Virus record (IMG/VR): IMGVR_UViG_3300045450_000252
Location: 13,534 to 77,533 of that record
Reading direction: 5' to 3' (one strand)
Source: a virus
Lineage: Duplodnaviria; Caudoviricetes
DNA: 64,000 nt
The position numbers and the translations under genes were made by a program. The notes under the pieces are model-generated. The model had not been told where the DNA came from. It worked only from the letters and a program-made list of their open reading frames with translations, and did no database searches. Shown here one piece after another: positions 1-64,000 of the stretch. The stretch's first letter is position 1; each line of letters opens with the position of its first letter.

Positions 1-435
1 GTGCCGGATGACATTCTGCTTAAAAACGGCCGCAAGGCCTTCCGCCTCCAATGCACGCTGGAGAAGGGGGCGGGCACGAGCGACTCGCAAGGGGAAATCG
101 ACGGCATGAGCTTTAAAAACGGCCTCAAGCTGCTCATTCCCGGCAACAAGGCCAACGCCGACGGCTTCGCCCGCTACGCCAAAAACGGCTCGTTCTACCT
201 GCTCTACTTCGAGCTGGACGGCTCGCCCCGCCTGCTGGGCAACCCCGGCTACCCGGCCAAGATGGTGAGCGCGCCCGGCACCACGGGCGAGAAATCGGCC
301 GACCTGAAGGGCCGCACCTTCACTTTCCAGAGCGTGTGGAGCGGCCCGGCCCCGATTTTCGCCGGCCAGGTGATGATTGCCGGGGCCACAGCTAACGACC
401 CGGCTACGGAGCAGGAGTTGGTGTACCTGAAGTAG
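1..435 (+). CDS. Probable major tail (tube) protein, 5' part possibly outside window
   Basis: Similar in pattern and position to 41187-41723 (F-x-P-G-N-K, GxP, G-x-TF motifs); precedes the same downstream genes. Confidence 0.55.
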   Translation: MPDDILLKNGRKAFRLQCTLEKGAGTSDSQGEIDGMSFKNGLKLLIPGNKANADGFARYAKNGSFYLLYFELDGSPRLLGNPGYPAKMVSAPGTTGEKSADLKGRTFTFQSVWSGPAPIFAGQVMIAGATANDPATEQELVYLK

Positions 436-480
436 CTTTGTGGCACTTCGGGTGTTCAGCCCGATGAGATAAATCTAAAA

Positions 481-511
481 AGCCCGCTGGCCTTGCCAGC
501 GGGCTTTTTTT
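481..511 (+). terminator. Intrinsic terminator
   Basis: AGCCCGCTGG/CCAGCGGGCT stem followed by a T-run. Confidence 0.85.
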
Positions 512-512
512 C

Positions 513-547
513 GTCCTTTCGGGGCGGTAATTACCAAGGGAATTTCG
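513..547 (+). promoter_or_regulatory. Phage late-promoter motif with GGTAATTACC palindrome in the spacer
   Basis: GTCCTTT 513-519, 24-nt spacer, TTCG 544-547, ATG at 552. Confidence 0.7.
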
Positions 548-551
548 GGGC

Positions 552-1190
552 ATGACTCCGAAAGAATGGCTCGACGGCGAGCGCAACTATGAGGTAGGGC
601 GACAGCTCTACGAGCAGCTGGGCGACAATGCCCGGCTCAAGCAGGTGCTGGGCCACGGCCCCAGCGCCTACAACCAGGAGGCCCTGGCCTGGGAAATCGA
701 CAAGCTGGCCCGGGACGGGGTGGCGGTCGCCGTTGCCCTGGTCGTGCCGGTGCCGGTCGTAGTGGCCAGCGCCCCGGAAGCGACGCCGAGCGAGCCCGCG
801 CCCGAAAACCCGCTACTGGCGGAGCTGCGCGAGGCCCGCCGCCCGCTCTACGATGAGCGCACCCACCTGCACGCGCAGCTGGAGGTGCTGGCCGAGCACG
901 GCAGCCAGGACGACGTGCATCAGGCCGCCCTGCGCATCATGGGCCTGAGCCGCGAGCTGGAGGTCAGCAAGCAAACTGAGGCCTACGTGGCTGAGCATGG
1001 CCAGCTGCCCCCGCCGCCGGTCGCCGCGCCCGGTCTCGACGCGCTGAGCCCGGTGGACTTGCTCAAAAAGCGCAATAGCCTGCGCAGCCAGGTGAGCCGG
1101 CTCAAAAAGCGTGAAGACCGCGCCGCCGACCTGGTGCAGGCCCAAACCGATTTGAGCGTGGTGGAGGAGGCGCTGTTGGGCCATGAGTAA
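552..1190 (+). CDS. Conserved phage hypothetical protein
   Basis: Homolog of 42026-42643; sits upstream of the terminase genes. Confidence 0.75.
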   Translation: MTPKEWLDGERNYEVGRQLYEQLGDNARLKQVLGHGPSAYNQEALAWEIDKLARDGVAVAVALVVPVPVVVASAPEATPSEPAPENPLLAELREARRPLYDERTHLHAQLEVLAEHGSQDDVHQAALRIMGLSRELEVSKQTEAYVAEHGQLPPPPVAAPGLDALSPVDLLKKRNSLRSQVSRLKKREDRAADLVQAQTDLSVVEEALLGHE

Positions 1191-1821
1191 GAAAGCCACC
1201 AACCTGCCGGCCGTCGTGCCCACCGAGCTCAAAACGACCTTCGACCGCATCTACTACTCCTATTTGAGCGAGGAGGTGGAGGCGCTGCTCACGCCTGACG
1301 AGCTGGAGCGGCGCGTGCGCATTGATGAGGCCTGGCACCACATGGTCACGCTCAAATCGCCGCTGGCCACGGCCGAGTGGGTGCAGGGCAAGTTCGACGT
1401 GGCGCGCGCGACGGCCTACCGCATCGTGCGCGAGGCGCTGCAAATCTTCGGCGACGTGGTGGAAACCAGCAAGGCCGCCAAGCGCCGTCTGCTGTGGGAG
1501 TATTCGCTCAAAGGGCTGGACAAGGCGCTGGAAATCGAGGATATGCGCGCCTACGCCGCCATTCTCAAGAACATGACCACGTTCGAGGGCCTCAACCTCG
1601 AAGACAACACCTTCGACGGCGAAGCCATCCAGGCACACACCTACCTCATCCAAATCGACGGCCCTGGGGGCGGCCTGCGCTTCAATGCCAACGCTATCGA
1701 GGAGTTGACGCCTGACCAATACGAAGTGGTGCTCGACAGCGTGGAGGATATGACTACCAGCGTGGAGCAGATGGAGAAAATGCTCGACCGGGCCGAAAAG
1801 AAAGGAAAAAAGCAGTCGTGA
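1183..1821 (+). CDS. Probable terminase small subunit (HTH)
   Basis: HTH-like segment WVQGKFDVARATAYRIV; overlaps the TerL start; homolog of 42640-43311. Confidence 0.6.
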   Translation: MSKKATNLPAVVPTELKTTFDRIYYSYLSEEVEALLTPDELERRVRIDEAWHHMVTLKSPLATAEWVQGKFDVARATAYRIVREALQIFGDVVETSKAAKRRLLWEYSLKGLDKALEIEDMRAYAAILKNMTTFEGLNLEDNTFDGEAIQAHTYLIQIDGPGGGLRFNANAIEELTPDQYEVVLDSVEDMTTSVEQMEKMLDRAEKKGKKQS

Positions 1822-3479
1822 GCGCCCAGAACGTAAAAACGAAACCGCTGCACTTCAACCGGCCCCAGATGCGGTTTTTGGTCACGCTGATGATGTCGGC
1901 CGTGAGCATCTGGGGCCGGGCCACGGGTAAGTCGTCGCTCATTGCCTGGCTGATGCACCTGATAGTGCAGAACCTGCCCCGCAGCGCCTGGGCGCTGTGC
2001 GGGCAGACCTATCAGCAAATCCTGACCCGCACGCTGCCCTCGACGATTGCCTCGCTCGAGCGCATCGGCTACTTCCAGGACGTGCACTACGTCATCGGGG
2101 TAAAGCCGCCCAAGCACTTTGCCCGGCCCTTCGAGCCGCCGCAGACCTGGGGGCATACCATCTGCTTTGCCAATGGCACGGCCTTTCACCTGATTTCGCT
2201 CGACGGGGGCGGAGGCAGCGCCCGCGGCCTGAACCTGGACGGGGTGCTGGCCGACGAGTCGCTCACGCTCAACCGCGAGAAGTTCGACGACGAGGTGCTG
2301 CCCGCCAACCGGGGCAATGAGCGCCAGGCCTGGAGCGGGCACCGCCTGCACCACGGCGTATTTCACTTCACGTCCATGCCCTACGGCAACCAGGGCAAGT
2401 GGCTGCTGGAGGGCAGCAAGCACTACCAGGAAAACGGGAAGGACTACGAGGCGCTCAGCCGCGAGCTCGTGCGCCTCCAGCTGCGCTACATCGACAACAA
2501 GGACCGCGAAACCCGGCGGGCCGTGTGGGAGGATATCCAGCAGCTTACGCGCCAGCTGCGCTACTACGTCGATGGCGATGGCCAGCTCTATAGCGAGGCC
2601 AACGTGTTCGAGAACCTCACCAACGTCGGTATCCGCTACCTGGAGCAGCTGCGCCGCCTGCTCACCGACTTCACCTTCCGGGTGGAGGTGCTCAACCAGC
2701 GCCCTCTGGCCGTGGAGGCGGGCTTTTATCCCACGCTCGACACGGCCAAGCACAGTTACGAGGCCTTCAACTACAGCCACCTGGAGGGCGAGAACTTCAG
2801 CGCGGCCCGGCTGAAGCGCCTGAGCGAGTTTCCCGATAGTCGGCAGGATGCCGATTGCGACGCCACGCTGCCCCTGCGCATCGCGGCCGACTGGGGCAAG
2901 GCCTCGTTCATTACCGTGGCCCAGGTGCACGCCAAGGTGCGGGAGTATCGCTTCCTCAAGGGCTTCTACGTCAAGCACCCGCAGCTCATTCGCCACCTGG
3001 CCAAGCTCTTCACCGACTACTACGCCCACCACCTGATTAAGCGCGTCGTCTTTATCGAGGATGCTGAGTATGGCAACAGCCGCAACCCCAACAGCGAGGA
3101 AACCTACAACCAGGAGTTCTGCCGCCTGCTGCGCGAGGCGGGCTGGAAGGTGGAAGTGAAGAAGCTCGGCCGCGTGCCGGGCTACCGCACGCGCTACCTG
3201 CTGGCCCACGAGCTGCTGGCCGAGCTCGACTCCGCCCAGCCCCGCCTGCGCTTCAACAAGTACCACTGCAAGGAGGTGCTGCTGGCCATGCAGATGACCG
3301 AAATCCGGCAGGGCAAGAATGGTATTGAGAAGAACAAGACCAGCGAGAAACTCAAGAGCGTGCCGGCCGAGGAGGCCCCGCACTTCACCGATACCTTCGA
3401 CCTACACCTGCTCAGCATCGACGACACGCTCATCAAGCCCACGGCCGACTTCAGCGGCTTCGTGATGCTCACGAGCTGA
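1818..3479 (+). CDS. terL: Terminase large subunit
   Basis: Walker A WGRATGKS, Walker B VLADES, C-terminal nuclease with AADWG and late acidic residues. Confidence 0.88.
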   Translation: MSAQNVKTKPLHFNRPQMRFLVTLMMSAVSIWGRATGKSSLIAWLMHLIVQNLPRSAWALCGQTYQQILTRTLPSTIASLERIGYFQDVHYVIGVKPPKHFARPFEPPQTWGHTICFANGTAFHLISLDGGGGSARGLNLDGVLADESLTLNREKFDDEVLPANRGNERQAWSGHRLHHGVFHFTSMPYGNQGKWLLEGSKHYQENGKDYEALSRELVRLQLRYIDNKDRETRRAVWEDIQQLTRQLRYYVDGDGQLYSEANVFENLTNVGIRYLEQLRRLLTDFTFRVEVLNQRPLAVEAGFYPTLDTAKHSYEAFNYSHLEGENFSAARLKRLSEFPDSRQDADCDATLPLRIAADWGKASFITVAQVHAKVREYRFLKGFYVKHPQLIRHLAKLFTDYYAHHLIKRVVFIEDAEYGNSRNPNSEETYNQEFCRLLREAGWKVEVKKLGRVPGYRTRYLLAHELLAELDSAQPRLRFNKYHCKEVLLAMQMTEIRQGKNGIEKNKTSEKLKSVPAEEAPHFTDTFDLHLLSIDDTLIKPTADFSGFVMLTS

Positions 3480-3500
3480 GCACACGTGGTAATTACCACG

Positions 3501-3535
3501 AAAACCCCGTTTGCAGCCTGCAAACGGGGTTTTTT
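3501..3535 (+). terminator. Intrinsic terminator after terL
   Basis: AAAACCCCGTTTGCAG/CTGCAAACGGGGTTTT stem followed by a T-run. Confidence 0.85.
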
Positions 3536-3555
3536 GTTGCCCGGAGCCCAGTCAT

Positions 3556-3701
3556 ATATCCCCTTTTTGCCCCCGGTAATTACCGCAACAGGTTAGCGCA
3601 AGCTGGGGTCATTTCCGGCGCGATGAGACGAAAAAACCGAAAAAACGGGCAAAATCTGCGTTTCCAGCGCGCTGGGGCACTTTGCCGTGAGACTGGCTTT
3701 T
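3556..3701. other. Conserved non-coding block, candidate cos/pac packaging site
   Basis: Aligns with 45825-45974 while the flanks do not. Confidence 0.45.
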
Positions 3702-3749
3702 CGAGGCCCGCCGCAGGAGTCCTGATAGGGTAGTTGTCGGCTTTTTTGT

Positions 3750-3784
3750 GTCCTTTCGCTGGCCGGCCGCGGCGGGGAATTTCG
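3750..3784 (+). promoter_or_regulatory. Phage late-promoter motif
   Basis: GTCCTTT-N24-TTCG; ATG at 3792. Confidence 0.7.
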
Positions 3785-3791
3785 TGGCACC

Positions 3792-4136
3792 ATGGACCCA
3801 AAACCTACCATTCCCCTGAAGGCCGTGCTGGCCGCGATGGCGGCCGCCGTCGAGCCCTTCGACCTGCGCTACGTCAAGCTCAACGAGCAGAAAGGTACCG
3901 GTGGCGAGGTAGTGCCGCTGACCGGGCAACTGCTCAGCGGCAAGGGCGCGGGCCAGCAGCTGGCCCCGGCCCAGCCCGCCGCCCCGGCCGAGGAGTCGGC
4001 TCCGGCCGCCGGCCGTCGCGACCCCCACCACCACGCCAACATGACGCGCAACCTGAAGAGCACCCTCAACGGCCGCTACACCAAGGTGCACATCTATCTC
4101 ATCACCGAATTCAACGGTAAAAAGGTCATTATCTGA
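3792..4136 (+). CDS. Conserved phage hypothetical protein before portal
   Basis: Homolog of 46049-46435 (GTGGE, TRNL, KxHxYL). Confidence 0.8.
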   Translation: MDPKPTIPLKAVLAAMAAAVEPFDLRYVKLNEQKGTGGEVVPLTGQLLSGKGAGQQLAPAQPAAPAEESAPAAGRRDPHHHANMTRNLKSTLNGRYTKVHIYLITEFNGKKVII

Positions 4137-5467
4137 TGTCTGTTCACGTTACCCCCGACCTCTCCTTTGGCTACGTGGACGGTCTCGGCGCGCTCGTGCG
4201 CACCGGTGCCGGCAGCCAGGGCGCGCCCGGCGCTGCTGCCGCCGTCTCGCTCACCAAGCAGAGCAGCGGCAGCAGCGACGTGGCTTTCTGGGGGCCGGAT
4301 AACGGCTTTCCGCAACAGGTAGTGGCCGATGCCGAGGCCAACACGTCGCTGGCCACCATGCTCAACTGGAAAGCCAAGGCCTGGTACGGCGGCGGCCTCT
4401 GCTACGGCCTGGTGAGCTACGACGAGGCCGGCGAGGAAGTCTTCAAGCAGGTGCGCCTGCCGCAGGTCGAGGAGTTCAGCCGCCGCTCCAACCTGGCCCG
4501 CTACGCGATGGAGGCCCTCATCGACATCAGCTGGTTCGGCCAGGCCTTCCCGGAGCTGATTCTGACCCGCAACCGCCAGGAAATCTACTCGGTGTCGGCC
4601 CTCGATACCACCTGGTGCCGCTACGCCAAGGCCAAACGGCCGCAAGACCTGATGAAGCAGGTGTACTACAACGCCAACTGGACGACTGGCGGCCGCTTCG
4701 ACGACGAGTACTGCACCCGCCTACCGGTGCTCGACCCCTACTATGACGCCGTGGCCGGCCTGAAGGCCCGCACCGACGGCTTCAGCTACGTCTACCCCAT
4801 AGCTTTTCCCTCGCCGGACAAATCGGAATACCAGCTCGCCAGCTGGAATACCGTGCGCCGGTCGGGCTGGCTCGACATCGGCCGGGCGGTGGTCGAGTTC
4901 AAGAAGATGCTGCTCAAAAACATCCTCAACATCGAGTGGATGATTGAGATAAACCCGGCCTACTGGCACTGGAAATACAAGGATTGGGACGAGAAAACCG
5001 ACGACGAGCGGCGCACGCTCATGGCGGCCGAGTTGAAGAATTTTGGCGACGTGATGACGGGAAGTAACGGGGCCGGCAAGTCCCTGATGACCACTACCGT
5101 CAAGGATAGCGCGGGCAACGACGTGGCCGCCTTCAAGGTCACGGCGCTCGACAAAAAAATGAAGGAGGGCCTCTTCAACGAGGACTCGCAGGAGTCAGCC
5201 AGCCACGTGTTCACCGCCGGCGGCGTGGCCCCCACGCTGATGGGCATCCAGCCGGGCAAAAACATGGGGGCCGGCAGTGGGAGCGACGCCCGGGTGGCCT
5301 TCAACAACTTCATCAGCACGAGCACTTTCGAGCAGCACCTGGTGCTGGAGGTGCTGCACTTCATCCGCGACTACAACGGCTGGCCCGAAAACCTGGAGTT
5401 CCGCTTCAAACAGCCCCTCATCATGACCCTGGACAAGGGCAAGCAAACTCAACAGCAGACCTCCTGA
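4136..5467 (+). CDS. Portal protein
   Basis: 443 aa after terL; WGPDNxFPQ and GSGSDxRVAF motifs; homolog of 46439-47806. Confidence 0.75.
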   Translation: MSVHVTPDLSFGYVDGLGALVRTGAGSQGAPGAAAAVSLTKQSSGSSDVAFWGPDNGFPQQVVADAEANTSLATMLNWKAKAWYGGGLCYGLVSYDEAGEEVFKQVRLPQVEEFSRRSNLARYAMEALIDISWFGQAFPELILTRNRQEIYSVSALDTTWCRYAKAKRPQDLMKQVYYNANWTTGGRFDDEYCTRLPVLDPYYDAVAGLKARTDGFSYVYPIAFPSPDKSEYQLASWNTVRRSGWLDIGRAVVEFKKMLLKNILNIEWMIEINPAYWHWKYKDWDEKTDDERRTLMAAELKNFGDVMTGSNGAGKSLMTTTVKDSAGNDVAAFKVTALDKKMKEGLFNEDSQESASHVFTAGGVAPTLMGIQPGKNMGAGSGSDARVAFNNFISTSTFEQHLVLEVLHFIRDYNGWPENLEFRFKQPLIMTLDKGKQTQQQTS

Positions 5468-5472
5468 GTCCT

Positions 5473-6471
5473 ATGGCCACTCTCCTTATCGCCAATATCG
5501 ACGAGTTCAAGCAGCACGTCGCCCTCAACGCCTCGACCGACGAGGATTACTTCGCCCTGCTCCAGCCCGACCTGCTGCTGGCCGAGCACGACCACCTGCG
5601 CCCCGCCCTGGGCGAGGACTTCTTCGACGAGCTGCTCGCCGCCGCCTCGGCCGAGGCCACCGAGCTGCGCCGGCTGCTGGCCTTCTCGCTGGCCAACCTC
5701 ACGATGGTGTCGTTTCTGGACGTGGCCCAGGTGCAAATCAGTGGGAGCGGGGTGCAGATTATCAGCACCGACCACGAGAAAACGGCCTTCCAGTGGCAGA
5801 TAAACGCCCTCAAGGCCAACCTGAGCCGCAAGGGCTTCAACGGGTTGGAAAAGGCGCTGGCCTACCTGGAGCGGCACGCAGCCGACTTCCCCACCTGGGC
5901 CAGCTCCGAAACCGCCCAGCGCGCCCGGGGGCAGTTTATCGCCACGGCCAGCGAGTTCTCGACCTACTACAACATCAGCAACGCCCGCCTCACCTTCCAG
6001 GCCCTGGCCTCGCTGCTGCCCAAAACCGAGAGCTTCCGGCTGGCCCCCGCCCTGGGCGCTGACTTCTTCGAGGAGCTGAAGCAGCAGCTGCGTACCGCCA
6101 CGCTCACGCCCGAAAACGAGCAGCTCGTCACCGGTTACCTGCGCCCGGCGCTGGCCCACCTCACGATGGCGCAGGCCATCGGCGAGCTGGGTTTCAGCCT
6201 CAACGGCCAGAACCTGGAGCTCAACGTCTACCGCTTCGACGACAGCAACAGCAAGGAGTCCGACCCGGGCCTGACGCAGCTGCTCGACATGAAGGCTGGC
6301 CAGGCCCTGCACGATGGCGAGCGCTACCTGCGCCGCCTCGTCACGCACCTCAACGCCACGGCATCCGCCACCCGCTACGCCACCTACTTCGCCAGCCCCA
6401 CCTACGCCGCGCCGGCTGTGCCCAACTATCACACCACGAGCGCTTCCGCGCCACTTTTTCTAGGTTTTTAA
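5473..6471 (+). CDS. DUF6712-like protein, probable head-tail adaptor
   Basis: Follows portal; internal two-fold repeat (PALGxDFFxEL); homolog of 47806-48831. Confidence 0.6.
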   Translation: MATLLIANIDEFKQHVALNASTDEDYFALLQPDLLLAEHDHLRPALGEDFFDELLAAASAEATELRRLLAFSLANLTMVSFLDVAQVQISGSGVQIISTDHEKTAFQWQINALKANLSRKGFNGLEKALAYLERHAADFPTWASSETAQRARGQFIATASEFSTYYNISNARLTFQALASLLPKTESFRLAPALGADFFEELKQQLRTATLTPENEQLVTGYLRPALAHLTMAQAIGELGFSLNGQNLELNVYRFDDSNSKESDPGLTQLLDMKAGQALHDGERYLRRLVTHLNATASATRYATYFASPTYAAPAVPNYHTTSASAPLFLGF

Positions 6472-6472
6472 G

Positions 6473-6820
6473 ATGGCTGAGAATACAACCGATAAAATCG
6501 AAATCAGCCAGCAGCAGACCCGTAACTGGATACTCGTGGGCGTGGTGGCCTTCCTCATGCTGCTCGTGCAGGGCCTCTACACCTTCGCCATCAACAGCAC
6601 CGGCACCGAGCTGCGCGAAACTAACCGCAGCCTCGTCGAACTGCTGAGCACGGTAAAGGTGCACCAGGCCCAGCTGGACTATCAGCGCTCCGAAATCGCC
6701 GAGCTCAAGCAGGCCCGCAAGGATGCCGAGGCCACGCACAAGCTCCTCGACACCCGCCTTAACTCAGTCGAGCAGCGCGCCGCCCTGCACGACCAATGGA
6801 TTCAAGCCCACAACCACTAA
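6473..6820 (+). CDS. Membrane protein, N-terminal TM plus coiled coil (holin/antiholin-like)
   Basis: One hydrophobic helix then a heptad-rich region; first gene of the lysis cassette. Confidence 0.6.
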   Translation: MAENTTDKIEISQQQTRNWILVGVVAFLMLLVQGLYTFAINSTGTELRETNRSLVELLSTVKVHQAQLDYQRSEIAELKQARKDAEATHKLLDTRLNSVEQRAALHDQWIQAHNH

Positions 6821-6839
6821 CCTTTTTTCAATCCCCTCC

Positions 6840-7247
6840 ATGCGCGCCTTCCTGCACGACCGCAACCCCCAAAATCTGGCCTGGCCCCAGCTGCTCTACG
6901 GCTGGCTGCTTCGCCACAACGAGCTACACCTGGCGGCGCTGCTCATGCTGCTGTGGTACCCCATCCAGCTGGCCTTTGCGTGGTACTTCCCCGACGCGGC
7001 CCCACTGAGCTCGACCCAGCTGCACAAGGTGCTGCTCACGGCCCTGGTCTTCGCCTTCGCCCACGGCTACCTCTGGCTGGGCCTGCGCTTCAACCTGCCC
7101 ATCATCCCGCGCTGGCTGAAAAAGAACTTTACCACCACCTTCTTATCCCTTACCCCGTGGCAAAAAATGCAGTTTTTCGCGTTCTTGTGGTCGGCCTATT
7201 TGCTCTGCTTTGCCATCATGTGGCATGGAGCGAGCCAGGCCGCCTAG
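6840..7247 (+). CDS. Probable holin, 135 aa multi-TM
   Basis: Several hydrophobic helices, directly upstream of the endolysin; ATG at 6840; 128/135 identical to 49142-49549. Confidence 0.7.
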   Translation: MRAFLHDRNPQNLAWPQLLYGWLLRHNELHLAALLMLLWYPIQLAFAWYFPDAAPLSSTQLHKVLLTALVFAFAHGYLWLGLRFNLPIIPRWLKKNFTTTFLSLTPWQKMQFFAFLWSAYLLCFAIMWHGASQAA

Positions 7248-7738
7248 CGCCCGCGCCGCCCTCACCGGCTGTCCGCCAGGCCAACGCCCGGCGCATCCTC
7301 GACTGGGAGCGCTCGCAGCTGCCCGTACGCGAGCACGGCTACAATCGCGGCCCCGAGGTCGAGAGCTACCAGCGCACCACCGGCAACGCGCCGGGCAGCG
7401 AGTGGTGCGGCTCGTTCCAAGCCACGGCCAACGCCCGCTGTGGGCTGCCTTTCCCTACGGCGGCCGGCGGCGCACGCTACTGGTTTCTGCTCACGAGCCC
7501 GCGCACCCTGTTTTTCCTGGGCGTGGTGGGCAGCGTGGAAGCCATCGAGCCCGGCGATAGGGTAGGGTTCTGGAGCCCCAGCGCCCGGCGCATCGGCCAC
7601 ATCGGTATCGTCGAGGCGAAGACCCGGCACGGCTTCACCACCATCGAAGGCAACACCGGCCGCCAGGCCAACGCCGGCGTGCACCGCCTCAGCCGGGGCC
7701 GGGGCGAAATCCACGCTGCTTCCAACTGGAGCTACTGA
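7157..7738 (+). CDS. CHAP-domain endolysin with N-terminal signal/SAR-like helix
   Basis: EWCGSF, GHIGIV and TIEGNT CHAP motifs; GTG start at 7157 matches the 49459 copy. Confidence 0.82.
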   Translation: MAKNAVFRVLVVGLFALLCHHVAWSEPGRLAPAPPSPAVRQANARRILDWERSQLPVREHGYNRGPEVESYQRTTGNAPGSEWCGSFQATANARCGLPFPTAAGGARYWFLLTSPRTLFFLGVVGSVEAIEPGDRVGFWSPSARRIGHIGIVEAKTRHGFTTIEGNTGRQANAGVHRLSRGRGEIHAASNWSY

Positions 7739-7740
7739 CC

Positions 7741-8109
7741 ATGAAAAACCGCTACCTCTTTGCCCTGCTCCTTGTGGCCAGCAGCTGCGAAACCACCCAG
7801 TACATTCCCGCCGCCGTCGATGCCAAGGTGGACTCGACCCTGCGCGCCGCCGGCATCGGCCCGCTCCAGGCCGGCAAAATCAAGATTGCCGGCAACGTCA
7901 TTATAAATACCGGCCCGGGCGAGGTGCAGGTGGCCGACAACCGCAAGGCCGGCCAGAAGCAGGGCAGCGCCGCCACCGGCCCGGCCAGCCAGGCCGCGAC
8001 CACGGCCAGGAACACGGGCCAACCGTGGCTGGCCTTTGCCGTGGTGGCCGTAGTAGGCCTGGCTGCCGGAGCCTGGCTGCGCGGCCAGCTGCCCCGCCTG
8101 CCGTTTTAA
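7741..8109 (+). CDS. Probable unimolecular spanin
   Basis: Lipobox ASSC, beta-rich middle, C-terminal TM helix; last gene of the lysis cassette. Confidence 0.65.
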   Translation: MKNRYLFALLLVASSCETTQYIPAAVDAKVDSTLRAAGIGPLQAGKIKIAGNVIINTGPGEVQVADNRKAGQKQGSAATGPASQAATTARNTGQPWLAFAVVAVVGLAAGAWLRGQLPRLPF

Positions 8110-8132
8110 CCGCCAGTAGACGCTAACCACCC

Positions 8133-8199
8133 AGCCCGCCGGCCCTGCCGGCGGGCTTTTTTCTGTCCTTTCAGACCGGTAATTACCAGGGGAATTTCG
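8133..8199 (+). promoter_or_regulatory. Terminator followed by late-promoter motif with GGTAATTACC in the spacer
   Basis: Hairpin plus T-run 8133-8162; GTCCTTT 8165-8171, N24, TTCG 8196-8199. Confidence 0.7.
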
Positions 8200-8220
8200 G
8201 GGCAAATCACCCTATTCCCC

Positions 8221-9021
8221 ATGCTCGACGCGCAATTTGGCCGGTATCGCCGCCGGCTGGCCACCACCTGGAACGAGCTCACCGGCGCGCAGCTGCTGGC
8301 CGTGGTGGCCCTGCGCCAGCGCCCGCCCGCCCAGCCGGCGGCGCTGGCCGATGCCCTGCTGGCCATCCTGCTCGACCTGCCCGCCCGGTCCTTCGCCCGC
8401 CTCACCGTGGTGCAGCGCGTGGAGCTGCGCCCCCGCGTCCGGTTCCTGGCCACCACCGCCCCGGCGCTCACGGCCCAGCTGCTGCCCGAGCTCACGCTGC
8501 CCTTCCTGCGCTTCATCGAGGAGCCCCAGCGCTTCTACGGCCCCCGCGAAGCCTTCCGCAACCTGCGCTTCGACGAGTTCATCTTCGCCGATACCTACTA
8601 CCTGCGCTACCTCCAGACCCAGCAAGCCAGCTGGCTCGACCAGCTCGTGGCCGTGCTCTACCGCCCCGAGCGCCGGCCCTACCGCCCCCGGGCCGTGGAC
8701 TACGCCGGCGACCGGCGCGAGGACTTCAACGAGCACCTCGTGGCCGCCCGGGCCGCCCGGCTGGCCCACCTGCCACTGGCCACCAAGCTCGCCGTGCTGC
8801 TCTACTACCAGGCCTGCCGCCGGCTGCTCGAGCAGCGCTACCCCTACGTCTTCAGCGACGACACCACCCAGCAGGCCGGCACCGGCGGCTGGCAGGAGGT
8901 GCTGCACGAGCTGGCCGGCGGCGTGGTGCACCTCGAAGACACCGCCCACCAGGCGCTGCACAACGTGCTGCGCGAAATGAACCGCGTGCTGCGCCAGCAC
9001 GCCGAACGTCAACCCGCCTGA
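8221..9021 (+). CDS. Tail-region hypothetical protein (chaperone-like)
   Basis: Homolog of 51668-52483 (TWxEL, FxEFIFADT, LYRP). Confidence 0.7.
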   Translation: MLDAQFGRYRRRLATTWNELTGAQLLAVVALRQRPPAQPAALADALLAILLDLPARSFARLTVVQRVELRPRVRFLATTAPALTAQLLPELTLPFLRFIEEPQRFYGPREAFRNLRFDEFIFADTYYLRYLQTQQASWLDQLVAVLYRPERRPYRPRAVDYAGDRREDFNEHLVAARAARLAHLPLATKLAVLLYYQACRRLLEQRYPYVFSDDTTQQAGTGGWQEVLHELAGGVVHLEDTAHQALHNVLREMNRVLRQHAERQPA

Positions 9022-9034
9022 TTTCTGCTTACTT

Positions 9035-9580
9035 ATGCTTAATCAAACGACTTACTCCGAGCTGCTGCGCGACCTGGCTACGCGCCACGTGGACATTCGG
9101 CACAGCACCGCGCCCAAGGGCTGCCGCTACCAAAAGGTACTTGTGGCCGCCGACCCCATCCAGAAGCAGCTCAACCTGGCCAGCTTCTACGACAAGGCCA
9201 AAGCCAGCTGGCCCGGTACCGCCTCCTTCCTGCTGCAACTGAGCTACGATACGCTCTACGAGGATACCGGCAGCGACCAGGTACTGGCCCATCGCCGGGG
9301 CGGCTTTATTGTGCTGCACAAGGCCAAGGACACCGAGGAGAGCCGCGATGAAGTGCTGACCCGCACCGAGCGCATCGGCCACGAGCTCATGGCGGCCGTG
9401 TGCGATTTCTTCCGGGGGCCGGCCGGCCGGCGCGCCGGGCGCGTGCTCCAGCGCTCCAGCATCGCGGCCGATGCCGTCGGCCCCATCGGTGACAATTTCT
9501 ACGGCACCCGCTTCGAGTTCGACTTCACCGAGTCGGCCACGCTACTGCTGCAATTCAACCCCGCCAAATTCCTTCCTTAA
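9035..9580 (+). CDS. Tail-region protein (tail terminator-like)
   Basis: Homolog of 52476-53009 (VGPxGDxxYGTRFxF). Confidence 0.6.
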   Translation: MLNQTTYSELLRDLATRHVDIRHSTAPKGCRYQKVLVAADPIQKQLNLASFYDKAKASWPGTASFLLQLSYDTLYEDTGSDQVLAHRRGGFIVLHKAKDTEESRDEVLTRTERIGHELMAAVCDFFRGPAGRRAGRVLQRSSIAADAVGPIGDNFYGTRFEFDFTESATLLLQFNPAKFLP

Positions 9581-9582
9581 TT

Positions 9583-11628
9583 ATGGCCGGCGAATACTAC
9601 GCACGCATAACCATCCAGGTCGCGCTCAGTTACGACGACAAGCTGCGTGCCACCCAGACCATTTCGGCCGGCTTCCTGCTGGCGGGGCAGTGGCAAACGT
9701 TTTACCGGGGCGGCAATGCCGGGCAGTTTACCGTGCCCGACCCCAACGACGTGGGCGACGAGTACGTGATGCAGGCCGTCAAGAGCCTGCTGGGCGTGCT
9801 CGGGCAGCGCATCTACAGCCTGGGCCTGCCCTACGTGGTGAGCGAGCCCCGCAAGGCGGGCACCGTCAACGAAACCGTGAACGCGGGGAGCTCTACCCTC
9901 GTGCTGCCCATCCCCGTGGTCGAGTTCGACATCACGGCCACCGACTACGGCCGGCAGTACAACCTCGACTTCCGGCCGCACACCACCAGCGGCTTTGCCA
10001 TCAGCCAGAATCAGGGCAGCGTTTCGCCCATTACGGCCACGGACGCCGTCACGCACGCCACCGTGTTCGGTCGGGCTGATGGGGCCATCACCGTCACGGC
10101 CAGCGGCGAGGCCCTGCCGGGCAGCCCCTTTTTTACCTACGCCTGGGACGATGGCTTTATCGGGGCCACCCGCACGCAGCTGCGCGCCGGGCTCTACGCC
10201 TGCACCGTCCGGTATAGCACCGGGGCCAGCACGCGCCTGGTGGTCGAGGTCAAGCAAGACCCCGCGCTCGTGGTGACGGTCACCAACACGCCCAACTCCA
10301 TCACCCTGCTCGTGAGCGGGGGCGTGGCCCCCTACGCCTACGCCTGGGCCGACGGCGACGTGACACCCGCCCGCACCAACCTGCCGGAGGGCACCTACCG
10401 GTGCGTGGTGACCGATGCCCACGGGGCGCAGGTGACGGTCGAGGTGGTGCTTTCCTTCAACAGCCGCTACTGGTTCGCGGGCAATCCCATCACGCTCAGC
10501 CTCGATGCCGGGCCGGCCTACCGCCTCGACCCCACCACCAAGCCCGGCCTGGGCTTCGTGTGCCAGGTCTGGGTCGAGCGGGAGTACCTGAGCGGCACCT
10601 TCGAGCCGGTGGGCCAAGAACTGGAGCAGCCCGCCGACGCCGCCGGCCGCACCACCTTCGAAGTGCAGGAGTTGCTCGAGCCCTTCGTGGCCCCCGTGGT
10701 GCCGGCCGTGGGCCAGGTCGCCGTGCAGCGCCAGGATGGCGCGTTCTGCCGCTTCTTCCTGCGCTACTTTGAGCGCACCGCGCTCGGCGACGGGGCCGTA
10801 ACTACCGTCAATACCAACTACCTGCTCACCGGCGGGCTCGACTACTGGGAGGCCGCGGTGGGCACGTGGTTCAACGGCTACCAACAGACGCACCTGCCCT
10901 TTCTGACGTGGGAGCCGGTGGTGAAAAAGGTGCTGCCCGACCAACCTGAGCACCTGTTTTTCATGCTCGTCACGCCCAACGTGGCCGCCTTCCGCTACCG
11001 CGCCCGCCTCACCTGGGCCGATGGCACCACTACCGAGGAGCTGCTGGCCGCCCGCGCTGGCCTGCTGCGCTACGAGGTGTTCTGCCTGCCCGCCGGCCCG
11101 CTCCAGCTCGACCTGCCATCGCGTGAGGCGCTGGCCGGCCAGCTCGTGGTGAGCTACGTGCTCGACGTGCTCGACGACGCGGGCCAGGCCCTGAGCGAGG
11201 CGCGCACCTTCGTGCTCGACCGCCGGCCCTGCCCCGTGCGCCGCTACTTTTTGTACACCAACTCGCTGGGCGGCTGGAATACGCTCGTGTGCCGGGGCCG
11301 GGCCTCGCGGGAGCTGGCCACCAGGACGAGCAGCAGCGAGAACGCCCGCGCCGCCGGCTACGACCCGCTGCGCGGCGAGCTGACCACCAGCCGGCGCACC
11401 GGTGCGCCGGTGCTCAAGTGCTACACCGGGCCACGCTCGGCCGGGCAGCTCGTGGCCGACAGCGACTTTATGCTCAGCGAGCGGGTGCTGCTGCTGGCCG
11501 GCGAGCGCTACCAGCCAGGCCAGGTGAAGGACCGCACCTACACGGTCTACGACGAGGACGAAACCCGGCGCGTGGTGCAGTTCGATTTCGAGCTGCCCCG
11601 CGAACGCTACCATACCCCCGCTTTATGA
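9583..11628 (+). CDS. Tail protein with two SprB-like repeats
   Basis: GxxPYxYxWxDG...L.xGxYxxxVTD repeats; homolog of 53012-55042. Confidence 0.7.
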   Translation: MAGEYYARITIQVALSYDDKLRATQTISAGFLLAGQWQTFYRGGNAGQFTVPDPNDVGDEYVMQAVKSLLGVLGQRIYSLGLPYVVSEPRKAGTVNETVNAGSSTLVLPIPVVEFDITATDYGRQYNLDFRPHTTSGFAISQNQGSVSPITATDAVTHATVFGRADGAITVTASGEALPGSPFFTYAWDDGFIGATRTQLRAGLYACTVRYSTGASTRLVVEVKQDPALVVTVTNTPNSITLLVSGGVAPYAYAWADGDVTPARTNLPEGTYRCVVTDAHGAQVTVEVVLSFNSRYWFAGNPITLSLDAGPAYRLDPTTKPGLGFVCQVWVEREYLSGTFEPVGQELEQPADAAGRTTFEVQELLEPFVAPVVPAVGQVAVQRQDGAFCRFFLRYFERTALGDGAVTTVNTNYLLTGGLDYWEAAVGTWFNGYQQTHLPFLTWEPVVKKVLPDQPEHLFFMLVTPNVAAFRYRARLTWADGTTTEELLAARAGLLRYEVFCLPAGPLQLDLPSREALAGQLVVSYVLDVLDDAGQALSEARTFVLDRRPCPVRRYFLYTNSLGGWNTLVCRGRASRELATRTSSSENARAAGYDPLRGELTTSRRTGAPVLKCYTGPRSAGQLVADSDFMLSERVLLLAGERYQPGQVKDRTYTVYDEDETRRVVQFDFELPRERYHTPAL

Positions 11629-13118
11629 CCGGCTTCTTTATCCCCGCCGCCGGCGAGTGGCTCGACTTTGCCGGCACCATCGGGCTCGAAATCCGCAGCC
11701 CCCTGTTCGACTTTGGCTCCATCCCGGGCGTACTCAGCTACCCGGTTTCCTTCGCTGACTCGCCCGCCAACCGCCGGCTGCTGGCCTTTCCGGCCGTGCG
11801 CGCCCGGCGCGCCGGCCCGGTGCCGGCGGTGGAGGCCGACCTGTACATCGGCGGCAGCCTCTGGCGGCGCGGCGTGCTTCAGTATAAGGACTTTGATTCG
11901 GACAAAGGCGAGTACAGCTACCAATTTCAGGCCGACGCCGACGCCCTTGCCGGGCGCATCCAGGACGTGCTTTTGTCGGAGCTCGACCTGGGCACGCTGC
12001 CCGTGCAGTTGGTGCCCGAAACGGCCGATTACGTGCTGGCCCCGGTGCGCAACACGGCCTTTTATGATAAGGACAAGAACGCCGACTGGAACGGCGTAGT
12101 CAACTACTACGCCCTGGGCGCGGCCACCCCGGCCACCAATGCCGGCGCGGCCCACCGCTACGCCATTGTACCCCTGCTGAAGGTGGTGCCGCTGCTGCGG
12201 CGCTGCTTCGCCGCGTTCGGCTACGAGGTGAGCGGGGCCTGGCTCGACGATGCCGAAATTCAGCAGCTGGTGGTGTACGGCCGCACCGCGCTCGACGAGG
12301 CTACCGGCAGCGCCGTGGCCAGCCACTTTGACCTAGCCGCCTGCCTGCCCGACGTGCGCCTGGCCGAGCTGCTGCTCACGCTCCAGCAGCTCTTCGCCCT
12401 GGGCTTCGTGTTCAACCCGGTGCACCGGCGCGTGGACATCGTAGCCCTGCGCGACGTGGTAGCCCGCCCCGGCTACGTGACCCGTACGCCGGGCCGCAGC
12501 TACCGCGACGTGGCCAGCGAGGTGGACGGCTTCACGCTCAGCTTCACGGCCGATACCGACGACGAGCTGCTCAAGTCGTCGGCCTGGCCCGCGTTCCCCA
12601 TCGGCGGGGGCAAGGAGAAAATCCAGCCGGCGGCCGATACGCTACGCATGGTGCGCGAGGCCGACCCGCCGGCCGTGCGGCAGTGGCTCGTGCCGGCGGC
12701 CGAGCAGGCCGGGCAGTCGGCCCGCACCGACTTCGAGCAAACCGACGTGCGCGCCAGCCAGCTACGGTTCCTGTTTTACCGGGGCCTCCAGCCCGACTCG
12801 ACGTCGCACGAGTACCCGCTGGCCAGCGCCGGTACCGTCAACGCCCGCGGCGTGACGGTGGGACAGTACGCCCTGGAGTGGGGCGGCCCGGCCGGCCTCT
12901 ATGCCCAGTGGCATAAGCCCTGGCTCGACTTTCGGGCCAACGCCCGCCTCGAGGAGCGCCCGGTGAACCTGACGCTGGGCGAGTTTCTCAGCCTCGACCC
13001 CACGCGCAAAGACTTGGTGCAGGGGCTCAAGTTTTTCTGGGAGAGCATCAGCCTCACCGTGGGCGGCACCCAGACGCTGGAGCCGGCCACCATTACCTAC
13101 CACCAGGTAGCCCGCTAG
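11625..13118 (+). CDS. Tail/baseplate hub-like protein
   Basis: ATG at 11625 overlaps the previous stop; homolog of 55039-56520. Confidence 0.65.
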   Translation: MTGFFIPAAGEWLDFAGTIGLEIRSPLFDFGSIPGVLSYPVSFADSPANRRLLAFPAVRARRAGPVPAVEADLYIGGSLWRRGVLQYKDFDSDKGEYSYQFQADADALAGRIQDVLLSELDLGTLPVQLVPETADYVLAPVRNTAFYDKDKNADWNGVVNYYALGAATPATNAGAAHRYAIVPLLKVVPLLRRCFAAFGYEVSGAWLDDAEIQQLVVYGRTALDEATGSAVASHFDLAACLPDVRLAELLLTLQQLFALGFVFNPVHRRVDIVALRDVVARPGYVTRTPGRSYRDVASEVDGFTLSFTADTDDELLKSSAWPAFPIGGGKEKIQPAADTLRMVREADPPAVRQWLVPAAEQAGQSARTDFEQTDVRASQLRFLFYRGLQPDSTSHEYPLASAGTVNARGVTVGQYALEWGGPAGLYAQWHKPWLDFRANARLEERPVNLTLGEFLSLDPTRKDLVQGLKFFWESISLTVGGTQTLEPATITYHQVAR

Positions 13119-13121
13119 CCC

Positions 13122-13553
13122 ATGCCCACGCAGTTCGAAACCGTCGAGAAGTGGCTGGAATACACCCTCGACGACTTGCGCGCCGCCCTGCGCAAATTAA
13201 AAATTCAGGATACGGGCCACCTGCTGGCCAGCGTGCAGGGCCACCTGGTGGCCGCCGCCGGCGGCGACGTGCAGAAACTCAGCATCGCCTACGCCGCCTA
13301 CGGCAAGTTCGTGGACATGGGCGTGGGCCGGGGCATGGGGGCGGGCGTGCGCAAGCGCGACAGCGACTACGCCCGCATGCGCGACGAGCGCGGCCGCCTG
13401 CACCAGCATAGCCGCACGCCCCGGCAATTCTCCAGCAAGGTTATCGGCAAGCAGTCGATGCGCCTGAGCCTCATTCTCTCCGACTACTACGGCCGCACCA
13501 CCATCGCCAGCCTCCAGAACGCCCTGCCCGGGCAAGTCACCATCAACCTGTAA
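13122..13553 (+). CDS. Conserved tail-region protein
   Basis: YGKFVDMGVGRGMG motif shared with 56517-56957. Confidence 0.7.
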   Translation: MPTQFETVEKWLEYTLDDLRAALRKLKIQDTGHLLASVQGHLVAAAGGDVQKLSIAYAAYGKFVDMGVGRGMGAGVRKRDSDYARMRDERGRLHQHSRTPRQFSSKVIGKQSMRLSLILSDYYGRTTIASLQNALPGQVTINL

Positions 13554-13566
13554 TTCATAAGCTATC

Positions 13567-16500
13567 ATGGCCAACGACACCGAACAACGGACCATCGAGA
13601 TTATCCTGAAGGCGCAGGATGCCAACGCCAGCCTGAAGGAAATGGCGGCCGGCGCGGCCGTGATGACCGCCCAGCTCAACCGCATGGGGGCCGACGACCC
13701 CGGCCGGGGCAAGCTGCTCACCGACCTGCAACTGCTCAACGGGCGGCTCCAGGCCCAGCGCGCCGAAATGCGCGGCACGGCCCAGTCGGCTGAGCAGCTG
13801 GCCGCCGCCCAGGGCGAGCTGGCCCGCAAAAACATGCAGGTCGTGGTGGACGGCCAGAAGGTCAACGCCACGTTCAACGAGATGAAGGCCAGCGCCAGCC
13901 AGCTGGAAAAGGAGCTGAACGACCTCAACCGCGACGACCCCGGCCGGGCCAAGATGCTGGCCGACTACAAGGCCCTGGGCGAGCGCATCGAGGAGGTGAA
14001 AAACGAGATGGGCCAGACCACCGAGAAAGGCAGCCTGCTGAAGGACGCGCTGGCCTTCGCCGGTGTCGCCGTGGGGGCCGAGGCCGTGCTGGAGGGTATC
14101 AAGGAATTGGGGGCCGAGGTCATCAACACGACCAAGGAGGTGGCCGAGCTGCGGGGCCAGATTAACACGCTCACCGGGGCTACCGGCGCGGAGCTCGATG
14201 GGCTCACCACGTCGGTGCTGGCGGTGTCGCGCACCTTCGGCAAGGATTTCAACGAGGTGCTGGCCAGCAGTAACACCCTCTCCAAGCAGATGGGCGTGAG
14301 CCAGCAGGAGGCGCTGCGCCTGATTCAGCAGGGGTTTCTGGCCGGGGCCGACGCCGGCGGCGACTTCCTCGACCAGGTGAAGGAGTACGCCCCGCAGTTC
14401 AAGGATGCGGGTTTTGCGGCCCAGGATTTCATCGGCCACATCAGCCAGGCCAGCACCCAGGGCATTTTTTCCGACAAGGGGGCCGACGTGGTGAAGGAGT
14501 TCGGCCTGCGCATCCGCGAGCAGACCAAGGCCACGAGCGAGGCCATGCAGGCCGCGTTCGGTAGCGACTTCACCAAGGAAATCTTCGACGGCATCAAGAA
14601 CGGCTCCATGACCGTGGAGCAGGCCTTGCAGAAAGTGGGCAAGGAGCTGGATGAGACTAAGATTCCGGCCAACCAACTCCAGACCGTGATTGCTGACGTG
14701 TTCGGCGGCCCGGGGGAGGATGCCGGTATCGCCTACCTGAAGTCGCTCAAAAACGTGGGCAAGGGCGTGGATGAGCTGGTCGATAAAACCAACGCCTACA
14801 CCCAGCGCCAGGCCGCGCTGCTCGACTCGCAGACCGAGCTGGCCGAGGCCCAGAACGAGCTCACGAAGCAATTCGAGGGCGGCGGCACCATCCTCGACAC
14901 ACTTACCAACAAGAGCATGACGGTGCTCTACACCCTGCTGGCCAGCCTGGGCACCACGTTCAAGGAGCTGTTCCAGCCGGTGCAGGAAATCTGGCAATCG
15001 CTCACCGGCCTGGCCGAGGCAATGGGCTGGGTGAGCACCAAAACGCTCACGGCCAAGTCGGCCGGGGAGCTGCTGGGCAACGTGGTGCACTTCATGCTCA
15101 CCAACACCCGCGTGCTCGTGGGCGTGCTGGCCGAGGTGGTGAAGGCCACGGTGGAGTGGGCCAAAACCAGTGACAACGCCCGGGGCTACTTGCAGCTCGT
15201 GGCCGCGCCTGTGCGGGTGCTGTTCGACCTGCTCAGCAACGGGCCGGCCTATTTTCAGGGCTTCTCGGCCGCCGCAGAGGCGAGCTTCGGGGCGCTGGGC
15301 CGGGCCTGGAAAAAGGTGAAGGAGGGCGACTTCAGCGGGGCCAAGCAGGAATTCACCAACCTGGGCCAGACGGCGGGCGAGGCCTACCGCCTGGCCTTTG
15401 CCGCCGCCAGCGCCCGGAAAGCGGCGGCAGCGGCCGCCACGGCCAGCGCCGGCGACGAGCCGGGCGAGAAGCGCGCCCAGGGCGGCGACGGCATCACCGA
15501 TGCCGACCGCCAGAAAGCGGCCGAAAAAGCCAAAAAAGACCGCGAAAAGGCGGAGAAGGAAGCAAAAGCCGCCCGCGACAAAGCCGACCAGGCCCACCTC
15601 GACGACCTCAAAATGTGGGTAAAAGAGGAGGGGGGCCTCCTCGACCAGCGCAACGTGTTGCGGGCGCAGCGCGAGCGCCAGGCTCAGACCGACGAAGAAA
15701 TGCGCCGCGAGCTCGAGCGCCAGAAGCTGTTCGACGAGGCCGATAAAAAGACCGAGGCCCTCACCGGCAAGGAGGCCGACTACACCGAGCGGGTGGCCGC
15801 CATCATGGAGGAGCGCGACCTGCGCCTGCGCGAGCTGCAAGCCAGGTTCAACGAGCAGGACGAGCAGGAGCGCCAGAAAAAGCTGGAGGAGAAGCTGGCC
15901 GGCATCGAGGCCGACGAGGCCGAGGATGCGGCCCTGCTGGAAAACAAGCGGGCCTGGGGCCTGCTCTCCGAGCAGGAATACCAGGACCAACTCTACGCCC
16001 TCAAACGGGACGCGCTGGAGAAGCAGTTGCAGCTGCTCGTCACTGCCGGCAAGGGCGAAACCGACGCAGCCAAGAAAATCAGTACCCAACTCGTGCAAAA
16101 CGAGACCGACCGCATCAAGAAGGAAAAGGCGCTGAAAGATGACCTCAAGGCCTTCGACCTGAAGATGCAGGCCGGGGGAGCTACGCTGCTGAAGGAAAGT
16201 CTCCAGCTCGTAGAGGATAATCTGGACAAGAAGAGTGCGGCCTATCAGCTATTCAAAGCCGCCCGCAAAACAGCGGAATTAGCTGAGATTGGCATCAACC
16301 TGGCGGCCGAAATGCAGGCCAACGCCAAGGCCTCCTCCGAAAACCCGCTCAACGGTATCACAGGCGGCGCGGCCGGGGCCACGCAGCTGGCCATCGCCAA
16401 CGGCCTGGCCATCGCCCGCTCGGTGGCCGCCGGCATCAAGATTGCCGCCTTCGCCAAGGGCGGCCGCACCGACCAGCTGCTGAATAATATGCTGCCGCTT

Positions 16501-16923
16501 TCCTCCCTGGCGGGCCTGCTCACCGGAGCCAGCGGGGGTAGCTTCGCCGGCGGCGGCCCGGTGGAGCAGAGTACCATCGGTCTCATCGGCGAGGCCGGCC
16601 CCGAGCTCGTGATTCCCAACTGGCTCTACAGCGACCCCAAGCAGGCCAACCTGATGGGCTTCCTCGAGGCGCAGATTGCCAGCCGGGGCAATGCCTTCGC
16701 CACCGGTGGCTCCACCACGGGCACCAGCGCGGTGGCCAGCCCCGCCGCCGAAGATGATGGTGCCGTAGTCTCGTTGCTCCAGCAGTTAGTGCAGGGGCAA
16801 CGGGAGTTTCGGGAGGAACTCAATCAGTGGCCCGACCGACTGGAGGTCGGCCTTGACCTACCGGGCCTGAGCAAGAAGCTCGATACCGTGAAGCAAGTGA
16901 AGACGGGCGGCGGCCTTCGCTAA
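13567..16923 (+). CDS. Tail tape measure protein, 1118 aa
   Basis: Long Ala/Glu/Lys-rich helical protein with a TP901-like core (TLTGATGAELDGL...). Confidence 0.88.
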   Translation: MANDTEQRTIEIILKAQDANASLKEMAAGAAVMTAQLNRMGADDPGRGKLLTDLQLLNGRLQAQRAEMRGTAQSAEQLAAAQGELARKNMQVVVDGQKVNATFNEMKASASQLEKELNDLNRDDPGRAKMLADYKALGERIEEVKNEMGQTTEKGSLLKDALAFAGVAVGAEAVLEGIKELGAEVINTTKEVAELRGQINTLTGATGAELDGLTTSVLAVSRTFGKDFNEVLASSNTLSKQMGVSQQEALRLIQQGFLAGADAGGDFLDQVKEYAPQFKDAGFAAQDFIGHISQASTQGIFSDKGADVVKEFGLRIREQTKATSEAMQAAFGSDFTKEIFDGIKNGSMTVEQALQKVGKELDETKIPANQLQTVIADVFGGPGEDAGIAYLKSLKNVGKGVDELVDKTNAYTQRQAALLDSQTELAEAQNELTKQFEGGGTILDTLTNKSMTVLYTLLASLGTTFKELFQPVQEIWQSLTGLAEAMGWVSTKTLTAKSAGELLGNVVHFMLTNTRVLVGVLAEVVKATVEWAKTSDNARGYLQLVAAPVRVLFDLLSNGPAYFQGFSAAAEASFGALGRAWKKVKEGDFSGAKQEFTNLGQTAGEAYRLAFAAASARKAAAAAATASAGDEPGEKRAQGGDGITDADRQKAAEKAKKDREKAEKEAKAARDKADQAHLDDLKMWVKEEGGLLDQRNVLRAQRERQAQTDEEMRRELERQKLFDEADKKTEALTGKEADYTERVAAIMEERDLRLRELQARFNEQDEQERQKKLEEKLAGIEADEAEDAALLENKRAWGLLSEQEYQDQLYALKRDALEKQLQLLVTAGKGETDAAKKISTQLVQNETDRIKKEKALKDDLKAFDLKMQAGGATLLKESLQLVEDNLDKKSAAYQLFKAARKTAELAEIGINLAAEMQANAKASSENPLNGITGGAAGATQLAIANGLAIARSVAAGIKIAAFAKGGRTDQLLNNMLPLSSLAGLLTGASGGSFAGGGPVEQSTIGLIGEAGPELVIPNWLYSDPKQANLMGFLEAQIASRGNAFATGGSTTGTSAVASPAAEDDGAVVSLLQQLVQGQREFREELNQWPDRLEVGLDLPGLSKKLDTVKQVKTGGGLR

Positions 16924-16956
16924 GAAAAAAGCCCGGCCAATCGGCCGGGCTTTTTT
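16924..16956 (+). terminator. Bidirectional-type terminator after TMP
   Basis: AAAAAAGCCCGGCC/GGCCGGGCTTTTTT. Confidence 0.85.
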
Positions 16957-16967
16957 GTGCCGTCGCT

Positions 16968-17091
16968 TAGTCCACAGAAGGGAGGTTTAGTAGTCCACAA
17001 AAGGGTGTTGAAAAACGGCCCCGAAAAACTGCGTTTTCGATGGTGTAAAGGCGGTTTGCAAAACCATCCACAAAAGACCCGTTTTGTGGAT
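16968..17091. repeat. Clustered TCCACA(A/G)AAG repeats, possible res-type sites
   Basis: Copies at 16971, 16994 and 17067; inverted copy at 17082-17090. Confidence 0.5.
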
Positions 17092-17124
17092 GATACTTGG
17101 GGGCACCTATTAGTTAGCGTCGGC

Positions 17125-17132
17125 TACATTTG
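17125..17132 (+). promoter_or_regulatory. Bacteroidota housekeeping -7 element
   Basis: TACATTTG matches TAnnTTTG, upstream of ATG 17169. Confidence 0.55.
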
Positions 17133-17168
17133 AGTGCTTAACACTACTTGCTACCCATCTGCCATCTT

Positions 17169-17915
17169 ATGAAATATTACGTAGGAACTGCTCTTTGCTT
17201 CATCAGTTGGGCTAGCCATGCCCAAACGCAGCTCCCGGCTTTTCCTCCAACAGCTTCCCCTAACCAAGCTATCCCGCTGGGCCAAAACCCGGGTAGCCCT
17301 GTAGCGTACCCCGACCTGCTTGTGACGCGTACGCGTCTGGGCGTAAAAGTCGGGGGAGCAATGACTACCAAGATAGGCGATTTGCTCACGGCTCCGGCCA
17401 CCAAGCTGTTAGCTGGGGGCGTAGCGGGCGTCTACCAACTTGTGCCGCTGAGCCAGCGCAGGGGCCGTCAGCGGGTACAATTCTATTTTCAGCCCGAACT
17501 ACTGTTTAGTATGCAGGGCTTTCGGCTTGAGAATGTCCCCACCCAATACGAAGCGCGGATTCGTTCCTATTACGCCTGTCTCCCTCTGCTGGTGACGGCC
17601 AGCTGGAAGGGCTTGTTGGTGCAGGCGGGCGTGCAAGGAGGGTACATGCTAAGCGTTTCCGAGCGCTACGACTTCAGCCTCCCCACCCCAGGGGTTGGCT
17701 ATAGCTACGATACCTCTGTTTATCAGCGGAAGGAAATCGCTTACGTGGTAGGTGCCGGCTATCGCTTGCCGCAGGGGCTGGGACTGGAGGTGCGGTACAT
17801 AGCTGGCCTTACAGACTTGTATGACAAGAATGGAAGAAGCCTTTACGCGCTCTATACCAACCAGCACAACGCGGGCGTGCAAGTACAGTTGAGCTATCCG
17901 TTATTAAAAAAGTAA
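17169..17915 (+). CDS. PorT-like outer-membrane beta-barrel protein
   Basis: Signal peptide, LGVKVG, FQPELLFSMQG, GLEVRY and a terminal VQLSY strand. Confidence 0.8.
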   Translation: MKYYVGTALCFISWASHAQTQLPAFPPTASPNQAIPLGQNPGSPVAYPDLLVTRTRLGVKVGGAMTTKIGDLLTAPATKLLAGGVAGVYQLVPLSQRRGRQRVQFYFQPELLFSMQGFRLENVPTQYEARIRSYYACLPLLVTASWKGLLVQAGVQGGYMLSVSERYDFSLPTPGVGYSYDTSVYQRKEIAYVVGAGYRLPQGLGLEVRYIAGLTDLYDKNGRSLYALYTNQHNAGVQVQLSYPLLKK

Positions 17916-17919
17916 GACC

Positions 17920-18498
17920 ATGCGCGTTGCTATCTACGCCCGCGTCTCGACCAAAGATAAAGGCCAGTCCACCGATAACCAACTGCCCGACCTGCGCCGC
18001 CATGCCCAAGCTCACGGCTGGAACATATACAAGGAGTACTCCGAAGAGGAGTCGGGCGGCACGGCCAACCGCACTGAGTTCAAGAAGCTCTTCAGCGATG
18101 CCCACCAGCGCAAGTTCGACCTCGTGCTGTTCTGGAGCCTCGACCGCTTCAGCCGCGAGGGGGCCAGCGCGACGCTTCAGCACCTCAATACCCTGGAGAG
18201 CTACGGCGTGGGCTTCAAGTCCTACACTGAGCAGTACCTCGATAGTACCGGCATTTTTAAGGAGGCCGTCATTTCCATCTTGGCGACAGTGGCCAAGCAG
18301 GAGCGCGTGCGCCTAAGCGAGCGCACTCGCGCCGGCATCGAGCGAGCTAGGGGCAAGGGCACGAAGCTGGGCAAGCCCGGCCTGGAGCAGGAGCAGGTCG
18401 AGCAGATACGCCGGCTGAAGGGTGGGGGCCTGTCGAACTACGCCATCAGCAAGGCGCTGAAGCTATCTGCCACAACGGTGGCCAAGTATGTGGGATAA
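17920..18498 (+). CDS. Serine recombinase (resolvase family)
   Basis: YARVST catalytic Ser, SLDRFSR, C-terminal HTH. Confidence 0.92.
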   Translation: MRVAIYARVSTKDKGQSTDNQLPDLRRHAQAHGWNIYKEYSEEESGGTANRTEFKKLFSDAHQRKFDLVLFWSLDRFSREGASATLQHLNTLESYGVGFKSYTEQYLDSTGIFKEAVISILATVAKQERVRLSERTRAGIERARGKGTKLGKPGLEQEQVEQIRRLKGGGLSNYAISKALKLSATTVAKYVG

Positions 18499-18609
18499 CT
18501 ACTTACGCAGTGTTTGAGCCGCCGCAAGATTGCCGAGGCCACCGGCGTGTCGGTGGGTACGGTGCAGAACTACCTTGCGGCCAGCCCTCTCCGTCTAGGA
18601 GAGGGGTAG
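18499..18609 (+). pseudogene. Orphan resolvase-type HTH fragment, in frame after the resolvase stop
   Basis: Translates LLTQCLSRRKIAEATGVSVGTVQNYL. Confidence 0.55.
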
Positions 18610-20142
18610 GCGCACCTGCACTTGGGTGCCCTGGCCTAGGGCGGAATCCAGGCGCACCAGGCCGCCGAGCGAGGCCCTGCGGCTGCGTAAGGTTTTCATC
18701 CCCAAGCCCTCTTGTACAGTAACTGGGTCAAAGCCCCGGCCATTGTCTTCTACCCGTAGCACGACCCAGTCAGGCAGCAGCTCGACCTCCAACGTAGACT
18801 CGCTGGCCTGGGCATGACGGGCCACGTTGTGGGCCAGGCCCTGCGCCAGCCGGTACACGGCCAACTGCAAATACTTGGGCAGCGGCACGGCTGCGTCCAG
18901 GTCGATGCGGCAGTGCCAGCGCAGATGGGGTACGTGCAGCTGCTGGCAGATAGTTTCCAGCGCCACCTGTAAGCCAAAGTCTTCCAGCATAATGGGGCTT
19001 AGCTCGTGCGAGAGCACGCGCGTCTGGCGGATGGCGTCGGTGAGTAGGCGAATGGCCTCGCGACGAACAGGCTCCACAGGCGACACGGGCAGGCATTCGA
19101 GTTGGAGCTTGGTGGCAAACAGCAGCTGGCCCAACCCGTCGTGCAGGCTTGCGGCAATACGCCGGCGCTCTTCTTCCTGGCCCAGCTGCACGGCCTCGAA
19201 CAGGGCTTGCTGCTGCTCGCGTTCGCGCAGGACTCTTTCGGCGCGGGCGCGCTCTGCCGTCGCCCAGGTGCGCTCGGCCACTTCCTCGACTAAGTGTACT
19301 TCCGCCACCGTCCACTGGCGCGGCGTCAGGCTGTGCACGGCCAGCGTGGCCACCCACTGGCCAGCCTTCACCAAGGGTACCGTGAGGTAGGCCTGGATGC
19401 GAGCCTGCCGCAGCACCTGACGCTCGATTGTCGTAATCGAGTCGTCGGTTTCGATGTCGTGCACTACCTGCACGATGCCCGCCCGGTGGGTGGCCGTGAG
19501 CCGCTCGCCAAAGTCGGGCGAGTAAAAGCGGCCGACCATCGCGGGCAGCCCGTCGCCGTAGCCTTGGTGAATCACCACATAGTCGCCCTCGGTTTCGCCA
19601 TAATGCACTTGGTTGGCACCTAAGTGCTGGCCGAGCAGGCGGGCGGCTACGGTTTGTATTTCCCCCGCATCGAAAAGGGGGCGCAGCGCGTCGGCCAACG
19701 CCAGCCGGAACATGTGGTGCCGCTCGGCGTGCTGGCGGGCGGTGATGTCGGTGAACAGCAAGGCCACTTGGTGGCTGCTCGGCGGGCCGGTGGGCAGCGC
19801 GTGCACCTCGTACCAGCGGTTGCTGGCGTGCCACGCGCGCTGCTGCACCTGGGCGGCCTGCCCGGTGCGCGCCACCTCGCCCAGCACCTCGTACCAGTAG
19901 GCTTCGTGCGCGGGGGCCAGCTCACGCATGGTACGCCCCACGGGGTTCGCCAGCCCGGTTTGCTGCGTGAAGGCGGGGTTGATTTCCAGAAAGCGATAGT
20001 CCACGGCCGTGCCGTGCGTATCGAAGAGCACTTCTAGTAGGCAAAACGCCTGGGGCAAGTGATGCAGAATGGCCCGGTAACGGTCGTCCACGAAAGGCGT
20101 CAGGCTTTGCCAGCCCTCAGGGCTATGAGACTCAGGAAGCAT
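18595..20142 (-). CDS. PAS-GAF sensor histidine kinase (HisKA_3 type), orphan
   Basis: EERRRIAASLHDGLGQ H-box, VEDNGRGF, GLG and GQGT boxes. Confidence 0.9.
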   Translation of the reverse strand: MLPESHSPEGWQSLTPFVDDRYRAILHHLPQAFCLLEVLFDTHGTAVDYRFLEINPAFTQQTGLANPVGRTMRELAPAHEAYWYEVLGEVARTGQAAQVQQRAWHASNRWYEVHALPTGPPSSHQVALLFTDITARQHAERHHMFRLALADALRPLFDAGEIQTVAARLLGQHLGANQVHYGETEGDYVVIHQGYGDGLPAMVGRFYSPDFGERLTATHRAGIVQVVHDIETDDSITTIERQVLRQARIQAYLTVPLVKAGQWVATLAVHSLTPRQWTVAEVHLVEEVAERTWATAERARAERVLREREQQQALFEAVQLGQEEERRRIAASLHDGLGQLLFATKLQLECLPVSPVEPVRREAIRLLTDAIRQTRVLSHELSPIMLEDFGLQVALETICQQLHVPHLRWHCRIDLDAAVPLPKYLQLAVYRLAQGLAHNVARHAQASESTLEVELLPDWVVLRVEDNGRGFDPVTVQEGLGMKTLRSRRASLGGLVRLDSALGQGTQVQVRLPLS

Positions 20143-20316
20143 AGGTAGGGAAAGCAGGTAGCTAGGTTATACAGGCACCCTTGGCCGGGGCAGCCCAATA
20201 AAGAAAGTAGTGCCGTGGCCCTGCTGGCTTTCACACCAACTGCGCCCTTCATCATGAACGGCAAGGTGGTACTACAAAGTTGTACAATCTTCGATGGTCT
20301 TGCTTTATTTGTGAGA

Positions 20317-20475
20317 ATGAAGCACTTCCTGCCCACCCTCACCCTGTTGCTGGCCCTGGCCGGCACCTCCTTAGCCGCGCCCCCGCGCCCGGCTGCGCCA
20401 GTGGCCGCCGCCCCGGCCCGCCCCACGGCCACCGTGTACGTGTGCATGAGCAAAACGCCAATAATTGTGAGATAA
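20317..20475 (+). pseudogene. Truncated small secreted protein
   Basis: Signal peptide, Pro/Ala linker and VYVCMSK, then an abrupt switch to AT-rich att-arm DNA. Confidence 0.45.
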
Positions 20476-20505
20476 CAAGCCGAACAGCCCCACTTATAGA
20501 TTAAG

Positions 20506-20531
20506 CTGCCCCTAAATCTGCCCCTACTTTT
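20506..20531. repeat. Integrase arm-type repeats (CTGCCCCTA x2)
   Basis: CTGCCCCTAAATCTGCCCCTACTTTT, near-identical to 62500-62526. Confidence 0.65.
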
Positions 20532-20575
20532 GAGAAAAAGCTTCTTAATCGCGTTTAAAAGGGGTATGATTGTTA

Positions 20576-20606
20576 CCGGGTGGCGCGGCCTTTTTTTATG
20601 CCCATA
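20576..20606. repeat. att core, left end of prophage B
   Basis: CCGGGTGGCGCGGCCTTTTTTTATGCCCATA, identical to 62377-62407; 55 bp from the int stop. Confidence 0.85.
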
Positions 20607-20661
20607 CTTTTCTGACGCACCTAAAATGCCCTTGCAGGACCGCCAGGGCACATTGCCCGCG

Positions 20662-22077
20662 TCAGGCTGCGTCAGACTTGGGCAGCTTGAAGGTGGGTTT
20701 GCCACCCTTTTCTGCCACCCTTTTTTCGAGGGGTGGCAGCCGGCGGGCTGTCTGCTCGTGGGAGGCCAGCAGCTCCTCCTCGTTTATGCCCAGGTACTCG
20801 TTGAACTGGGCCTCGGTCTGGTGGCCGGTGGCCAGCATCACGAGCGACTTGGGCACGCCCTGGTAGACCTTGAGCGTAGCGTAGGTCTTGCGCCCGATGT
20901 GCATGCCGAGCTTGAGGCGGGTGAGGCCGGCCAGGTGCCCGAGGTGGGGCAGGTAGCGCCAGGGGTCGCGCACGAAGGGCAGGCAGGTGGCCAGCTGCAG
21001 GGGGGCGTACTTGGTGAGTAGGGCCACGGGCTGAAACACATCGTCGTCCAGGTAGGGGATGAGGCCGGTGATGGTGGTTTTGTTGAGCAGCTTCTTGATG
21101 AGGCGCTGCTCGGGGAAGACGTGCTGCCAGCCCAGCTCCTGGGCGTCGCCGTGCCGAAGACTTGTGTAGGCGCAGAGCAGGAACACGTCGCGGGTCCACT
21201 CGCAGCGCTGCACGTGGGCGGCCGTGCTGAGCACGCCGCGCCCGCCCCGGCCCTGGCGGGGTGGGGGCTCGGGGAAGGCGGTGGCCAGGTAGGCCAGCAC
21301 GTCGGGGGCGGTGAAGTCGAGGGCGGCCACGCGCAGCAGTTCGGCCTGGGTGAGGGCATCGACGCCCACGTAGCTGGGGGCCAGGCGCAGGGTCTTGCGA
21401 AACTTGGGCGGCACGGGCAAGTCCTGGCCCTCGGCCCAGAACAGGAAGGAGCGCAGGCGCTTGACGTAGGTGTTGAAGGTGCGCGGGCTACGGCCGGCCA
21501 CGCCGAGCATGTAGTTGCGCAGGTGGTCGTAGAAGCTTTTGTTGAGGGTCTCGAAGGAGACGGTAAGCTTGTAGTGGGCGGCCATCGCGGCCAGCTCGCG
21601 GCCCACGGCCTGGTGGGTCCAGATGGTGTCGGGGGCGAGCAGGCGGCCGGTGCGCACCGAGACCTTCTGCTTTTCTTCCTCGACCCAGCGGTCGTAATGG
21701 GCAAAGAAGCCCAGTGGGGCCGGGGCCGGTGGGGGCGGCAAGGGCACGCGGCCGGCGCGCTTGTCGAGCAGGGCTTGGTAGCGGCGCTCGAGCTCCCCGC
21801 GCAGGCCGTCCTTAGTCAGGGGCTGGCCCAGGCGCTCGGTTTCGTGGTGCAGGGCCTGGGCCAGGTCGGTGTAGTCGTCGAGCACCTGGTTGATGTCGTC
21901 GGCGTAGGTGTCGGGCTTGTTCTTAACCCGGTTGCGGCGGGCGTCCCAGTCCTTGGGGTGGCACTTCTGGCCCGTGCCCAGGCGCAGGCGCTGGCTGGCC
22001 CAGCAAAAGGTGAGCTGGATGCGGCAGAGGCCCGTTTTGCCGGCTCGCTCCGTGAGGAGTTGGCGAGTAACTTCCAT
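20662..22077 (-). CDS. int: Tyrosine site-specific integrase with N-terminal arm-binding domain
   Basis: Bacteroidota-type N-terminus, SAM-like middle, catalytic R (SLRHGD), HIGR, GH and YLG. Confidence 0.92.
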   Translation of the reverse strand: MEVTRQLLTERAGKTGLCRIQLTFCWASQRLRLGTGQKCHPKDWDARRNRVKNKPDTYADDINQVLDDYTDLAQALHHETERLGQPLTKDGLRGELERRYQALLDKRAGRVPLPPPPAPAPLGFFAHYDRWVEEEKQKVSVRTGRLLAPDTIWTHQAVGRELAAMAAHYKLTVSFETLNKSFYDHLRNYMLGVAGRSPRTFNTYVKRLRSFLFWAEGQDLPVPPKFRKTLRLAPSYVGVDALTQAELLRVAALDFTAPDVLAYLATAFPEPPPRQGRGGRGVLSTAAHVQRCEWTRDVFLLCAYTSLRHGDAQELGWQHVFPEQRLIKKLLNKTTITGLIPYLDDDVFQPVALLTKYAPLQLATCLPFVRDPWRYLPHLGHLAGLTRLKLGMHIGRKTYATLKVYQGVPKSLVMLATGHQTEAQFNEYLGINEEELLASHEQTARRLPPLEKRVAEKGGKPTFKLPKSDAA

Positions 22078-22169
22078 AGAGCGGCAAGGTAGGAAGGCGG
22101 CTGGGAATAGAATTATTTCCCGTTATCACGCAGAACTAGGGCATCTTTATCCTGATGCTCACTCTAATC

Positions 22170-22568
22170 TTACTGTGGTTTTCCGAAGTCTACCGTTGTT
22201 GCGTGGCTCGGAGACGTTGGTGCTTTCTCTAGACCTGTCCAGCATATTCTTCCATTATTCATTTCAGCTACTAAAACGGCACCGTAGAGGGTAGAAAAGG
22301 GATGTGTTTTCTTGACGGCAGCTACTACAGCTTCAATAGAGGCCTTAGCTAATGCCCGCACATGGTCAACTGTAAAATTGCCTTCTGTCTTTAAGGTAAA
22401 GGATTCATACATAGCATCAGGCAGAAGGTATACGACTTTGTCATCACCCCTAATTTCTTTATAAAAGTCTCTATTAGCTAACTCACTATGTAAATCGTTG
22501 TAGAGATTGCGATTGTTTTCTTTGGGGAGGTTGTGCAATTGCACTCGAGTAAGGAAATAACGTTTCAT
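22170..22568 (-). CDS. GhoS/DUF2622-like small protein (Cas2/VapD-like fold)
   Basis: Pattern TRVQLH...Y..LH..L...F...I.GDD..VY.LP.A.Y...VLVAE....WTGL. Confidence 0.6.
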   Translation of the reverse strand: MKRYFLTRVQLHNLPKENNRNLYNDLHSELANRDFYKEIRGDDKVVYLLPDAMYESFTLKTEGNFTVDHVRALAKASIEAVVAAVKKTHPFSTLYGAVLVAEMNNGRICWTGLEKAPTSPSHATTVDFGKPQ

Positions 22569-22599
22569 TAAATCAAAAAGTAGACTGGTTATGAATATT

Positions 22600-22760
22600 T
22601 TAAGCCTCTATCTGCATCCATACCTCACTGAAGTCTAACGGCTTAATCGAGACCGAACAGCAGGTGATACCCCAGCATGTGGCTGAGTTGTAGTACTTCA
22701 CAGTGTTGCTGTTGGCGCAATAGTAAACTAGCTTCTTGCCGACAGTGGGTGCGGCGTCGA
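22600..22760 (-). pseudogene. Decayed small Cys-motif protein fragment
   Basis: Reads KLVYYCANSNTVKYYNSATCWG with no start codon. Confidence 0.3.
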
Positions 22761-22785
22761 TAGGGTATGCAGGTGATAACTAACC

Positions 22786-23871
22786 TTAGCTAGCCACCGG
22801 TACTGCCTTGCGGGCCTCAATCTGCCCCACAGTCGCGGCCAATTGGTCGCTGAACTTGTAGAGGTCGTCGAGGCCGTTGATTTCGGTTTTCACGTCCTTC
22901 TTGCTTTCGTCGAAGAAGGAGATGTAGTGCTTCGAGCCGTTGAGCCAGAGGCGGCACACAATCTTGTTCTTGTTGTCGTCGAGCAGGATGTTGAGGTAGC
23001 TTGTGGTGTCGCGGTGGGTGATGCGCTTGGCATCCACCACGGGGCGCAGGATGGTTTTGACGATGAGGAAGGCTTCCTTTTCCAGCTCCGTGAACTCGGT
23101 GCCGCCCTTAGGCGCGTCGGTAGTGGCGGCGGGCTCTTCCTCCAGTATCTGGGCGACTTCCTCCTTGGCCAGGGCCGACTTGAGGCGGTCGTTGATGATG
23201 TCGTTGAGCAGCTGGGCGGCCGACTTCTTCACCAGCGGGTTGAACTGCTCCATCACTTTCTCGGTGAGCTTGCCGGGGGCCACCTGCTTGGCGAAGTAGC
23301 GCACAAACTCGATGCTGGGGTCGCGCAGCTCCTCGGCCAGCAGCTTCTTGATTTCGCGGGTGTACTTGAGCTCCGAGGCGGTGCTCAGAATCTGGCTCAC
23401 GTCGAAGCCGGTTTTGTGGAATTTCTTCAGCTCGAAGACGTTGGCCTCGTTGAGGTCGGAGATGTTGATTTCCCAGAAGGGCTTGTCATCCATCTTGTTG
23501 GGCTCCACCAGGTCGGTGTAGAAGCGGTAGATGATGCCGTTGGTGAGGATGCCGAAGCGGGTGGTGGTGACGTGGAAGTAGCGGTGCAGCTGGGAGTTGT
23601 GCACGTCGAGGCTCTCTTTCCAGTGCTTACACTCCACGATGATAATGGGCTGGCCATCCTTCTGGATGCAGTAGTCTACCTTCTCACCCTTCTTGATGCC
23701 GAGGTCGGCCACAAATTCGGGGATGACCTCGAAGGGGTTGAAGACGTCGTAGCCCAGGGCGGCGATGAAGGGCATGACGAAGGCATTCTTGGTGGCTTCC
23801 TCCGTGAGAATGCTGTCTTTGAGGCGACTTACTTTCTCGCCCAGGGCTTTAATGACGTCAATGAAGTCCAT
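22786..23871 (-). CDS. HsdR_N-like PD-(D/E)xK nuclease-domain protein
   Basis: EEATKNAFVMPF, GEKVDY, IIVECK, QLHRYF and TNGIIYRFYTD. Confidence 0.8.
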   Translation of the reverse strand: MDFIDVIKALGEKVSRLKDSILTEEATKNAFVMPFIAALGYDVFNPFEVIPEFVADLGIKKGEKVDYCIQKDGQPIIIVECKHWKESLDVHNSQLHRYFHVTTTRFGILTNGIIYRFYTDLVEPNKMDDKPFWEINISDLNEANVFELKKFHKTGFDVSQILSTASELKYTREIKKLLAEELRDPSIEFVRYFAKQVAPGKLTEKVMEQFNPLVKKSAAQLLNDIINDRLKSALAKEEVAQILEEEPAATTDAPKGGTEFTELEKEAFLIVKTILRPVVDAKRITHRDTTSYLNILLDDNKNKIVCRLWLNGSKHYISFFDESKKDVKTEINGLDDLYKFSDQLAATVGQIEARKAVPVAS

Positions 23872-24099
23872 GCAGGTAAAACGGGTAAGAGTTTTTGAAT
23901 AGTAGATATGACTTTTAGGTATTGATAGTCAGACGACACCAATAGGCAAAAGTCAGCTAAATACTACCTTTTCCTTCCACGTATAAATACCTGTTTTTTA
24001 GAAATAAAATATTTGTAGGCCGGATGTGTAAGAAAGCTAGGGATTGTACAGTACGACTGCTAGTATTGCGAAGCAAACAATCCCACTCAAAGTAAATTA

Positions 24100-26811
24100 A
24101 TGGCAACTTCTCCGCACCAAACTGTCACCAAACCTAAAGGGCTTACTGGTAGGTCGCTGGCTGTAGATAGTAAAGAACTAATAAAATCTTTAGGTAAAGG
24201 TATAGTACATCTTGCTCAGAATAAATGGGAAGAGGTTGCTATTGACGCGGTGGATGCCGTAACGGCTCTAGGCATCAGTAACGAACCATCAGCGCTAGGA
24301 TACATTCTCATTCGCCGTGCTGCTACTGCCGCAATGTTTGAGATTGTGGGTGAAACGGTCAAGTCCAGCTTTTTTGGTGCTAAGCCCTACGAGTCTACTG
24401 TTGAGGACGCGCTCGATTATTCTATCACAGAGCATGACATTCCGATAAACAAGGCCTTTTTTGAGCGACCTCTTGACTTAGAAGTGGTTCAAAGTTTACA
24501 AGAGTTATTAGGTAGATGGCTGTCGCTACTAGGAGTGGCATCACATATGGTGGAAACTGTACTGAAACGGTTTCCTTCCTATTTTTTATACTCCTTAAAT
24601 GAAGAATGGAGAATGCGTGGTAAAATGTATGAGCCACTTTTGGCTAGTACTGAGACTCCATTTAATGATGCTACCGAGCGTCAGTGGGCATGGCGTTCAT
24701 ATTCTTCATTGCTTCAGTTCCGAATAGAAGAGAGCATCTTTGAAGAAGCCTTTAGTTTAAATCAAGTATATGTACCTCTCCGGGCTTATTACGAGACTTC
24801 CGCAAAAGGAGAATACGAAGACCTTGACAAACGTAGGAAGACAAAGAATATTGTTGACCTAGAAGCTGAATTAATAAGTTGGTTAGGTGCAGCAAAGAAG
24901 GAAGACGCCATTCGTATAATCAGCGGAGGGCCAGGTAGTGGTAAGTCATCCTTCACTAAAGTATTTGCGGCACATATAGCTAATTCACAAGCCTTGAAGG
25001 TTTTATTTATACCGCTTCATCTAATTGACCCAACAAGAGATTTAATAGATGAGGTTGGGCGTTTTGTATTAGCAGAAGGTGTTCTTACGGCCAACCCACT
25101 GAGCCTAGAAAATGGGGAGTCAGACTTGCTTATCATCTTTGATGGACTCGACGAACTCGCGAGTCAAGGTAAGGCAGCGGTTGAAACAGCTCGCTCGTTT
25201 GTTCGGGAAGTAGAACTAACGTTGGGTAAGCGTAACAGCAACTCTTTAAAACTGCGCGTTATTATTAGCGGTCGAGAAATAGTAGTACAGGATAATGAAG
25301 CAGAGTTCAGCCGGCGCCCTCACCAACTACTCACATTACTGCCCTATTTTTTAGAAAAGGACTCTTTAGGTGGTCCCATCTCAGACCCTAAAAAATTGCT
25401 GCCAGTAGACCAGCGGCGGGAATGGTGGTCTCAATATGGTCGTCTGACGGGGCAAGAGTATAAAGGTTTGCCTAAGCACTTAGACCGAGAAGACCTATTA
25501 GAAATCACGTCACAGCCTCTACTCAACTATTTGGTGGCTTTGAGCTATACTCGCAAGCACTTAGATTTTAGTAAGGATGTTAATATCAATCAGGTGTATG
25601 GTGATTTAGTGAGTGCCGTGCACGAACGGGCTTATGAAAAGAAGCGTCCATACGTGCAAATCCGCAATATGACTCTGGATAACTTCGAACGTATCCTTGA
25701 AGAAGTAGGGTTGGCATCTTGGCACGGGGATGGACGCACTACTACGGTACGAGAGATTGAGCAACATTGTACGAGTAGTGGATTGGGTACCTTACTCGAA
25801 AAGTTTGAAGAGGGGGCAAAAGCAGGTGTTACCCGCTTGCTGGCCGCTTTTTTCTTCCGGCAGTATGGTCGGCGTAGTGCTAGTGGTGATGCAACATTCG
25901 TTTTTACTCACAAGAGCTTTGGGGAATATCTAACCGCCAGACGGATTGTGCGGGCTATGATGCGAATGACAACGGAAAGAAAAGCACGAACCGATAGCCA
26001 CGATGCTGGCTGGGATGAGCGGCAAGCGCTGCACCACTGGGTTCAGATAGCAGGGTCAAGTGCTATGACCCCTTATCTGGTCAACTTTGTACGTAACGAG
26101 CTAGCCCTACGAGGGAAAGAACTGGTACGCAGAGTCCAACTCTGCTTTGCAGAATTGTTCGGTTCAGTGTTGCGTAATGGATTACCTATGGAAATGCTAG
26201 CACCTCGTACCTCGTTTAGGGAAGAATCTTATATGGCAAGAAACGCAGAGGAGTCTTTACTAGTCTGCATGTCAGCTTGTGCCCGAGTAACGCGTAAAAT
26301 AAGTCCTATTATTCAGCATGAACTTACATCGTTTGGGACATGGTTTAAGAGGGTCCAAGGGCAACGAAAAGGGCATGATTCTATTTTGGCAGCAGCCCAC
26401 TTGGATTACTTAGACTTAAAAAATAGTATCTTCTTTATGGCTGATTTTTATGGGTGTAACCTATCTTATTCAAACCTTACGAATGCCAAGTTAACTTATG
26501 CAAACTTTGGCCATGCTAGACTGATAGAATCAAATTTGTCAGGCGTATTTGCTCATGAGACTGCTTTTCATTGGGTAGCCTTTAGGAATACTAATTTAAA
26601 TAGAGCAAAGCTTGAAGGTGCTAGTTTTAGGGGTTCAGTAATGCGTGCAGTAAAACTAGACAAAACTTTATTTAGCAGCAGGCAAGCTTTGGCCCAAATT
26701 CACACAGAGGAAACCAATACTGATACGGCTAAATTTGCTGACGAAGAAGAGGCCGCGCGTATTGATAAACAAAGGGGGAGTGCTAAGCAGAAGGATGACG
26801 AAACTAATTAG
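24100..26811 (+). CDS. NACHT NTPase with C-terminal pentapeptide repeats
   Basis: GGPGSGKS, IIFDGLDEL, SGRE, QPLL, FTHKSFGEYL and LSYSNLTNAKL-type repeats; AT-rich. Confidence 0.85.
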   Translation: MATSPHQTVTKPKGLTGRSLAVDSKELIKSLGKGIVHLAQNKWEEVAIDAVDAVTALGISNEPSALGYILIRRAATAAMFEIVGETVKSSFFGAKPYESTVEDALDYSITEHDIPINKAFFERPLDLEVVQSLQELLGRWLSLLGVASHMVETVLKRFPSYFLYSLNEEWRMRGKMYEPLLASTETPFNDATERQWAWRSYSSLLQFRIEESIFEEAFSLNQVYVPLRAYYETSAKGEYEDLDKRRKTKNIVDLEAELISWLGAAKKEDAIRIISGGPGSGKSSFTKVFAAHIANSQALKVLFIPLHLIDPTRDLIDEVGRFVLAEGVLTANPLSLENGESDLLIIFDGLDELASQGKAAVETARSFVREVELTLGKRNSNSLKLRVIISGREIVVQDNEAEFSRRPHQLLTLLPYFLEKDSLGGPISDPKKLLPVDQRREWWSQYGRLTGQEYKGLPKHLDREDLLEITSQPLLNYLVALSYTRKHLDFSKDVNINQVYGDLVSAVHERAYEKKRPYVQIRNMTLDNFERILEEVGLASWHGDGRTTTVREIEQHCTSSGLGTLLEKFEEGAKAGVTRLLAAFFFRQYGRRSASGDATFVFTHKSFGEYLTARRIVRAMMRMTTERKARTDSHDAGWDERQALHHWVQIAGSSAMTPYLVNFVRNELALRGKELVRRVQLCFAELFGSVLRNGLPMEMLAPRTSFREESYMARNAEESLLVCMSACARVTRKISPIIQHELTSFGTWFKRVQGQRKGHDSILAAAHLDYLDLKNSIFFMADFYGCNLSYSNLTNAKLTYANFGHARLIESNLSGVFAHETAFHWVAFRNTNLNRAKLEGASFRGSVMRAVKLDKTLFSSRQALAQIHTEETNTDTAKFADEEEAARIDKQRGSAKQKDDETN

Positions 26812-26981
26812 GCCGATTATAGCTAGTCCGTAGCAGGTTAAGCATATCGTCTTTACTGGAAATAGTAATATTCTTACTGGCTAACAAGATACCTTTCGAG
26901 GCGAGCTGCTCTTTGAGCAGCTCGTTTTCGTTCTTATAGGTGCCGCGTTTCTTCACGCAATCGGAACGCGTGTATCTGTTC

Positions 26982-27320
26982 TTATAGTTTTTTAGTAGGT
27001 GTCAGCCCTCGAGTTAATACATAGCCTTGCCGATACCGCTTCTTTCCAAAGCGCACTATTGTCCAACCATCCTTCGTGTAGTTGGTAACTGCAACTGTAT
27101 CGTGCTCGTGTAGATTACCAATTATCTCGGATGCGTCATTAGGCCTCTCCCAGATGGGGAACTCGCGAAATATCACCCTAGCGGTTCCAACTATCGGCCT
27201 CAAGTCTGGGTCAGGCTCGAGCACTGCCGCCTCAGGCTTTGAGGGCGTGTGACCAGCAAGTACTATCAAGTAGACTCCTACTGCAGCGAGTATCCAAATC
27301 CATTTGCGTGAGAGGCGCAT
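26982..27320 (-). CDS. Membrane-anchored SH3-like domain protein
   Basis: N-terminal TM; IIGNL...V.V....GW..V...GYV pattern. Confidence 0.55.
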   Translation of the reverse strand: MRLSRKWIWILAAVGVYLIVLAGHTPSKPEAAVLEPDPDLRPIVGTARVIFREFPIWERPNDASEIIGNLHEHDTVAVTNYTKDGWTIVRFGKKRYRQGYVLTRGLTPTKKL

Positions 27321-27338
27321 AGAAGGGGGTAATGGTAA

Positions 27339-27812
27339 TTAGTTGGGGCGATTAAAGGCAGCTTTGAGTAGCTCAATCGTCTCCTCCTTCGAGGCAATCA
27401 ACGCATCCTTTGTCGCGAGCTGAGCCCTGAGATGCTCAACTTCCTTCTGAAGGTCGGAGGTCATGCGCTTCGTCTGCTCTAACTCTTGTTGGCAGGCTTC
27501 AAGGGTTATGACTTGGTTACCGGTGCCACTATTTACGGCACCGCCGGAGACTTTTTTTATGCGGGTAGTCGTGGTATTGGTTACTGGTGGCATTGCGCCT
27601 GTTAGCGGCTCACCATTTCCAGTAATCAGCCAGGTTAGATTGACGTTGGTGAAATGTGATGCTATCCGTTCAAGATAATCAGTGCTAGGCTTGGTGCCCT
27701 TATCTAAGTAATTGCGAGTGGTACTTTCTGAAACCTCAATGGTTTGGCTAAACGCACGCGCACTAATATCTAAGGCGCTTATCAAAATTTTAAGCCTCTC
27801 GTTAATAGACAC
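27339..27812 (-). CDS. XRE-family phage repressor
   Basis: N-terminal HTH (RLK...SARAFSQTIEVSESTTRNY...KP), NLTWLITGNGE, C-terminal coiled coil; divergent from the early operon. Confidence 0.85.
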   Translation of the reverse strand: MSINERLKILISALDISARAFSQTIEVSESTTRNYLDKGTKPSTDYLERIASHFTNVNLTWLITGNGEPLTGAMPPVTNTTTTRIKKVSGGAVNSGTGNQVITLEACQQELEQTKRMTSDLQKEVEHLRAQLATKDALIASKEETIELLKAAFNRPN

Positions 27813-27859
27813 TTGTCAGATATGATTGATTAATTTCAGCCTTTTTTGGTCTGAAATGA

Positions 27860-27890
27860 TTGACTACATTAGACTGACAGCGTATGTTTG
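27860..27890 (+). promoter_or_regulatory. Rightward early promoter
   Basis: TTG-N20-TATGTTTG fits the Bacteroidota -33/-7 consensus. Confidence 0.7.
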
Positions 27891-27894
27891 TGGC

Positions 27895-27960
27895 ATGTAC
27901 AGTACTGAGCGAGTGCAAGAAAGCACCCGCCGGGCGAACTGTGTCAAACATGAGCTATGA
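27895..27960 (+). CDS. Possible 21-aa leader ORF
   Basis: ATG 5 nt after the -7 element; its TGA overlaps the next ATG (ATGA). Confidence 0.35.
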   Translation: MYSTERVQESTRRANCVKHEL

Positions 27961-28199
27961 CTGAGCGCCAGAAGTACCTGCGGTTGCTGTCCATCGTCAT
28001 CGAGGACTTGCCCACCAGCGCCATCGACGCGCTCATTCGAAAGGACTACGAGGCCTCGGCCTCCATGCTCAACAACGTGCGCATTGGCCGCTCGCACAAC
28101 CTGGCGCACCTCGTGGCCCTGGTGCGGGTGGGCCTGCCCAAGTTCGCGATTCCGGCCGAGCTGCTGCCGGCCCCGGCACCTGCCCCCCTGCTGGCGTGA
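27957..28199 (+). CDS. Cro-like early protein
   Basis: First gene divergent from the repressor; a decayed homolog lies at 63671-63736. Confidence 0.55.
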   Translation: MTERQKYLRLLSIVIEDLPTSAIDALIRKDYEASASMLNNVRIGRSHNLAHLVALVRVGLPKFAIPAELLPAPAPAPLLA

Positions 28200-28576
28200 T
28201 GGAAGCCCGGGCACTCTACCACACCGCCGCCCCGCAGGGGCCGCGCAACCTGGCCGCGCCGCTGGCCGCCTGGCTGCGCCAGCAAGGCTTCACGGCCACC
28301 GAGCAACTGCGCGACACCCTGGCCACGGTAGCCGCGCACTGGGTGGCAGTGGGAGGGGAGCGCTTCGAGCTCAGCTACACCTGGGCGCTCGGCCCCGCGC
28401 CCGACGCCACCTGCACGCTGCGCGTGCTCTACCCCAGCTCCGTGTGGGTCGAAACGCTCTTCACGGCCCAGCGCGTGCGCCGCCTCAAGGAAGTGCGCCT
28501 GCTGCTACTCGGCAATGTGCGCTACCACAACGCCCGGCTGCTGGCCCGGCCCGCTACTACCCCCGCTACTCCCTGA
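28196..28576 (+). CDS. Early hypothetical protein
   Basis: GTGA overlap with the previous gene; operon position. Confidence 0.65.
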   Translation: MMEARALYHTAAPQGPRNLAAPLAAWLRQQGFTATEQLRDTLATVAAHWVAVGGERFELSYTWALGPAPDATCTLRVLYPSSVWVETLFTAQRVRRLKEVRLLLLGNVRYHNARLLARPATTPATP

Positions 28577-28602
28577 TTCTTTCACCTAACCTCTTCGCTA
28601 CC

Positions 28603-28857
28603 ATGCACCGAAATAATACCCCCGACGACCCACCGCGCCTGCCCTGCATGCGCGACATGCACGAGCTAGTGCATGTCGTGCTCACCGAGCCGCTGCTGAT
28701 GCTCTCGCCGCTGGAGGAGCTGGCGCGCCGCCTGCACGAGGTCACGGCCCAGCACCCGCGCTTTCGGGAGGAAGCGCCCCTGGTGCTGGCCGGCGAAACC
28801 GCCCGGCGGCGGCGCTACAGCGGGGAACTGGCCGTGAGCCACGCCGAAGTCGCCTAA
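28603..28857 (+). CDS. Early hypothetical protein
   Basis: ATG at 28603 after a pyrimidine-rich leader. Confidence 0.6.
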   Translation: MHRNNTPDDPPRLPCMRDMHELVHVVLTEPLLMLSPLEELARRLHEVTAQHPRFREEAPLVLAGETARRRRYSGELAVSHAEVA

Positions 28858-28892
28858 GCTATTCTTTTTCTACCCCTTCCACCTCTTTTGCC

Positions 28893-29117
28893 ATGCCCGA
28901 ATCCCGCGCCGACCACCTGCACTGGGCCAAGACCCGCGCCCTCGAATACGTCGAAGCCGGCGACCTCGCCGGCGCGTGCGCCTCCTTCCTCTCCGACCTG
29001 GGCAAGCACCCGCAGATTGACCCCAGCGCCGCCCAACTGGTGTACGGCATCGAGGCGATGACCGGGGGGCTGAATACGCCCCAGAAGGTGCGTCACTTTA
29101 TCGAGGGTACTCACTAG
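28893..29117 (+). CDS. Early hypothetical protein
   Basis: Compact ORF in the operon with protein-like composition. Confidence 0.65.
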   Translation: MPESRADHLHWAKTRALEYVEAGDLAGACASFLSDLGKHPQIDPSAAQLVYGIEAMTGGLNTPQKVRHFIEGTH

Positions 29118-29123
29118 CCGCCC

Positions 29124-29420
29124 ATGCGCCCGCCTTTTCCCAAGCTCTCGCTCACCGACGCGGCCACCGGCCGGCGCGTGCGGGTGGATGCCTTCCAGCC
29201 CGGCGACGCGCTGGTGCAGCCCATCCTGGGCTACTGCTACACGGCCGAAAATAACTGGACCGTGTACGTGGCCGGCCCCATGCCCCCGCACCTGCGCTCG
29301 GCCGTGGAGCAGGGCCACACCGACTGCGAAGTGCTGCTGGTGGCCGAGCTGCCGGCCGGCATCCAGGAAATTACCCTGCCCGACCACCGCCGCGAGTACT
29401 GCCTGCGCAAAGCTGCCTGA
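29124..29420 (+). CDS. Early hypothetical protein
   Basis: Compact ORF in the operon. Confidence 0.65.
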   Translation: MRPPFPKLSLTDAATGRRVRVDAFQPGDALVQPILGYCYTAENNWTVYVAGPMPPHLRSAVEQGHTDCEVLLVAELPAGIQEITLPDHRREYCLRKAA

Positions 29421-29444
29421 TTCACCGCTTTTCCCCGCCCCGCC

Positions 29445-29864
29445 ATGACTGCCAACGACCTGGCCACCGCCGGCTTTATCGATACCTGGATGCGCGCCCT
29501 CGTGGCCCTGGTGACCTCGCACGTAGCCGGCGCGGCCCCCCCGGCGGCGGGCCAGGCCGAGGTCGTGCTCTACAGCGTGCAGAAGCTGGCCCAGGTGCTC
29601 GACGTGGACCCAAGCACCGTGCGCGCCTGGCTCAAGAAGGGCAAGCGCGGCAAGGCCGGCGGGGTGGTGAGGCTGCAAGCCTACCAGTTTACGAGCGAGC
29701 CGCGCATTCCCTGGCCCGCGCTGCTGGCCTACCACCGGGGCGAAGACTTCGACCTCGACACGCTGCCCGCGCCGCTGCTGCTGCCCCCGGCCGAGCTAGT
29801 GCCGGCCGCCTTTCCCAAGCTTACTACGCCCACGGTGCCCCCGCCGATGCGGGTGGCTTCCTAG
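29445..29864 (+). CDS. HTH protein, excisionase-like
   Basis: YSVQKLAQVLDVDPSTVRAWL...RIP MerR/Xis-type pattern. Confidence 0.65.
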   Translation: MTANDLATAGFIDTWMRALVALVTSHVAGAAPPAAGQAEVVLYSVQKLAQVLDVDPSTVRAWLKKGKRGKAGGVVRLQAYQFTSEPRIPWPALLAYHRGEDFDLDTLPAPLLLPPAELVPAAFPKLTTPTVPPPMRVAS

Positions 29865-30083
29865 CCGGGCGCTCACCTGCTTTTTCCCTTTTCCCATGCC
29901 CAGCGACCTGCTCACCGGGTCCGCGCCAGCCGGCCCTGTGGCCGAAGGTGCGCCCGCAGCGACCTGCCCGGCCCCTCCAGGTGCTCGGCGGGGCCGCCCG
30001 CCGGGCCGGGCCAGCCGGCGGTCCTTGCGCTGCCCGGCCAATCACTTTATCGCCCACGACCGTCCCGTTTTTCTTACCCAGCC

Positions 30084-30431
30084 ATGAGTCAAGTCACTGT
30101 GTATTCCTCAGCCCCCGAGACCACGCAGCTCGCCTGCGCCTTTCAGAACGCCCGCCGGGCGGGCCTGGGCGTGGTCGTGCTGCCCATCGCCCAGCTGCCG
30201 GCCACCGGCTCCAGTCGCAAGGAACTGCTGCGCCTGCGCGAGCAGCTGCTCGACGTCACGCAGCTGCTGGCCAACGTCGGCCTCAAGCTCGACCTGATAG
30301 AGACGGGCCAGCTCGTGCCCGACGCAGGGGAGGAGCCAGGCCTGCGCGCCGAGCGCGACAGCTTATTTGCCCGCCAGCGCGGGCTGTTGGCCAGCATTAA
30401 GCAGTTGGAAGGAGGGGTGGTAGGTGGCTGA
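30084..30431 (+). CDS. Early coiled-coil hypothetical protein
   Basis: Operon position; overlaps the next start. Confidence 0.65.
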   Translation: MSQVTVYSSAPETTQLACAFQNARRAGLGVVVLPIAQLPATGSSRKELLRLREQLLDVTQLLANVGLKLDLIETGQLVPDAGEEPGLRAERDSLFARQRGLLASIKQLEGGVVGG

Positions 30432-31212
30432 GACGAAGAAAATCCACCTGGCGCTGGACATTCCCGCGCCGCAGGCCGAGCTGTTTCGGGTGCTGGTGCA
30501 CAACCTGAATTACCAAGACGTTGAAGACCCGACCAAGTACACCGGCCCCTCCGGCGTCGAGATTCTCTACGAGGAGGCGTGCCGGAGCAACGACGAGCCC
30601 ACGGTCGAGTTCTCGCTCTGGTTCGACAAACCTGCGACAGCTTACTGGTTTGCCGGGCGCCTGCACGAGGCCAAAGCCGCGTGGCAGGTGATGGCGGCCG
30701 ACGAGGCCGCCCGCGCGGCTTACCCTAAGTTTTTCTACCACCCGAAGCTGGTTACGTGGCTGCGCTACAACTCGCCCGAGTGCTTCTGCCTCGTGTCGAG
30801 CACCCAGCTCCAAGTGCGGCGCGAGCGGGCGCAGGACTTATTCAAGGCGGAAGAAGTCGAGCCCACCACGGAGCATGCTTTTCTGGAGGTCTACCTGCGC
30901 ACCCGCGACGAGCTGCGCGGGTGCGCTACCAAGTCAGCCACCTACCAGCGCCGGGGCGCGCCGGGCCACGAGTGGTTCTACTGCAATCCGCTGCACGCGG
31001 GCTCCTCCCTGCCCCAGCACGTACGGCTCTGCGCCACGGACGACGAATATGGCCGCTCGTGGCAGCTCATGTGGGCGCACGATACGAACCGGTTCGACGG
31101 CCGCCGCGTGGCCAGTACGGAACAGGAGTTTGAGCAGCAGCTGGCGGCTATGCTGGCTGACATCGCAGCTGTGGCCACAGGCCAGGCGGGAAGGGAGGTA
31201 CGCCGTGGCTAA
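30424..31212 (+). CDS. Early hypothetical protein
   Basis: 262-aa ORF coupled at both ends. Confidence 0.65.
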   Translation: MAETKKIHLALDIPAPQAELFRVLVHNLNYQDVEDPTKYTGPSGVEILYEEACRSNDEPTVEFSLWFDKPATAYWFAGRLHEAKAAWQVMAADEAARAAYPKFFYHPKLVTWLRYNSPECFCLVSSTQLQVRRERAQDLFKAEEVEPTTEHAFLEVYLRTRDELRGCATKSATYQRRGAPGHEWFYCNPLHAGSSLPQHVRLCATDDEYGRSWQLMWAHDTNRFDGRRVASTEQEFEQQLAAMLADIAAVATGQAGREVRRG

Positions 31213-31960
31213 GCTTTACAGCGTGCGCATCGACGAGGTGGCCACGGGCACGGGGCGCGTCGAGCTTATCGGCAAGCGCCAGCCCCTGTATAGCCTGGAA
31301 GAAGTGTGCGTTTTTCTGCTGGAGTACACCCAGGCCTGGCAGCAACTGCCGCCGCCCTTGCCGGAAGCAATAGAGGCAGAATTCGAGGCGCAGCGGGCCA
31401 CGCTGGCGGCCGAGGACGGCCCGCCGCTGCCCGGCTCGCGCAAATGCTACTTCACGCTGCACCCCTACGAGCCCGACGAGCAGGGCGAAGTCATCGAGCA
31501 AATTATCACAATTCTGGAGATAATGGGTACGCTCTCGCCCGTGGGCCAGGCGGCGCTGGCGAGCCAGCAGGTGCTCGTGTCGGTGCTGCGCGCCCGCCAG
31601 TGCCGGGTGTGCGGCTGCACCGACACGGATAGTCGGGCCTGTATCGAGGCCACCGGCGGCCCCTGCCACTGGGTCGGCCCCAACCTGTGCAGCGCCTGCA
31701 CGCCGCAGGCCGAGCCGCTGGTCGAGATGCAGTGGGCGCTGAGTTTCGCCCAGGCCGCCGTCATCGAGCGCGCCCTGGCCGACCACAATGCGTTCGAGCA
31801 CCGGCGGCACGAGGAGGCCTGGCAGCTGCGGGTAGTACACCGCAACGAGCGCGACTACTTCGTGTACCTGACCATCGCTAAGGGCAATCTGGTGAGCGAC
31901 GAACACTTGTTTGACCTGGGCTGGCAGGCTAGCCAGCTCGCTGGGCTACCCACCGACTAG
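31205..31960 (+). CDS. Early protein with Cys-rich Zn-binding motif
   Basis: CRVCGC...C...CHW...CSAC; GTG start at 31205. Confidence 0.65.
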   Translation: MAKLYSVRIDEVATGTGRVELIGKRQPLYSLEEVCVFLLEYTQAWQQLPPPLPEAIEAEFEAQRATLAAEDGPPLPGSRKCYFTLHPYEPDEQGEVIEQIITILEIMGTLSPVGQAALASQQVLVSVLRARQCRVCGCTDTDSRACIEATGGPCHWVGPNLCSACTPQAEPLVEMQWALSFAQAAVIERALADHNAFEHRRHEEAWQLRVVHRNERDYFVYLTIAKGNLVSDEHLFDLGWQASQLAGLPTD

Positions 31961-32000
31961 TAACACGCTGACTTTATCCCCTCTCGTCTAACGAAGACAC

Positions 32001-32071
32001 GCAGCGCCCGCCTCTTCCCGGTCGGCTCGGGTGCTGTGGATGCCGGCTCGACGCCGGCCAGGGGAGCACCA
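32001..32071 (+). ncRNA. tRNA-like structured element (T-arm-like hairpin and 3' CCA)
   Basis: GCCGG-CTCGACG-CCGGC then ...GGGGAGCACCA, preceded by a 10-bp hairpin. Confidence 0.35.
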
Positions 32072-32104
32072 TTTATCCGTTTCCACTACTCTTTCCGCTT
32101 GCTC

Positions 32105-32686
32105 ATGTCCCGTTCTGCCTTTACCCCCAAGCTGCGCCTCAACTTCACTAAAACCTGGAAAAAGGTGCTGCACTACGTGCGCCAGCCCCAACTCATCGCC
32201 CCGGCCCCGCCACCCGCGCACCTGGCCGAGGCCCTGGCCCCGCAGCAGACCATCAAGCGGCCCCAGCTCAAGGGCAACCTGGTGCATACGCTCAAGGAAA
32301 TCCTGCGCATTTTCATTGCCAACTGGACGGCCGCCCGCGCCCCCATCAACCTGGCCATCCAAACCACCCGCGCCGCCATGGCCAAGGCCGGCAACAACCG
32401 TGACCCTAAAACGGCCTACCGCCACATCCTGGCCCTCATCGAGTACGGCTTCCTGCGCGGCAAAGTGCAGGTCAAGGGCGGGCTGCAACTGCTGCTCAAC
32501 CCCGACCTGCTCGTGTTCGACGAGGCCAAGGGTGGGGGCGCTACGGCCGCTGGAGCCGCCCCGGCCATCCTGGGCCTGACGCCGGCCGCTCTGGCCGGGC
32601 CAGTCGCCCCCACGCCTGCTGCCGGCCTGGCCGGGCTGCTGGCCGCCGCCCAAAATTTGAAAGGGCCGATGTGGATAACTTCTTAA
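32105..32686 (+). CDS. Probable winged-helix replication protein
   Basis: TTRAAMAK...KTAYRHILALIEYGFL wHTH pattern; upstream of the primase. Confidence 0.55.
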   Translation: MSRSAFTPKLRLNFTKTWKKVLHYVRQPQLIAPAPPPAHLAEALAPQQTIKRPQLKGNLVHTLKEILRIFIANWTAARAPINLAIQTTRAAMAKAGNNRDPKTAYRHILALIEYGFLRGKVQVKGGLQLLLNPDLLVFDEAKGGGATAAGAAPAILGLTPAALAGPVAPTPAAGLAGLLAAAQNLKGPMWITS

Positions 32687-32830
32687 AAAGCTTAATGCGG
32701 GCATTTTTCCCAGCTTTATAGCAGTGGGGCGCAGCCCCACTGCCTGAGGACTCCCATAAAAGCTATGCATGATAGGAACGGTCGTTTTTCGCCCGACTTA
32801 TCCACGCCCCGGGTGTCGATAAGTCGGGGC
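32670..32830. other. Candidate phage replication origin
   Basis: Exact DnaA box TGTGGATAA at 32670, near-box TTATCCACG at 32798, 11-bp inverted repeat and AT-rich tract. Confidence 0.35.
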
Positions 32831-32943
32831 TAGCTGAAAAAAAAAGAGGGGCGGGCCGCGTCGAGCGGCTCGCAGGCACCTGCCCCACCGCCCCCGGCGC
32901 GTGGGTAGGGGCCGCCAGTGCCAACATTTTTAAAAACCCACCC

Positions 32944-34224
32944 GTGCAGCTCACTTCTCCCACCCTGAGCGCGAAGGCCGCCCGTGCGGCCGACAAGCAG
33001 ATTCCGCTGCTCAGCATCATGGCCAAGCTCGGCCACCAGCCCGCCGGCCCGCCGGCCGCGGGCGGCAACTACTACTACACCTCGCCCTTCCGGCCGCAGG
33101 AAAAAACGCCCAGCTTCGTAGTGTGCGCACCCAAAAACGTGTGGAGCGACTTCGGCGGCACGCCCAAGCCCGGCAAGAAGGCCGACGGCGGCGACGTGCT
33201 GGAGTTGATAATGCGCCTCACCGACTTTGACCTGCCTCGGGCGCGCCTGGTGCTGCGGGCCTGGGCCGCCGACCTGGCCACGCCGGCCGAGCTGGCGCTG
33301 CCGGCCGCCACGCCGGGGCAGACCTACGTCATGGATAAAGTCACTTTTAGCGACGTGCGGGTCGAGCCCCTGACGTGGGCTCCACTCGTAGAGTACCTCA
33401 CGAGTCGGGGCATCAACTGGCCTCTGGTGCAGCGCAACGCCAGTACGCTGGCCCACTTGCAGCAGATTTTCTACCGCACGAGTACCAGCACCCGCGAGAA
33501 GCCCTACTTCGGGCTGGGCTGGAAGACATCGGCCGGCTGGGAGGTGCGTAGCAAGAATTTCCAGGGCACCATCGGCGGCAAGGGCCTGACCTGGTTGCTG
33601 GGTCAGAACCGCAGCGAGGTGATGATTTTCGAGGGCTTCCTCGACTACCTCTCGGCCCTGACGCACTTTGGCCAGAGCCGCTTCGAGCAGACGGTGCTCA
33701 TCCTCAACTCGGTGAGCATGCTGGCCGAGGCCCTGCCCACGCTGCTGCAGGCGCGGGGCGTGCACTGGTTCGGTGACAACGACGCGGCCGGCGAGCGCGC
33801 CCTGTGGCTGCTGCGCGAAGCCCTGGGCCACGCCCGGGTAAAGGCTCACAACGAACTCTACCGGGGCTACAAGGACGTCAACGACTTCCTGACCAACACC
33901 CCGCCGGCCAAGCCCCTGCCCCCCAGGCGGGCCGAGCCCAGCCCGCTCAGCCAAACCGCGCAGTACTGGCTCTACGTGGTCTTCAACGAGCGCGCCCCCG
34001 GCACGCCGGCCGCGGCCGGCAAGAAGCGCACCTGCACCTTCTACTCCTGGACCAACGACGCCACCGGCCTGGAATACCTGCGCGTGCTACGCAACCGCCT
34101 GGGCGAGCAGATGGCCTACTTCCGCCTCTGCGAGCGCACCCACGGCCGCAGCTTCAAGATTTTAGAATACGCTGGCCTGCACCAGCCCGTACCGCAGATT
34201 CCGCATGAGACTGCCGCATCTTGA
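32944..34224 (+). CDS. DnaG-like primase (ZBD-like N-terminus plus Toprim)
   Basis: SPFRPQEKTPSF, GGDVL, IFEGFLDYLS, DNDAAG and KDVNDFL. Confidence 0.82.
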   Translation: MQLTSPTLSAKAARAADKQIPLLSIMAKLGHQPAGPPAAGGNYYYTSPFRPQEKTPSFVVCAPKNVWSDFGGTPKPGKKADGGDVLELIMRLTDFDLPRARLVLRAWAADLATPAELALPAATPGQTYVMDKVTFSDVRVEPLTWAPLVEYLTSRGINWPLVQRNASTLAHLQQIFYRTSTSTREKPYFGLGWKTSAGWEVRSKNFQGTIGGKGLTWLLGQNRSEVMIFEGFLDYLSALTHFGQSRFEQTVLILNSVSMLAEALPTLLQARGVHWFGDNDAAGERALWLLREALGHARVKAHNELYRGYKDVNDFLTNTPPAKPLPPRRAEPSPLSQTAQYWLYVVFNERAPGTPAAAGKKRTCTFYSWTNDATGLEYLRVLRNRLGEQMAYFRLCERTHGRSFKILEYAGLHQPVPQIPHETAAS

Positions 34225-34567
34225 CCAAAAAATCGACCTACACTGGGGTGATGCGGCACTGTTGGCCCACGCCATCGAGCACGTGCTCTGCGAGCAACTC
34301 GAGCTCGAGCAGCCCGCCCGGCCCAGCTGGGAGATGGCCCTGGCCATGGGGCCGCTCTACCGGGTGCGCGCCCGCCTGCTGGGCCGCGCCGGCGTGGAGC
34401 GCCACCACCAGGGGCCGCGCCCCCGCAAGCCCTGGAAGCTCACCCTGCGCTACGACGAGGTAGTAGCCCTCCTGTTCATTCTGCCCCAGGCCCCGCTGGC
34501 CGGCCAGGCCTGGGGCGCGGTGCAGCAGGCCAGCTTCGCCCTGGAGCGTTACGTGAATTTTTCGTGA
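34205..34567 (+). CDS. Hypothetical protein
   Basis: Overlaps the primase end; operon position. Confidence 0.6.
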   Translation: MRLPHLDQKIDLHWGDAALLAHAIEHVLCEQLELEQPARPSWEMALAMGPLYRVRARLLGRAGVERHHQGPRPRKPWKLTLRYDEVVALLFILPQAPLAGQAWGAVQQASFALERYVNFS

Positions 34568-34645
34568 GAAGCCCGGCTTGTTCGTCCTTGAGGGCAGGGG
34601 AGGGGGACGGTAATTTTCTACACCCAACCTAGCGCCGCACGTGTT

Positions 34646-35164
34646 ATGCTCCACACCTTTACCATTCCCGTCAAGCCCCACGTGCGCAAGTACCTGCTGC
34701 ACCACCTGCGTGCGGGCTACAAGCTCACGCAGCTCGACGCCTTCGGCCGGCACCTGCGCCTGCTGCTGGAGCGCAAGCGCAAGAACAATTTTCTCAACGG
34801 CTTCACCGAGCGATACACGGCCAGCTTCGGGGTGTCGGTAGAGGGTAACCTCATCTTGCAGAAGCGCTTGCGGGCGCTCAACTCGAAGGAGATTATCGAC
34901 TTCAACAACTTCGTGGAGGACGTTATCAAGACCGAGTTCTACGGCCTGGTCGACAACCGCCTCAGCTTCGGGCTGAGCCAGTACGGGGCCATTCAGCAGT
35001 TTCGGGCCAAGTACGATTTCCAGGACGAGGACATTACCCACGACGCTCTCAAGAAGGCCTGGCAGCGCTACGATGCTGAGCGCCGGCTCGCGGCCGCGCC
35101 CCAGAATTGTGTTTCAGTTTGTCCCCTACCCGTGGCCGTGGCCCAGCACCGGCTCGTGGCCTAG
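34646..35164 (+). CDS. Hypothetical protein, candidate late-gene regulator
   Basis: RHH-like start (FTIPVKPHVRKYL) and helical C-terminus; lies at the early/late boundary. Confidence 0.55.
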   Translation: MLHTFTIPVKPHVRKYLLHHLRAGYKLTQLDAFGRHLRLLLERKRKNNFLNGFTERYTASFGVSVEGNLILQKRLRALNSKEIIDFNNFVEDVIKTEFYGLVDNRLSFGLSQYGAIQQFRAKYDFQDEDITHDALKKAWQRYDAERRLAAAPQNCVSVCPLPVAVAQHRLVA

Positions 35165-35210
35165 CAAAAAGGCAGCATTCGACAAGAAAAATGTTTCAGT
35201 TTGTCCCCTA
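35110..35210. repeat. 19-bp direct repeat TGTTTCAGTTTGTCCCCTA
   Basis: Exact copies at 35110-35128 and 35192-35210. Confidence 0.85.
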
Positions 35211-35220
35211 GTCCCGGCTG

Positions 35221-35880
35221 ATGCTTTCCCCCTACGAGCTGCGCAACGTGGTGCAGGTGCCCGCCGATAACCTGGGCGGCATTGAGGCGCTCTGGTACGC
35301 CCGCGTGAGCGACCTGCTTGACTTCGACGACTTGGGTGAGCTGCCCATTGGCCAGCTCACCCTCAAGCCGGGTGCCTGTTGGTATCAGCTCGTGAGCACC
35401 CGGGGCACGGTGCGCTACAAGCAGACTCCGAAACCCCTGGGCCGGCACGGCGAGAGCTACGGCCAGAAGCTCACGGGCACCGTGCCCCGGCACACGGCCG
35501 AGCTGGTGGCCGGCCTCGAGGCGCTCGAGGGCCAGGAGCTGGTCGTGCTCTACCGCGACCACAACGGGCAGGTGCAGCTCGTAGGCACGCCCGAGCAGCC
35601 GCTGGCCTGGTCTGACACCTACGACTCGGGCGAGGTAATGCAGGGCCAGCGCAACAACTACGACTGGACGCTGGAGGGCGAAACACCCCGCCGCGCCCGG
35701 CCTTACCTGGGCACCTGGCTCGTGAGCGGCGTGGGCCTGGCCGGCGGCGTGAGCCTGGGCAGTGGGGCCGGGGGCGAAGTCTACCTGCGCGACCGCGCCG
35801 GCAACCTGCTGGCCACCGTGCCCGCCGGCAAAACCATCATTGTGCGCTCGGGCTTCCGGGTCGCTTTCTCCATTATATAG
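35221..35880 (+). CDS. Tail-tube-like paralog
   Basis: DNLGG...W...G.VP...D.NG...VG...P...DSG pattern shared with 41187-41723. Confidence 0.5.
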   Translation: MLSPYELRNVVQVPADNLGGIEALWYARVSDLLDFDDLGELPIGQLTLKPGACWYQLVSTRGTVRYKQTPKPLGRHGESYGQKLTGTVPRHTAELVAGLEALEGQELVVLYRDHNGQVQLVGTPEQPLAWSDTYDSGEVMQGQRNNYDWTLEGETPRRARPYLGTWLVSGVGLAGGVSLGSGAGGEVYLRDRAGNLLATVPAGKTIIVRSGFRVAFSII

Positions 35881-35888
35881 CCCCGCCC

Positions 35889-36785
35889 GTGCTTACTCCC
35901 GCTCAACTTAAGCAGCGCACCGACGACCGCTTCCCTGATAACGATTTCTTATTCATCACGCCCAAGTCGTTCCGCGACCAGGGCGATGATATGCTGGCCA
36001 CCTTCGTGCCGCTGGCCGAAGCCAATGTGCCCGCCTATGACCCCACGCGCTTTTATGCCGAGGAGTACCTGGTCACCTTCGACGGCCTCTACTACCGGGC
36101 CAAGGTGCAGGGCTTTCTACCCGCGCCCACCCCGGGCCAGGAAACAGCCGAGTGGCTGCCGGACTTAAAGCCACTGCCGGCGACGGTGCCCTACCGCGAG
36201 CTGACGGTGCTCCAGGCCCAGGACTGGGCCAGCGACGGGCTACTGGTGCCCAGCACCTTATACCGCCTGCAAGGCCGCGTCACTGCCACTGGCGACCCGC
36301 TCGCCGACGTGCTGGTGGTGGCCGTATCGCGGCACCACCTCAGTGAGGCCGACGCCTACACCGTAAGCCTCGACGCGCAAACCCGCCAGGAGCAGGTGCT
36401 GCCGGTGAGCTACTCGCTGGCCACCGATACGACGGGAGCACGGGCGGCCGGCGGGGGCGGTACCAGCTACAGCGACGAGCAGGCCCGCGCCGCGCCGCTG
36501 GACCGCGTGGCCCCGGCCGGCACGACCACCGTGACGCTCACGGCCGAGTCGCCAGAAGATTATGGCACGGCCGCCAGCGGCACCTTCACGGTGGACGGCA
36601 CCGGCTGCGTGGTCGGCAAAGAGGCTTATTTCGACATCAGCGCGGGTGGCACGGCTCCGCTTTTTACCAAGGCCCCGTCTGGCCAGCCCTTCGATATGAC
36701 GCTGGCCAAGTTCGTGAGCGGTGTTCTCAACCGCTATGCCGTGCGGGTATTTCCAAACCGGATTGAGGTAATCCGTACCAAATGA
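35889..36785 (+). CDS. Probable tail fibre/receptor-binding protein
   Basis: AYDPT..Y...V.F.G..Y.A...W carbohydrate-binding-module-like motif; beta-rich C-terminus. Confidence 0.5.
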   Translation: MLTPAQLKQRTDDRFPDNDFLFITPKSFRDQGDDMLATFVPLAEANVPAYDPTRFYAEEYLVTFDGLYYRAKVQGFLPAPTPGQETAEWLPDLKPLPATVPYRELTVLQAQDWASDGLLVPSTLYRLQGRVTATGDPLADVLVVAVSRHHLSEADAYTVSLDAQTRQEQVLPVSYSLATDTTGARAAGGGGTSYSDEQARAAPLDRVAPAGTTTVTLTAESPEDYGTAASGTFTVDGTGCVVGKEAYFDISAGGTAPLFTKAPSGQPFDMTLAKFVSGVLNRYAVRVFPNRIEVIRTK

Positions 36786-37513
36786 GCGCCTACTACGCCC
36801 GCCGCCGCGCCGCTGCGCTTCAGTTCGACCGCCCCACCGGGGCGGCCTTTCGCTTCACGGGCGAGTCGCTGCAAGCCAGTGGCGGGCTGGTGAGCGGCTG
36901 GCGTGATGAAGTCAGCGGCCTCGTGCTGCCAGCAAACGGGCAGATAGCCTACACGCCAGCCGACGCCCGGCTCAATAATCAGCCCACTGCTACCATCAGC
37001 CGCACCGACTACTTCGGCAGCTTTCAGCTCAACGTCACGGGGCCGCTGACCGTGGCCATCGTCTGCCGTCTGGAGCGCCGGGCCGACGAGTTTTACCAGA
37101 GTGGCCTCTTTGTGCAGCAGGCCCCGAACGGTAGTTTTTCGGGCCTCAATGCTGGCCAGTACGGGCGCAACCCCGCCTGGAACGGGCGCGGGCGGGACTT
37201 CGTCAACACCACCGGCTACGATGCATTGGCCCCACGCGCCCACGTGGCCAGCCTGCGCAATGCCTTTGATATTAGTACTCTACGCTTATTTCAAAACAAT
37301 ACCGAGCTCAGTCCGCTCCAGGTTGGCGACAACGTGCAGGCCACCTCTTCGACCTGCTGGATAGGCCATTTGTACGCGGATACCCAGTTCAATATCTGTG
37401 GCCCCGTCGCCTACGCGGAGGGGTTTACCCGCGTGCTTACAGAAGACGAATTGCTGAGCCTGAATGGCTGGCTGGCTCAGCAGTATGACCTCACCGAACT
37501 TATCCTCGACTAA
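36782..37513 (+). CDS. LamG/ConA-like domain protein, probable receptor-binding
   Basis: LTVAIV...HVASL...LRLFQN...WIG...G.VA...R.LT..E....WL...Y pattern. Confidence 0.6.
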   Translation: MSAYYARRRAAALQFDRPTGAAFRFTGESLQASGGLVSGWRDEVSGLVLPANGQIAYTPADARLNNQPTATISRTDYFGSFQLNVTGPLTVAIVCRLERRADEFYQSGLFVQQAPNGSFSGLNAGQYGRNPAWNGRGRDFVNTTGYDALAPRAHVASLRNAFDISTLRLFQNNTELSPLQVGDNVQATSSTCWIGHLYADTQFNICGPVAYAEGFTRVLTEDELLSLNGWLAQQYDLTELILD

Positions 37514-37514
37514 G

Positions 37515-37990
37515 ATGCTCGTACGTGCCCCGCGCAAAAACCTGCGCCTACTGCTGCCAGATGTGGTTATCGGCCGCACCACCTTCAAACAAGTGGCCTA
37601 CGTCACCCGGCAAGGCTTCACGCAGCCCCGCTCGACTGGCGAGGTTTCTGCCGCCATCGTGGCCGAGGTCGTGCGCTACGCCGTGGACGAGAGCCAGCCG
37701 GACGGGCTGGGCGTGGAGCTGGCCGAGTTCAACCCCCGCGACCCGGTGCGCCTGATTGGCACCAACGACACGCTCCTGTATGCCGACACGGGCGAGGTAT
37801 CCCTACAGCGCACCACCGAGGCGCTGCCCGACTGGCTGGCTGCTTGCCAGGCGAAGGCAATGGAGGAGGAGCCCCGGTCGGTGATTTGGCAAAGCGATGC
37901 GTTCGAGCTGCTGCTGGAGCAAGAGGTAGTCGTCGCGCAGATTCGCCACCACTTAGCTGCTGCGCTAGCCTATCATTTCGCGCCCAATGA
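37515..37990 (+). CDS. Hypothetical protein lacking a stop at the expected place (frame stays open to 38516)
   Basis: Protein-like to about 37980; then runs through a small ORF and a terminator. Confidence 0.5.
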
Positions 37991-38016
37991 TGCCGCCGAT
38001 CAACTCATGTTGTGCA

Positions 38017-38133
38017 ATGCACCACCTACTTCACTACTTAGCGAACAACTGGGGCCGCTGCCTGCTGGTAGCTCTGACTGCCGCTGTTGTCGCTGCCGGC
38101 ACGTTACTACTACCTGTCTCTTTTCAACCCTAA
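38017..38133 (+). CDS. 38-aa single-TM protein
   Basis: MHHLLHYLANNWGRCLLVALTAAVVAAGTLLLPVSFQP, followed by a terminator. Confidence 0.5.
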   Translation: MHHLLHYLANNWGRCLLVALTAAVVAAGTLLLPVSFQP

Positions 38134-38139
38134 CCTCGC

Positions 38140-38205
38140 GCCCCGGCCCACTCGGCCGGGGCTTTTTATTGTCCTTTTTGCGGGCGCGGACCGCTGGCAG
38201 CTTTG
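38140..38205 (+). promoter_or_regulatory. Terminator followed by late-promoter motif
   Basis: Hairpin plus T-run 38140-38167; GTCCTTT 38171-38177, N24, TTTG 38202-38205. Confidence 0.7.
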
Positions 38206-38224
38206 CATCATTCAATCCTGCAAG

Positions 38225-39166
38225 ATGCTCGGTCTCGTTTCCCGCTTATCCTCTTCGCCCTGGGCGCTTTCGCTGGCCCACGCGCACTCCTCGCTGCCGC
38301 TACTGGCCAGCCTACTCATGGGCACGGCCTCGGTGCAGGAGGCTGACTTTGCCGCGGCCCGCGCCGCCGCTGCTCCCGTCGACTACCAGGTTACGCTGGC
38401 CACGCGCTCGGGCTTCGTGGCCTACGGTGCCCGCCAACAGGCCGGCCCGGGCGGCACCGGCGGGGGTACCACCGACGGCATCCTGGTGCGCGTCATGTCG
38501 GTGGAGGGGCCGCTGATGAAGGCCGACCAGTTTTGCGGCCCCACGGGCCTGATGACGCTGGCCAGCAACCTACAGCGCACGGCCAAGGACTCGGATATCT
38601 CGGCCGTACTGCTCAAGGTGGACTCGCCCGGTGGCCAGGTATATGGCACCCAGAGCGTGGTCGACGCCATCCAGGCGTGCCAGGATGCGGGTAAGCCCGT
38701 CGTCGCCCTGTGCGAGGACGGGCTGATGTGCTCGGCCGCCTACTGGATTGGCTCCAAGGCCAATACCATCATCGCCAGCCACGAGTCGTGCACCATCGGC
38801 AGCATCGGCGTGATGGCGAGCTGGACCGACGTGCAGCCCTACTTCGAGAAGCTGGGCGTGGCCTTCCACCAGGTGTATGCCGAGCAGTCGAGCCAGAAGA
38901 ACGCCGACTTCGCCGCCGCTGCCCAGGGCGACTACTCGGGCGTGCAGGCTGGCCTGACGGCTATCGCCGGCTCCTTCCTGGGCGCGGTGCAGGCCAACCG
39001 CGCCGGTAAGCTCGACGCCAGAAAATTCGACAAGTCGGGGGCCAGCCAGGGCAAGACCTTCTTCGCCAGCGAGGCCGGCGACATCGGCCTTATTGACGCC
39101 ATCGGCTCCTTCCAGGACGCGCTGGGCGAGTGCGTGCGCCTGGTGCAAGCCCAGCAAAAATCATAG
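38225..39166 (+). CDS. S49/SppA-family prohead protease
   Basis: DSPGG, CSAAYWIGS and IGSIGV. Confidence 0.9.
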   Translation: MLGLVSRLSSSPWALSLAHAHSSLPLLASLLMGTASVQEADFAAARAAAAPVDYQVTLATRSGFVAYGARQQAGPGGTGGGTTDGILVRVMSVEGPLMKADQFCGPTGLMTLASNLQRTAKDSDISAVLLKVDSPGGQVYGTQSVVDAIQACQDAGKPVVALCEDGLMCSAAYWIGSKANTIIASHESCTIGSIGVMASWTDVQPYFEKLGVAFHQVYAEQSSQKNADFAAAAQGDYSGVQAGLTAIAGSFLGAVQANRAGKLDARKFDKSGASQGKTFFASEAGDIGLIDAIGSFQDALGECVRLVQAQQKS

Positions 39167-39191
39167 TCTCCTCTTTTTCACCTCACTACTC

Positions 39192-39650
39192 ATGAAGTTT
39201 TTTGGATTGGGCGCTGCTGCGCCGCTTACCCTGGGCGTGGCCATGCAGGCCCTCATTGGCCAGGAAACCGTCTCGGCCGAGCAGGTCGATGCCGCCAACA
39301 CCGAACTCGCCACTGCCGGCCTCAAGGGTGCGCAGCTCGTGCCCGGCGCGGTACTCGACGAGCTGACCACTAAGGCCGGCCGCGCCGAGACCGCCGAGGC
39401 CAGCATCAACGCCACCACGGCCGCCCTGGCGGCCGCTGGGGTCGCCGACCTGACCGCCCTGGTCGCCGAGCGCGATGCCTACAAGCTCAAGGCCGACAAG
39501 TTCGACAAGGCCCCCGGTGCCAGCCACACCACGCCCACGCTCACCCCCGGTGCCTCCGACGTGACTCCGACCGAGCCCGATGCTGACCAGAAGGCCATCG
39601 GCGAGCTGAGTCACAACAAGGCGCTGGCCGGCCACCCCATGTTCGGCTAG
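39192..39650 (+). CDS. Probable scaffolding protein
   Basis: Ala-rich helical ORF between protease and capsid. Confidence 0.6.
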   Translation: MKFFGLGAAAPLTLGVAMQALIGQETVSAEQVDAANTELATAGLKGAQLVPGAVLDELTTKAGRAETAEASINATTAALAAAGVADLTALVAERDAYKLKADKFDKAPGASHTTPTLTPGASDVTPTEPDADQKAIGELSHNKALAGHPMFG

Positions 39651-39711
39651 GCTCTTCGCTGGCTCTCACCGCTCGTTTTCTCATTCGTCACCTTTTTACC
39701 GTCAAGCCCTT

Positions 39712-40707
39712 ATGGCCATTGATATCGACGAACTCAAAGCCGAGTTCGGCATTTACTACCGCGACGGCGGCCAGAACCTGGCCCGTGTACTCAAGAAGCC
39801 TTACCTCTCCTCGCAGACCGAGGCGCTGTTTGGCTTACTGCCCACCGACGACACGTCGTACCAGATGGCGATTGCCGAACTGGACCGCGTGCTGCAGCCC
39901 TTTCAGATTGGCTGGACCCCGGTGGGCAGCCTCCAGGTCGCCCCCATCACCCTGACCCAGACCCCCTTCAAGGTTGACGTCGAGGAGAACCCCGACAAGC
40001 TCGAAAACTCCTGGCTGGGTTTCCTGGCCGATAGCAACCTCGACCGTGCGCAGTGGCCGTTCGTGCGCTGGCTGGTGGAGGAGCACCTCTACGCCCGCAT
40101 GGACCAGGACTACGAGCTGGGCGAGATTTACCTCGGTAAGTACGCGGCTCCTACGCCTGGCGTAGCTGGGGCGCTGGGCACGGGCATGGATGGCATCCGC
40201 ACCATCATCAACCGGGCCGTGCAGCAGAGCAAAATCACGCCCATCGCGATGGGGGCCATCCCCACCGACCCGCTGGCCTTCTGCGAGTACATCGAGAGCT
40301 TCGTTGACAAGTTCACCCTGCGCTATCGGGGCCAGGCGATGGAGGTGTGCATGAACCTGACGCTGGCCCGGCGCTACGCCAAGGGTCGCCACCAGAAGTA
40401 CAAGTCCGATATCGCCGACCCCACGGCCCGCCAGATTCTCGACGGCAATGGCAACGTGCTGCTCACCTCGCCGATTGAATTCACCAACCACACGGTGGTG
40501 GGCCTGCTCTCGATGGGCGACTCGCTCAAAATCTGGGCGACCAACAAGGAAAACCGCAAGCGCCTGGCCAAGAAGACGGTCAACACCCGCCAGGTGCGCA
40601 TCGAAAGCGCTAAACGCTCGGTGAGCATCCTCACCGACTTCTATAAGGGCGTGGGCTTCCCCATCCTGGAAGCCGTGTTCACCAACGAGCAGGATTTGAC
40701 CTTGTAA
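39712..40707 (+). CDS. Probable major capsid protein
   Basis: 331 aa after protease and scaffold; strongly biased codons. Confidence 0.72.
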   Translation: MAIDIDELKAEFGIYYRDGGQNLARVLKKPYLSSQTEALFGLLPTDDTSYQMAIAELDRVLQPFQIGWTPVGSLQVAPITLTQTPFKVDVEENPDKLENSWLGFLADSNLDRAQWPFVRWLVEEHLYARMDQDYELGEIYLGKYAAPTPGVAGALGTGMDGIRTIINRAVQQSKITPIAMGAIPTDPLAFCEYIESFVDKFTLRYRGQAMEVCMNLTLARRYAKGRHQKYKSDIADPTARQILDGNGNVLLTSPIEFTNHTVVGLLSMGDSLKIWATNKENRKRLAKKTVNTRQVRIESAKRSVSILTDFYKGVGFPILEAVFTNEQDLTL

Positions 40708-40809
40708 AGCCCCCGCTCGCCCGTCCCACCGGGGCAACACGCCGGCCCATTCCAGTAGCGAGTGGGCCGGCTTTGGCGGCAGCACCCCGTTCATTTTTCC
40801 CTTACTACT

Positions 40810-41142
40810 ATGGCCGATACGCCGAAAACCGACGCGCAACTCATTGCTGACTTGCAGGAACAACTCAAAAAGGTCACCGAAGAATCGGAGGCCAAGGACA
40901 ACATCATCGAGACCCAGGGCGAGCAGCTCGTGGCCGCCCAGGCCCAGGGTGCGGGCCAGCTCTCGGTGGTGACCCACGACAAGCAGACCTACCAGGTGCT
41001 GGCCGGCCAGTTCAGCCTCGACGACGAGCTCATCAAGCACCACGAGCTGAAGGGCAAGCCCGAGCTGGTGAAAAAGCTCGTGGAGGAGAACTCGCCCCTG
41101 CTCCAGCTGCTGCCCAAAAAAGAGGAGAAGGCCAAGAAATAG
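40810..41142 (+). CDS. Small head-associated hypothetical protein
   Basis: Follows capsid; coiled-coil N-terminus. Confidence 0.7.
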   Translation: MADTPKTDAQLIADLQEQLKKVTEESEAKDNIIETQGEQLVAAQAQGAGQLSVVTHDKQTYQVLAGQFSLDDELIKHHELKGKPELVKKLVEENSPLLQLLPKKEEKAKK

Positions 41143-41186
41143 CCCGCCTGGCCCACGCTTAATCGCTCATCCGCAACTTATTCAGC

Positions 41187-41723
41187 ATGAATACTTACGC
41201 ACTCACTCATCAGCTCGGCCCGCAGGGCGACGATAACACGCCTGGCTTGCTGGGCTACGTGCTCGTCGCCCGCGAGGACGCCTTCAAGACCCTCGCCAAA
41301 GCGCCCAAAGTGGGCGTCAACCCCGGCGACACGGCCATCATCGTCGACAGCCACGTGTTCAAAGACCCAGCCGATGGCTGGGCCAAGGTGTACATGACCC
41401 TGGAATCGAACAAGCTCAAGGCCGCCCTTGTGGGCGAGCGCGACGGCAAGGGCATCAAGATTGATTTCGAGGGCTTCCACCCCGGCAACAAGGCCTCCAC
41501 GCTCGAGTTTGCCCGCATCGTCAAAAACCTGGGCCTCATCATGCTCGTGCCCGATGCCGACGGCACCTACCTGCAGGTGGGCCAGGAGGGCCTGCCTGTG
41601 GAGCTGGCCCCCGACTATGACTCGGGCACGCTCAACGCCGGCCGTCGGGGCTTCACTATCAAGGGCACGGCCTACGCCACGGGCCTCTACATCTACGCCG
41701 GGGCCGCTAACCTGAAAAACTAG
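41187..41723 (+). CDS. Probable major tail (tube) protein
   Basis: Beta-rich 178 aa; counterpart of 1-435. Confidence 0.6.
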   Translation: MNTYALTHQLGPQGDDNTPGLLGYVLVAREDAFKTLAKAPKVGVNPGDTAIIVDSHVFKDPADGWAKVYMTLESNKLKAALVGERDGKGIKIDFEGFHPGNKASTLEFARIVKNLGLIMLVPDADGTYLQVGQEGLPVELAPDYDSGTLNAGRRGFTIKGTAYATGLYIYAGAANLKN

Positions 41724-41921
41724 ATGGCTGCCTCTCCCCACCAGCTCCAGCCCGAGGTAGCGGCCAGGTACCGCTGCACCGTCGAGCCCTGCGTAGTGCT
41801 GCTGCTCTGGCTCGACCGCCGCGTCGACCTGCGCACGCTCAGCCTGGCTGAGGCCGATGAGCTGGTGAAAGACCGCAGGTTCACCTACCTCGTCCCACGT
41901 CGCACCCGCAAGAAACCGTGA
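41724..41921 (+). CDS. Small hypothetical protein
   Basis: Abuts the previous stop; followed by a terminator. Confidence 0.6.
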   Translation: MAASPHQLQPEVAARYRCTVEPCVVLLLWLDRRVDLRTLSLAEADELVKDRRFTYLVPRRTRKKP

Positions 41922-41952
41922 GCGAGCGAGGTGTAGGGTAGCCTGCTCCAAC

Positions 41953-42021
41953 GCCCCGCTGCCAGCGTGCAGTGGGGCTTTTTTATGTCCTTTCGGCCCG
42001 GGGGGCTCGCCAGCAACTTCG
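41953..42021 (+). promoter_or_regulatory. Terminator followed by late-promoter motif
   Basis: Hairpin plus T-run; GTCCTTT 41987-41993, N24, TTCG 42018-42021; ATG at 42026. Confidence 0.7.
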
Positions 42022-42025
42022 GGGT

Positions 42026-42643
42026 ATGAATGCTGCCGACATCCGCACCTGGCTGGCCTCGGGCCAGGATTTTGCCCCGGGCGTGGCCCTCTACGACGAG
42101 CTGGGCACTAGTGACGTGTTCAAGCGCCTGTTCAGCCTGGGAGCGTCGGCTTACAGCCAGGGTGTGCTGCTGCGCGAGCTGAAGGCTCTGGCCGCAGAGC
42201 CGCCCGCCGCCGTAGCCCCGCCCGCCCCTGCGCCGGCTGGCCCAGCAGCGCCTCAGCCGGCCCACGCCCCGGCTGAAGCGCTGCTCGTGGACCTGGCCCG
42301 CCAGCTCAAGGCCGTGCGCGACGAGCGCAGCCACCTGCATCCGCAGCTCACTGCGCCGGGCCTGCGCAAGACCGGCCGCCAGAAGCTGGCCCAGCAAATC
42401 GTGGGGCTAACCGACCGGGAAAACGAGTTAAAGGCCACCCTGGCCCACGTGCGGGAGCACGGCCGCCTGCCCGGCCCGGTGCCCGTGGCAGACATCGCTG
42501 ACCGCGAGCAGCTACGCCGGCTGCTTACCAACCGCCGCGCCCAGCGCAGCAAACTCAAGAAAGACCTGCCCGCCCGTGCGGCCGACTTGGCCCGCGTGCA
42601 GGCCGATATCGACCTGCTTATCCAAAAACTTGCTTCTGCATGA
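42026..42643 (+). CDS. Conserved phage hypothetical protein
   Basis: Homolog of 552-1190. Confidence 0.75.
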   Translation: MNAADIRTWLASGQDFAPGVALYDELGTSDVFKRLFSLGASAYSQGVLLRELKALAAEPPAAVAPPAPAPAGPAAPQPAHAPAEALLVDLARQLKAVRDERSHLHPQLTAPGLRKTGRQKLAQQIVGLTDRENELKATLAHVREHGRLPGPVPVADIADREQLRRLLTNRRAQRSKLKKDLPARAADLARVQADIDLLIQKLASA

Positions 42644-43311
42644 GTACCTCCTTGCCTTCTGTAACTGATTTGCCCGGTGCCGACCAAGTGCCTCTGCCCA
42701 GCTCCACGGCCATTGAGCGCATCTACGCGGCCTACATCGAGAACACGCTCTCGCAGCTCAACGCGGCCGATAAGACCACCCATGCCGAGCTGGAGGCGGC
42801 CTACGCTTTGATTCTCAACTACCACACCTTTGAGCAGGCCTGGCCCCTGCTGGCCCGGCAGTTTGAGCTGAGCCGGGCTTCTTGCTACCGCCGCCTGGCT
42901 GACTCGCAAAACCTGTTTGGCGACCTCAAAAAAGTCAAGAAGGAGGGACGCCGGACGGTGCTGGCGGATTTCGCCCGCAAGTTGCTCCAACTCTGCCTGG
43001 GCCAGCGCCCACCCGACGTGAAGGGCGCGCTGGCGGCCATGAAATTTGAGGCCAACCTTACGGGCCTGCTGCGGGCCGATGCCCACGGCGAGGAGGGCAC
43101 CGGCGGGGTAGGAGCGACCACTTACATCATCAATTTGCAGGTGCAGGGCCGCAAGGCCCGGCCCATCGACATTCACAAGCTCGACGACATTTCCGATGCC
43201 GATTATGAGCTGGTGCAGGAGGCCGTGGCCAGCCAGGTGTTCGGGGCCACTGCGATGGAAGTCATGCTCGCTGACCGCCGGGCCTTGGAGGAAGGGGGGG
43301 CGGCGTCGTGA
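42640..43311 (+). CDS. Probable terminase small subunit (HTH)
   Basis: LARQFELSRASCYRRL HTH; overlaps terL. Confidence 0.6.
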   Translation: MSTSLPSVTDLPGADQVPLPSSTAIERIYAAYIENTLSQLNAADKTTHAELEAAYALILNYHTFEQAWPLLARQFELSRASCYRRLADSQNLFGDLKKVKKEGRRTVLADFARKLLQLCLGQRPPDVKGALAAMKFEANLTGLLRADAHGEEGTGGVGATTYIINLQVQGRKARPIDIHKLDDISDADYELVQEAVASQVFGATAMEVMLADRRALEEGGAAS

Positions 43312-45008
43312 GCCTCATCGACCGGGTACAACTCGACTTCAACCAGGCCCAGCTGCGCTACGTCACGGCCCGGGGCACCAAGGAGGGCATCAGCATCTGG
43401 GGCCGGGGCACGGGCAAGTCCAGCATCATTGCCTGGGACATGCACAAAATCGTGACCACCATGCCCCGCTCGTGCTGGGTGATTGTGGGCTCGACCTACA
43501 AGCAGGTGCTCACCCGCACGTTGCCCTCCACGGTGGCCAGCCTCGAGCGCCTGGGCTACAAGCTGGGCCGCGATTTCTACATCGGCCGCAAGCCGCCGCC
43601 CTCCCAAAACTGGGAGCATCCCTTTCAGGGGCCGCTGAGCTACGACCACTTCATCATTTTTCGCAATGGCACGGGCTTTCACCTGGTGAGCCTGGATGCC
43701 GGGGGCTCGGCCTCGCGGGGCCTGAACGTGGATGGCTTTATCGGTGACGAGGCCCTGCTCTTCGATAAAAATAAGCTCGACGCCGACCTCTCGGCCACCA
43801 ACCGGGGCAACGGCCAGTACTTCGGCAAAAACCCCATGCACCACGGCGTTTTTCTTTTCAGCTCGATGCCCTGGGGCGACCAGGGCCGCTGGCTGCTGGA
43901 TAAGGCCAAATACTATGAGAATGAGGGTATAGACCTCGTGGAGCAGCGCCGCGAGCTGCTCGATGCCCAGGTGCGCTTTCTGGACGCCAACAGCGAGGGC
44001 GACGAGGCCATGCTGGCCATCTGGCGCGACGAGGTGGTGCCCTTGCTTCAGAAGGTGCAGTTTTTCCCGTCCAAGGCGCAGCGCGGCACTTTCTACTCGG
44101 AGGCCAACGCCTTTGACAACATCCGGAACCTGGGCTTGCAGTACTTGCTTGACCAGCGCCGGTTTATGACCGATTTTACGTTTCAGATTGAGATGATGAA
44201 CCGCCGGCCTACGACGGTCAAAAACGGCTTTTACCCCCGGCTCAACCAGGCCGTGCACGTGCAGGAGTGCGCCGCCGACGACACGCTGCTGGGCCTGGTC
44301 GACGAGCAGGGCCTGGGCCACCACCTCAAGCTGCTCAAGGGCCTGGTGGACAAGCCCGACTCGCGCCTCGATAGCGATTGCCGCTCGCACCAGCCCCTGC
44401 GCATCTCGGTGGACTTTGGGGCGCGCATCACTACCTGCTGGGTGGGCCAGCCCCACCGCGACGTGGGCGAGTATCGCCACCTGGGTGGCTTCCACGTCAA
44501 GTTTCCCGCCTTCATCGACGAGTTGGTGGGTAATATCTGCGAGTACTACCGCTACCACCTGCGCCGCGAGGTGGAGTTTCTCTCCGACGAGGAGTACGGT
44601 GACGCCCGCCGGCCCGACAGTGAGTTTACGCTCAACGAGCGCTTCATGCGGGCCTTCCTCAAGCGGGGCTGGCGCATTCAGCGCTTCGGGCTGGGCCGCA
44701 TCCCAGGCCACCCCACGCGCTACATGCTAGCCCATGACCTGCTCGCCGAGGACGACCCCAAGCTGCTGCGCCAGCGCTTCAACAAGGAGCGCTGCAAGGA
44801 CGGCATCACGGCCATGCTGCTGGCCCCGGTTAGTCAGGACAGCAAGGGCCGCATCAAAAAGGTGAAAACCAGCGAGCAGAAGGAGAGCTTCCCCGCCGAG
44901 CACGCCACCCACTACACCGACAACATCGACCTGCATTTCCTCTCCTGCGGCACCGATATCGTCAACGCCTCGGTGGACTTCAGTCAGTTGGGGGTGTTTA
45001 GCACGTAA
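43308..45008 (+). CDS. terL: Terminase large subunit
   Basis: WGRGTGKS, FIGDEA and SVDFG. Confidence 0.88.
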   Translation: MSLIDRVQLDFNQAQLRYVTARGTKEGISIWGRGTGKSSIIAWDMHKIVTTMPRSCWVIVGSTYKQVLTRTLPSTVASLERLGYKLGRDFYIGRKPPPSQNWEHPFQGPLSYDHFIIFRNGTGFHLVSLDAGGSASRGLNVDGFIGDEALLFDKNKLDADLSATNRGNGQYFGKNPMHHGVFLFSSMPWGDQGRWLLDKAKYYENEGIDLVEQRRELLDAQVRFLDANSEGDEAMLAIWRDEVVPLLQKVQFFPSKAQRGTFYSEANAFDNIRNLGLQYLLDQRRFMTDFTFQIEMMNRRPTTVKNGFYPRLNQAVHVQECAADDTLLGLVDEQGLGHHLKLLKGLVDKPDSRLDSDCRSHQPLRISVDFGARITTCWVGQPHRDVGEYRHLGGFHVKFPAFIDELVGNICEYYRYHLRREVEFLSDEEYGDARRPDSEFTLNERFMRAFLKRGWRIQRFGLGRIPGHPTRYMLAHDLLAEDDPKLLRQRFNKERCKDGITAMLLAPVSQDSKGRIKKVKTSEQKESFPAEHATHYTDNIDLHFLSCGTDIVNASVDFSQLGVFST

Positions 45009-45038
45009 CGCAAAGCAGACGGGCGATAGCCTGAGTTG

Positions 45039-45101
45039 TACGAAGCCACCAAAAAGGGGGCGTTAGCCAGTAGCTAACGCCCCCTTTTTGGTGGCTTCGT
45101 A
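45039..45101. terminator. 29-bp perfect inverted repeat between convergent genes
   Basis: Arms 45039-45067 and 45073-45101 with a 5-nt loop. Confidence 0.75.
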
Positions 45102-45141
45102 TAGCGCGAATTAGGAGCTTGTGATAAGCCCGCGGCTACGA

Positions 45142-45453
45142 TTAATAGTCGTCCAGACCACGGACATACGCACGCCAGTAGAACGGGTCATAGCCAACTT
45201 CCCGGGCGTGCCGAACTGCAATGGCCCGCTCGGCCTCCAGCGCTTCTTCGTACTCGGGGGTTCCCTTGCCGTACTGCTGGTCTAGTTGAGCCGCAAACGC
45301 CGTTCCATCTGCATAGCCCGACGCAGTTAGCGCAACCTGCGACGTGAGGGCTACCTGCGTAGGTACACTGCCCCGCGCAGTGGCTGGGGTTGCACAGCAG
45401 TAACTGCCTGCCAGCAATAGCGCTAGCGAGAAAGCAACATTAGCTTTTTTCAT
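45142..45453 (-). CDS. Small secreted protein (moron)
   Basis: MKKANVAFSLALLLAG signal; opposite strand to the late genes; absent from prophage A. Confidence 0.6.
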   Translation of the reverse strand: MKKANVAFSLALLLAGSYCCATPATARGSVPTQVALTSQVALTASGYADGTAFAAQLDQQYGKGTPEYEEALEAERAIAVRHAREVGYDPFYWRAYVRGLDDY

Positions 45454-45824
45454 GAGGAAAGGGAAAAGGAATGGAGAGAATACGCCCTTGCTGTAGGTAA
45501 AGGCGCAGTAGCAAAGGAAGGGGTCCTCGCAACTGTGCAAAAGGACATAATAGGAAAATTCAGGACATCGAGCCTGGTGCTTACTTAAGGGTTTTATGCT
45601 GCTTATTCCGACTTACTTCTTATTTTAATTATATTTCAAGGGTTGTTCGATTTGTGTTGTTGCTAGTAGCCAGGATGTTATCACAAGGGGTTAGGATAGG
45701 TTAGGCCAGTGCGTAAAATAAACTTTGCCTCGAAGTATAGCGCACGAAATACAGCTAGTTAGTTCTGGATTAGGGCAAGTGAGCCACTTATCAGGTAGCG
45801 CTACTCAGCAACGGCCCCAGGCAG

Positions 45825-45974
45825 ATATCCCCCGAGGCAGCCCCCGGCAACTGCCAGTGCCCGACAGTGCAAGCCGGGGAATCCTGCTCGACCCGTGAGA
45901 CTGTGAAACGCCAAAACGGCCCAAAATCGCTGTTTCCAGCGCGCCAGGGTACTTCGCGTTGAGATTGGACTTTT
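45825..45974. other. Conserved non-coding block, candidate cos/pac
   Basis: Aligns with 3556-3701. Confidence 0.45.
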
Positions 45975-46005
45975 ACCCTTTTGCGGGCCGCTGAGGGGTT
46001 TTTGT

Positions 46006-46040
46006 GTCCTTTTGGCTGGCAGTGGTCGGCGGGTACTTCG
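46006..46040 (+). promoter_or_regulatory. Phage late-promoter motif
   Basis: GTCCTTT-N24-TTCG; ATG at 46049. Confidence 0.7.
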
Positions 46041-46048
46041 TGGCACCA

Positions 46049-46435
46049 ATGAAGGCCCCGACTACTCCCGTTATCCGCTTAAAAGATGCCCTGGCCCTGC
46101 TCGACGGGCCGGCCCCGGTCGCCGTGCGCTGGGTCACCTACGACCGCCGCCGGGGCACGGGCGGCGAGTTCCGCGAGCTGGCCGGCGCGCGCCTGGGCCG
46201 GGGCCAGCCCACTACCGGGCAGGCTACGCTGCGCCCTCCCGCGGCCGCTGAGGAAACCGACGACGAGCGCGCCGCCGTCGCGGCCACCGGCCAGGTACCG
46301 ATACCCAGCGGCGGCAAAGACCCCGCCCACTGGCTCAACGCCACCCGCAACCTAGTGGATACGGCCACGGGCAAGCTTATCAAAATCCACCTCTACCTGC
46401 TCACGCACGTCGCGGGGCGCAAAGTCTACCTCTAA
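46049..46435 (+). CDS. Conserved phage hypothetical protein before portal
   Basis: Homolog of 3792-4136. Confidence 0.8.
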   Translation: MKAPTTPVIRLKDALALLDGPAPVAVRWVTYDRRRGTGGEFRELAGARLGRGQPTTGQATLRPPAAAEETDDERAAVAATGQVPIPSGGKDPAHWLNATRNLVDTATGKLIKIHLYLLTHVAGRKVYL

Positions 46436-46438
46436 TCC

Positions 46439-47806
46439 ATGCAGCAACTGGTATTTGCCGGCAACGGCACCGCCTACCACCGGGGCCTGGGCGCGGCCGT
46501 GCGCCTGGGCGGTGCCCTGGCCGCCAGCGGCAGCAGCCGCACCGGGCCGATTCTCGCCGGCGGGGCCACGCCCTCGGCCCCGGTCGATAAGGGAGCCACG
46601 GCGGGCGTGGTGGCCCCGTGGGGGCCGGGCAACGACTGGCCGCAGCAGGTGCTGGCCGCCCTGGCCAAGAGCACCATTCTGTACCCGGTGCTGGATTGGA
46701 AAAACCGCGCCGTGTACGGCAGCGGCATCGTCTACGGCAAGGTTAGCGGCTATAAGCCGGACGGCTCCGAGATTTTTCAGCCCGTTAAAGACCCGGTACT
46801 GCGCGAGTTTTTCCGGCGCAGCAACCTGGAGCGCTACGGCTTCGAGGGCTTGCAGGGCCTGCTCTACTTCGGCCAGGGCTTTCCCGAGCTGATTCTCAGC
46901 AACGACCGCAGCCAGATTACGAGCGTCACCATCCAGGACGCGCCCTTCTGCCGCTACGCCACCCAGCAGCCGGGCCAGGCCCTGCCGCCGCACGTGTACA
47001 TCTCGGCTGGCTGGCCGGATGCCCGGCCCGGCGACGGCTACACCGAGCAAGTGCCCACGCTCGACCCCTACTACAGTGACATCGAGCACCTGCGGGCCGA
47101 CAAGCGCGGCTTCAAATACATCTGGCCGCTCTCGGTGTCGAGCCCAGGTAACGCGCTCTACCAGGTGCCGGCCTGGAGCGTCATTCTCAAGTCGCGCTGG
47201 TTCGACGTGGCCCTGGCCGTGCCCGAATTTAAGAAGCAGCTCTTCGATAACCAGCTCTCCATCAAGTACCTTATTGAGGCCGACGTGCGCTATTGGGAGT
47301 GGAAATACCCCAGTTGGAAGGATAAGAAGGACGAGGAACGCAAGCGCATCATCGCCGAGGAGCTGGATGCCTTCGAGAAGACGATGGCCGGCACGGCGGG
47401 CGCGGGCAAGACGCTGCTGAGCGTGACTATGCCCGACCCCACCGACCCGAGCAAGACGATTAAGGTGTTCACCATCACGGCCATCGACGACAAAATCAAG
47501 TCGGGCCTCTACATCGAGGACTCGCAGGAGGCGGCCAGCCACTTCTACACTGCCCTGCAGGTAGACGCTACCCTGGCCGGCGTATCGCCCGGCAAGGATA
47601 TTGGGTCGGGGAGTGGCTCGGACAAGCGGGTGGCCTTCAACGTGTTCGTGGCTACCCATAGCTTCTACCAGTCGCTGCTGCTGGAGGTGCTCAACTTCAT
47701 CCGCGACTACAACGGCTGGGACCCCGACCTGGAATTCCGCTTCCTCGTGCCACAGGTCAACACGGCCGATGCCAGTAAGGAAACCAACAAAAAAGCTGAC
47801 GGCTAA
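46439..47806 (+). CDS. Portal protein
   Basis: WGPGNDWPQ and GSGSDKRVAF; homolog of 4136-5467. Confidence 0.75.
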   Translation: MQQLVFAGNGTAYHRGLGAAVRLGGALAASGSSRTGPILAGGATPSAPVDKGATAGVVAPWGPGNDWPQQVLAALAKSTILYPVLDWKNRAVYGSGIVYGKVSGYKPDGSEIFQPVKDPVLREFFRRSNLERYGFEGLQGLLYFGQGFPELILSNDRSQITSVTIQDAPFCRYATQQPGQALPPHVYISAGWPDARPGDGYTEQVPTLDPYYSDIEHLRADKRGFKYIWPLSVSSPGNALYQVPAWSVILKSRWFDVALAVPEFKKQLFDNQLSIKYLIEADVRYWEWKYPSWKDKKDEERKRIIAEELDAFEKTMAGTAGAGKTLLSVTMPDPTDPSKTIKVFTITAIDDKIKSGLYIEDSQEAASHFYTALQVDATLAGVSPGKDIGSGSGSDKRVAFNVFVATHSFYQSLLLEVLNFIRDYNGWDPDLEFRFLVPQVNTADASKETNKKADG

Positions 47807-48831
47807 TGCTTCTCAAAACCCTCCCCGAGTTCCAGGGCTACGTGGCCGTGGACTTCAACCTGCAGACCGGCCTGCCGCCCAGCTTCGTGCTGGAGCTGGC
47901 CGAGACCGAGGCCACGCTCCTGGCCCCGTTGCTGGGTGCCCCGCTCTATACCTGGCTGCAAGCGGCTTACGACGCTCCGGACTTCGATGCCCAGGCCCCG
48001 ACGCCCGCCGCCGGCCTGCTGCGGGCCGTGCAGGCCCCGCTGGCCCGCCTGGCGGCCAGCACCGGCATCACGACCCACCAGGCCAGGATTGACGGCACGG
48101 GCGTGCACATCGTCAGCACCGACAAAATCAAGACGGCCTTCCAGTGGCAGAGCCGCGAACTGCAGGCCCTGCACCAGCGCCGCGGCTACCAGGGCCTCGA
48201 CGCCTTGGTGCAGTGGCTCGAAGACCACCGCGACGACGCGCCCGAGCTGCGGGCCTGGGCCGCCTCGCCCGCTGGCCGCCGGCACCGGTGCGAGCTGTTC
48301 ACCAGTGCCACGGCCTTTCAGGAGTACCAAAACATCGGTGGCTCCTGGCTCGTGTTCGAGGCCCTGCGCCCGGTGCGCCGCCGGCTGGAGGCCCAGGAGC
48401 TACGCACGGTGCTCGGCGAGGCGTTCCTGCAGGAGCTGCTTGAGCAGGTCGAGGCCCGCACGCTTACCAGCGAAAACGAGAACCTGCTGCGCAGCCGCGT
48501 GTACCCGGCCCTGGCCAGCCTCACCATCGCCCACGCCGTGCCCGCGCTGGCCCTGCGCCTGACACCGAGCGGCATCGACCTGGCCGTAGCCCGCCTTGAC
48601 GATGCCAACGCCAAGGAAGCCGATGCGGGCCTCAACGAGCTGCTGCGCCAACTAGCCCAGGAGTGCCTGGCCGTGGGCGAGCGCTACCTGCGTCAGCTCA
48701 CCGACCACCTCGACGCCAACGCCTCGGCCACGCGCTTCGCTACCTACTTCGCTTCCCCGGCCTACACCCCGCCTAATCGGCCGGCGGCGGTGCTCAATAC
48801 GCCCACTTCCAAAGTCCTCCGATTCTGCTAA
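47806..48831 (+). CDS. DUF6712-like protein
   Basis: Homolog of 5473-6471. Confidence 0.6.
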   Translation: MLLKTLPEFQGYVAVDFNLQTGLPPSFVLELAETEATLLAPLLGAPLYTWLQAAYDAPDFDAQAPTPAAGLLRAVQAPLARLAASTGITTHQARIDGTGVHIVSTDKIKTAFQWQSRELQALHQRRGYQGLDALVQWLEDHRDDAPELRAWAASPAGRRHRCELFTSATAFQEYQNIGGSWLVFEALRPVRRRLEAQELRTVLGEAFLQELLEQVEARTLTSENENLLRSRVYPALASLTIAHAVPALALRLTPSGIDLAVARLDDANAKEADAGLNELLRQLAQECLAVGERYLRQLTDHLDANASATRFATYFASPAYTPPNRPAAVLNTPTSKVLRFC

Positions 48832-48833
48832 TC

Positions 48834-49136
48834 ATGGACTTACTCTTCAAAATCCTGGCGGCGCTCTTTGGCTGCGTGAGCGTGGGGGCGGCCCTCTACA
48901 ACATCGCCACGAGCCGTAGCACGGCCAAGCAGCTGGCCAAGGAGCGCCGCGACGACGAGCGCCTCGACAACGTGTGCCTGCTGGCGGCCCGCACCGACCA
49001 GCGCGTCACCGGCATCGAGAGTCGCATCGGCAGCTTCGAGCAGCGGGTAGAAAAGCGCCTCGACCAAATCGCCGACGACGTGGGCGACTTCAAAGAAATG
49101 TTCACCAAGTTTCTCATCAACCACCACAAATCCTGA
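48834..49136 (+). CDS. TM plus coiled-coil lysis-region protein
   Basis: Positional analogue of 6473-6820 with little sequence similarity. Confidence 0.6.
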   Translation: MDLLFKILAALFGCVSVGAALYNIATSRSTAKQLAKERRDDERLDNVCLLAARTDQRVTGIESRIGSFEQRVEKRLDQIADDVGDFKEMFTKFLINHHKS

Positions 49137-49141
49137 CGCTT

Positions 49142-49549
49142 ATGCGCGCTTTCCTGCACAACCGTAACCCTGAAAATCTGGCCCGGCCCCAGCTGCTCTA
49201 CGGCTGGCTGCTTCGCCACAACGAGCTGCACCTGGCGGCCCTGCTCATGCTACTCTGGTATCCTATCCAGTTGGCTTTCGCCTGGTACTTCCCCGACGCG
49301 GCCCCGCTGAGTTCCACCCAGCTGCACAAGGTGCTGCTCACGGCCCTGGTCTTTGCCTTCGCCCACGGCTTTCTCTGGCTGGGCCTGCGCCTGAACCTGC
49401 CCATCATTCCGCGCTGGCTCAAAAAGCACTTCACCACCACCTTCTTATCCCTTACCCCGTGGCAAAAAATGCAGTTTTTCGCGTTCTTGTGGTCAGCCTA
49501 CTTGCTCTGCTTTGCCCTGATGTGGCACGGGGCCAGCCAAGCCGCGTAA
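49142..49549 (+). CDS. Probable holin, 135 aa
   Basis: Differs from 6840-7247 at 7 residues. Confidence 0.7.
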   Translation: MRAFLHNRNPENLARPQLLYGWLLRHNELHLAALLMLLWYPIQLAFAWYFPDAAPLSSTQLHKVLLTALVFAFAHGFLWLGLRLNLPIIPRWLKKHFTTTFLSLTPWQKMQFFAFLWSAYLLCFALMWHGASQAA

Positions 49550-50016
49550 GGCCTGCCGCCAACGTGCAGCGCCTGCTCGACTGGGAGCGCTCGCAGCTAC
49601 CCGTGCGCGAGCATGGCTACAACCGTGGCCCCGCGGTCGAGAGCTACCAGCGCACTACCGGCAACGCGCCGGGCTCGGAGTGGTGCGGCTCGTTTCAGGC
49701 TACGGCCAACGCTCGCTGCGGGCTGCCTTTTCCCGCGGCCGCCGGCGGCGCACGCTACTGGTTTCTGCTCACGAGCCCGCGCACGCTCTTTTTCCTGGGC
49801 GTGATGGGCAACGTGGATGCCATCGAGCCTGGCGACCGGGTGGGCTTCTGGAGCCCCGCCGCCCGGCGTATCGGCCACATCGGCATCGTCGAGGCCAAGA
49901 CCCGCCACGGCTTCACCACCATCGAAGGCAATACCGGCCGGCTGGCCAACGCGGGCGTGCACCGCCTCAGCCGCGGCCGGGGCGAAATCCACGCCGCCGC
50001 CAACTGGAGCTATTAG
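49459..50016 (+). CDS. CHAP-domain endolysin with N-terminal signal/SAR-like helix
   Basis: EWCGSF, GHIGIV and TIEGNT. Confidence 0.82.
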   Translation: MAKNAVFRVLVVSLLALLCPDVARGQPSRVRPAANVQRLLDWERSQLPVREHGYNRGPAVESYQRTTGNAPGSEWCGSFQATANARCGLPFPAAAGGARYWFLLTSPRTLFFLGVMGNVDAIEPGDRVGFWSPAARRIGHIGIVEAKTRHGFTTIEGNTGRLANAGVHRLSRGRGEIHAAANWSY

Positions 50017-50018
50017 CT

Positions 50019-50492
50019 ATGACCAGCAACTACACCCGCCCCCGTCGTTACGTGACCTTTCTCCTTCGCCTGTTCGCCCTACTAGCCGGCACTGCCCTGG
50101 TAGCCGGTACGCTGCCCAGCTGCGCCGGCAGCCAGGACGTGGCCGCGCTGCTCAGCCAGCCCCTCGACTCGACCATCCGCGCACAGGTAGCCCGCCAGGC
50201 TCCGACCGGTAAGGTCAAGCTCAAGGGCCACGTGACGATTCAGGTGGGCACCGGCAATGTCAGCGCGCCCAAGGCCCAAGCCCCGGTGGCCGCCGGGGCC
50301 AGCCAGGCCCAGGACTACACCAGGGCCGGTGCCCACGGCGGGGCACTGGCCACCGCGCCCCGCGCCTCGGCCGTGTCTACCACCCACGGCGGCGTGCCGC
50401 CCTGGCTGCTGGGCGCGGGCACAGTGCTCCTGGTGCTGGCGCTAGTAATCGGGCTGGTTTACAGGGTGCGTGCTAGGGTCTTTGGCCACTGA
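50019..50492 (+). CDS. Probable unimolecular spanin
   Basis: Lipobox LPSC and a C-terminal TM helix. Confidence 0.62.
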   Translation: MTSNYTRPRRYVTFLLRLFALLAGTALVAGTLPSCAGSQDVAALLSQPLDSTIRAQVARQAPTGKVKLKGHVTIQVGTGNVSAPKAQAPVAAGASQAQDYTRAGAHGGALATAPRASAVSTTHGGVPPWLLGAGTVLLVLALVIGLVYRVRARVFGH

Positions 50493-50527
50493 GTAACCTT
50501 GCCGCAGTGAGCCAATCTGATAAAAAG

Positions 50528-50562
50528 GCCCTTTTTTCGTGCGTTGGCCCGGCGTACCTTCG
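50528..50562 (+). promoter_or_regulatory. Late-promoter variant
   Basis: GCCCTTT-N24-TTCG with TACCTTCG as the -7 element. Confidence 0.55.
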
Positions 50563-50566
50563 CAGG

Positions 50567-50678
50567 GCAATCGTTACTGAAAAAATAAGCCGTTCACCCT
50601 GGCCATCGAACATACGGCCGGGGAGTAGGGGAGGAGTGTGACCTCCAAGCTAAGGGCGAACGGCTCAGTAGCGATTGC
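50567..50678 (+). ncRNA. Unclassified three-way-junction structured RNA
   Basis: 14-bp and 7-bp nested stems plus two hairpins with complementary loops. Confidence 0.55.
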
Positions 50679-50706
50679 AGCGATTTCCTCGGCTTGCTCG
50701 ATTACC

Positions 50707-50979
50707 ATGGCTAAGAACCACATGCCCACCGGTTTCGGCCGGACCCCGATGCCTAACGAGGCCGGCCAGAAGCCAAGTGTCAAGGAGTCTGAAAACGCCC
50801 CGCGCGAGGTGCCGCCGCCCTTAGTGGAGCCCCTGGCCATCGATGACGTGGAGCTCTACGAAATCCTCCAGCGCTACAACCTCCAACCCTTGGTGCCCCT
50901 GGCTAAGTTTGAGTATCAGCTCGTGGAGGTCATCGCTGCCCTCGAAAAACGGGTGCGGGAGCTAGACCCTGATTTGTAG
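50707..50979 (+). CDS. Hypothetical protein, 90 aa (moron)
   Basis: ATG at 50707 after the structured RNA; terminator 50989-51021. Confidence 0.6.
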   Translation: MAKNHMPTGFGRTPMPNEAGQKPSVKESENAPREVPPPLVEPLAIDDVELYEILQRYNLQPLVPLAKFEYQLVEVIAALEKRVRELDPDL

Positions 50980-51055
50980 TTTGAACAGGAACCCCGGTCC
51001 GACTACTGGGGTTCTTTTTTTACCTACACAGTACAGGCAAATCTCCTTAAACAGC

Positions 51056-51571
51056 ATGAAGAAACTAGTATACACTTGGTACCACGGCGGCGGCTTTATA
51101 GAAGGAGCTACTCCGCAAGAACTGGTAAACTCCCTACGCAATCATCTATATGGCGAGGCACCCAACATGGATGGTGCCGATTACATGGCCAATATTGCTC
51201 TCTACTGCCAGCGCTTGCAACCCGGCACGCAAGTGCGCTCTGATTCAGCGGTACACTTAGTCTTCGATTTAATCGAAGGAGGCTTCCTGAATCGCCCTGT
51301 ACCAACACCCGGCAATGACATCTTGCTGTATGCCTCATTGTACATGAAAGTGGCTGCGCCCGAATGGTTACCGGCTAAGTGGGACGTAGTAACTGAAATC
51401 CTCCCCATTGAAGGCGGAGAGAAGGGTTTGATGGTAAGTGTAAGAGGCTGGCTAGGCCCTGAATCCACAGAAGTGAAAAGAACTTTCTCAGTTGAGCAGC
51501 TAGTCAAGCCTTCCGTTTCATGGCATAGTAGAGCCAAAGACTTTGGACGTGAAGTCTACTACGGCGCATAG
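51056..51571 (+). CDS. Hypothetical protein, 171 aa (moron)
   Basis: Lower GC; flanked by terminators. Confidence 0.65.
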   Translation: MKKLVYTWYHGGGFIEGATPQELVNSLRNHLYGEAPNMDGADYMANIALYCQRLQPGTQVRSDSAVHLVFDLIEGGFLNRPVPTPGNDILLYASLYMKVAAPEWLPAKWDVVTEILPIEGGEKGLMVSVRGWLGPESTEVKRTFSVEQLVKPSVSWHSRAKDFGREVYYGA

Positions 51572-51591
51572 AATTGTTTTAATCATGTTAC

Positions 51592-51663
51592 AAAAAGCCT
51601 CGGCCTGCCCCGGTCGGGGCTTTTTTGTGTCCTTTTCTACCGAGGCAGGCTCCGGCAATTTCG
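51592..51663 (+). promoter_or_regulatory. Terminator followed by late-promoter motif
   Basis: Hairpin plus T-run; GTCCTTT 51629-51635, N24, TTCG 51660-51663; ATG at 51668. Confidence 0.7.
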
Positions 51664-51667
51664 GGGC

Positions 51668-52483
51668 ATGGAAACGCTACAAATCGGCACCGCGACCAAG
51701 CAGGTGCCCTCCACCTGGCACGAGCTGAGCCGCCAGCAACTGCTGCACCTGCTGCCCCTGGTGTACGCCCCCGCCCGGCCCGAGCGCCGCCTGCGGCTGC
51801 TGGCCATCCTGAGCGGCTATTCGCTGGCCGTGCTCACGAGCCTGCCGCCCGTGGTGCTGGCCCAGCTGCTACCCCTGACCGACTGGCTTGGCAGTGAGGC
51901 GCACCGCCTCACCGACCAGCTGCTGCCTACCCTGGCCGTGCCCAGCCGCCTGCCTGGCCGGCCTACCTCCTGGCACGGGCCGGCCGGGCAGTTTCGCAAC
52001 CTGCTCTTCGGCGAGTTCATCTTCGCCGATACCTTCTTCGTGCTCTACAGCCTGCACGGCCAGGCCGATTGCCTCGACAAGTTCCTGACGGTGCTCTACC
52101 GCCCCGCCCGGCCCGAGGCCGACCCCGAGGCCCCCGACTGGACGGGCGACGTGCGCTGGCCCTTCAACGAGCACCAGCTCGAGGCTCGTGCCCCCCGCGT
52201 GGCCTCAGTGCCGGCGGCGCAGAAGCTGGCCGTGCTCACCTGGTATCGCGGCTGCCGCGCCCAGCTCGCTGAGGAGTTTCCCGATGTGTTCGTGGCCGCC
52301 GAGCCCGACGCGCAGGCCAAGCCCGGCCCGCCGGATTGGGGCAGCGTACTGCGCAAGTTTTCGGGTGGGGCCTTCGGCACGGTGCAGCAAACGGCCCAGC
52401 AGCCGCTGCGCCTGGTGCTGGCCGAAATGCAGGATGCCGCCGCTGACTTTATCCGCCTCCAAACCCAAGCAAAACATGCGTAA
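51668..52483 (+). CDS. Tail-region hypothetical protein (chaperone-like)
   Basis: Homolog of 8221-9021. Confidence 0.7.
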   Translation: METLQIGTATKQVPSTWHELSRQQLLHLLPLVYAPARPERRLRLLAILSGYSLAVLTSLPPVVLAQLLPLTDWLGSEAHRLTDQLLPTLAVPSRLPGRPTSWHGPAGQFRNLLFGEFIFADTFFVLYSLHGQADCLDKFLTVLYRPARPEADPEAPDWTGDVRWPFNEHQLEARAPRVASVPAAQKLAVLTWYRGCRAQLAEEFPDVFVAAEPDAQAKPGPPDWGSVLRKFSGGAFGTVQQTAQQPLRLVLAEMQDAAADFIRLQTQAKHA

Positions 52484-53009
52484 CGCCGCCTACGAGGGCC
52501 TTTTTTACCGCCTGGCCCAGCAGCATATCCTCATTCGCCACCGCGACGAGGCCCCGCGCTTCGCCCGCATTATTGTGAGCGTGGACCCGCTGCAAAAACT
52601 CGCCGACCTGGCCGAGATGGAGGAGATGCTTACCAGCCGCTACCTCACGGCCGACTCGGGTCAGCAGGTGCTCGTGCTCGAATCGCTCCAGAGCCAGGTG
52701 CGCGACAACGGCGGCGACAACTACCAGCACGCCCGGCGCGGGGCCTTTTTCATCCTGAGCCAGGCCACCCAGGCCCAGGACGCGTGGGCCATCATCGACC
52801 AGACCGAAATCACGGGCGAGCAGCTGCTCGGGGCCGTGCTGCACGAGCTGGCCGATAACCCCAAAACCCGCCTCTCGGTGGGCAGCATCGCCCTGGATGC
52901 GGTCGGCCCCCTGGGCGACGGCACCTGGTACGGCACCCGCTTCGATTTCGAATTCTTCACCCCTGCCACCGGCGCGTTGCGCTACGACCCGGCAGCTTTC
53001 AAACTCTAG
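52476..53009 (+). CDS. Tail-region protein (tail terminator-like)
   Basis: Homolog of 9035-9580; ATG at 52476. Confidence 0.6.
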   Translation: MRNAAYEGLFYRLAQQHILIRHRDEAPRFARIIVSVDPLQKLADLAEMEEMLTSRYLTADSGQQVLVLESLQSQVRDNGGDNYQHARRGAFFILSQATQAQDAWAIIDQTEITGEQLLGAVLHELADNPKTRLSVGSIALDAVGPLGDGTWYGTRFDFEFFTPATGALRYDPAAFKL

Positions 53010-53011
53010 TT

Positions 53012-55042
53012 ATGGCCGGCGAACGCTTAGCTAAACTCACCCTCACCGCCGACTGGAACCCCGTCATTTTCAGCGGCACGAACTGGCTGGTGCAGACCAA
53101 GGAACTCCGTTTTCTGCTTGAGGGCCAGTGGGAAACTTTCGGCAGCGACGGCTGGAACCCCCGGGCCGGCACGCCCTTCAACGTGCCGTTCCCCACCAAC
53201 GACCCGGCCTTCAGCAAGACCGGTATGAGCAACCTGGCGCAAGCCCTGCGCGAGGTCATCACCGCCCGCAAGCTGCCCTACGTGGTGAGCGAGGTGCGGG
53301 AAGTGGGCCGCAACCCGAGCACCAACGTGATGCGCGTGGAGTTCGACGTGGCCGCGCTCGACTACGACCCGCGCTACGACCTCGATTTCATCTCCGTCGC
53401 CACCCCCACGGGCTGGTCATTCGTCAACCAGCGCACCGTGCGCCCGCTCGTGGCCAAGGCGTACGTGCAGGACGCCACGATTTTCGGCTCCGCTACGGGG
53501 GCCATCCAGATTGACGTAACCGCCTGGAATATTGCGCCCTTTACGTACGTCTGGGCCGACGACCCCGCCGTGGCCAGCGCCGTGCGCCTGGACGTGCGCG
53601 CCGGCACCTACGTGTGCACCGTGGCCGACCGAGCGGGCGCATCCACCACCCTGACGGTAGTCGTCAAATCCGACCCGCAGCTGTTGGTGCAGGTGCTGAG
53701 TACCGCGACCACCATCACCCTGGTGCCCAGCGGCGGTTTGCCGGGCTACACCTTTCTGTGGGACGACGGCTCGACGCTGGCCACGCGCACGGGCCTGGTG
53801 CCCGGCACCTACGATTGCACCGTCACTGATGCACGCGGGGCCACCCGCGACGTGAGCGTGCGCCTGGCGGCCTACCAGTACTATTGGAGCGGTAACCCCA
53901 TCACCCTTAGCCTCGACGCCGGGCCGGCCTACCGCCTCGACCCCACTACCAAGCCCAACCTCTCCTTTTTGTGCCAGGTATGGCTCGAAAAGGAGTACCT
54001 CAGTGGCACGTATGAGCCGGTGGGCGTGCTGCTGGAGCAGCCGGCCGATGCCGGCGGGCGCACTACGTTTGAGGTGCAGAGGCTGCTGGCCGCCTACCTC
54101 GAGCCCCACGTGCCCGCCCCGGGCCTGGTGGGGGTCGAGTTGGCCCGGCCGCTATTCCGGCGCTTCTTCCTGCAGCACAGTGAGCAGTTCGGGGCCGGCA
54201 CGCCGGTGCCGGGCGTGGGCACCAGCCTCGATCCGGGCTACGTGGTGCTCGGGGGCCTGAACTTCTACGAGGCTCAGGCCCGCACCTGGTTTAGCTATCA
54301 GCTCAGCCAGCGGCCCTTCCTGACGTGGGAGCCGGCGCGCAAGCACGTGCTGCCCGACCAGCCCGAGTACCTGTATTACATGCCCCTGGCCGGCGGCGGC
54401 GACTTCGCCGTGCAGGTGCGCGTGGCGTTCGACGACGGCACCGACCGGGTCGACGAGTTGCCGGGCAGCCTGGCCACCCGCGACTTCGAGGTGTACTGCC
54501 TGGCCACGGGCTACCAGGCCCTGGACCTGGGCAGCCTGGTCACCACCCAGCGCGGCATTTTGTGGTGGGAAGTGTGCGTGGTCACGCCCGGGGGCGGGCT
54601 GGTCCTCAGCGAGGTGCGCCGCTACGTGCTCGACAAGCGCACCTTCCCGCGCCGGCGCTACTTTCTGTTTGCCACGAGTTTGGGGGGCATGGCCACCTAC
54701 CCCGCTCTGGGCGAGGCCCAGACCGACGTGGACGTGACGGGCGAGGAGTCGGTGCTGAGCCTGCCCCCCGGCTACGACCCGCTGGCCGGCGACGTGGCCG
54801 TGCAGGCCCGCAGCCTGCGCCCCGTGCTGAAGGTGGCCGCCGGCAAGCGCACCCAGGGCCAGCTGCTGGCCAGCCAGGACTTGCTGCTGAGCCGGCGCGT
54901 GCTGCTGCTCCTGGGCCAGCGCTGGGTGCCGGGCTATCTCAAGGCCAAAACCAGCCCGCTGCTCGACGAGAGTAAGCGCGTGCTCACGCAAGAATTCGAG
55001 TTCATCCTGCCCACCGAGCAGCACTACACCCCATCCCTATGA
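53012..55042 (+). CDS. Tail protein with two SprB-like repeats
   Basis: Homolog of 9583-11628. Confidence 0.7.
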   Translation: MAGERLAKLTLTADWNPVIFSGTNWLVQTKELRFLLEGQWETFGSDGWNPRAGTPFNVPFPTNDPAFSKTGMSNLAQALREVITARKLPYVVSEVREVGRNPSTNVMRVEFDVAALDYDPRYDLDFISVATPTGWSFVNQRTVRPLVAKAYVQDATIFGSATGAIQIDVTAWNIAPFTYVWADDPAVASAVRLDVRAGTYVCTVADRAGASTTLTVVVKSDPQLLVQVLSTATTITLVPSGGLPGYTFLWDDGSTLATRTGLVPGTYDCTVTDARGATRDVSVRLAAYQYYWSGNPITLSLDAGPAYRLDPTTKPNLSFLCQVWLEKEYLSGTYEPVGVLLEQPADAGGRTTFEVQRLLAAYLEPHVPAPGLVGVELARPLFRRFFLQHSEQFGAGTPVPGVGTSLDPGYVVLGGLNFYEAQARTWFSYQLSQRPFLTWEPARKHVLPDQPEYLYYMPLAGGGDFAVQVRVAFDDGTDRVDELPGSLATRDFEVYCLATGYQALDLGSLVTTQRGILWWEVCVVTPGGGLVLSEVRRYVLDKRTFPRRRYFLFATSLGGMATYPALGEAQTDVDVTGEESVLSLPPGYDPLAGDVAVQARSLRPVLKVAAGKRTQGQLLASQDLLLSRRVLLLLGQRWVPGYLKAKTSPLLDESKRVLTQEFEFILPTEQHYTPSL

Positions 55043-56520
55043 TTGGCCTGCAAGTAGCCGCCGGCTGGCTGGAGCTGGCCAGCGGTACCATTTCGCTCGA
55101 CATCAACAGCCCGTATTTCAGCGCCGAATCGGTGCCCGGCACCACAACCTACCCCTTCGGCCTGCCCATGTCGCCCGGCAACCTGCGCCGGCTCGACTTC
55201 CCCCACCTGCGGGCCGAGCAGGGCGAGCGCGTACCCGACGAGCCGTGCAGCTTTTACATCGAGGGCAACCTGCGCTGGGTGGGCACGCTCGTGTACCTGG
55301 ACTGCGACGAGGAGCGCGGCCTGCTGGCGTATCACTTCGTGGCCGATGCCGCCGACCTGGCTAGCCGCCTCGACGGCGTGCATCTGCCGCAGCTCGAGCT
55401 GGGCACGGTGCAGTTGGAACTGCGCCCCGACGCGGCCGACTACGCCCTGCCCTGCGTGCGCAACTCGGTTTTCTACGATGCCGACCAGGTGCCGGCGTAC
55501 GCGCAGGTACTCAACTACTACCGGGGCGGCACCTACCAGGCCCGACCCGGGGGCAAGCGCTCGCCGGTGGTGCCCTTCCTGCGCCTGGTGCCGCTGCTGC
55601 GCCGGGTAATGGCCGCCCTGGGCTACGGCCTGAGCGGGCCGTGGCTCGACCTGCCCGAGGTGCAGCAGCTCATCCTATACTGCGACCGGGCGGCCGAGGA
55701 CTTCACCGGCCTGGTGCCCGCCCAAATCCAGCTTAACCGGCACGTGCCCGATATCGGCGTGGCCGACCTGCTGGTCGACTTGCAGAAGTTCTGCGGCCTG
55801 GCCTACGACTTCCACCCCGTGCGCCGCGAACTGCGCATCCGGGCGCTGCGCGACGTCATCGCCGACCCGGCCTACGTGCCCCGCGTCGGCGGGCCGGCCA
55901 AAACCACGGCCGTCACCGCCGACGGCTACACGCTGCAAATGGAGCTGGAGGCCGACGACGAGCTGAATAAAACGCTCGACACGGGCTGGCAAAAACTCGT
56001 GGTGGGCAACGGCAAGGAGGTCATCAGCACCCGGGCCGGCACGCTGCACGCCGTGCGCGAGGCCGACCCGCTCGACATCGACCGCCAGTGGCTGGTGCCG
56101 GCCGTGGAGGTGAAGGGAGCTACACCCTACGGCGGCGGTGGCGACGATTCACGCTGCGGCCTGCGCCTGCTCTTCGACCGGGGCCTGCGCCCCGACAGCC
56201 AGGGCCAGCCCTACCCGCTGGCCACGTGGGGCGCGCTCGACTTCGCCGGCAACACCATCGGCCAGAGCACCCTGCACTGGGAGGGCCTGACCGGGCTCTA
56301 CGCCACCTGGCACGCCGGCTGGCTGGCCTTTCTGAGCCGGGCCGCGAGCAAGGAGCGCACCGTGCAGTTTGGCCTGGCCGACCTGCTGGCCCTCGACCCG
56401 GCCCGCAAGGAGCTGGTCGAGGGCAAGAAGTACCTGTGGGAGAAGGTCTCCCTCAGCCTGAGCACCACCGGCCAACCCCTGGCCACGGCCGCCTACACCT
56501 ACCGCTACACCCGCTTATGA
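55039..56520 (+). CDS. Tail/baseplate hub-like protein
   Basis: Homolog of 11625-13118. Confidence 0.65.
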   Translation: MIGLQVAAGWLELASGTISLDINSPYFSAESVPGTTTYPFGLPMSPGNLRRLDFPHLRAEQGERVPDEPCSFYIEGNLRWVGTLVYLDCDEERGLLAYHFVADAADLASRLDGVHLPQLELGTVQLELRPDAADYALPCVRNSVFYDADQVPAYAQVLNYYRGGTYQARPGGKRSPVVPFLRLVPLLRRVMAALGYGLSGPWLDLPEVQQLILYCDRAAEDFTGLVPAQIQLNRHVPDIGVADLLVDLQKFCGLAYDFHPVRRELRIRALRDVIADPAYVPRVGGPAKTTAVTADGYTLQMELEADDELNKTLDTGWQKLVVGNGKEVISTRAGTLHAVREADPLDIDRQWLVPAVEVKGATPYGGGGDDSRCGLRLLFDRGLRPDSQGQPYPLATWGALDFAGNTIGQSTLHWEGLTGLYATWHAGWLAFLSRAASKERTVQFGLADLLALDPARKELVEGKKYLWEKVSLSLSTTGQPLATAAYTYRYTRL

Positions 56521-56957
56521 GCCAGGAGCTTACTCCCCACCAACTCGCCCAGCAGTGGCTCGACATCACGGTTGAGCGCTTCGCGGCCAATATGCGCCGG
56601 CTGCGCATCGGTAAGACCGGCCAGCTGCTGGCCAGCTTCCGCACGGAAGTCATCGCCGCTGCCGGGGCCGACCGCTTGCGCCTGCGCCTGAGTTATGCCC
56701 TCTATGGGCAGTTCGTCGACATGGGCGTGGGCCGGGGCATGGGGGCCGGCCTGCGCCGGGGCAGCGACGGCTACGAGCGCGTGCGCAACTCCCGGGGCCG
56801 CCTGCGTCGCCTGCGCCGCCGGGCCAAGCGCTGGTACTCGACCGAGATGGCCCACCAGACCCACCGCCTGAGCGAGTTGCTGCTCGACCTCTACGGCCAG
56901 GTGGCCCTGGCCACGACCCGCGCCGCCGGGCCGGGCGAAACCACTATTACTTTCTAA
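56517..56957 (+). CDS. Conserved tail-region protein
   Basis: YGQFVDMGVGRGMG; homolog of 13122-13553. Confidence 0.7.
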   Translation: MSQELTPHQLAQQWLDITVERFAANMRRLRIGKTGQLLASFRTEVIAAAGADRLRLRLSYALYGQFVDMGVGRGMGAGLRRGSDGYERVRNSRGRLRRLRRRAKRWYSTEMAHQTHRLSELLLDLYGQVALATTRAAGPGETTITF

Positions 56958-56966
56958 GCTACCCCC

Positions 56967-59900
56967 ATGGCAACTACTCCAGATACCCGGGAAGTCGAAA
57001 TCCTGGTTAATGCCCAGCGGGCCAACGCCAGCATCAAGGAAATGGGGGCGGGCGTGGCCCTGCTCACCAACCAGCTCAGCAAGATGGCCGCCGATGACCC
57101 CCGCCGGGCGGCGCTCAAGCGTGACTTTGACGTGCTCAGCGAGCGCGTGGGCACGGCCCGCAAAGAAATGCGCACCTACGCCCAGACCGAGGAGGAAGTG
57201 CGCCTGGCCACCGAGCGGATGAATCAGGAAAACCGCGAGGTGATTCTCAACGGCCAGAAGCTCAACTCCTCCTTCAAGGACATGAAGGCCGCCGCCGCCC
57301 AGCTCGAGCAGCAGTTGGAGTCGATGAACGGCGACGATGCGGGCCGCAAGAAAATGCTGGCCGACTACCACGCCCTGCAGGACCGCATCGAGGGTGTGAG
57401 CAAGGAAATGCGGCACGCTACCGAGGGCACCAGCTCGCTCAAGCAGGGCTTCGCCAATGCGTTTGCTTTCGCCACCGGCGGCGGCATTATCGCCCTGGCT
57501 GGCCAGGTGGTGCAGCTTGGCAAGGACATTTTTAACACTACGGCCAAGTTTGAGACCTACGAAACGGTGATGACCAACGCGCTGGGCGATAAGAGCAAGG
57601 CCCAGCAGGCCATGAAGGATATCCAGACGATGGCCGCCAAAACTCCGTTCTCGGTCGACGAGCTGACGGGCTCATTCATCAAGTTCGTGAACCGGGGCCT
57701 GAACCCGAGCATGGCCGAGATGACGAAAATGGCCGACCTGGCCGCCTCCCAGGGGAAGAGTTTCGACCAGCTCACCGAGGCCGTGCTCGACGCCGGGGGC
57801 GGCGAGTTCGAGCGCCTGAAGGAATTCGGTATCAAGGCCAGCAAGTCAGGCGACCAGGTGAGCCTGAGCTTCAAGGGCGTGAACCAGACGGTGAAAAACA
57901 CGCCCCAGGCCATCAACGGGGCACTTATGGCCTTCGGCAACATGCAGGGCGTGGCCGGCTCGACGGCAGCTATCAGCAAAACGCTCGAGGGCCAGTGGTC
58001 GAACCTGGGCGACACGGCTGGCCAGCTGGAGGTGACCGTGGGCAAGGGCCTCAAGCCGGTATTTATCTGGCTGCTCTCCATGTTTGGCAACCTGCTGAGT
58101 TGGGTGGGCCGCTTTATTGAGGGCGCGGCCCCGCTCAAGTCCTTCTTTTTGGAGATACTGGACGTGTTTGCCGACCTCTACCACGACATCGGCGAGGTGC
58201 TGGAGTCGCTGGGCCTGTTCAGCGACAAGACCGACACGGTAAAAATGGCCGTGGAGGTGCTCAAGTTTGCCCTGACCGTGCTGCTGATTCCCGTCAAGAC
58301 CCTGGCCCTGGCCGCCCGGGGCATCGTTGACACCTTCATCGACTGGTATAATAGGAGCGAGACCCTGCGGGGCGTGCTCGGGGGCCTCGGGGCCGTGGTA
58401 GTGGGCCTATTCACCACCATTAAAGACAGCGCCATCAAGATTTTGGGCGGGGTGAGCGATATCATCGTCGGTATTTTCACCCTCGACAAGGACCGCATCG
58501 TTGCGGGCTTCAAGTCGGCCATGAGCGCCACGGGCCGCGTGATGCTGGAGGGGGGCAGCCAGGCCGCCGAAAACTTCAAAAAGGGCTACGAGGCCAATAA
58601 AAACAACCACATCGAGCACAAGGTGCGGGTGAAGACCATTACCGAGCAGGAGCAGGAGACTGGCCCGGCCGGCGAGAAGCTCACCTCGGACAAGAGCGCC
58701 GACGATGCGGCCGCCGCGAAGAAGGCCGAGGCTGCCGCCAAAAAAGCCAAGGCCGAGCGCGACCGCCGCGACCGCGAGCGCCTGGCTGACCTCAAGCGCT
58801 GGGTGAAGGCCGAGGGCGACGTGCTCGACGAGCGCGACGTACTGGCCAGCCAGCGCGACCAGGTAGCCTTCACGGTGCAGGGCAAGCAGCGCCAGGACCA
58901 GCAGGACAAAATTTTCGAGGCTGCCCAGAAACAGCTCAAAAAGCTGACCGGGCTGGAGGAGGACTACAGCCAGCAGGTACTCGCCATCACGACCGAGCGC
59001 GACGAGCAGTTGCGGGCGCTGCAGCAGAAGTTTGCTGAGCAGGACGAAAAGCAGCGCCTGGCCGAACTCGACCAAAAAATCAAGGATAATGAGGCCGATT
59101 TACAAGTAGAGCTGGCCTCGCTGGAGGTAGAACTGGCCAACAAATTCCTCAATAAGCAGAGCTACGACGAGTTCGTCTACCAGGCCAAGCAGGCGGCCCT
59201 GGACCGGGAGATGGCCCTGGTCAAGCAAAAGCACGGCGAGGAGTCGGCCGAGTACAAGAAGCTGCTGGCCGAGAAGCTGCGCGACCAGGCGGCCCACACC
59301 ACCAAGGCCAAGGCCGCCGACAACGACCTGGCCAAGTTTAAAAAAGGCATCGCAGGCGTTGAGAAGATGCTCAACGACGACGCCGTGAAATGGGTAGAGG
59401 ATAGCCTGGACAAGCAGTCGGGCCTCTACCAGGCGTTTCGAGCGGCCCGCAAGGCCGAGGCCGTGGCCAGCATCGGCATCAACCTCTACGACGAGGTGCA
59501 GAGCTACTGGAAGGAATCGTCCTCGTTCGGGCCGCTGGGCTTTGCCTGGGCCACCATCCAGAGCACGCTGGCCTTCGCCCGGGCGGGCATGGCCACGGCC
59601 AAGGTTGCCGGCTACTACCAGGGCGGGGCCACCGGCGGCCAGGCCGTGCAGGTGCCCGCGGCCGGCGGGCCGGCCACCATGATGGGCCTCTTCGGCATGG
59701 CCACGGGCCTGAACGTAGGTACCGGCGGCCAGCTCCTCGACGAGCAGGGCCGCGAGGTCGCCGGCATCGTGCATAAAAACGAGTACGTCATCCCCGAATG
59801 GATGCGCCAGGACCCGCAGGTGCTCCAGGTCGAGAACTGGCTGGAGGCCCGGCGGCAGCGCGGCAGTTTCTACGAAGGTGGCACCACCACGCCCGGCGAC

Positions 59901-60101
59901 GCCCGGGCGCGGGCGGCCACTGGCCAGGATGGGGTCGGGCAGACGCAGCTGGTGCAGGTGCTGGCCTCCCTCGACCAGCGCCTGGCCAAGGTGGAGGAGT
60001 GGCCCACCCAGCTCAACGTCGTACTCGACCTGCTGGGCCTGGCCAAGGAGCAGGATAAGATTAAGCAGGTTCAGAGCCGGTCTGAGATTCGCCCAAGGTA
60101 G
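56967..60101 (+). CDS. Tail tape measure protein, 1044 aa
   Basis: Tape-measure core (AAKTPFSVDELT...GEFERLKEFGI) and HKNEYVIP C-terminus. Confidence 0.88.
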   Translation: MATTPDTREVEILVNAQRANASIKEMGAGVALLTNQLSKMAADDPRRAALKRDFDVLSERVGTARKEMRTYAQTEEEVRLATERMNQENREVILNGQKLNSSFKDMKAAAAQLEQQLESMNGDDAGRKKMLADYHALQDRIEGVSKEMRHATEGTSSLKQGFANAFAFATGGGIIALAGQVVQLGKDIFNTTAKFETYETVMTNALGDKSKAQQAMKDIQTMAAKTPFSVDELTGSFIKFVNRGLNPSMAEMTKMADLAASQGKSFDQLTEAVLDAGGGEFERLKEFGIKASKSGDQVSLSFKGVNQTVKNTPQAINGALMAFGNMQGVAGSTAAISKTLEGQWSNLGDTAGQLEVTVGKGLKPVFIWLLSMFGNLLSWVGRFIEGAAPLKSFFLEILDVFADLYHDIGEVLESLGLFSDKTDTVKMAVEVLKFALTVLLIPVKTLALAARGIVDTFIDWYNRSETLRGVLGGLGAVVVGLFTTIKDSAIKILGGVSDIIVGIFTLDKDRIVAGFKSAMSATGRVMLEGGSQAAENFKKGYEANKNNHIEHKVRVKTITEQEQETGPAGEKLTSDKSADDAAAAKKAEAAAKKAKAERDRRDRERLADLKRWVKAEGDVLDERDVLASQRDQVAFTVQGKQRQDQQDKIFEAAQKQLKKLTGLEEDYSQQVLAITTERDEQLRALQQKFAEQDEKQRLAELDQKIKDNEADLQVELASLEVELANKFLNKQSYDEFVYQAKQAALDREMALVKQKHGEESAEYKKLLAEKLRDQAAHTTKAKAADNDLAKFKKGIAGVEKMLNDDAVKWVEDSLDKQSGLYQAFRAARKAEAVASIGINLYDEVQSYWKESSSFGPLGFAWATIQSTLAFARAGMATAKVAGYYQGGATGGQAVQVPAAGGPATMMGLFGMATGLNVGTGGQLLDEQGREVAGIVHKNEYVIPEWMRQDPQVLQVENWLEARRQRGSFYEGGTTTPGDARARAATGQDGVGQTQLVQVLASLDQRLAKVEEWPTQLNVVLDLLGLAKEQDKIKQVQSRSEIRPR

Positions 60102-60142
60102 CGCGCAGAATACCGACCATAAGGTGTTCGAAAAACCCTAGT

Positions 60143-60182
60143 AAAAAAGGCCCCGAAAACCTGCGTTTTCGGGGCCTTTTTG
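60143..60182. terminator. Bidirectional terminator, flanked by GTTCGAAAAAC repeats
   Basis: 18-bp stem with CTGC loop; repeats at 60126 and 60198. Confidence 0.8.
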
Positions 60183-60332
60183 GCAGGTCAGGATTTCGTT
60201 CGAAAAACAGTATCTCCTTCTTTACTTCCCAACCCGCTTTATCTATAGTGCGCATTCGCTATCAGCACAGTGTAGTTTATTATCAGAGATTTTCAATAGT
60301 TTTACGGTTGAAAATAATAAAGTAAAATCAAG

Positions 60333-61526
60333 ATGTACATAGTTCAGCAGGCGCAAAAGGGGCTAGTCCCTATCCCAACAGTTTCATTTAGTAGTGAACA
60401 GCTTTTGGAAAGAGATGATTTACAGGAATGGTTGGCCGCCAACCCTGCTGTACTAGGTGAGCCACTCTTGATAATTCAGAAGGAATTTGATGGTTTTGAC
60501 GGAACCTCTGAACGGCTTGATTTACTAGCGCTCGACCGCCGGGGTAATCTAGTAGTTATTGAAAATAAGACAGATGACTCTGGCCGTGATGTGACTTGGC
60601 AGGCGTTAAAATATGCTTCGTATTGCGCTAGCCTGACAGCACCACAAATTATTCGCCTTTATCAAGCTTACTTAGATAAGCAACAGGCGGATGGTTCGGC
60701 GGAAGAGCGATTGTTAGATTTTTTTCAGGGAGCAGCTTATGAAACGCAGCTAAACCAAGGGAACGGTCTGCGAATCATGCTCGTAGCGGCTCATTTCCGT
60801 AAGGAGGTTACTTCCACCGTCCTCTGGCTACTCGGGTTTAACGTACGGCTGCAATGCCATCAGGTACGACTATACCGTTTAGGCGAGCAACTTTTGTTTC
60901 AGATAGAGCAAATTATTCCACTACGCCAGACGCAAGAATATACAATTCAACTGGAGCGCAAAAAGCAGGAGCAGGCTCAATTGCTGACGGAGTCTAATCA
61001 GCGCAAACAGATTCTACGTCGATTTTGGCTACAAGCACTACCTGTCATCCGAACGAAGGTTGCGGTTTTCAATGCCGTAAACGCAGTCGATAGGCAGTAT
61101 CTGACGGCCGGCTCCGGTATCTCTTTAGTAGTCTACAGTTTTAGTATTAGCCAGCACACGGCTACCGTGCTGCTAAACTTTACGCGAGCTCAAGCTAGTC
61201 AAAACGAGTTTCTTTATAATAGCTTGTTGCACTATAAAGAACAAATTGAAGAAGAGTGTGGATTTGCGCTCAACTGGGAGAATAAGCCGGAAAACTCATC
61301 TTGTAAAATCAGCTGCCCAGTCGTATCGATAGGCTATGCAGACGAAACACATTGGACTACGCTGATTGAGCAGCTTGCTGATATCATGGCTAAGCTAGTA
61401 GGTGCAGTGAAGAACCACTTATCATCCGCTGGGCTCGCAATGCCGACAGCAACTAGTCTAGATGAGGAAGACGAGGAGGATGAGATGCAAGCTGCGGATG
61501 GTGACGTTGCGCCTGTGCTTGAGTAG
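60333..61526 (+). CDS. NucS-like PD-(D/E)xK nuclease with DUF4268-like C-terminus
   Basis: ERDDLQEW...RLDLLALD..GNLVVIENK; C-terminal FW...LYNSL...IEEE.G..L.W; AT-rich. Confidence 0.75.
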   Translation: MYIVQQAQKGLVPIPTVSFSSEQLLERDDLQEWLAANPAVLGEPLLIIQKEFDGFDGTSERLDLLALDRRGNLVVIENKTDDSGRDVTWQALKYASYCASLTAPQIIRLYQAYLDKQQADGSAEERLLDFFQGAAYETQLNQGNGLRIMLVAAHFRKEVTSTVLWLLGFNVRLQCHQVRLYRLGEQLLFQIEQIIPLRQTQEYTIQLERKKQEQAQLLTESNQRKQILRRFWLQALPVIRTKVAVFNAVNAVDRQYLTAGSGISLVVYSFSISQHTATVLLNFTRAQASQNEFLYNSLLHYKEQIEEECGFALNWENKPENSSCKISCPVVSIGYADETHWTTLIEQLADIMAKLVGAVKNHLSSAGLAMPTATSLDEEDEEDEMQAADGDVAPVLE

Positions 61527-61596
61527 AATTTCTGATTAATGCCCGGTCTACCGCTAGGTCTCTAAGCTAAAAGCCCCGCAATCTTATCGGTGATAC

Positions 61597-61710
61597 GGCC
61601 AGAAAGGTGCACCTTGCTGGCCCCTATCTATTGGGTAGGCAAAACCCGTTCATGATGGGGCCAGAAAGTGGGGCCAACGCTGTAACTTGCTGGCCCCAGC
61701 TTTCTGGCCC
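61597..61710. repeat. res-like repeat cluster over the resolvase promoter
   Basis: GGCCAGAAAG at 61597 and 61659, inverted at 61700; CTTGCTGGCCCC at 61613 and 61686. Confidence 0.55.
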
Positions 61711-61715
61711 CTTTT

Positions 61716-62270
61716 ATGAATTTCGGTTATGCCCGCGTGTCAGCCAAGGACCAAAACCTCGATACCCAACTGGAGCAGTTGCACGCCGTCGGCGTACAGC
61801 GCATCTTTCAAGAAAAAATTAGCGGTACCACTATTCAGCGCCCGCAGCTCGACCAGTTACTGGCCACCCTGCGCGAGGGCGACACGGTAACTGTTGCGCG
61901 GCTAAACCGGCTCGGGCGCAACAGCGCCCATATTATGCAACTAGTAGCCGACTTCAATGCCCAGGGCGTGCGCTTTGTGGCCTTGGATTTGGGTATCGAT
62001 ACGGCTACGCCTGCCGGACGCCTAGTGCTGGGCATCTTCGCCGCGCTGGCCGAATATGACCGCGAGAGTATCCGCGAACGTGCCGCGGGTGGCATCGCTC
62101 TGGCCAAGGCGCAGGGTAAGCACCTGGGTCGTCGGCCGGGTGCCGACGCCGAGAAGTTGGCCAAGGTGAAAACCTGCTTAGCGGCTGGCTTGTCAGTACA
62201 CCAGATAGTAGCTGCTACTGGGGTGAGTGAAACGAGTGTAAAGCGCTACCGCAAGCAACTCGGCAATTAA
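61716..62270 (+). CDS. Serine recombinase (Pin/Hin-like)
   Basis: GYARVS, RLNRLGRN, DTATPAGRL and a C-terminal HTH. Confidence 0.92.
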   Translation: MNFGYARVSAKDQNLDTQLEQLHAVGVQRIFQEKISGTTIQRPQLDQLLATLREGDTVTVARLNRLGRNSAHIMQLVADFNAQGVRFVALDLGIDTATPAGRLVLGIFAALAEYDRESIRERAAGGIALAKAQGKHLGRRPGADAEKLAKVKTCLAAGLSVHQIVAATGVSETSVKRYRKQLGN

Positions 62271-62376
62271 AGAAATGTACTTAAAATAACCTCGCTTCAG
62301 GGGGAGGTGCCACCCTTTTAGCCGCCTTTTAAAGTGAAAAGTGCCTTAGGGTGTATTTAAACGTACATCGCACTTG

Positions 62377-62407
62377 CCGGGTGGCGCGGCCTTTTTTTAT
62401 GCCCATA
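62377..62407. repeat. att core, right end of prophage B
   Basis: Identical to 20576-20606. Confidence 0.85.
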
Positions 62408-62499
62408 GGTGACTGATTGGGCTAATCAGTCTTTCTGATGCCGTAAAGGCACTTTCGCTCCGACAGGTCCGGCCAGCCCCGGCTAGGTCAGAAGGCAAT

Positions 62500-62612
62500 C
62501 TGCCCCTAAAATCTGCCCCTACTTTTTGGGGGCTGGATTTTAGGGGCAGATTGCTTGGGGGAGGGTGGTAGCCCCGGCCCCCGAAAAAGCAGGGGCAGAT
62601 TTTAGGGGCAGA
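62500..62612. repeat. Arm-type CTGCCCCT(A) repeats, two direct and three inverted
   Basis: 62500-62526, 62538-62552 and 62591-62612. Confidence 0.65.
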
Positions 62613-62613
62613 C

Positions 62614-62853
62614 CTAGGCAGCCTGCTTGGGCAGGCGGCGGGCCGTCTGTCGGTGGGAGGCCAGCAGCTCCTGCTCGTCGGTGCCCAGGTAGACGTTGAA
62701 CTGGGCCTCGGTTTGGTGGCCGGTAGCCAGCATGACGAGCGACTTGGGCACGCCCTGGTAGACCTTGAGCGTGGCGTAGGTCTTGCGCCCCACGTGCATG
62801 CCGAGCTTGAGGCGGGTGATGCGGGCCAACTGGGCGAGGTGGTTCAGGTATCG
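62614..62853 (-). pseudogene. Integrase C-terminal fragment of element C
   Basis: RYLNHL...MHVGRKTYATLKVYQGVPKSLVMLATGHQTEAQF, closely matching the prophage B integrase; the rest is missing. Confidence 0.85.
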
Positions 62854-63006
62854 GCTACTACGCGCTTGGTGCCGAACAGGCGAAGCATCAGCAAACGCGT
62901 TAGCGAAGGCATGCGTAGGCAGCTAGCGTGGTCGGTTGTGCTCACCGTGTAGCAGGCTGATTAGTTTCCCTTGCGAGGCAATAGTACTAAATGCGTGGCC
63001 GCCATC

Positions 63007-63195
63007 TTAGTCACGTGCTGCTGGCAGTGGGCTAGCCGATTGGCCTTTCTTTCCGGGGACGGCTGCCGGTGACGTGGGCGAAGATTTGCCAAAAATGGCT
63101 ACCACGACCAGGATGATGAGGAGCACGAGGAGCGCTTTCTTGTTGGAAATAGACACTCCGGCCAAGTGCGGAGTAGGGTCGGTAGAAGCGGGCAT
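63007..63195 (-). CDS. Small membrane protein, possibly truncated
   Basis: ALLVLLIILVVVAIF TM helix. Confidence 0.4.
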   Translation of the reverse strand: MPASTDPTPHLAGVSISNKKALLVLLIILVVVAIFGKSSPTSPAAVPGKKGQSASPLPAARD

Positions 63196-63203
63196 CGGTG
63201 GGG

Positions 63204-63401
63204 TCAGGACTCGGCGGGTTTCGGGCGCGTGAGAAAGCGTACTAGCAGGTAGATGAGTAGGATAGCGAGCGGGATACCAAGAAAAAGGATGGCATAGAAC
63301 ACGATAATAATGTCCACTTGCCCGACAAACTCTGCGTGAGCAGCTACTGGTAGGCAGCAAAGCCATAAAAATGTCCAGAAGCGCGAGAGTGTGAGATGCA
63401 T
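63204..63401 (-). CDS. Small membrane protein with signal-like N-terminus
   Basis: Signal-like segment plus a long TM helix. Confidence 0.45.
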   Translation of the reverse strand: MHLTLSRFWTFLWLCCLPVAAHAEFVGQVDIIIVFYAILFLGIPLAILLIYLLVRFLTRPKPAES

Positions 63402-63670
63402 GATAGTATTGGCCTGTTAGTCAGCGGTTGCGTGGTGGTTTCATCAATAATTCAAGTTTCAAAATGTGAAACATAATATTGGGAAGTGATTTTATTGTGC
63501 ACAAGACAAGCGCCTGCAATAAAGTGAACGGGCGCTGAAATCTGCCAAACACGCCATGACGAAGACGCAGAAATTGTATCAGGTGTAGGCCGGGGTCTAG
63601 AAGACGCACGCGGCCTACCTTGGCTATTGACGACGCTTTTGTAGAGGCCAGCGGTGCACAACCTGTGCGG

Positions 63671-63736
63671 GTGCGCTAGGGCCGCCAGATAAACCTGCCC
63701 TGGCTCGTGGCCCTGATTCGCATCGGCCTGCCGCAG
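63671..63736 (+). pseudogene. Decayed homolog of the cro-like gene
   Basis: VR*GRQINLPWLVALIRIGLPQ versus VRIGRSHNLAHLVALVRVGLPK. Confidence 0.6.
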
Positions 63737-63802
63737 TGTGGCGCGGCCTGGGGGGGCAGTGCCTAAGCCTGAACCTGGCGCACTTCGTGAATTTTACCCC
63801 GC

Positions 63803-64000
63803 CTAGGTGCCCGCGACCTGGTACTCGCAGATGGTGATGAGAAAATACCCGAGGTGGTGCAGCAGGTCGTTGGCTTCGTCCAGGGTAAGGTACCCAAACA
63901 CGTAGTTGGCCAGTACTTGCTTTTCCTGCTCACTGGGCGTGTGGGCCCACCGCTTGGTGGGGTATGCGTGCAGGGTGCGGCGGGAGTTGGGCGAGGCCAT
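63803..64000 (-). CDS. Small hypothetical protein (at window edge)
   Basis: 65-aa ORF with a plausible helical C-half. Confidence 0.45.
   Translation of the reverse strand: MASPNSRRTLHAYPTKRWAHTPSEQEKQVLANYVFGYLTLDEANDLLHHLGYFLITICEYQVAGT

Follow-up and report, generated by a model that had tools for sequence, protein, structure and literature searches.

Several kinds of structured RNA already described provide a frame for the element considered here. In the pseudoknot riboswitches (SAM-II, preQ1-II/III, fluoride and ZTP), a 3' tail near the start site pairs into the aptamer. The 5'-terminal stabiliser stem-loops, such as that of the ompA 5' UTR, leave no single-stranded 5' end, which is the requirement for blocking 5'-end-dependent decay. 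The leader of phage T4 gene 32 is a phage mRNA 5' pseudoknot tied to translational control, and the product of the gene binds an adjacent unstructured region. HK022 put and Bacillus EAR are cis-acting antiterminators, structured phage- or operon-borne RNAs located soon after a promoter, with terminators downstream, and phi29 pRNA is defined by intermolecular loop-loop complementarity. For Bacteroidota phages, as far as we are aware, descriptions of structured regulatory RNAs are few.

The DNA analysed here (the window, 64,000 nucleotides in full) belongs to a 77.5-kb IMG/VR provirus record that contains two related prophages, A and B, with a G+C content of about 65%. An RNA encoded in prophage B, immediately upstream from a small gene (orf90), is a member of a conserved, previously undescribed structured-RNA family found in Hymenobacter phages and prophages. 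This is a new RNA family within a known kind, the structured mRNA leaders, in which the competing helices are unusually clear. Like the pseudoknot riboswitches, it appears to be a cis-acting 5' UTR element with a 3' strand just upstream of the start codon that competes with or completes a local helix. It differs from them in having no match in Rfam 15, in junctions that are not the same in its two classes, and in that the usual masking of a ribosome-binding site does not apply, because Hymenobacter's phylum does not use Shine-Dalgarno pairing (PMC9723704); the predicted accessibility of the start site is the same in both states of the leader. In 40 of 42 copies the predicted +1 is the first base of helix P1, a point of resemblance to the ompA-type stabilisers, but the element is far more elaborate, with four helices, conserved junction bases and a covarying pseudoknot. 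The T4 gene 32 leader is likewise a phage mRNA leader with a pseudoknot; the Hymenobacter-phage leaders differ from it in that no protein domain is common to the ORFs behind class 1 RNAs. As for put and EAR RNAs, the likeness lies in the position of a structured RNA, between a nearby promoter and downstream terminators, and the differences lie in downstream operons that here have their own promoters, in an RNA tied closely to a start codon, and in a comparison, made via Rfam models only, that gave no match. phi29 pRNA is of similar size and also has a bulged helix and a junction with two hairpins, but its defining loop-loop complementarity is unconserved in the Hymenobacter-phage RNA, which is part of an mRNA in a phage with a conventional large terminase.

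Genomic context

The RNA and orf90 lie in the structural module of prophage B (Table 1). The orf90 terminator is followed by the low-GC gene P0005 and then by a second terminator fused to a promoter cassette, after which come P0002 and tail-like genes. The G+C content of P0005 is below the phage level, the gene has no Pfam or PHROG match, and it is found in only some related loci, as partial matches only.

The gene order is the same in prophage A (window 4229-13100), except that the RNA, orf90 and P0005 are missing: the lipoprotein gene there leads through a terminator/promoter cassette directly to the P0002 homologue. The original prediction, made from the letters of the window, had stated that prophage A has no insert here, as is indeed the case. 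It had also placed the RNA inside a phage moron. In favour of this, the RNA-orf90 unit carries a promoter and a terminator of its own and is missing from prophage A; dozens of related phages, however, have it at the same syntenic position, and what varies here is the insert P0005, not the RNA-orf90 unit.

Table 1. Features of the leader RNA, its downstream gene and the surrounding prophage B module (positions in the window).
Feature	Position	Strand	Remarks
Large terminase	43308-45008		Prophage B structural module
Capsid-like gene	46439-47806		Prophage B; followed by DUF6712 and three small genes
Lipoprotein gene	50019-50492		Prophage B; followed by the RNA, orf90 and a strong terminator (50987-51016)
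-7 promoter box TACCTTCG	50555..50562	+	Bacteroidota sigma-A type (consensus TAnnTTTG); from family-wide position
P1, 5' strand	50567..50580	+	Begins at predicted +1; partner 50665-50678; 14 bp, one G-U
J1/2	50581..50588	+	A-rich 8-nt joining strand; no partner in fold
P2, 5' strand	50589..50599	+	GCCGTTC, mismatched A, and CCC able to lengthen P2; partner 50654-50664
P2 core	50589-50595 / 50658-50664	+	7 bp; minimum-energy fold
First hairpin (P3) as originally drawn	50597-50604 / 50616-50623	+	Minimum-energy fold
P3 hairpin, inner 5' strand and loop	50600..50615	+	Stem kept; loop 6 to >20 nt
Shared strand GGCCGGGGAG	50616..50625	+	P3 3' strand, also pseudoknot 5' strand; covaries with linker at five positions
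P4 hairpin GGAGG / CCTCC	50630..50646	+	Stem 50630-50634 / 50642-50646; 7-nt loop AGYRUGA conserved
P2, 3' strand	50654..50664	+	GGG, C, GAACGGC; pairs with 50589-50599
P1, 3' strand	50665..50678	+	Minimum-energy fold and covariation
Linker AGCGAT	50679..50684	+	Immediately 3' of P1; almost invariant in both RNA classes
Pseudoknot 3' strand TTCCTCGGCT	50685..50694	+	Complement of 50616-50625
orf90 (P0004)	50707..50979	+	Translation; small acidic protein, N-terminal PIGFGR-type motif, C-terminal helix-loop-helix
Intrinsic terminator	50987..51023	+	Ends the RNA-orf90 unit; 12-bp GC-rich stem and T-run
P0005	51056-51571		Low-GC gene, 171-aa ORF with own terminator, 3' of orf90 terminator

Fold and distribution of the RNA family

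The minimum-energy structure of the 112-nt RNA at 50567-50678 is exactly the fold drawn in the original prediction, and P1, the 8-nt A-rich bulge, P2 and the two hairpins were all found in place. Its energy is -55.4 kcal/mol, compared with -30.8 +/- 3.3 kcal/mol for dinucleotide shuffles (z = -7.46, 0 of 200 shuffles equal). The fold had been assigned to no Rfam family, and this was borne out by a scan of the whole window against Rfam 15, with zero matches at the gathering score and nothing overlapping 50528-50706 at E <= 10; the same scan of five homologous loci gave nothing overlapping the RNA at E <= 1. The Rfam 'Thr_leader' and NsiR1 matches that were seen are terminators elsewhere, away from the RNA. 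A tRNA/tmRNA scan found none, and a search of the literature on Hymenobacter or phage RNA motifs returned nothing relevant.

Homologues were collected from IMG/VR, metagenomes and Hymenobacter genomes. Searching IMG/VR with orf90 yielded ten loci, seven of which have the RNA upstream, with obvious compensatory changes. A pattern of the conserved core found more copies in IMG/VR and metagenomes, plus nine named Hymenobacter genomes (strains identified at this step include Hymenobacter pini BT728, H. humi JCM 19635, H. psychrotolerans DSM 18569 and H. rubidus DG7B); four chance pattern matches (L013, L017, L019 and L029) were dropped on inspection. A covariance model (R1) matched 29 of 151 Hymenobacter genomes and a broader model (R2) matched 31 of the 151, with up to four copies of the RNA per genome. 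A family-level sample of 151 genomes added one further genome, its genus not given, and an order-level sample of 151 added no genome beyond those from the Hymenobacter search. The final alignment (A7) holds 53 distinct copies, and some tests used 42 copies. MAG contigs labelled Janthinobacterium lividum (L024; P0008, P0017, P0019, P0025, P0046 and P0068) carry the Hymenobacter-type phage module, with the same gene order and a capsid-like protein that is 80% identical, which suggests that these contigs are mis-binned or mislabelled.

All 53 homologues share the orientation of the flanking structural genes, and an ORF follows the RNA in all of them except two deletion derivatives. The site, between the head genes and P0002, is the same in the copies of class 1, which have conserved unpaired bases in the junction and loops (AGUAGAG, AGYRUGA and an A-rich J1/2); J1/2 varies in length across the family and stays A-rich. 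A variant class (class 2: L065-L069, L077 and L083-L087) is found in another phage lineage, at a site after the head protease and a capsid-like gene. These RNAs have kept the architecture and the pseudoknot described below, but their junction and loop sequences differ (GAGCGUG, UGCAAGU).

Covariation and functional strand

In the alignment of 53 copies, 96.7% of the cells are paired; shuffles give 75%, and sliding the partners by 1-3 columns gives 37-46%. Both sides have changed in 27 of the 36 pairs; the alignment was fitted to P1-P4 by the covariance model, so that these pairing statistics favour that structure. Changes on both sides are seen in 10 of the 12 modelled pairs of P1 (97.6% of cells paired), all seven core pairs of P2 covary, and three of the five stem pairs of P4 do so (GC/CG, GC/AU) with 100% of the cells paired. 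Covariation among collected homologues, which had been proposed as a check on P1 and P2, supports both helices, and P4 and the inner part of P3 likewise. G-U and U-G pairs number 237, compared with 18 A-C and C-A mismatches, and the functional molecule is therefore an RNA, read from the + strand.

A pseudoknot in competition with a hairpin

The original prediction missed the main conserved tertiary feature of the RNA, a pseudoknot between the linker and P3. The linker at 50685-50694 is complementary to 50616-50625, made up of the P3 3' strand and two bases of the junction, in a duplex of -16.4 kcal/mol; the family consensus of this linker strand is UUCCCCGGCU, and the window copy reads UUCCUCGGCU. 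Pairing of this helix is complete (100%) in 42 copies and reaches 99.4% in 53, in an alignment that is unbiased towards it because the pseudoknot is absent from both covariance models. Compensatory replacements have turned C-G into U-A or A-U (two positions), A-U into U-A or G-C (one position) and G-C into A-U (two further positions), and there are matched one-base insertions (GGGGAA with UUCCCC). On a rough tree of about 150 columns, built without the pseudoknot columns, the variable pseudoknot positions show a minimum of 6-9 changes of pair state. In independent contrasts on this tree, the linker partner co-changed with the shared strand in about 10 of 11 cases; for the hairpin partner the figure is fewer than 1 of 8. 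Watson-Crick pairing with the pseudoknot partner is found for 13 of the 16 variants of the shared strand; with the hairpin partner, four variants form Watson-Crick pairs and 11 form wobbles.

The P3 hairpin and the linker pseudoknot are mutually exclusive, with at least five bases in common, and both have compensatory support. The P3 hairpin is real as well: its stem is kept despite loop variation, its top pair flips from U-A to A-U in 5-6 copies from several lineages, and its inner pairs are compensated in L024 and L088. Only part of the first hairpin as originally drawn is retained here, namely the inner P3 stem; the outer CCC/GGG more likely belongs to an extended P2, and GGGGA to the pseudoknot. 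A bulge-free extension of P2 into CCY is possible in 37 of 52 copies, with the compensatory variants GCCC/GGGC, GCCU/AGGC, ACUU/AGGU and GCUU/AAGC, and this extension leaves GGGGA free for the linker. The pseudoknot state was estimated to lie 5.4 +/- 2.5 kcal/mol below the hairpin state with the pseudoknot penalty excluded, so the two states would be nearly isoenergetic. We infer that the leader alternates between hairpin and pseudoknot forms, and favour this over the other possibility, a static fold in which a shorter P3 stacks on the pseudoknot. A further helix around the linker (GCAGC/GCUGC) was rejected; it is common, yet missing in the window and in several copies, and no compensatory change was seen by eye.

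The two hairpin loops had been proposed to pair with each other (CAUAC/GUGUG). Such pairing is possible in the window copy but is not conserved: across the family, the positions concerned are 64.1% paired, compared with 64.7% in shuffles, and the loop-loop pairs show no covariation (0 pairs changed on both sides). The analogy with phi29 pRNA that had been drawn from the complementary loops falls with this unconserved contact.

Promoter, predicted transcription start and terminators

Of 42 distinct copies, 40 have a TAYCTTYG box at -12..-5, counted from the first base of P1. The sigma-A -7 box of Flavobacterium, TAnnTTTG, has the same -12..-5 geometry (PMC9723704; see also PMC7366714), and the first base of P1 is therefore the predicted +1, at which transcription would start. 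The proposal that the fold begins at the transcription start agrees with this: the TTCG of the window copy ends at 50562 and P1 runs from 50567, and the position of the box holds family-wide. A sigma-70 promoter scan found none, as expected for Bacteroidota.

The window contains six 'late' terminator-promoter cassettes (at 3749, 8164, 38170, 41986, 46005 and 51628), each composed of a T-run, TGTCCTTT, a spacing of 20-22 nt and a TTCG-type box. The leader promoter was originally regarded as a copy of this late promoter, which holds in part. It shares the TTCG -7-like box and the spacing of the six cassettes, but it lacks TGTCCTTT 20-22 nt upstream. An ATG at the fifth base after TTCG, which had been reported for three other copies, is present at two cassettes (41986 and 51628), not three. 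An ATG in this position would make these two late mRNAs leaderless, and leaderless mRNAs are reported to be rare in Bacteroidota, at 3.7-5.5% (PMC7366714, PMC9723704).

In most homologues, a strong GC-rich terminator lies just upstream of the -7 box. The window has AAAAAGGCCCTTTTTT at 50523-50538, which looks like a collapsed remnant of such a terminator hairpin, and there may be read-through from the lipoprotein gene into the window RNA. A terminator similar to that of orf90 is located 3' of the ORF in most homologous loci, and none was found between the RNA and the ORF.

Proteins encoded downstream from the RNA

The original prediction left a choice between a leader for the ORF at 50707-50979 and a stand-alone RNA. 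The position of the -7 box, the covariation of four helices and the short, fixed distance to the ORF agree on the leader. The pseudoknot 3' end lies 5-22 nt from the AUG (mode 15, in 40 copies), and the RNA does not stand alone, in that the linker pairs back into the fold and the ORF follows without an intervening terminator.

There are 76 homologues of orf90, all unnamed ('hypothetical'). The protein has no Pfam or PHROG match; its AlphaFold model has a pLDDT of >95 over residues 40-90, and Foldseek gave nothing at E <= 0.001 against PDB and BFVD. A wide structural search reached a top Z of 4.6, and the best ESM Atlas value, 0.83, is at noise level. The proteins encoded behind class 1 RNAs belong to one family, in which a C-terminal helix-loop-helix is predicted with confidence; an N-terminal PIGFGR motif and an acidic, proline-rich linker are present in some of them and missing in others. 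Three kinds of ORF are found behind these RNAs: the full protein, the C-terminal domain alone, and the fusion at L079:1637-2044, a 136-aa ORF in which an orf90-like PIGFGR motif and acidic linker are joined to an unrelated C-terminal domain. The PIGFGR motif behaves as a portable N-terminal tag and might, speculatively, serve to target head-module proteins. Since the class 1 loci have no protein domain that they all share, control by the encoded protein is unlikely. Class 2 RNAs precede an unrelated family of proteins of 72-110 aa.

The association of the RNA with the ORF has been broken in both directions. At L061:1501-1720 and L064:1400-1621 the ORF is deleted and the RNA runs directly into the terminator; the L061 RNA is intact and that of L064 has lost P3. 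Given these two loci, an ORF-independent role of the RNA is possible. Three loci (L003, L006 and L011, at about 2780-3000) have orf90 homologues without the RNA, where the upstream context differs and the ORF directly follows another coding region; the protein can thus do without the leader.

Proposed role and alternative explanations

With moderate confidence, we regard these RNAs as a new family of cis-acting, pseudoknotted, possibly bistable 5' leaders that would govern mRNA stability or translation. The fold, the family, its covariation and strand, the promoter geometry and the link to ORF and terminator were computed; to these, the model adds an inferred transcription start, two-state behaviour and an effect on stability or translation. 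A sigma-A-type -7 box would start transcription at the first base of P1, such that the 5' end of the mRNA is buried in a helix of 12-14 bp. The leader would fold as a multi-helix junction composed of P1, a long P2, the P3 hairpin and P4, and its 10-nt linker would pair with the P3 3' strand, in a pseudoknot whose end lies some 15 nt upstream of the AUG of a small phage ORF. During transcription, the hairpin form would be made first and the pseudoknot form second, from the same bases and with similar stability. Folded in this way, the leader may protect the transcript from 5'-end-dependent decay and may set ribosome initiation on the ORF, possibly as a switch. Simple masking of the start codon is not supported: in nearest-neighbour modelling, positions -12..+15 have unpaired probabilities of 0.56 (hairpin state) and 0.58 (pseudoknot state; p = 0.07). 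Accessibility being alike in both states, any effect on initiation would be steric or kinetic.

Several other explanations can be weighed against such a leader. A long intergenic inverted repeat might be expected of a DNA-level element (a MITE end, a recombination or packaging site) or might be a chance palindrome, but the probability of this is negligible: the 77.5-kb record holds a single copy of the RNA, the syntenic place and the orientation are always the same, compensatory changes keep the pairing and not the sequence, and the strand-asymmetric wobble pattern, which fits only a + strand RNA, rules it out. It is also very improbable that the RNA is a packaging RNA of the phi29 pRNA type, multimerising on the portal via complementary loops. 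The long bulged helix, the multi-helix junction and two hairpin loops able to pair in one copy recall such a molecule, but the loop pairing is at shuffle level and does not covary, no Rfam model matched (that of pRNA included, if the library has one), the phage encodes a large terminase, and the covarying pseudoknot fuses the RNA to the ORF. An independent ncRNA, acting in trans or, in the manner of put and EAR, on the polymerase by terminator read-through, would make the proximity of the ORF secondary. The location of the RNA immediately after a promoter, the strong terminators within 300-1000 bp, ahead of the tail genes, and the intact RNA with a terminator and without any ORF at L061 would all suit this explanation. 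It is nevertheless unlikely, given that the downstream tail genes have their own terminator/promoter cassette (window 51628, also L005), that prophage A would express its tail genes without the RNA, that the linker strand of the pseudoknot stays close to the AUG in 40 copies, and that the second ORF-less copy, without P3, looks like decay following ORF loss.

Two further explanations accept the link between RNA and ORF and assign the control to a ligand or to the encoded protein. In a riboswitch, the junction would bind a small molecule and so choose between P3 hairpin and pseudoknot, thereby setting ORF expression; a pair of helices that exclude each other, both backed by compensatory changes and a few kcal/mol apart, would be well suited to this, as would the highly conserved unpaired junction and loop bases of class 1. 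However, class 2 keeps the architecture with a different junction and different loops, which makes a single small-molecule pocket unlikely, all copies are located in phage structural modules before small proteins and never before metabolic or transport genes, and no Rfam riboswitch matched; a riboswitch is thus rather improbable. It is quite unlikely, too, that the leader is an operator to which the encoded small protein binds, repressing or activating its own translation. The tight RNA-ORF link and the switch of RNA class with ORF family would be consistent with such an operator, and the C-terminal helix-extended loop-helix weakly and non-significantly resembles LEM/HeH nucleic-acid-binding folds, but such fold matches do not rise above noise (E > 2, Z <= 4.6) and class 1 RNAs precede three ORF kinds with no domain common to all. 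The cis-acting leader is therefore the explanation preferred here. A more specific form of it, a bistable phage switch in which the first-made hairpin is displaced by the linker pseudoknot on a signal that the infected cell provides (for example a host factor, a small molecule, temperature or transcription speed), is put forward tentatively, as a possibility that we consider doubtful.

Significance for Bacteroidota and their phages

Translation control in Bacteroidota is poorly understood because these bacteria do not rely on Shine-Dalgarno pairing. A leader of about 145 nt with more than 50 natural variants and two competing helices constitutes a compact system for the control exerted by mRNA leaders in such bacteria. 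The RNA is a new family for RNA databases, and several cultured Hymenobacter type strains carry it. The leader family also offers a route to the role of the small, modular head-module proteins encoded behind the RNA. If the bistable switch proved true, it would time these proteins in a phylum without Shine-Dalgarno-based control.
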